From contig NC_016803.1 in assembly GCF_000189295.2 (NCBI RefSeq), positions 2,760,001-2,792,000 on the forward strand: 32,000 bases of DNA. Direction: 5' to 3'. The translations under genes were made by a program, and so were the position numbers. Positions within the stretch are counted from its first letter, which is position 1, and every line of letters starts with the position of its first letter. Source of the DNA: Pseudodesulfovibrio mercurii (GTDB lineage Bacteria; Desulfobacterota; Desulfovibrionia; Desulfovibrionales; Desulfovibrionaceae). Positions 1 to 32,000 of the stretch are shown here, piece after piece. The notes under the pieces are model-generated. The model ran no database searches. It worked only from the letters and a program-made list of their open reading frames with translations, and had not been told where the DNA came from.

Positions 1-456
1 CGCCTGAAAGGTCTGGGTCCCTCCGACGCGGCGGTAGCTGCCGTCCTGGAGGAACCGCAGCAGCCGGGGTTGCTGTGAAAGCGGCATTTCGCCGATTTCG
101 TCCAGGAAGAGGCAGCCGCCGTCCGCCGCCTTGACCAGGCCGTCCGTGGCCCTGTCGGCGCCGGTGTACGCCCCCTTGTCGTGCCCGAACAATTCGGAGG
201 AGAACAGGGCGTCGGTGAAGTCGGCGCAGTTGAGGCGGACGATGCGGCCGCCGTATCGGGACAGGCTCCGGATGTGGTCGGCCAGGAGCTCCTTGCCCGT
301 GCCCGACTCCCCGTGGATCAGGACGGGACGGTCGGACAGGGCCGCGACCTTGGCGAAGTCGCGGACCCGCTCCATGGCGGCGCATTCGCCGATCATCGCC
401 TTGACCGGGGACGGATTGCGGAAGAGCCTCGCCTCGTTGGTGCCGGTCCTGATCAT
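1..456 (-). CDS. sigma-54-dependent transcriptional activator (bEBP), N-terminal part only; the gene runs off the left edge
   Basis: Reverse-strand translation from the ATG at 456 (AGGAGG 9 nt upstream): MIRTGTNEARLFRNPSPVKAMIGECAAMERV...VLIHGESGTGKE (Walker A)...GHDKGAYTGA (GAFTGA-type sigma-54 contact loop)...GGCLFLDEIGEM (Walker B)...LLRFLQDGSYRRVGG. The AAA+ core starts about 20 aa after the start codon, so there is no receiver or sensor domain. It is missing from the supplied ORF track because it has no stop codon inside the window. Confidence 0.85.
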   Translation of the reverse strand, partial: MIRTGTNEARLFRNPSPVKAMIGECAAMERVRDFAKVAALSDRPVLIHGESGTGKELLADHIRSLSRYGGRIVRLNCADFTDALFSSELFGHDKGAYTGADRATDGLVKAADGGCLFLDEIGEMPLSQQPRLLRFLQDGSYRRVGGTQTFQA

Positions 457-714
457 GATGTCCCCCTCCTTGTCTGTTTCCGATCCATCGCGTGAGGGAC
501 CTCCCCTCACACCAGGGCCTTTTGGCGGCCAACGGAAACTCGCGTCGGTTTTGTCGGGAAAACAGGCGGGAGATATCAGGTGATTTACATAAATGGCTTG
601 ATATGTTCGCTGGTTGGGAGTTAACACAAGACAGTGTATTTTCGGGGACGGCAGCGTGTTCCGTTCCGGCCCGCCTGTCAGGCGCCATCGGACGGGGGTG
701 CGGGGACGGCCCGG

Positions 715-730
715 TGGCGAGGTTGTTGCA
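715..730 (+). promoter_or_regulatory. candidate sigma-54 (-24/-12) promoter
   Basis: TGGCGAGGTTGTTGCA has GG at 716-717 and GC at 728-729. That is exactly the spacing of the TGGCAC-N5-TTGCW consensus. It lies 61 nt upstream of the ATG at 791, in the 334-bp spacer shared with the divergent bEBP gene. Confidence 0.5.
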
Positions 731-790
731 AAGGATCATATCGGGGGCGTTGCGTTTTTGCCCGGCGTCCCCTGTTGGAGAGGAAGTGGC

Positions 791-2092
791 ATGCCGTCTG
801 AGGAATGGATCAACTGGCTGCGTTCGCCGGAGGCCAAGAAGCCGATCAAGCAGTGCGTGCTCGATGTGTGCTGCGAGATGCGCCAGGGGAGCTACAATCG
901 GGAAATCTGGCCCTACGGGGGCGTCGCCCTGGGCCGGGGAGAGCTGGACTGGTTCCGCAATCATGACAACCTGCCCCGTCCGGACGCCCCGGACGTCTCC
1001 CGCCGCAAGGTCGAGCTTCTCCACGACATATGGAACGAACTCGTCTACTACCTGATGCACGGCAGCTACCGGTTGCTCGATGAGTGGCACGAACGGCAGC
1101 AGGAAACGGGAGAGGGCGGAAAGGCCGGGTCCGAGCCGCGCCGGAGCGTGCCCTGGTCCGCGCAGAATCTGCATCTGGCCCGAAGCGGGAACAGCATCAT
1201 GCTGGCCCGGAACATCAAGCGCGGATTCCTCTACAGCGTGAAGTCGTTGCGGCGCATGGACCAGACCAGGCACGCCCTGTACCGGAAATGGGGCGACGCC
1301 ATGAACAACGACGCGGAGCGCTTCACGTATATGGCGCGAAAGGGCGTCGTGGGCGGACGCTGGTACGCCCCGGCGGGGCGGGGGGCCGAGAAGGCGCTCG
1401 CCGAGGAGGCCTACCTGGGGCTCCATTACGGCGAGTGGCCGGCGGATCGGGACGTCTCGCTCTCGATGTTCAGTCCCGAGACCCCCAAGCTGGCGATCCA
1501 GGCCATGAAGCGATGCAGCCTCTTCTTCTGGGAGGAGGCGCGGGAGCGGCTGTGGGCCGACGGGCCGACGGCCGAAGAGTACCTCGTCTCCCTGTGGCAT
1601 TTCGTTGACTACATGTTTGCCCAGTACGGGTTGCAGGCCATGGACGGCCTGACCGCGACCATCGACAGCGGGAGCCCCCGAGACGAGGAGGGCGGCTCGC
1701 GGGACATCGCCGCGTTGCTCCCGGACCGGCCCGGTGGCGAAGGCCTGGAAGCGGAAATGGACGGCCTGGAGCTCGGTGCCCTGGCGGAGCGGTTGTGCAG
1801 GATGCTGGACCCGGACGAGGCCAGGCTGCTGCTGCTTTTTTCGCGGGGCGCGCAGCGCAGGGACATCATGGCGGACATGGGCCTGAACGGCACGCGGTAT
1901 CTGGATTTGCGCAAGAGCGTGCGTCAGGGGGTCCGGGAGTTCCTTGTCAGGAACGACTTGAGCGAAGACAGGGACGGGACCTGCGAATTCGCCCGGCAAC
2001 TGTTCCGTTCCCTTGTTGAAAGGCAGCAGGAGAGCGACCGGGACGACGGCGACAACGGCGCGGATGGGCGGCGTGGCCGCCCGCGCGGATAA
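791..2092 (+). CDS. hypothetical protein (433 aa) with a sigma-70 region-4-like HTH at the C-terminus
   Basis: Start chosen at ATG 791 (GGAGAGGAAG upstream) inside the 614..2092 ORF. The C-terminal segment LDPDEARLLLLFSRGAQRRDIMADMGLNGTRYLDLRKSVRQGVREFL (nt 1805..1945) looks like ECF/sigma-70 region 4.2. I cannot recognise a region 2 in the N-terminal 330 aa. The C-terminal tail is acidic and Gly/Arg-rich. Confidence 0.7.
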   Translation: MPSEEWINWLRSPEAKKPIKQCVLDVCCEMRQGSYNREIWPYGGVALGRGELDWFRNHDNLPRPDAPDVSRRKVELLHDIWNELVYYLMHGSYRLLDEWHERQQETGEGGKAGSEPRRSVPWSAQNLHLARSGNSIMLARNIKRGFLYSVKSLRRMDQTRHALYRKWGDAMNNDAERFTYMARKGVVGGRWYAPAGRGAEKALAEEAYLGLHYGEWPADRDVSLSMFSPETPKLAIQAMKRCSLFFWEEARERLWADGPTAEEYLVSLWHFVDYMFAQYGLQAMDGLTATIDSGSPRDEEGGSRDIAALLPDRPGGEGLEAEMDGLELGALAERLCRMLDPDEARLLLLFSRGAQRRDIMADMGLNGTRYLDLRKSVRQGVREFLVRNDLSEDRDGTCEFARQLFRSLVERQQESDRDDGDNGADGRRGRPRG

Positions 2093-2117
2093 CCGGCGGC
2101 GGCGATGGAGAGACAAG

Positions 2118-3182
2118 ATGCTCAATGACGACGAATTGCGCGAAGCGCTGGAGACGATGTACCAATTGCGGTTCTGCCCGCCGGACCGGATTCTGTTCGC
2201 CCCGGACGGGAACGAGGACCTGCGGCGGCATGTCGAGACCTGCGGCGTGTGCCGCGAACGGCGGGCCATGGACCGGGAGACGCGGGACGCCTGGGGGGCT
2301 GTGGCCGAGGGCCTTGCGCGGGCCGCTTCGCCGTCGCGACCGGACGCGGCCCCCGGGCAGGTCTGGTCCCTGAGCCCTCGCCTGGAGGGCTGGGGCGCGC
2401 GGTCGCGCCACTACAACGCGCCCATGGTCCTGATCCTCCGCCGTGGGAAGGATGCCGTGGAGGCGGCCCAGCTCTGTCCGGATGCCGGGCTCGCCGGGCC
2501 CGCCGACGTCGACCTGGGCCCGGACTACGGCCTGGCCCAGGGCTGGAACCGCCTCAGTCTCCCCGTGGCGGCCCTGGACGCCTGCTGGGGCTCCGTCCCG
2601 GCGTCGCTGGTGGACGCGACCCTGCGCGCGGCCGTCGCGGACGACGACGCGCCCGAGGATTCGCCGCTGTATTTCTTCCGCAGCCTGGAACGGGCGGTCG
2701 CAGCCGAAATGGGCGCCCGGGCCGCCGACCTGGCCCCGGTCGAGGCCGGTCCGTCCCTGTTGGAACGGGTCGTCGCCTACCTCCGGGGCGTCGGGGCCGT
2801 GGTGGCCGACGGGGCGCGAAACGCTGAAGAGGCCCTGGCCTCCGCGATCTTCCCGCCGGAATGGGCCGCGGCCCGTGCCGCCGAAGGTGACCTGGCCGTG
2901 GTGGTCGTGGCCCGTCTCGACCAGCCGGACATCGAGATCGAGTTGAAAACGGTCGCCCTGCGCGTCTTGCCGAATCCGCAGGGCGGCGTGGTCTTCGCCA
3001 GCGCCCGGCACGGCCTGGGCGCTGTCAGGCGCCTGTCCGCCTGGCACGCGACGCCGTCCGGTGGGCTGGAGCCCGGAAAGAGCGATCTGTCACCGGACGG
3101 AGAGCGCTTCATGCTCGTCTTCACGGAGTTGCCGCCGGACGAGGCGCGCATTGACCGTCTCAGGATCGTGGCCGAGGTGTAG
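2118..3182 (+). CDS. putative zinc-binding anti-sigma factor-like protein (ZAS motif), cytoplasmic, 354 aa
   Basis: ATG 2118 with GGAGAG upstream, 25 nt after the preceding stop. The N-terminus MLNDDELREALETMYQLRFC(20)PPDRILFAPDGNEDLRRH(38)VETC(42)GVC(45)RERR contains H-x3-C-x2-C (nt 2229..2252) plus an upstream Cys, the ZAS arrangement seen in RsrA/ChrR-type anti-sigmas. No hydrophobic segment long enough to be a TM helix. Confidence 0.7.
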   Translation: MLNDDELREALETMYQLRFCPPDRILFAPDGNEDLRRHVETCGVCRERRAMDRETRDAWGAVAEGLARAASPSRPDAAPGQVWSLSPRLEGWGARSRHYNAPMVLILRRGKDAVEAAQLCPDAGLAGPADVDLGPDYGLAQGWNRLSLPVAALDACWGSVPASLVDATLRAAVADDDAPEDSPLYFFRSLERAVAAEMGARAADLAPVEAGPSLLERVVAYLRGVGAVVADGARNAEEALASAIFPPEWAAARAAEGDLAVVVVARLDQPDIEIELKTVALRVLPNPQGGVVFASARHGLGAVRRLSAWHATPSGGLEPGKSDLSPDGERFMLVFTELPPDEARIDRLRIVAEV

Positions 3183-3188
3183 CTTCCG

Positions 3189-5309
3189 ATGGCGTGGAGT
3201 TTTCAGGAGCTGGCCGACTGGGCCGCCTTTCCGGAACGGCTCGCCTGTTTCGAGGCGGACCTGCTGGCCGTCGCCGCCTGTCCGTGGCCGGAGACCGGGG
3301 ACGGCCTGCGCCGTTGCGCCGAGGCCGTGGCCGGGGCGGGGGCGGACGGCGTGCAGGCCCAGCTGTGGAGTGCGGCGCTGGCTTCCCGGTTGCTGCATCC
3401 CGAACGGGCGCCCGCCTGGGCAACGGACTGGCTGACGGCGTCCTTTTCGCCCGGTGACGTGGGCTTGCCGTTTTCCTGGGCGGAACTGTTCCGCTGGAGT
3501 TGGTCGGCGGCCCCCTTCGTGGTGGGCGCGGAGGGCCGGGGACGGCTGATTCACGCCCTGGCCGGGCGTGGTGACGGCGACGAGCGCCCGTTGCTCCCGT
3601 ACTGGGCGGCCGACAAGTTGGGTCCATCGTCCATTCGGGGGGTGGAGGAGGCGGCGCGGGCGGCCCGCCGACAACCCGGCCACGCTGACCGGCGATTCTT
3701 CTTCTGGCCCCAAGTGCGGTTCTCGCGGCGGCGTCAGTCGTGCGACGGCGGGTCCCTCGGGCTGGCCGCCTACCTCGGCTTCATCGGTGAGCCCGGTGAC
3801 GCGCGCGTGGTGGCCACGGGCGTGGTGGGCGGAGGCGAGACCGTGGGCGGGGTGGAGCGGCTGCGGCGCAAATACCGGGCCGTACCGTCCGGCCACGCCT
3901 TTCTCTATTCCCCGGCCGTGGGCGCCGCCCTGCCGGATTGCGACGGGGCGGGCGCAAGGGCCTATGCCGTCGGGACCCTGCGGGAGGCCCGGTTCATCAG
4001 CCGCTTTCACGGGGCCGGTTGCGACGATCAACTGCATCGGCTCTACCGCGCCCGGGGCAATGCGACGGCGGTGGCCCAGTTGCTGGACGAGGTGCCGGGC
4101 GAGGCCCTGGCCCTGATCGAGCGGAACGAGGGGCTCGTGGCCGAGTCCTTCAGCGCAGGCTTTTCGGAAATGGGACTGAAGGTCCTGATCGACATCGTGA
4201 TGCGGGGCGTGCTGGACTACGCCAACCATGCCGACATGCTGCATGTGGTCATGGACGGGCTGACGCGCGAGGTCGTTGCCGGGACCGCCGCGCTCGGCGG
4301 GTTGCCGCCCGCGCAGCTCTGCGAGTTGAAAGCGCGCTGGTTCAGCATGCGGGGAGACGCGGCAAAGAGCGACCGGTGGAGCCGCCTGTCGGCCGATTAC
4401 GCGGCCCACCTGAGCGCCCGGGACAGGCGGCAGTGGCTGCTGATCCGGTTGCACGGCGGCCTGGTCAACCGGCATCACAACCGGTACGACTTCACCCCCG
4501 AAGTGCCGGAGGATTTCCTCGGCGAACTGGAAAAGCTCGAAAACGTCTGCTCCCTGTACGAGCGGACCTACGGGCACGGCTCGCCGGACATGGAGGAGCT
4601 GGCCGCCCTGTACGGAACGCTGGCCCAGCACTTCGCCTTTTGCGGGCCCGAGTATTTCGGGCAGGTCGAAAGATGCGCGGGTCTCTGCCGCCGCTGTTTC
4701 AAGGGGGCGGACCTCCTGCCCGCGGACCGTTCCCGGAGCTATCTCCTGTTCGCCGCCCTGGACGCCGGGGAAGACGCCGCCGCCCGCCAGGCCCTGGTGG
4801 AATACCTGGGCGGCGAGTCGCTGGACGCCGTGGCCCAGGACGATCCGCAGCGCGTCTTCAAGCTGTTCGCCGCTGTCCGCTACGCCGTGGACTCGGGACG
4901 GGGCTTTCCCGGCGTGCTCGATTTCGCCCGCGCGGCCTCGGCCTCCGAGCCCGAGGGTTTCTTCGCGGGCTATCCCTGGAATCTCATCCTGTGCGGGCTG
5001 GCGCGCCTCATCCGTGGCGAGGACAGGGAACGGGCGGGCGTCCTGCTCGACAGGGCCTGGGAAATCAGCCTGGCCGGGGAGGCGACGGTCCAGGCCATGG
5101 CCCTGGTCCCGCTCTCCTGGCGGCTGGAGCTCGGCATGAAGGACGACGCGCTTCAGGGCATGACGGCGACGACCCTGGACCGGCTCAGGGGACTCGACGA
5201 ACTGTGCCTCGATCATTTCCGCCCCGTCCTGGAGGCGCCGGACTGGCAACGCGCCCTCGCCGAGGTCGTGGCCCGGCGAAGCCGCCTTTTCCCCTTCACC
5301 TATCGCTGA
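3189..5309 (+). CDS. hypothetical 706-aa protein: Lon/S16-like Ser-Lys protease-like segment followed by a long alpha-helical (repeat-like) region
   Basis: ATG 3189 lies 6 nt after the preceding stop, so the genes look translationally linked. Residues 186-230, DGGSLGLAAYLGFIGEPGDARVVATGVVGGGETVGGVERLRRKY (nt 3744..3878), are colinear with the Lon C-terminal core DGPSAGIAM...VAMTGEITLRG.VLPIGGLKEK (Ser in DG-x-S-x-G, a T-G pair, Lys about 40 residues later). The rest is Leu/Ala/Arg-rich helical sequence. Confidence 0.72.
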   Translation: MAWSFQELADWAAFPERLACFEADLLAVAACPWPETGDGLRRCAEAVAGAGADGVQAQLWSAALASRLLHPERAPAWATDWLTASFSPGDVGLPFSWAELFRWSWSAAPFVVGAEGRGRLIHALAGRGDGDERPLLPYWAADKLGPSSIRGVEEAARAARRQPGHADRRFFFWPQVRFSRRRQSCDGGSLGLAAYLGFIGEPGDARVVATGVVGGGETVGGVERLRRKYRAVPSGHAFLYSPAVGAALPDCDGAGARAYAVGTLREARFISRFHGAGCDDQLHRLYRARGNATAVAQLLDEVPGEALALIERNEGLVAESFSAGFSEMGLKVLIDIVMRGVLDYANHADMLHVVMDGLTREVVAGTAALGGLPPAQLCELKARWFSMRGDAAKSDRWSRLSADYAAHLSARDRRQWLLIRLHGGLVNRHHNRYDFTPEVPEDFLGELEKLENVCSLYERTYGHGSPDMEELAALYGTLAQHFAFCGPEYFGQVERCAGLCRRCFKGADLLPADRSRSYLLFAALDAGEDAAARQALVEYLGGESLDAVAQDDPQRVFKLFAAVRYAVDSGRGFPGVLDFARAASASEPEGFFAGYPWNLILCGLARLIRGEDRERAGVLLDRAWEISLAGEATVQAMALVPLSWRLELGMKDDALQGMTATTLDRLRGLDELCLDHFRPVLEAPDWQRALAEVVARRSRLFPFTYR

Positions 5310-5545
5310 TCGGCCCGACAGGCCCCGCCTGCGGGATGGTCTGCGGTCTTGCGCCGCGCGGCCTTGCCGGGCGCCCCTCCTGTCGGGGCGACTTTCCTCT
5401 CCCTTTTCCCGCAATCAGGGCGACATGTTTCATTTTATCGGCCCTGTTCTCCACCCGGTACGCGTTGGCCGCCATAAGGGAGGTTGGCGCGCGGCGAAAA
5501 TCCGCGACGCCGGACGACGCCCGCAACAAACCAAAGGAGAACGCA

Positions 5546-6289
5546 ATGCTTCGTCAACAACGAGTGGAGAGGGCCCTGTTCAATCATTTACCATTGGTCG
5601 TGGCGGGAATCAGGGAGGTCTTGGAGGAGCGCTGCGCGGCCGGGGCCGTTGTCCTGCATCTGGCTCCGCAGGTCGAGCGAATGCTGCGGGACGCCTATGC
5701 GCGGGAGGTGACGCCGGTGGGGGACGTGCTGCGTTTTTTGGGCGAGGACGCCGAAAGCAGTCCGCGAAGCCTGGCGGCGCTGGGTTTTCTCAACGCGCTT
5801 CAGGCCCGGCTGTCCGAGGTCCTGGAAGCGGTCGCCGACCTGTCCAACCTCGAGGAGGCAAAGCTGTGGGCGTGGGTGGAACGCCGCTGTTTCGCTCCCC
5901 GCATGATGCTCGACTTCCGGCATCTGGCCGTTGTTGCGGAGACGCCGCGCATCGATGAGATCGAGCTCATGGAGGCCATCATGGGGAAGGATCGAACGGA
6001 ACTCGCGACCATCCGGGCCGGGGTGGTCGAGCGGGGCGCGACGCAGAACAATTTCGGATTCGATCTCGTGTGCCAGCTGTTGGCCGGAGAACCTGTCCGC
6101 ACCGGGTTGCAGCGGATATGGCGAACGGATTCCATCAAGCGGGCCGTGGCCATCCGCGACCGCCTTCAGACCCTTCCCATCGAGGAGCGGCAACGGTTTC
6201 CCGGCCACGCCGTCATGCTCCACCTGGCCGAGTTCACGCTGGAGCGGCTCCGCCTGCGCGTAACGGCCGAAACGGCCCGCCGCCGCTAG
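5546..6289 (+). CDS. hypothetical protein, 247 aa
   Basis: ATG 5546 is preceded by AAAGGAGAA. The frame is open to TAG 6287..6289. The composition looks like real coding sequence (MLRQQRVERALFNHLPLVVAGIREVLEE...). I recognise no motif. A 236-bp gap separates it from the upstream gene. Confidence 0.62.
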   Translation: MLRQQRVERALFNHLPLVVAGIREVLEERCAAGAVVLHLAPQVERMLRDAYAREVTPVGDVLRFLGEDAESSPRSLAALGFLNALQARLSEVLEAVADLSNLEEAKLWAWVERRCFAPRMMLDFRHLAVVAETPRIDEIELMEAIMGKDRTELATIRAGVVERGATQNNFGFDLVCQLLAGEPVRTGLQRIWRTDSIKRAVAIRDRLQTLPIEERQRFPGHAVMLHLAEFTLERLRLRVTAETARRR

Positions 6290-14742: not shown

Positions 14743-15513
14743 CTATCTGTTGTAGTAGGCCATCCAGAGGCCTTCCATGACCAGGTCGGGGCGCAGTTCG
14801 TTTATGGTTTCGGAGAGTTGGGCGATGGTGGGGGCGAGGCCGCCGGTGGCGATGACGAAGGGGTCCTTGAGTTGCTGGGAGAGTTTTTGGACCAGGCCGT
14901 CGATCATGGACGCGAAGCCAAAGACGAAGCCCTGGTTGAGGCACTCGGCCGTGCTCTGGCCCCAGTGGAGGGTGTTGCTCTTGACCGTGAGGTCCACCTT
15001 GGGGAGTTTAGCGGTGCCCGAGGCCAGGGCCGAGGCCGAGGAGAGCAGGCCGGGGCAGATGAGGCCGCCCTTGAAGGCGTTGTCCTGGATGCAGGCGCAG
15101 GTAGTGGCGGTGCCGAAGTCCACGACGATGAGGTTTTTCTCGTCGTAGGTCATGCGGGCGGAGTAGCAGCCCACCAGGACGTCCGCGCCGACCTGTTCGG
15201 GGTGGGCGTATTCGTTGTCGATGTCCAGGGGCAGGTCGCGGCCCGCGAACAGGCAGTCGCATTCCAGGAACCGGGCGGCCATGCTCGTGATGAGCGGGTC
15301 CAGCGGCGGGACCACGGAGGAGATGACGCAGGCCTCGATGTCGGTGGGGGCCACGCCTTCGCGCAGGAGGATGGATTCGATCTTGAGTCCCCAGTCGTCG
15401 TCGGTGTTGGCCGGGCGGGTGGGGAGGGTGTAGCTCTCGTTCAGTCCCTGGTCGTCGGCCAGGCAGAGCTTGGTATTGGTGTTGCCCGCGTCGAACAGCA
15501 GCGTTTTGCCCAT
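14743..15513 (-). CDS. coaX: type III pantothenate kinase
   Basis: LLFDAGNTNTK (the DxGNT phosphate-1 motif), VVDFGTATT and VIATGGLA, arranged as in CoaX/ASKHA proteins. 256 aa. Confidence 0.92.
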   Translation of the reverse strand: MGKTLLFDAGNTNTKLCLADDQGLNESYTLPTRPANTDDDWGLKIESILLREGVAPTDIEACVISSVVPPLDPLITSMAARFLECDCLFAGRDLPLDIDNEYAHPEQVGADVLVGCYSARMTYDEKNLIVVDFGTATTCACIQDNAFKGGLICPGLLSSASALASGTAKLPKVDLTVKSNTLHWGQSTAECLNQGFVFGFASMIDGLVQKLSQQLKDPFVIATGGLAPTIAQLSETINELRPDLVMEGLWMAYYNR

Positions 15514-15551
15514 GGCGTGTCTCCTTTCGGAGTGTTTCTACTTTTTCGGGG

Positions 15552-15593
15552 CAAAAGACAAGGCCCGCGCCGAGGAGGAAAGACGCGGGCCTT
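15552..15593 (-). terminator. probable terminator downstream of the MCP gene
   Basis: On the minus strand: AAGGCCCGCG-(14 nt)-CGCGGGCCTT followed by GTCTTTTG. The loop is large and the T-run is short. Confidence 0.55.
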
Positions 15594-15608
15594 GGGCCGG
15601 AAGGGCCG

Positions 15609-17786
15609 TCAGAACTTTTCGAAGTCGCTGTCGTCGGTCATGTCCAGGTCCACGCCGGTGTCGTCCGGGCCGCCCGCATCCGGTCCGATGATGCCGCTGG
15701 AGGGAGCGGGCAGGGACCTGGCCTTGCGCGGCCCGACCGAGACCGTGGTCCCGGCGGGCGCGGTCCGGGCCGAGCCCAGGCGGAAGTAGCCGATGATCTG
15801 TTGCAGCTGCATGGCGTGGCCGGTCAGGGTGTGGGAGGCGGCGGCCACGTGTTCGGACTCGGCCGCGTTCTGCTGGACCACGCGGTCCAGTTCGAGGACG
15901 GCGTCCTTGATCTGGATGGCGCCCGCGCTCTGCTCGTCGGAGCTGACCGAGATTTCGCGGATGAGCTCGGCGGTGCGGGTGATGTCCGGGACCATCTTGT
16001 CGAGCATGGCCCCGGCCTGTTCGGCGATGGCCACGGAGTCGACGGACAGCCCGCTGATCTCGGCGGCGGCCACGCCGCTGCGTTCGGCCAGCTTGCGCAC
16101 CTCGGCCGCGACCACGGCGAACCCCTTGCCGTGCTCGCCCGCGCGGGCGGCCTCGATGGCCGCATTGAGGGCCAGGAGGTTGGTCTGGCGCGCGATGTCC
16201 TCGACGATGGCGATCTTGTCCGCGATCTGGCGCATGGCCTCCACGGTCCGGGTCACGGACCGGCCGCCTTCCCCGGCGTCGCCCGCGGCCTGGCGGGCGA
16301 TCTTCTCGGTCTCGCGGGCGTTGCCCGTGTTCTGTTCGATGTTGGCGGTCATCTGCTCCATGGAGGCGGAGACCTCCTCCACGGCGCTGGCCTGGTTGGA
16401 CGCGCCCTCGGCCAGGGCCTGGGAGGTGTCGGTCAGTTCGCCGCTGCCCGCGGTCACGGACTCGGCCGCTCCCTGGACCTGGGCGACCACCTCGCGGAGC
16501 TTGCGGCCCATGGCGTTGACCGCCTCGCCGAGTTCGTCCAGCTCGTCCCGCAGGCGGCCCGTCCGCGCGGGCAGTCGCGGCACGTCCAGGTCGCCCTGGT
16601 TGATGTCGGTCATGACGGTCACGGTGGCGTTGATGGTCGAACTCATCTTGCGGGCGAAGAGGATGAAGACGAGGACGCCCAGAAGGAGCATGGCCGCGCC
16701 GATGCCCACGGTCCACCAGTTGGTGGAGTCCAGGGCGGACACTGTGGCCCGCTGGCCCTCCATGAATTCGTCGAGATAGCCGGTGCCGAGGATGACCCAG
16801 TCCCAGGGCTTGAAGTAGACCGCGCTGAGGATGGCCGTGCGCGGGCCGCTCGGGGAGGCCAGGCCGGTCTCCAGGGTGACCACCTTGCCGCCCGCCTCCC
16901 TGGCCTTCACGGCCAGGTCCTTGTACACGGCCCGGCCCGAGGCGTCGGTCTGGGACAGGATGTTGGCGCCCTCGGCCTTGTCGTCGGGATGCATCTTGAT
17001 GACGCCCTCGGACGAGCCGGACCCGCCGAACACGGTCAGGAAGCCGGTGCGGCCGAGCTTGACGTTCTTGAAGGCCCGGCGCAGCTGCTCCACGCCCTCC
17101 TGGAGGATGCCCACGTACAGGCAGCCGATGACCTTGCCCGAGCCGTCCCGGATGGGCCGGTACTGGGTCAGGTACCAGGCGTTGACCACGAAGGCCGTGC
17201 CCCGGTAGGTCTCGCCCGCCCTGACGGTCCGGGCCACGGCCGACGAGCCGGGGATGAAGGTGCCCACGGCCCGCTTGCCGTCGGTCTTGAGGATGTTGGT
17301 GGCCACGCGCAGCAGGTCGCCCGACTCGTTCATGGTCTGGAAGACCGTGCAGGTGGTCCCGGTCAGCTGCATGATCTCGTCCACCAGGGGGGTGGGCGTG
17401 CCCGGGTCGCTGTTCTGTCCGAGCCAGTCGGCCCCCAGGGCCAGCCTGGGCAGGGACACGGCCGAGGCGGCCTTGCTGATCTGGTTGACCGCCCGCCACT
17501 CCACGGTTCCGGGCAGCAGGCGCAGCCCGCCGCCGCGCCGTTCCAGGTCCAGGACGACGCGCATGTCGTTCTCGAGCTGTTTGGTCAGGGTGGCGTGCTG
17601 GGTGTCGAGCAGGTTGCGGGCGTCGTCCACGGCCAGGGTCATCTCGGCCTGGGCCTGGAGGTCGAAGTGGGTGGTCAGGGTCTCGGCGACCTTGGAGCTC
17701 TGCCACAGGAGGATGCCGAGGATGCAGGCCGCCGTGGTGCCGACCAGGGCGGTTCCGAGCAGTGTAAGCTTGGGTCCTATGCGCAT
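15609..17786 (-). CDS. methyl-accepting chemotaxis protein with a periplasmic Cache-type sensor
   Basis: Start at ATG 17786 (AAGGGGA upstream; [16 protein letters not shown]... forms TM1). The periplasmic domain carries [32 protein letters not shown], which looks Cache_3-Cache_2-like. It is followed by a second TM, a HAMP region, and the MCP signalling hairpin ([40 protein letters not shown]). Confidence 0.92.
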
Positions 17787-17970
17787 GAAACGTCCCCTTG
17801 GTTCTCGGGTTTCGTTTAGGACAACCATAGCAACTCCAAGGGAATGAACAATTATAATCCGGCGGGAAGAACGCCCGTTCGCCGCCGCAAAATGTCCGGT
17901 TGTGTTGTGCCCGTCCGGGAAATCACCTATAGACGGATGATATATCCGTCATGACACAAGGAGTGCCGTC

Positions 17971-19014
17971 GTGAATCCCGCTTCCCTGATCCCCATGGCC
18001 GAACCCATACCCATCCACTGGGCGTGGTTCGATGTCCTGCTCATCGCCACCTTCGCGGCCCATGTGCTGTTCATGAACGCCATGCTCGGGTCCGCGGCCA
18101 TCGGCCTGGTCCAGGCCGTGCGCGGCCGGAACACGCTCATCCGCGAGGTGGGCATGAAGCTGCCGCCGCTGCTCGCCCTGACCATCAACATGGGCGTGGC
18201 CCCGCTGCTCTTCCTCCAGGTCAACTACGGCAACTTCGACTACGTCAGCTCGGTGCTCATGGGCGGTTGGTGGCTGGCCGTGATCTTCGTGCTCCTCTAT
18301 TCCTACTACGGCTTCTACCTGTACAAGTTCAAATACGAGACCATGGGCGCGGGGCTGCGCCTGGCCCTGTTCGGCTCGTCCGTGCTGGGCATCGTCTACG
18401 TGGGCTTCATGTTCTCCAACAACATGACCCTGATGCTCCGGCCCGAGGGCTGGGCGCCCTATTTCGACGGCTATGCCGGGTTCCTCAACTGGCGCGATCC
18501 GGCCCTGTATCCCCGGTTCCTGCACATGATGATCGGGGCCCTGGCCGTGGGCGGCCTGTTCGTGGCCCTGCTCGGGCGGCACAAGCAAAGCGAGGACTTC
18601 GTCCGCACCGGCATGTGGTGGTTCACCCGGGCCACCATGGTCAACCTGGCCGTGGGGCTGTGGTTCCTCATGGCCCTGCCGGACAAGGTCATGCTGGCCT
18701 TCATGGGCCACAACCTGCCCGCCACCCTGACCCTGGTCGCCGGGCTGGCCTCGGCGGGCGTGCTGCTCTACGCGGGCTTCCGCATGGAGCCCATGCGCGT
18801 GGCCGCCTGGGCCGCAATCACCGTGTTCCTCATGGCCTGCGTCCGCCACTGGGCGCGGGTCCTGTACCTGGACCCGTGGTTCTCAATGGACACCGTGCCC
18901 GTGACCAACCAGTACGGCTCCTTCTACCTCTTCCTCGGCTTCCTGGTCGGGGGCGGGGCGCTCATGGCCTACATGCTCAAGCTCTATTTCAAGTCGGGAC
19001 AGGGGAGGGCGTAG
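17971..19014 (+). CDS. polytopic membrane protein, distant cytochrome bd subunit-like partner
   Basis: GTG 17971 with AAGGAG at 17958. About 9 TM helices. TM1 (LLIATFAAHVLFMNAMLG) has a conserved-looking His, as in the neighbouring CydA-like protein. Only 3 nt separate it from the next gene. Confidence 0.8.
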   Translation: MNPASLIPMAEPIPIHWAWFDVLLIATFAAHVLFMNAMLGSAAIGLVQAVRGRNTLIREVGMKLPPLLALTINMGVAPLLFLQVNYGNFDYVSSVLMGGWWLAVIFVLLYSYYGFYLYKFKYETMGAGLRLALFGSSVLGIVYVGFMFSNNMTLMLRPEGWAPYFDGYAGFLNWRDPALYPRFLHMMIGALAVGGLFVALLGRHKQSEDFVRTGMWWFTRATMVNLAVGLWFLMALPDKVMLAFMGHNLPATLTLVAGLASAGVLLYAGFRMEPMRVAAWAAITVFLMACVRHWARVLYLDPWFSMDTVPVTNQYGSFYLFLGFLVGGGALMAYMLKLYFKSGQGRA

Positions 19015-19017
19015 CTC

Positions 19018-21528
19018 ATGGAATATCCCATCTGGCATCTGACCACCCTGGGCGGCGGCTTCTGGATCGCCGTCATCGCCACCCTGCACGTCTACGTGGC
19101 CCACTTCGCCGTGGGCGGCGGCCTGTTCCTGGTCCTGACCGAGCGGGCGGCCTATAAATCCGACAACATCCACCTGCTCGAATACGCCCGGAAGCACACC
19201 CGCTTCTTCCTGCTCCTGACCATGGCCTTCGGCGGCGTGTCCGGCGTGGCCATCTGGCTGACCGTGGCCCTGCTCGCGCCCGAGGCGACCATCACCCTGA
19301 TCCACCAGTTCGTCTTCGGCTGGGCCGCAGAATGGGTCTGCTTCCTGGGCGAGATTCTGGCCCTGATCATCTACTACTACGCCTGGGACCGCATGGACCG
19401 CCGCGACCACATGATCGTGGGCTGGCTCTACTTCCTGTTCGGCTGGCTGTCCCTCTTCCTGATCAACGGGATCATCGGCTTCATGCTCACCCCGGGCCAG
19501 TGGCTCGAGACCAGGAGCTTCTGGGACGGCTTCTTCAACCCGTCCTTCTGGCCGTCCCTGGTCTTCCGCTCCTTCTTCTCGGCCGTGTGCGCGGGGCTGT
19601 TCGGCTTCGTCACGGCCACGCGCATCCCGGACGAACCCACCCGGCTGCATACCGTCCGGGTCTGCTCGGCCTGGACCGTGCTCGGCGTGCTGGCCGTGTT
19701 CCTGTCCGGCTGGTGGTACGTGGCCGCCATGCCGCCCGAGCAGTACGAGATGATCGTCTACAAGTCGAACCGCGTCGCCCACTTCATGCAGTACTTCTGG
19801 ATCTTCGGCACGGCCACCCTCATCGGCGGCCTGCTCCTGGCCCTGAAGACCCCCAAGGCCCTGTCTTTCACCATGGCCCTGGTGGTCCTGCTGGTCGGCC
19901 AGGGGCTGTTCGGCTCCTTCGAGTTCATCCGCGAGGCGGGCCGCAAGCCGTACCTCATCTGGGATACGATCTATTCCTCCTCCATCCTCAAGGCCCACGT
20001 GCCGGTCATCGACCAGAACGGTGCCATCGCCTCGGCCAAGTGGGCCCCGCCCGAACTGGCCGACGGCATCACCGAGGCCAACGTCAAGGTCGCGGGCGAG
20101 TTCCTCTTCCAGCTCGAATGCTCGGCCTGCCACTCCGTGCACGGCCCCATGAACGAGATCACCAAGCGCACCGTCCAGTACGACGTGAACGGCATGGACG
20201 CCTTCCTGACCGGCATGGGCAAGCTGAACAAGTACATGCCCCCGTTCATCGGCACCCCCGAGGAGCGCATGGCCCTGGCCCGGTACATCGCCGAGGACCT
20301 CAACGGCCACGCCCCGGCGGCCGCGCCCCCGGCCCCGGAAATGGCCGAGCCCGCGTCCGCGCCCTTTGACCCCGAAACCTCGGAATACACCCTGGTGGGC
20401 TGGTGCTCGCGCGGCATGGGCTTCTTCTCCCAGAACGACAAGTGGACCCTGCTGCCGCCCATGAACGTCATCCGCGCCCAGCTCGTGCGCCGCGATCCCT
20501 CGCCCGAACGGGTCATGGACGACGTGACCATCACCTACGCCATCGAGCCCGATCAGGCCGACCAGGCCCTGACCGGCACCCTCGAACTCAACGCCGACGC
20601 GGGCCGCTTCGAGGCCCGGGTGGCCATCCCGCCCTACGTCAAGGACGGGGCGTACAACCCCCTGCCCCTCGTCACCCTGACGGCCAGGGACGGCTCCGGC
20701 GCGGTCCTGGCCACGGCCAGGCTCGCCGCGCCCACCTCGGACCAGATGGGCTGCTTCAACTGCCACAGCGGCCAGTGGAAGCAGGACGGCTCGGGCGTGA
20801 CCACCGCCACGGTGGAGAACATCCTGGCCACCCACGACCGCATGAACTCCACCCGCCTGGCCGAAACCAAGGGCGAGGTCCGGTGCATCACCTGCCACGA
20901 CGACCCCATTCAGTCCGCCGAAGGCAATGCGGACAAGCCCAACCTGTCCGCCGCCATCCACGGCGTGCACGCCATCTACATGGCCGGGCGCGGTGCCGAA
21001 AGCTCCTGCCTCAAGTGCCACCCCCAGTCCACCCTGCGCGGACAGCACGAGGCCGTGGGCTTCACCTGCACCGACTGCCACGGCATGATCGAGGACCTGG
21101 CCGTGTCCCTGCTCAAGGCCGAACAGGCACGCGGCGTGCCCGGCGCGGGCCGGATCATGGCCCGAATCACCCCCCGGACCCTGCCCAACAAGGAGGCCAT
21201 CAACCCCCGAAAGCCGTGGATCAACGAGCCCGACTGCCTGACCTGCCACAAGGACTTCGCCGCGCCCGACGTGGACTCGGCCTTCAACACCTGGACCAAG
21301 GACGCCGACTCCCTCTTCGCCGCCCGGCGCGACGAGATGGACGCCATGCACTGCGGGGCCTGCCACGGCTCGCCCCACGCCATCTATCCGGCCACGCCGC
21401 GCGACAACGTCCTGCCCCTGCAATACATGGACGAGGCCCGGCCCCTGGGCGCGGGCGGCAACTGCACCGTCTGCCACAAGGATCCCATGGAATACCCCGC
21501 CCACCATCCGGGCATGGGACTCGAATAA
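19018..21528 (+). CDS. cytochrome bd subunit I (CydA)-like membrane domain fused to an octahaem c-type cytochrome
   Basis: The N-terminal 330 aa or so are colinear with CydA: IATLHVYVAHFAVGGGLFLV matches AMYHFLFVPLTLG, and LGEILALIIYYYAWDRMDRRDHMIVGW matches [26 protein letters not shown]. The C-terminal 500 aa or so contain eight CxxCH motifs: CSACH, CFNCH, CITCH, CLKCH, CTDCH, CLTCH, CGACH, CTVCH. Confidence 0.88.
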   Translation: MEYPIWHLTTLGGGFWIAVIATLHVYVAHFAVGGGLFLVLTERAAYKSDNIHLLEYARKHTRFFLLLTMAFGGVSGVAIWLTVALLAPEATITLIHQFVFGWAAEWVCFLGEILALIIYYYAWDRMDRRDHMIVGWLYFLFGWLSLFLINGIIGFMLTPGQWLETRSFWDGFFNPSFWPSLVFRSFFSAVCAGLFGFVTATRIPDEPTRLHTVRVCSAWTVLGVLAVFLSGWWYVAAMPPEQYEMIVYKSNRVAHFMQYFWIFGTATLIGGLLLALKTPKALSFTMALVVLLVGQGLFGSFEFIREAGRKPYLIWDTIYSSSILKAHVPVIDQNGAIASAKWAPPELADGITEANVKVAGEFLFQLECSACHSVHGPMNEITKRTVQYDVNGMDAFLTGMGKLNKYMPPFIGTPEERMALARYIAEDLNGHAPAAAPPAPEMAEPASAPFDPETSEYTLVGWCSRGMGFFSQNDKWTLLPPMNVIRAQLVRRDPSPERVMDDVTITYAIEPDQADQALTGTLELNADAGRFEARVAIPPYVKDGAYNPLPLVTLTARDGSGAVLATARLAAPTSDQMGCFNCHSGQWKQDGSGVTTATVENILATHDRMNSTRLAETKGEVRCITCHDDPIQSAEGNADKPNLSAAIHGVHAIYMAGRGAESSCLKCHPQSTLRGQHEAVGFTCTDCHGMIEDLAVSLLKAEQARGVPGAGRIMARITPRTLPNKEAINPRKPWINEPDCLTCHKDFAAPDVDSAFNTWTKDADSLFAARRDEMDAMHCGACHGSPHAIYPATPRDNVLPLQYMDEARPLGAGGNCTVCHKDPMEYPAHHPGMGLE

Positions 21529-21551
21529 TCCGTCACCCCCGAACCCCCAAA

Positions 21552-21583
21552 GGGCGCACCACAGCCGGTGCGCCCTTTTTTTT
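21552..21583 (+). terminator. rho-independent terminator of the cytochrome operon
   Basis: GGGCGCACC-ACAGCC-GGTGCGCCC followed by TTTTTTTT, starting 24 nt after the stop codon. Confidence 0.85.
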
Positions 21584-21690
21584 CGGGGAATCCAGGGCGC
21601 TGCTTCGGCGCGGGACGCCTTCCGCCAACGATCTCCACCACCCCCGCGACCCGCCCCGCGAAGCGGCGCCAAAAAGTTTTGGAGATTCTC

Positions 21691-21765
21691 AAGAACCTTT
21701 TCCAAAAGGTTCTTAAGCCGCCGGAGGCGCCCGCCCGGCGAGGGCCCGCCGGAGGCGTTCCCCTC
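21691..21765. repeat. copy of a GC-rich intergenic repeat family
   Basis: A palindrome AAGAACCTTTT-CC-AAAAGGTTCTT (21691..21714) is followed by CGCCGGAGGCGCCCGCCCGGCGAGGGC (21719..21745) and CCGCCGGAGGCGTTCCC. The 27-mer is identical to 31531..31557. The last motif recurs at 31583..31599 and, inverted, at 31173..31191. Confidence 0.7.
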
Positions 21766-21785
21766 TCTGTGCGGCGCGGCCGCGC

Positions 21786-24215
21786 CTAGGCGGCCACGTG
21801 GTTGCCGAAGATTTCCCAGGTTTTGAGGAAGGTGGCGTCGAAGGTGCGGTTTTCGACGTGGGAGCGGGCCTTGCGGCGCATGTACTGGATGCGTTCGGGG
21901 GTATCGACCATGTGCAGGATGGCGCGGAGCAGGGAGTCGGGGTCGCCGGCGGGGACGATGATGCCGGTCTCGTTGGGCAGGACGTTTTCGGCGGGGCCGC
22001 CCTTGTCGGTGACGATGACGGGCAGTCCCGAGGCCTGGGCTTCGAGGACGACGTTGCCGAAGGTGTCGGTGGCCGAGGGGAAGACGAAGAGGTCGGCGCT
22101 GGCGTAGGCCTGGGCCAGGGCTTCGCCCTTGAGCACGCCGGTGAAGGTGGCGGGGGTGGAGCGCAGGGCGCGCCGCATTTCGGGCAGGTAGGGGCCGTCG
22201 CCGACCACGATGAGCTGGATGGCGTCGCGCATACGGGCGGCCTTGCGGAAGGCCTCGGTCAGGACGTCGAGGCCTTTTTCCTTGGACACGCGGCCCACGT
22301 AGAGGAGCTTGGTGCCGCCGCCGATGTCGAACTGGTTGAAGAAGCCGTTGCGTTTGGCGGGGTGGAACCGTTCGGTGTCCACGCCGCGCGGGTAGGTGAC
22401 GATCTTGCCGGGGTCGATGCCGCGGTCGATGAGCTCGTACCTGGTCGCTTCGGAGGGCGCGTAGATGACCTGCATCTGGTTGTAGAACCAGGACATGTAG
22501 CGCCAGCAGCCGTCTTCCAGGCCGGCGTCTTCGGTGAAGGCCCCGACGTATTCGGGGAAGGCGGTGTGGTAGGTGCCGTGGAAGGGGAGCTTGAGGATCC
22601 TGGCGATGGCCAGTCCGGCCAGGCCGACGGGGCCGGGGGTGGCGGCGAGGATGCAGTCGTATTCCTGCTCGAAGCAGTGGGTGAGCATGTCGAGGAAGGG
22701 CGGGTAGGCCAGGGAGATTTCGGGGTATTCCGGGATGTCGAAGCGGCCCACGGGCTCGAAGGAGACGGCGCCGGGCACGTCGGCCCTGGCCCCGCAGGTG
22801 ATGACGGTCATGTCCTTGCCGTGGCGGGCGACCATTTCGAGTTGCTGGCGGATGGTCCTGGCCACGCCGTTGATCTCGTCGAAGGTGTCGGTGAAGTGGG
22901 CGATCTTGAGGTCGTCGCTGGTCCGGGCGTTCTTTTTGCGGAAGCGGTCGAGGCAGGCGTTGGAGAAGGCCCGTTCGGTGGAGAAGAGGTCGTAGCCCAC
23001 GAAGTAGGGGGCGAGCAGGGCGTAGAGGGAGCCCGCCGAGCCGATGGAGTGGAAGACGTCGAAGAGGTTGGCCCCGATGACGGAGTTGAGGGTCCGGTCG
23101 GCGAACTGGGCGAGGACGCGGTTGGCGGCCAGGGAGACGAAGCGGGCCCATTCGCGTTCGAGGACGACCACGTCGGCGACCTTGCCCCGGGCGATGCGCA
23201 TGAGGGTCTCGTCGTGGGCGATGATGTCGGCGGCCTCCTTGAGGAGCATGTCCTGGACCGAGTCGGACGGGCCGTATTCGCGGTGCAGGGTGGCCTTGCC
23301 CCGGCCGATGATCCGTTGCAGCAGCGAGGAGATTCCGGGTTTGGGTTCGGCGCCGGGGTTGAGGGCGGACTTGATGAAGCGGAAGCAGAGGTGCTCGGAG
23401 ACCTCGGGCGCGAGGGAGCCGGTGCGCGAGCGGTAGAACTGGTAGGCGATGCCGTAGAGGTTGTGGGCCATGGTCCGGGGCGTGGCCGCGGTCCCGGCGG
23501 GCCGGGAGGTGCGTTCGGTCAGCGCGGTCAGGACGTTCTTCAGGGTGGGCTGGCCGGGAAAGAGGGTGTGCATGCGCGCGATGTTCAGGGAGGAGTGGTC
23601 GTCGGACCCGCCGGTGATGCCCTTTTCCCAGGGCTCGTCGCCGTAGGGTTCGATGCCGTGGGTATTGGCCAGGCGGTCGATATCGAGCGGGGTCAGGCGG
23701 TTCACGATGTCGCGCAGGGTCCGGTTCTGGCGGGCGTCGCGGGTGCCGTTTTCCTCCAGGGTGTTGAACAGGAGCAGGGCCTGTTCGAAGTGGGCCGGGG
23801 TGAGCCGGTCGTTGACCGCGAAGAGGGGGTGGGCCAGGACGTGGTGGATGCGCTGTTCACGCAGGTAGGGGACCAGGTCGAAGACGTTGTCGCGGCAGCG
23901 CTGGATGTCCTGGTGCTGGGCTTCGGTGATGTCGTAGGCCAGGACGTGGAGCTTGCAGCGGTCCTCGGGGAAGTAGGTGGTGATCTCCTCGCTGACGAAG
24001 GTGTTCGGCAGGTGGGCGATCTCGAGCGACCCGGCGATGGTGTTGTGGTCGGTGATTGTGACCATATCCATGCCCCTGGCCAGGGCGATGTCGTAGAGGC
24101 GGCGTGGTTCGGTGAAGCTCTCGGGGCAGCCGATCTTTTGCAGGATCCACTGCGACGGGCGCGTGGAAAAGCGTGAGTGGACGTGCATGTCCACTTTGAA
24201 CATGGGGTCAGCCAT
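21786..24215 (-). CDS. PHP-domain phosphoesterase fused to a GT4-family glycosyltransferase
   Basis: The N-terminus, VDMHVHSRFS...MVTITDHNTIAG...GGSDDHS, carries PHP metal-binding His/Asp motifs. The C-terminal half is GT-B/GT4-like: GRVSKEKGLDVL...LIVVGDGPY...ADLFVFPSATDTFGNVVLEAQASGLPVIVTDKGGPAE. 809 aa. Confidence 0.88.
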   Translation of the reverse strand: MADPMFKVDMHVHSRFSTRPSQWILQKIGCPESFTEPRRLYDIALARGMDMVTITDHNTIAGSLEIAHLPNTFVSEEITTYFPEDRCKLHVLAYDITEAQHQDIQRCRDNVFDLVPYLREQRIHHVLAHPLFAVNDRLTPAHFEQALLLFNTLEENGTRDARQNRTLRDIVNRLTPLDIDRLANTHGIEPYGDEPWEKGITGGSDDHSSLNIARMHTLFPGQPTLKNVLTALTERTSRPAGTAATPRTMAHNLYGIAYQFYRSRTGSLAPEVSEHLCFRFIKSALNPGAEPKPGISSLLQRIIGRGKATLHREYGPSDSVQDMLLKEAADIIAHDETLMRIARGKVADVVVLEREWARFVSLAANRVLAQFADRTLNSVIGANLFDVFHSIGSAGSLYALLAPYFVGYDLFSTERAFSNACLDRFRKKNARTSDDLKIAHFTDTFDEINGVARTIRQQLEMVARHGKDMTVITCGARADVPGAVSFEPVGRFDIPEYPEISLAYPPFLDMLTHCFEQEYDCILAATPGPVGLAGLAIARILKLPFHGTYHTAFPEYVGAFTEDAGLEDGCWRYMSWFYNQMQVIYAPSEATRYELIDRGIDPGKIVTYPRGVDTERFHPAKRNGFFNQFDIGGGTKLLYVGRVSKEKGLDVLTEAFRKAARMRDAIQLIVVGDGPYLPEMRRALRSTPATFTGVLKGEALAQAYASADLFVFPSATDTFGNVVLEAQASGLPVIVTDKGGPAENVLPNETGIIVPAGDPDSLLRAILHMVDTPERIQYMRRKARSHVENRTFDATFLKTWEIFGNHVAA

Positions 24216-24263
24216 GGTTCTCTCCGTTGCGGCCGGGGGCCGCGTGGTAAATCGTTCGGCGGC

Positions 24264-24623
24264 CTAGGCGCAGCGGCGGGCGCGGTCCAGGAGCCCGTCT
24301 TCCATGGCGGACTGGCAGTGCACGCACAGGCGGGCCGAGGGGTTGGCCTTGAGCCGAGCCACGCCGATCTCCTCGCCGCACTCCTCGCAGACGCCGTAGT
24401 CGGCCTGGGACAGCCGCTTGAGGGCGGCCTCCATCTCGCGGATGCGGGCCACGCCGCGTCGCTGCATGGCCACGGACAGGCCGTGCTGGGCGAGCTGGGA
24501 GGCGAAGTCGGTGTCGTCGGGGCAGTTTTCGAGGGCGGTGATGCCGGTGTTCAGCTGGCCGCTCATGGCGTGCAGTCCCTGCATGAGGTGGGACCTGATT
24601 TCCCTGATCTGGTTCCTGGTCAT
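24264..24623 (-). CDS. DksA/TraR-family C4 zinc-finger protein
   Basis: ATG 24623 with GGAGGA upstream. 119 aa. A coiled-coil-like N-terminal part precedes CEECGEEIGVARLKANPSARLCVHC (CxxC-N17-CxxC). Confidence 0.88.
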   Translation of the reverse strand: MTRNQIREIRSHLMQGLHAMSGQLNTGITALENCPDDTDFASQLAQHGLSVAMQRRGVARIREMEAALKRLSQADYGVCEECGEEIGVARLKANPSARLCVHCQSAMEDGLLDRARRCA

Positions 24624-24839
24624 GATTCCTCCGTCCTGTTGGAGTATGGGTTGATCCTTCCTAGTCCCATAACCCCGGCCATGGGTGGCGCTTTGGTGAC
24701 GGCCTTTCGACATTTCCGTGCAATCGGAGGCCCGTAAATCGTGGACGCCGCAGGCAAAGCCCGGTACCATTTCCGACGGATGCGGGACCGTTCGCGACCG
24801 ACTCTTGAAAAAGTCTAGAAAAATAGGGGGGAGGCTCCC

Positions 24840-25283
24840 ATGAAGTGGATATACGTGCTGTTCGCCCTGGTGGCCGGTGCGCTGATGCCGGTCCAGGCGG
24901 GCATCAACCTGCGGCTGCGCGGGTCCCTGGGCGATCCGGTCTGGGCGGCGGCGGTCTCCTTCGGCGTGGGCACCCTGGCCCTGCTCGGCTACCTGCTGGC
25001 CACGCGCACGCCCGCGCCCTCCCTGAGCATGGCCGCGACGGCCCCGGCCTGGGCCTGGACCGGCGGTGCGCTCGGGGCGTTTTTCGTCTTCGCGACCATC
25101 GTCCTGGCCGGGCAGATCGGGGCCACGACCATGATGGCCTGGCTCCTGGCTGGCCAGCTCACGGCCGCCCTGGCGCTGGACCACTTCGGCCTGGTCGGGT
25201 ATCAGGTCCATACGGTGTCCTGGCCCCGCGTGGTCGGGGTCTGCCTGCTCCTGGCCGGGGCCGTGCTGGTCAACAAATACTAA
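24840..25283 (+). CDS. DMT-superfamily small membrane transporter (YdcZ/DUF606-like)
   Basis: 147 aa with 4-5 TM helices. MKWIYVLFALVAGALMPVQAGINLRL... is typical of the DUF606 family. GGGGGAGG lies upstream. Confidence 0.78.
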   Translation: MKWIYVLFALVAGALMPVQAGINLRLRGSLGDPVWAAAVSFGVGTLALLGYLLATRTPAPSLSMAATAPAWAWTGGALGAFFVFATIVLAGQIGATTMMAWLLAGQLTAALALDHFGLVGYQVHTVSWPRVVGVCLLLAGAVLVNKY

Positions 25284-25296
25284 TCGAGAGAGAACA

Positions 25297-26160
25297 ATGA
25301 GTATCGCCAAGGATCTGGGCCTGGTGTGCCGGATGATCAAGATCGAGCACTCGGTCTTCGCCCTGCCGTTCGCCTACATGGGGGCGTTCCTGGCCGCCCG
25401 GGGCTGGCCGGGGCTGTACAACATGGTCGTGCTGACCGTGGCCATGGTGGCCGTGCGCTCCTTCGCCATGGCCTTCAACCGTTATGCGGACCTGGACATC
25501 GACCGCGAGAACCCGCGCACCCAGGGGCGCGCCCTGGTCACGGGCGAGCTGTCCACCCGGTTCATCCTGGTCTTCATCGCGGGCACGGCCGTGGTCTTCG
25601 TGGCCGCCTGCGCCATGATGAACACCCTCTGCCTGATGCTTTCGCCCGTGGCCCTGTTCATGGCCGCGTCCTACAGCTTCTGCAAGCGGTTCACGTACTG
25701 GTGCCACTTCGTGCTCGGCTCGGTCCTGGGGCTGGCCCCGGTGGCGGGCTGGATCTGCGTGACCCCGTCCATCTCCCTGCCCTCGGTCCTGCTCTTCTGC
25801 GGCGTGGTCCTGTGGGTGGCCGGGTTCGATCTGCTCTACGCCTGCCAGGACGCGGACTTCGACCGCGAGCACGGCCTCTATTCCATCCCGGCCCGGCTGG
25901 GCGTGGCGGCGGCGCTCGGCGTGTCGAGCCTGAGCCACGCCGTGGCCGCCGCCTTCTTCCTGCTGGCGGGCTGGGCCGCGAGCCTGGGCGGCATCTACTT
26001 CACGGTGGCGGCCCTCATGGGCGTGACCCTCATGGCCGAGCACCTGCTGGTCAAGCCGGACGACCTGAGCCGGGTGAACGTGGCCTTCTTCACCATGAAC
26101 GGGATCATTTCCGTGCTCCTGTTCGCGGCCACGGTGGTTGATCTGGCGGTCCTGGGCTGA
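25297..26160 (+). CDS. UbiA-family aromatic prenyltransferase (4-hydroxybenzoate polyprenyltransferase-like)
   Basis: NRYADLDIDRENPRT is the first Asp-rich motif. DLLYACQDADFD is the second. About 8 TM helices, 287 aa. Confidence 0.88.
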   Translation: MSIAKDLGLVCRMIKIEHSVFALPFAYMGAFLAARGWPGLYNMVVLTVAMVAVRSFAMAFNRYADLDIDRENPRTQGRALVTGELSTRFILVFIAGTAVVFVAACAMMNTLCLMLSPVALFMAASYSFCKRFTYWCHFVLGSVLGLAPVAGWICVTPSISLPSVLLFCGVVLWVAGFDLLYACQDADFDREHGLYSIPARLGVAAALGVSSLSHAVAAAFFLLAGWAASLGGIYFTVAALMGVTLMAEHLLVKPDDLSRVNVAFFTMNGIISVLLFAATVVDLAVLG

Positions 26161-26182
26161 TAGTTCGGGAACAGGAAGGCTT

Positions 26183-27595
26183 ATGCAGGAACAGCTCGCG
26201 CCGATACTGGCCAAGGTCACGGAGATTTTCCAATTCCTGGAGGGGTGGCTGCAATCCCACGTCCTGACCTGGCGGACGGCGGCCCAGTGGGCGGCGGCCC
26301 TGGCGGCCCTGCTCCTGGCCAAGGCCGTGTGGCGGCTCGTCCGGCCCCGGCTGGCGCACTGGCGCGACACCAGCGCGCGGACCGTGTGGGGCCGGGCCCT
26401 GCTCACCGGCCTGTGCGCCACGGGCGAACTTATCCTGTTCATCGGCCTGGCCCAGCTCTGCGCGGCCGCGGCCCGGTTCATGGGCTATTCGCCGTGGGTC
26501 CTGAACGCCGTCAGCCAGCTGACCGTGGCCGGAATCATCCTGCGGCTTTTGACCTTCGCCATGCCCAACAAGGTCCTGGCGCGGAGCACGGCCACCGTGG
26601 TCTGGGTCTTCGTCTCCCTACAGATCCTCGGCCTGCTCACGCCGTTCACCGCCTTTCTGGAGACGCTCTCCTTCACCATGGGCGGCTCCACCTTCACCGC
26701 CCTGGGCGCGCTCAAGGGGCTGGTCCTGGCCATCATCCTGCTCCATGCGGCGGCCACCCTGTCGCGCTTCGCCTCCGGGCGCATCGCCTCCATGCGCGAG
26801 GTCTCGCCCTCGGTGAAGGTCCTGCTCGACAAGTCCATCAAGGTCGCCCTGTTCACCGTGGCCATCCTCCTGGTCATGTCCGGGGTGGGCATCAACCTGA
26901 CCAGCCTAGCCATCTTCTCCAGCGCGCTGGGCGTGGGCATCGGCTTCGGCTTGCAGACGATCATCTCCAACTACGTGGCCGGGGTCATCCTGCTCATGGA
27001 CCGGTCCGTCAAGCCGGGCGACACCATCGAGGTGGGCGGGGTGTTCGGCGTGGTCAGCGGGGTCAACGGCCGGTTCTCCTCGGTCAAGACCCGCGACGGC
27101 AAGGAATACCTCATCCCCAACGAGCACTTCGTGACCAACGAGGTCATCAACTGGACATACTCGGACGCGGACGTGCGGCTGCGCATCCCGGTGGGCGTCT
27201 CCTACGGCTCGGATGTGGACAAGGCCCTGCGGCTCATGGAGGAATCCACCAGGGGCCTGACCCGCATCCTGACCTCGCCCGAGCCGCGCGCCCTGCTCAT
27301 GGGCTTCGGCGACAGCTCGGTGGACCTGGAGCTGCGGGCCTGGATCGCGGACGCCAGGGACGGGGTGTCCAACATCAAGAGCGACGTGCTCCGGCGCATC
27401 TGGACCTCCTTTCACGAAAACGGCATCGAGTTCCCGTTCCCGCAGCGGGACGTGCTCCTCAAGCCCGGCTCCTCCCTGGCCGTGACCGTGGACCGGGGCA
27501 GGGACCCCGAACTCCCGGACAAGGCGTCCGACATGATCCCGGGCGCCGTCCCCGGCCCCGTTCCCGACAAAGACCCCGGCGAGCCCGGAGCATAG
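26183..27595 (+). CDS. MscS-family mechanosensitive channel
   Basis: Start at ATG 26183 (AGGAAGG upstream). An N-terminal multi-TM region is followed by the MscS pore and beta-domain signature FSSALGVGIGFGLQTIISNYVAGVILLMDRSVKPGDTIEVGGVFGVV...VKTRDGKEYLIPNEHF. Confidence 0.88.
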   Translation: MQEQLAPILAKVTEIFQFLEGWLQSHVLTWRTAAQWAAALAALLLAKAVWRLVRPRLAHWRDTSARTVWGRALLTGLCATGELILFIGLAQLCAAAARFMGYSPWVLNAVSQLTVAGIILRLLTFAMPNKVLARSTATVVWVFVSLQILGLLTPFTAFLETLSFTMGGSTFTALGALKGLVLAIILLHAAATLSRFASGRIASMREVSPSVKVLLDKSIKVALFTVAILLVMSGVGINLTSLAIFSSALGVGIGFGLQTIISNYVAGVILLMDRSVKPGDTIEVGGVFGVVSGVNGRFSSVKTRDGKEYLIPNEHFVTNEVINWTYSDADVRLRIPVGVSYGSDVDKALRLMEESTRGLTRILTSPEPRALLMGFGDSSVDLELRAWIADARDGVSNIKSDVLRRIWTSFHENGIEFPFPQRDVLLKPGSSLAVTVDRGRDPELPDKASDMIPGAVPGPVPDKDPGEPGA

Positions 27596-27598
27596 CCC

Positions 27599-28000
27599 GT
27601 GCGCGTCCTGGCCGCCGTCCTCGTCGTCCTGGCCGTCCTGGTCCTGTGGGACGCGGTCTGGTGGCTGCTCCGGGGCGTGCGCCCCATGTCCCCCTGGGGG
27701 CTGCGCCGGGCCCTGCGCAGACCCTCGCCCCCCACCGTGCTGGACGTGCGCACCCCGGCGGAATACGCGCTCTTCCACATCCCCGGCGCCGTCAACCTGC
27801 CGTATCCGTTCACCTCCGAGGCCCTGGCCGCCACCCTGGACGACCCGGCCCGCCTCGTGGTCGTGGTCTGCATGACCGGCCACCGCTCGCCCCCGGCCGT
27901 GCAACACCTCCGGCGCGACGGCTTCCGCGACGTCAAGAACCTCACCTGGGGCATGTCCGCCTGGAAGCTCACCGGCGGCGAGACCCGCTCCGGCAAGTGA
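27599..28000 (+). CDS. membrane-anchored single-domain rhodanese (sulfurtransferase)
   Basis: GTG 27599 lies 3 nt after the mscS-like stop. An N-terminal TM helix (VLAAVLVVLAVLVLW) is followed by LDVRTPAEYALFHIPGAVNLP and the active-site loop CMTGHRS. Confidence 0.85.
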   Translation: MRVLAAVLVVLAVLVLWDAVWWLLRGVRPMSPWGLRRALRRPSPPTVLDVRTPAEYALFHIPGAVNLPYPFTSEALAATLDDPARLVVVVCMTGHRSPPAVQHLRRDGFRDVKNLTWGMSAWKLTGGETRSGK

Positions 28001-28043
28001 GCTTTCCCTTTGATTTCAGTCTGTTGTCGAGGTCGACTATTTT

Positions 28044-28097
28044 AGCTTGACAATCAAACTATCCAGCCAGTAGAAAGCTTGATAGTCAAACTATCAA
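28044..28097. promoter_or_regulatory. direct repeat and palindrome: probable MarR operator in front of the metal-transporter/marR operon
   Basis: AGCTTGACAATCAAACTATC (28044..28063) and AGCTTGATAGTCAAACTATC (28076..28095) are 18/20 identical. The second copy contains the perfect palindrome TTGATAGT-CAA-ACTATCAA (28079..28097). Both lie in a locally AT-rich spacer 23-76 nt upstream of ATG 28120. Confidence 0.5.
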
Positions 28098-28119
28098 CGC
28101 GAACCAACACGGACGGACA

Positions 28120-28869
28120 ATGCAATTCGATTCCATATTCTGGGTGGCCCTGCAATCGAGCGTGCTGCTCGGCCTGGTGCACGGGGTCAACCCGTGCGGC
28201 CATTCCTGGCTGGTCCTGGCCCCCTTCGTCTACGGCGAGAAGCGGGGCGGGCGGGTCCTGGCCCTGACCCTGGCCTTCGTCGCCGGGACAACCCTGGCCT
28301 GCCTGCTCATCGGCCTGACGCTGGGTTCGGTCTCCCTGGCCATCCCCGAGTCCTTCACCCTGTACGTGGACGTGGCCACCTTCGCGGTCCTGCTCGCCCT
28401 GGGTCTGGTCCTGATCTTCCGGCCGCACCTGCTGCACAGCCACGATCACGACCACGACCATGACCACGACGATCACGACCACGACGGCCCTGATCACGAT
28501 CATCACCACCACGACCACGATCATCACGGCCCGGCCTGCCCCGGCCACGGGTGCCTGCCCGCGGCCCGGTCCAGGACCGTGTGGGGGCTGTTCACCATCG
28601 GGTTCGTGAACATGATCGTGCCCTGCCCCACAGTGGCGCTGATGTACACCTACGCGCTGGACTCGGGCAGCGTGTTCAAGGGCACGGCCGTGTTCGGGGT
28701 CTACGCCGTGGCCACCGGGCTGACGCTCGGGGCGATCATCTTCGCCATCTACAAGGCCGCCGGGCTCATGCGCACCCTGACCGGGGCGTGGATCGAGCCG
28801 CTGGTCATGCGCGCCGCCGGGGTCATGACCATCGCCTTCGGGGCCTACAGCCTGTACACGTCCATCTAG
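28120..28869 (+). CDS. metal (Ni/Co/Zn-type) membrane transporter with a His/Asp-rich cytoplasmic loop (RcnA/UreH-like)
   Basis: Six TM helices are split by the loop HSHDHDHDHDHDDHDHDGPDHDHHHHDHDHHG. Conserved-looking HGVNPCGHSW and IVPCPT motifs sit within TM helices. 249 aa. Confidence 0.8.
   Translation: MQFDSIFWVALQSSVLLGLVHGVNPCGHSWLVLAPFVYGEKRGGRVLALTLAFVAGTTLACLLIGLTLGSVSLAIPESFTLYVDVATFAVLLALGLVLIFRPHLLHSHDHDHDHDHDDHDHDGPDHDHHHHDHDHHGPACPGHGCLPAARSRTVWGLFTIGFVNMIVPCPTVALMYTYALDSGSVFKGTAVFGVYAVATGLTLGAIIFAIYKAAGLMRTLTGAWIEPLVMRAAGVMTIAFGAYSLYTSI
28435..28527 (+). repeat. quasi-tandem CAC/GAC (His-Asp) codon repeat inside the transporter gene
   Basis: The 93 nt consist almost entirely of CAC/CAT/GAC/GAT codons (cacgatcacgaccacgaccatgaccacgacgatcacgaccacgac...). 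Confidence 0.8.
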
Positions 28870-28880
28870 AGGGAGGGGAC

Positions 28881-29291
28881 ATGGTCGACCAAATCAACCA
28901 CGCCATCGTGGAGTTCTTCGAGAAGCTCTCGTCCTGGGAGCACGACGTGGTCCGCGAAAAGGGCATGACCCTGCCGCAGATGCACACCCTGGAGGTGCTC
29001 GGCATCCACGGGGCCATGCGCATGAAGGAGCTGGCCGAGGCCATGGGCATCACCACCGGCACCCTGACCGTGCTGGTGGACCGCCTGGCGGAAAAGGACT
29101 GCGTCCGCCGCGTGCCCCACGACACGGACCGCCGGTCCATCAACGTGGAGCTGACCGACGCGGGCCGCGCCCTGTTCGAGGAGCACGACCGCCTGCACTA
29201 CCGCCTGACCGAGGAACTGGTCGCCGCCTGCCCGCCCGAGGACCGCGAGGCCCTCCTGCGCTGCCTGACCAGCATGAACGCGCAGTTCTAG
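28881..29291 (+). CDS. MarR-family transcriptional regulator
   Basis: ATG 28881 with GGGAGGGG upstream. 136 aa. The winged HTH reads LPQMHTLEVLGIHGAMRMKELAEAMGITTGTLTVLVDRLAEKDCVRRVPHDTDRRSINVELTDAG. Confidence 0.9.
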   Translation: MVDQINHAIVEFFEKLSSWEHDVVREKGMTLPQMHTLEVLGIHGAMRMKELAEAMGITTGTLTVLVDRLAEKDCVRRVPHDTDRRSINVELTDAGRALFEEHDRLHYRLTEELVAACPPEDREALLRCLTSMNAQF

Positions 29292-29370
29292 GCCGGAACC
29301 ATCCCTTCCATAACGCATCGCGATGGGTGCGCCATTGACCGCACCCGCCGCCTGCCTTACCTTCTCGGGC

Positions 29371-30552
29371 ATGAGCGAATATATCGAGCAGATCGAGACC
29401 GGCGAGTCCGTGGGACTGGTCGAGAAACGGTACTTCACCTTCGGCGGGGACGAGCCCATGGTCCTCGAGTCCGGGCGCAGCCTCGGGCCCGTCACCCTGG
29501 CCTATGAGACCTGCGGCGCCCTCAACGCCGACAGGACCAACGCCATCCTGGTCTGCCACGCCCTGACCGGCGACTCGCACGTGGCCGGGTTCTACGACGC
29601 AAACGACCCCAAGCCCGGCTGGTGGGACCTCATGGTCGGGCCGGGCAAGCCCATCGACACCGACAAGTATTTCGTCATCTGCTCCAACGTCATCGGCGGC
29701 TGCATGGGCTCCACCGGACCCATGTCCGAAAATCCCGCCACCGGCCGCCCCTACGGCGCGTCCTTCCCGGTGGTCACCATCGGCGACATGGTTCGCGCCC
29801 AGCGCCGACTCGTCGATTCCCTCGGCATCGACACCCTGCTCGCCGTGGTCGGCGGGTCCGTGGGCGGCATGCAGGTCCTGGAATGGTCCGTGCGCTACCC
29901 CCACCGCGTCCACGCCGCCATCCCCCTGGCCACCACCGTCAAGCACTCGGCCCAGGCCATCGCCTTCAACGAGGTCGCCCGCCAGGCCATCATGGCCGAC
30001 CCCAACTGGAACCGGGGCGACTACTACGAATCCGCCAAACCCGAACACGGCCTGGCCGTGGCCCGCATGGTCGGGCACATCACCTACCTGTCCGACGAGT
30101 CCATGCGCCACAAGTTCGACCGCCGGCTCCAGGACCGCGTGGAGCTCTCCTTTGACTTCGAAGCCGACTTCCAGGTGGAATCCTACCTGCGCTACCAGGG
30201 CAACAAGTTCGTCGACCGCTTCGACGCCAACTCCTTCCTCTACCTGACCAAGGCCGCCGACTACTTCAACCTCGAAAACCACTACGGCGACGGCTCCCTG
30301 GTGGCCGCCTTCTCCCGCGCCTCCTGCCGCTACCTGGTCGTCTCCTTCACCTCGGACTGGCTCTACCCCACCTACCAGTCCAAGACCATGGTCAAGGCCA
30401 TGAAGAAAAACAGCCTCGACGTCTCCTTCTGCGAAATCGAAGCCCCCTGGGGACACGACGCCTTCCTGCTCCCCAATACCCGCCTCAGCGACCTGCTCTC
30501 CGGCTTCCTGAACAAGATCTGCCTGCACTGCCGCATCGGAGACGCCTCATGA
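29371..30552 (+). CDS. metX: homoserine O-acetyltransferase
   Basis: LAYETCGALNADRTNAILVCHALTGDSH, and GGSVGGMQVLEW (nucleophile elbow GxSxG). Alpha/beta hydrolase length. Start chosen at ATG 29371 (MSEYIEQ...). An in-frame ATG at 29323 is possible. Neither has a good RBS. Confidence 0.9.
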   Translation: MSEYIEQIETGESVGLVEKRYFTFGGDEPMVLESGRSLGPVTLAYETCGALNADRTNAILVCHALTGDSHVAGFYDANDPKPGWWDLMVGPGKPIDTDKYFVICSNVIGGCMGSTGPMSENPATGRPYGASFPVVTIGDMVRAQRRLVDSLGIDTLLAVVGGSVGGMQVLEWSVRYPHRVHAAIPLATTVKHSAQAIAFNEVARQAIMADPNWNRGDYYESAKPEHGLAVARMVGHITYLSDESMRHKFDRRLQDRVELSFDFEADFQVESYLRYQGNKFVDRFDANSFLYLTKAADYFNLENHYGDGSLVAAFSRASCRYLVVSFTSDWLYPTYQSKTMVKAMKKNSLDVSFCEIEAPWGHDAFLLPNTRLSDLLSGFLNKICLHCRIGDAS

Positions 30553-31151
30553 GATTCGACCTCCAAGTCATCGCCTCCTGGATCGAACCCGGCAGCCGCG
30601 TCCTCGACCTCGGCTGCCGCACCGGCTCGCTGCTGGCCCACCTCGCCGAACAAAAGGCCACCCTCGGCACCGGCATCGAAATCGACGAGGAGGCCGCGGG
30701 CCGCGCCATCGCCAAGGGGTTGTCCGTCATCCACGGCGACATCTACGAGGAGATCGAAGACTACCCGGACAACGCCTTCGACTACGTCATCCTCTCCCAG
30801 GCCCTCATGCAGGTCCTCGACCCCGAAACCCTCATCCGAGAAATGCTCCGCGTCGGCAAGCTCGGCATCGTCTCCTTCCCCAACTTCACCCACTACAGAA
30901 ACCGGCTCCAGATGCTCTTCACCGGACGCGCCCCCATGTCCAAGGAACTGCCCTACGAGTGGTACAACACCCCGAACATCCGGGTCATCCCCATCATCGA
31001 CTTCCGCCGCTTCTGCAAACACCTCGGCGTGCCCATCGTCAAGGAAGTCGCCATCTCCACACACCACCACGACGAACAGGGCAAGGTCATCACCTTCCTC
31101 CCCAACCTCTTCGCCACCTTCGGCATCTTCATGCTCGGACAGGGCAAATAG
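30549..31151 (+). CDS. metW: methionine biosynthesis protein MetW
   Basis: There is an ATGA start/stop overlap with metX. A SAM-MTase-like VLDLGCRTG motif is present, and the MetW-typical FPNFTHYRNRLQMLFTGRAPMSKELPYEWYNTPNIR. 200 aa. Confidence 0.92.
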   Translation: MRFDLQVIASWIEPGSRVLDLGCRTGSLLAHLAEQKATLGTGIEIDEEAAGRAIAKGLSVIHGDIYEEIEDYPDNAFDYVILSQALMQVLDPETLIREMLRVGKLGIVSFPNFTHYRNRLQMLFTGRAPMSKELPYEWYNTPNIRVIPIIDFRRFCKHLGVPIVKEVAISTHHHDEQGKVITFLPNLFATFGIFMLGQGK

Positions 31152-31162
31152 CTCCGGGCTAC

Positions 31163-31609
31163 GGGGCGGGAGGGGAATGCCTCCGGCGGCCGGGGCGCTG
31201 CCCCGGACCCCGCCAAAGAACCCTTTGGAAAGGGTTCTCTGGACTCTCCTAAACTTTCTGTGTGCCTGCGGCAGGGGCGTGCGGACGCGGGGGGAATTTC
31301 AGTGTTATTTCCCTCTTAAAAACAACCCCCGCGATTTTGGGCAGAAAAAACGGCGTGCTTTTTCCCGTGAAGAGGCACGCCGTCCGGTTCGTTTTTTCTG
31401 TTCAAAATCGCACACCGGCACGGCGGAAGGCGTCCCGCGCCAGCCTTCCGCCGCCGCACGCCCCTGAGCGAAGCGAACATGGGATTCTCAAGGCCCTCGG
31501 CCTTGAGCGGGTGCAGGGCGGTGCCCTGCCCGCCGGAGGCGCCCGCCCGGCGAGGGCTCCCCCCGAAGGGGCCCCCGGAGGGCCGCCGGAGGCATTCCCA
31601 CTCCGCCCC
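31163..31609. repeat. 447-bp non-coding spacer bounded by 29-bp imperfect inverted repeats (REP/MITE-like element)
   Basis: Left end: GGGGCGGGAGGGGAATGCCTCCGGCGGCC (31163..31191). The reverse complement of the right end (31581..31609) is GGGGCGGAGTGGGAATGCCTCCGGCGGCC; 19 contiguous identical bases plus 7 more. The interior contains several hairpins (AGAACCCTTT-GG-AAAGGGTTCT 31217..31238; CTCAAGGCC-CTC-GGCCTTGAG; GCAGGGC-GGT-GCCCTGC) and the 27-mer shared with 21719..21745. Confidence 0.55.
31344..31383 (-). terminator. possible terminator for the convergent aminotransferase gene
   Basis: On the minus strand: ACGGCGTGC-(16 nt)-GCACGCCGT followed by TTTTTTC. It lies about 230 nt downstream of the stop at 31616, inside the repeat element. 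It could also be bidirectional. Confidence 0.45.
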
Positions 31610-31615
31610 TCCGTC

Positions 31616-32000
<385 letters not shown>

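Follow-up and report, generated by a model that had tools for sequence, protein, structure and literature searches.

Among the closest described counterparts of the locus studied here are zinc-binding anti-sigma (ZAS) factors such as RsrA, RslA, ChrR and RsiW, which have a class I anti-sigma domain. Domains of this class are soluble in about 35% of cases, and ~72% of the soluble ones carry the zinc motif; coevolution analysis assigns the contact with sigma domain 4 to helix 1 (PMC7406223). The ligand spacing in RslA is 25 (His25/His50), and ChrR is an example of a ZAS domain linked to a distinct soluble sensor domain (PMC2877774). On the side of the ECF sigma factors, N-terminal extensions are rare and mostly shorter than C-terminal ones (PMC7826278).

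We analysed a window of 32,000 nt, i.e., the whole stretch of DNA considered here, from the chromosome of Pseudodesulfovibrio mercurii (NC_016803.1, positions 2,760,001–2,792,000, forward strand). The original prediction for this DNA described a sigma-like gene (g1) followed by an anti-sigma-like gene (g2) and offered two readings of the pair: an ECF-like group of a new type in which the N-terminal domain is extended, or a regulator other than a sigma factor that a redox-sensitive partner holds. The features of the locus are collected in Table 1, and proteins are referred to by the names of their genes.

Table 1. Features of the window (coordinates in nt from its first letter)
Feature	Coordinates	Strand	Description
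Gene of a sigma-54 enhancer-binding protein (EBP), 5' part	1..456	-	Divergent from g1; Pfam Sigma54_activat, E=2e-43
Shared element, copy 1	518..534	-	GTTSRCCGCCAWAAGG in gene orientation; lies ahead of the EBP gene, beginning 77 nt before its start codon
Predicted sigma-54-type promoter	715..730	+	TGGCGAGGTTGTTGCA; -24 GG, -12 GC, correct spacing; ends 60 nt before the g1 ATG
g1	791..2092	+	433 aa, predicted all-helical, soluble, orphan; the sigma-like gene of the original prediction
Putative HTH of g1	1805..1945	+	aa 339-385; four short helices are predicted, HTH call made by eye
g2	2118..3182	+	354 aa, soluble, acidic, orphan; other possible starts 2064 and 2157
ZAS-like zinc-motif segment of g2	2175..2312	+	C20, H38-x3-C42-x2-C45 (nt 2229-2252) and the next helix
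g3	3189..5309	+	706 aa, soluble, orphan; third gene of the g1-g2-g3 operon
Terminator-like GC hairpin with T-rich tail	5372..5400	+	After g3; consensus match only
Shared element, copy 2	5463..5479	+	Lies ahead of g4, beginning 82 nt before its start codon
g4	5546..6289	+	247 aa, orphan, separate transcription unit
g5	6286..11799	-	1837 aa; complete N-terminal SecA-like ATPase
o1	13588..14409	-	273 aa, ~6 TM segments, orphan at 90% identity
Shared element, copy 3	14456..14472		Begins 62 nt upstream of the o1 start
Synteny breakpoint	14742..14743	.	Alignment with seven Pseudodesulfovibrio relatives ends at the coaX stop codon

The operon and its strain-specific setting

Both reading frames of the predicted pair were recovered as described. 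The g1 frame extends from the ATG at 791 to the stop at 2092 (433 aa) and is preceded by the ribosome-binding site GGAGAGGAAG; that of g2 runs from the ATG at 2118 to 3182 (354 aa), with a GGAGAG ribosome-binding site 5–6 nt before the ATG, and the gap from the g1 stop is exactly 25 nt. The residue numbers of g2 vary with the choice of start codon; the protein collection contains versions of 341, 354 and 372 aa. GC at codon positions 1/2/3 amounts to 0.66/0.46/0.87 in g1 and 0.78/0.52/0.88 in g2, like the 0.67/0.44/0.89 of the comparison gene tyrS, whereas the patterns of alternative ORFs overlapping g1 and g2 are shifted. Since g1 and g2 have the pattern of bona fide genes and the overlapping ORFs do not, both are coding, and the GC3 signature supports coding for g1, g2 and g3 alike.

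The genes g1, g2 and g3 form a single operon, with intergenic gaps of 25 and 6 nt, no terminator between them and the terminator-like hairpin behind g3. The predicted pair is in fact a trio, since g3 begins 6 nt past the g2 stop. Apart from this third gene, the original prediction had also passed over the sigma-54 promoter and activator gene upstream and the strain-specific nature of the region.

The operon lies inside a strain-specific accessory region of the Pseudodesulfovibrio chromosome. After coaX, the seven relatives carry eno–folD in place of this region; synteny is lost exactly at 14742 in these seven, which come from a well-sampled genus, and the region is therefore accessory DNA. GC3 is lower in the island genes (0.80–0.88) than in core genes (0.89–0.95). 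Signs of a mobile element around the island (flanking direct repeats, tRNA genes, Rfam families) were looked for and not found. Downstream of the operon, g4 and g5 are convergent, and their reading frames overlap by 4 nt. In g5, the SecA-like part, which keeps its Walker A and DEAD motifs intact and its SecA domains at full length, is followed by ~12–13 hydrophobic segments and an orphan cytoplasmic domain of ~400 aa with an RNKMSH (R-x4-H) motif; no search made found relatives of the non-SecA part.

Among ~15 billion proteins, each of g1–g5 is the sole member of its 90%-identity cluster. Neither phmmer, run exhaustively with g1 over 1.84 billion representative proteins, nor a word-indexed homologue search with g1 and g2 returned anything but the queries themselves. 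No match was obtained by tblastn against plasmids (g1, g2, g3 and the C-terminal part of g5), in genome contigs (g5) or in metagenome contigs (g5 and g3), and exact-sequence look-up of g1 and g2 gave no record. On g1–g4, the Pfam, NCBIfam, PADLOC and PHROGs collections yielded a single sub-threshold match, to RsrA on g2; PDB sequences gave nothing relevant for g1, g2 and g3, and comparison of the island proteins with each other revealed no paralogy. The exact sequence of g4 was met in one 1.9-kb contig only, which is 100% identical to the window and so has no comparative value. A scan of genome contigs with tyrS returned distant Bacteroidota only. No homologue of g1 or g2 came out of these searches. 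The locus is a clean multi-gene orphan island in an otherwise well-sampled genus, with five proteins lacking a 90%-identity relative, and is useful for studying the origin of such genes.

The absence of homologues, together with the low-confidence structure predictions described below, agrees with a reading of these ORFs as non-functional, decaying or spurious genes in recently acquired DNA. We consider this highly improbable: the codon-position GC periodicity is strong and unbroken in all five genes (1.3–5.5 kb), the ribosome-binding sites are intact, g5 retains its motifs and full-length domains, and low pLDDT is the expected outcome of single-sequence folding without an alignment.

Upstream control elements and the sigma tests on g1

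Sigma-54 activators without an N-terminal sensory domain are usually under the control of a protein partner. The product of the EBP gene is of this type, with only ~20 aa before its AAA+ domain, as in PspF, and a GAYTGA loop; the GC3 of the gene is 0.91–0.95. Ahead of g1, TGGCGAGGTTGTTGCA is a promoter predicted by sequence, with 2 mismatches to TGGCAC-N5-TTGCW and the right orientation. Exact matches to TGGC-N7-TTGCW number 2 in the window against 0.47 expected, and TGGCGAGGTTGTTGCA is one of only 4 sites with ≤2 mismatches (64 kb, both strands) and the only good sigma-54 site in any intergenic region of the island; none lies ahead of g4 or g5. A sigma-70 consensus scan of window positions 1–6600, covering the upstream regions of g1 and g4, found no promoter-like site. 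The position of the EBP gene suggests that the g1 promoter may depend on its product.

A different sequence, GTTSRCCGCCAWAAGG, recurs in three intergenic regions of the island, each time with the same orientation and beginning a similar 62–82 nt ahead of the start codon. Its score was reached by 1 of 300 shuffles, and matches with ≤3 mismatches number 5 against 0.21 expected. The element contains no recognisable -35/-10 pair and is absent from the g1 promoter and from the region upstream of g5; a -35/-10-like pair common to the island promoters was not found either. The original prediction had suggested a search for a promoter motif shared by the regions upstream of 791, 5546 and 11799; of these three, only 5546 (g4) is preceded by the element.

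The region-4.2-like HTH of g1, originally called convincing, has no statistical support and does no better than shuffled sequence. Neither the whole protein (E≤1) nor its fragments (E≤10) matched a sigma model of Pfam or NCBIfam: Sigma70_r2, Sigma70_r4 and Sigma70_r4_2, the models suggested for checking it, matched nowhere, nor did Sigma70_r3. On an 88-aa fragment, Sigma70_r4, Sigma70_r4_2 and GerE were silent and no HTH model appeared at E≤10, and no PDB sigma chain matched g1 at E≤10. We also built an ECF profile from 13 real sigma factors and ran it with all filters off (--max). The full-length HMM gave no match, the region-4 profile scored -0.4 bits, a value reached by 10.5% of shuffled g1 sequences, and hhalign against the ECF alignment gave P=0.24 and left region 2 untouched. 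Pairwise BLASTP with E. coli RpoE, the E. coli Lon protease domain and RsrA returned nothing significant. A low-confidence AlphaFold model of g1 places four helices of suitable length in aa 339–385; in single-sequence mode, pLDDT was 36.5 for g1 and 37.7 for g2, and the models are unusable. Judged by these searches, g1 is not detectably a sigma-70 family protein. The proposed ECF-like group with its extended N-terminal domain fails the defining ECF test, as sigma regions 2, 3 and 4 are undetectable in g1 with every profile tried.

An extremely divergent but genuine sigma-70/ECF-like factor with a large N-terminal domain, for which g2 would serve as the cognate ZAS anti-sigma factor, would fit the gene order and tight spacing of ECF modules, the ZAS likeness of g2 and the predicted all-helical fold of g1 with its four short C-terminal helices. 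Precedent exists in the HrpR/S–HrpL cascade of Pseudomonas syringae, where an ECF sigma gene is driven by a sigma-54 activator that lacks a sensor. We nevertheless regard this reading of g1 as quite improbable: no Pfam, NCBIfam or PDB sigma entry matches the protein, the ECF profile finds no full-length match and scores region 4 within the range of shuffles, hhalign gives P=0.24, the shared element has no -35/-10 pair and is missing from the g1 promoter and upstream of g5, the g1 promoter is itself of sigma-54 type, and N-terminal extensions are, as noted above, rare among ECF factors and generally shorter than C-terminal ones.

The zinc motif of g2 and its possible partner

The four predicted ligands C20, H38, C42 and C45 are all present in the g2 translation, and the protein lacks TM segments, as claimed, with no hydrophobic segment qualifying as a TM helix. 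All six frames of the window together (63,996 aa) contain a single HxxxCxxC; the motif was found in 0.057% of g2 shuffles, and within the first 60 residues in 0.007%, and is therefore above chance. The RsrA-like spacing ascribed to g2 holds for the H/C/C ligands (38/42/45 versus 37/41/44) but not for the distal one, which is 18 residues away instead of 25–26. C20 lies 18 residues ahead of H38, and positions 12–13 hold neither Cys nor His, whereas the spacing is 26 in RsrA and in 18 ZAS sequences from a published table, which we aligned.

A ZAS profile built from 19 sequences scored g2 at 15.3 bits over aa 34–65, corresponding to the end of helix 2 and helix 3. This score was matched by 0 of 3000 free shuffles and by 0.6% of shuffles that preserve Cys and His (P ~0.006); helix 1 of g2 did not align to the profile. 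The NCBIfam RsrA model gave a sub-threshold match at aa 32–56 (E=0.096; 12.8 bits versus a cut-off of 62.5), and Pfam zf-HC2, which had been suggested as a check, gave no report on g2. The anti-sigma-like character of g2 is thus supported at the level of motif and profile, with a ZAS likeness that appears to extend beyond the three ligands, and by sequence the residues flanking the N-terminal H-x3-C-x2-C also seem to resemble zinc-binding anti-sigma domains. As its upstream neighbour g1 fails every sigma test, g2 has no recognisable cognate ECF sigma gene adjacent to it.

The likeness of g2 to ZAS domains spans only ~30 residues, which suits a reading that we consider possible but short of likely, namely that there is no partner switch here. 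The products of g1–g3 would then be lineage-specific island proteins with functions unrelated to transcription, perhaps a conflict, defence or envelope-stress module together with g4, g5 and o1, and the HxxxCxxC of g2 a structural zinc knuckle or a convergent motif. The isolation of all five island proteins in their 90% clusters, the lack of the region in seven relatives, its GC3 below that of core genes and the lack of a DNA-binding or sigma signature in g1 agree with this. The ligand-preserving shuffles, however, argue for a ZAS-like context of the motif over that of a generic zinc knuckle; moreover, PADLOC and PHROGs contain no defence or phage family for g1–g4, and a reading of this kind offers no positive mechanism.

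The third protein of the operon, g3, carries a weak, unproven Lon-protease-like motif at aa 186–231. This segment was aligned by hhalign with the catalytic segment of Lon (33% identity, 46 columns, P=0.033), with DGGSLG placed on the Lon serine motif DGPSAG and the position of the catalytic Lys not conserved. An HMM of Lon built here aligned the same place at -1.5 bits, a score that 2.4% of shuffles equal; the Pfam Lon models gave no report at E≤10 on the g3 fragment, and BLASTP found no Lon likeness. By analogy with the CRISPR-associated CalpL/CalpT/CalpS and Craspase/Csx30/RpoE modules, g3 might combine a Lon-like protease with a large sensor domain and, by cleaving g2, encoded in the same operon, free g1. 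Both hhalign and the profile place the same g3 segment on the Lon catalytic region, in agreement with such a protease-gated cascade, but the profile score is within reach of shuffles, Pfam and BLASTP are silent, the Lys position is not conserved and the window contains no CRISPR, SAVED or CHAT component, and we find it very unlikely.

Of the two readings offered originally, the second, in which a redox-sensitive partner holds a non-sigma regulator, is the better one and forms the core of the explanation that we tentatively favour, itself more doubtful than probable: g2 may be a zinc switch of ZAS-like type, holding a partner that is probably g1 and would lie outside the sigma-70 family. The N-terminal module of g2 would coordinate zinc via H38, C42, C45 and perhaps C20, and reduced, zinc-bound g2 would sequester a partner protein, most likely g1 as the product of the gene immediately upstream. 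Release of g1 could follow thiol oxidation, zinc loss, or a signal at the ~280-residue C-terminal domain of g2 or at g3. More speculatively, g1 once freed might bind DNA with its C-terminal helical segment, as a conventional regulator and not as a sigma subunit of RNA polymerase. Its candidate target, on the same speculative footing, would be GTTSRCCGCCAWAAGG, upstream of the EBP gene, g4 and o1, and binding there would make the sigma-54 activator part of a closed feedback loop. This link between g1 and the shared element is one that we purely infer, and the sigma-54 activator or another factor could bind the element instead. The operon structure, the sigma-54-type promoter with its neighbouring activator gene, the motif and profile results on g2, its solubility and the shared element speak for the favoured explanation; the lack of homologues, the short distal spacing and unaligned helix 1 of g2, the silence of zf-HC2, the unsupported HTH of g1 and the unusable models of both proteins speak against it.

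A wider version of the favoured explanation strikes us as unlikely. In it, a ZAS switch would have been recruited outside the sigma-70 family, with g2 holding a new kind of regulator, or an unrecognisable sigma-like g1, in a sigma-54 feedback circuit that controls the island; g5, combining a SecA-like ATPase, a ~12-TM domain and an R-x4-H (HEPN-like) domain, would be the effector of an undescribed, all-orphan stress or conflict system. If g2 is indeed a ZAS-type switch with a non-sigma partner, the zinc anti-sigma module would prove to be a device for sequestering proteins that is portable and not bound to ECF factors, and one sigma-54-controlled example would be added. The functional claims rest on one short motif and should be taken as a modest lead and not as a discovery.

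Comparison with known systems

CalpL/CalpT/CalpS and Craspase/Csx30/RpoE are protease-released sigma modules of type III CRISPR systems. The island resembles them in a three-gene logic of putative regulator, putative inhibitor and large accessory protein, set in accessory DNA, but differs in lacking SAVED or CHAT domains and any CRISPR context; in g3 the Lon-like motif is without statistical support, and g1 is no ECF sigma factor.

The likeness of g1 to ECF (group 4) sigma factors is limited to gene order, the short intergenic gap and the four predicted C-terminal helices. With 433 aa, g1 is far from the ~190 aa (170–226 aa) of the 13 ECF factors collected, it shows no sigma-2 or sigma-4 homology in any test, and its gene is preceded by a sigma-54-type promoter and not by an autoregulated ECF promoter.

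In the Hrp circuit, the target gene of HrpR/S encodes a transcription factor. Although g1–g3 bear no likeness to PspA, HrpV or HrpL, the layout upstream of g1 recalls the PspF/PspA and HrpR/S–HrpL circuits, in that a sensor-less activator is encoded divergently from the operon that it presumably activates.

Compared with the ZAS factors, g2 has a neighbour gene that encodes no recognisable sigma factor, a distal ligand 18 instead of 25–26 residues before the His, an unaligned helix 1 and an orphan C-terminal domain of ~280 aa without a cupin or TM segment, and it falls below the curated models (Pfam zf-HC2, NCBIfam RsrA). It shares with them the N-terminal H-x3-C-x2-C, with apparently ZAS-like flanks LRRHVETCGVCRERRA, solubility and the location of its gene directly downstream of that of its putative partner and, as in ChrR, a distinct C-terminal domain comes after its zinc module.

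Coding status and genomic setting of the operon

The DNA around g1 and g2, the first two genes of the operon, has a GC content of 65-73%, and long spurious ORFs are abundant in high-GC genomes. The high GC prompted a coding check based on GC at codon positions 1/2/3, with tyrS, the tyrosyl-tRNA synthetase gene of the window, as a reference. Both g1 (0.66/0.46/0.87) and g2 (0.78/0.52/0.88) displayed the same signature as tyrS (0.67/0.44/0.89), while antisense ORFs overlapping them showed a shifted pattern, as non-coding frames should; therefore, both genes are real. The original prediction of two genes separated by exactly 25 nt agrees with the ORF coordinates and with these codon statistics, which speak against the very improbable reading of g1 and g2 as non-functional ORFs. 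Codon-position GC also marks the next gene, g3, as coding, and g1, g2 and g3 form one three-gene operon. Start variants of g2 in the public protein collection measure 341, 354 and 372 aa, with residue numbering shifting with the start codon; the best ribosome-binding site among them is that of ATG 2118.

Features of the window (window positions)
Feature	Position	Strand	Remarks
Activator gene	1-456	-	Divergent from g1
Element copy	518-534		Starts 77 nt upstream of the activator start codon
Predicted sigma-54-type promoter TGGCGAGGTTGTTGCA	715-730	+	-24/-12 consensus, correct spacing; ends 60 nt before g1 ATG
g1	791-2092	+	433 aa; ATG to stop; GGAGAGGAAG precedes ATG
g2	2118-3182	+	354 aa; GGAGAG 5-6 nt upstream of ATG
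g3	3189-5309	+	706 aa; starts 6 nt past g2
Second exact sigma-54 core match TGGCTTCCCGGTTGCT	3379-3394	+	Within g3 coding region
Putative Lon-like segment of g3	3744-3881		aa 186-231; DGGSLGLAAYLGF...ATGVV...GGV
Terminator-like hairpin	5372-5390		After g3
Element copy	5463-5479		Starts 82 nt upstream of the g4 start codon
g4	5546-6289	+	247 aa; separate unit
g5	6286-11799	-	1837 aa; converges on g4
tyrS	11970-13244	-	
o1	13588-14409	-	Orphan with 6 TM segments
Element copy (weaker)	14456-14472		Starts 62 nt upstream of the o1 start codon
Synteny break	14742/14743		coaX stop codon at 14743
Unlisted reading frame	~28870-29300	+	Translation MarR-like winged-helix (...MRMKELAEAMGITTGTLTVLVDRLAEKDCVRRVPHDTDRRS...)

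Searches for relatives of these genes returned almost nothing. No family matches were obtained for g1-g4 in Pfam, NCBIfam, PADLOC, PHROGs or PDB sequences, except for a sub-threshold hit of g2 to the NCBIfam RsrA model (aa 32-56, E=0.096, 12.8 bits against a cut-off of 62.5). A word-indexed search of 5.8 billion clusters recovered g1 and g2 themselves only, an exhaustive phmmer search of 1.84 billion representatives returned only g1 for g1, and genomes, metagenomes and plasmids yielded no relatives when scanned at the DNA level. Each of g1 to g5 is a single-member 90% cluster among ~15 billion proteins (for g2, same-gene start variants only). The neighboring core genes (coaX, a multiheme cytochrome and a glycosyltransferase) belong to clusters of 27-37 members, including Pseudodesulfovibrio hydrargyri, P. 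methanolicus, P. karagichevae and others; the lack of island-gene relatives is thus not due to an unsampled lineage.

Comparison of the coaX loci of seven relatives, whose CoaX proteins are 92-95% identical, revealed a DNA alignment of ~85% that extends up to the coaX stop codon and then ends. In the relatives eno-folD follows coaX; one, Desulfovibrio sp. Fe33, has another insert, of four genes, at this position. None of the seven loci encodes a protein resembling the activator, g1 to g5, tyrS or o1. The coaX-adjacent site appears to be a hotspot of strain-specific DNA. GC3 of g1 to g5 is 0.80-0.88 vs 0.89-0.95 for core genes on the syntenic right-hand side, which fits foreign or recently acquired DNA. 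Together, the synteny loss at coaX and the lower GC3 place g1 and g2 in accessory DNA that is specific to the strain and occupies a variable site. The tyrS gene also lies inside the non-syntenic region and has its 90%-identity cluster to itself; this copy may be divergent, or a second one that was acquired. A hairpin followed by a T-run forms a terminator between tyrS and g5.

The g5 product contains a complete SecA-like ATPase (SecA_DEAD, P-loop_SecA, SecA_SW) with intact GEGKT and DEAD motifs, followed by ~12-13 hydrophobic segments and then by a C-terminal orphan domain of ~400 aa. The non-SecA part had no match in Pfam, PADLOC or plasmid sequences, and we are not aware that a SecA-membrane fusion of this type has been described. 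The C-terminal domain carries an R-x4-H motif (QLRNKMSHF) that is reminiscent of HEPN RNases.

Sigma-factor models against g1

The g1 product had been read as a possible member of a new ECF-like group, with an extended N-terminal domain and a "convincing" region 4.2 helix-turn-helix (HTH) at aa 339-385. We translated and aligned a reference set comprising E. coli RpoE (100% identical to a database record) and 12 diverse plasmid-borne ECF sigma factors, and ran full-length and region-4 HMMs with --max, independently of HMMER speed filters. The targets were g1, 2000 shuffled versions of it and every ORF of the window. The full-length model of the 13 sigma factors gave no match in g1, and the region-4 model scored -0.4 bits, a value equaled by 10.5% of the shuffles. 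Alignment with hhalign placed g1 residues 320-350 on RpoE 119-149, the register that would be chosen by eye, but with P=0.24. A single-sequence AlphaFold model was unusable (pLDDT 36.5); the prediction was all-helical, with four short helices at 328-387. Neither the HTH claim nor the extended-ECF claim survived these comparisons. Neither of the two sequence features that define the sigma-70/ECF family was detected in g1, which thus has no recognizable sigma homology. ECF sigma factors seldom carry N-terminal extensions, and these are as a rule shorter than extensions at the C-terminus (PMC7826278); a protein with a 330-residue non-sigma N-terminus would not count as an ECF with an extension.

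The zinc motif of g2

In g2, the predicted residues C20, H38, C42 and C45 are present, and, as had been proposed, no segment reaches TM-like hydrophobicity. The HxxxCxxC pattern occurs once in the six-frame translation of the window (63,996 aa) and in 0.057% of g2 shuffles (0.007% within the first 60 residues), and is not a chance feature. The claimed RsrA-like spacing held only in part: the distal Cys of g2 precedes the His by 18 residues, vs 26 in RsrA and in 18 aligned zinc-binding anti-sigma (ZAS) sequences from a published table, and 25 in RslA (His25/His50; PMC2877774).

An HMM was built from these 18 zinc-motif anti-sigma sequences (Table S1 of PMC7406223) and RsrA, and the first 80 residues of g2 scored 15.3 bits over aa 34-65 (LRRHVETCGVCRERRA...). 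None of 3000 free shuffles reached this score (maximum 8.4 bits). In the critical control, 3000 shuffles with all four ligand residues fixed averaged 3.8 bits, and 0.6% reached 15.3, suggesting that the ZAS likeness extends beyond the ligands to the context of the motif. Neither the N-terminal helix of g2 nor its ligand aligned, and the helix-2 region is ~8 residues short. In anti-sigma domains, coevolution indicates that helix 1 contacts sigma-4 and helix 4 contacts sigma-2 (PMC7406223); therefore, the atypical part of g2 is the part most relevant to sigma binding. The anti-sigma likeness suggested for g2 thus stands for the motif and probably for its context, but not for helix 1, and Pfam zf-HC2 did not report the protein. 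A structure model of g2 was unusable (pLDDT 37.7). That g1 and g2 form a true but unrecognizable sigma/anti-sigma pair is improbable, and the fallback of the original prediction, a non-sigma regulator held by a redox-sensitive partner, is better than its sigma reading.

Candidate regulatory sites and a proposed partner-switch model

The gene divergent from g1 encodes a sigma-54 enhancer-binding protein (Sigma54_activat, E=2e-43) with a GAYTGA loop. Only ~20 residues precede its AAA+ domain, so this activator has essentially no N-terminal sensory domain and in this respect is PspF-like. Sigma-54 activators of this type are usually controlled by a protein partner, and such a partner could be encoded in the g1-g3 operon. 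A predicted sigma-54-type promoter adjoins the activator gene within the 334-bp intergenic region. The expectation for exact TGGC-N7-TTGCW matches across the whole window is 0.47, and only four sites lie within two mismatches of TGGCAC-N5-TTGCW in 64 kb (both strands); no such site was found upstream of g4 or g5. The second exact match, inside g3, is probably due to chance.

A 17-nt element before the activator gene recurs before g4 with 16/17 identity, an alignment score reached by 1/300 shuffles, and a third, weaker copy precedes o1. Five matches with up to three mismatches were found in total vs 0.21 expected. Written in the orientation of the gene that each precedes, the copies are GTTSRCCGCCAWAAGG; all three point the same way and bear no resemblance to a -35/-10 pair. 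The activator, g4 and o1 units thus share one cis element. A motif common to g1, g4 and g5 had been anticipated; the element lies before g4, but is absent in front of g1 and g5.

We tentatively propose a partner switch in which the g2 zinc module holds g1 until a signal frees it. The g2 protein would coordinate zinc via H38, C42, C45 and perhaps C20, and sequester a partner, for which the co-translated g1 is the most plausible candidate. Release may follow oxidation, loss of zinc or a signal that arrives via the g2 C-terminal domain or g3. Once free, g1 would regulate as an ordinary DNA-binding protein, possibly with the shared element as its target, and could close a feedback loop that runs via the activator to its own sigma-54 promoter. 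The functional case for this switch rests on ~30 residues and gene adjacency; no homologues of g1 or g2 were found in the databases searched. About equally probable is a reading with no partner switch at all, in which the genes serve another accessory function. That g3 is a Lon-like protease gating a cascade is quite improbable: the g3 segment aligned to the Lon/S16 serine motif (hhalign P=0.033), but a Lon HMM built for the test scored -1.5 bits on g3 and the catalytic lysine is unaligned and not conserved, making the segment a weak lead only.

If the partner switch is true, it would join a ZAS-type module to a partner other than a sigma factor, under sigma-54 control. Solubility is common among ZAS proteins: ~35% of class I anti-sigma domains are soluble, and ~72% of the soluble ones carry a zinc motif (PMC7406223). 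In ChrR, a ZAS module precedes a separate soluble sensor domain (PMC2877774), and the zinc module of g2 likewise lies at the N-terminus of a longer protein; the length of g2 is therefore unusual, yet not unprecedented in concept.
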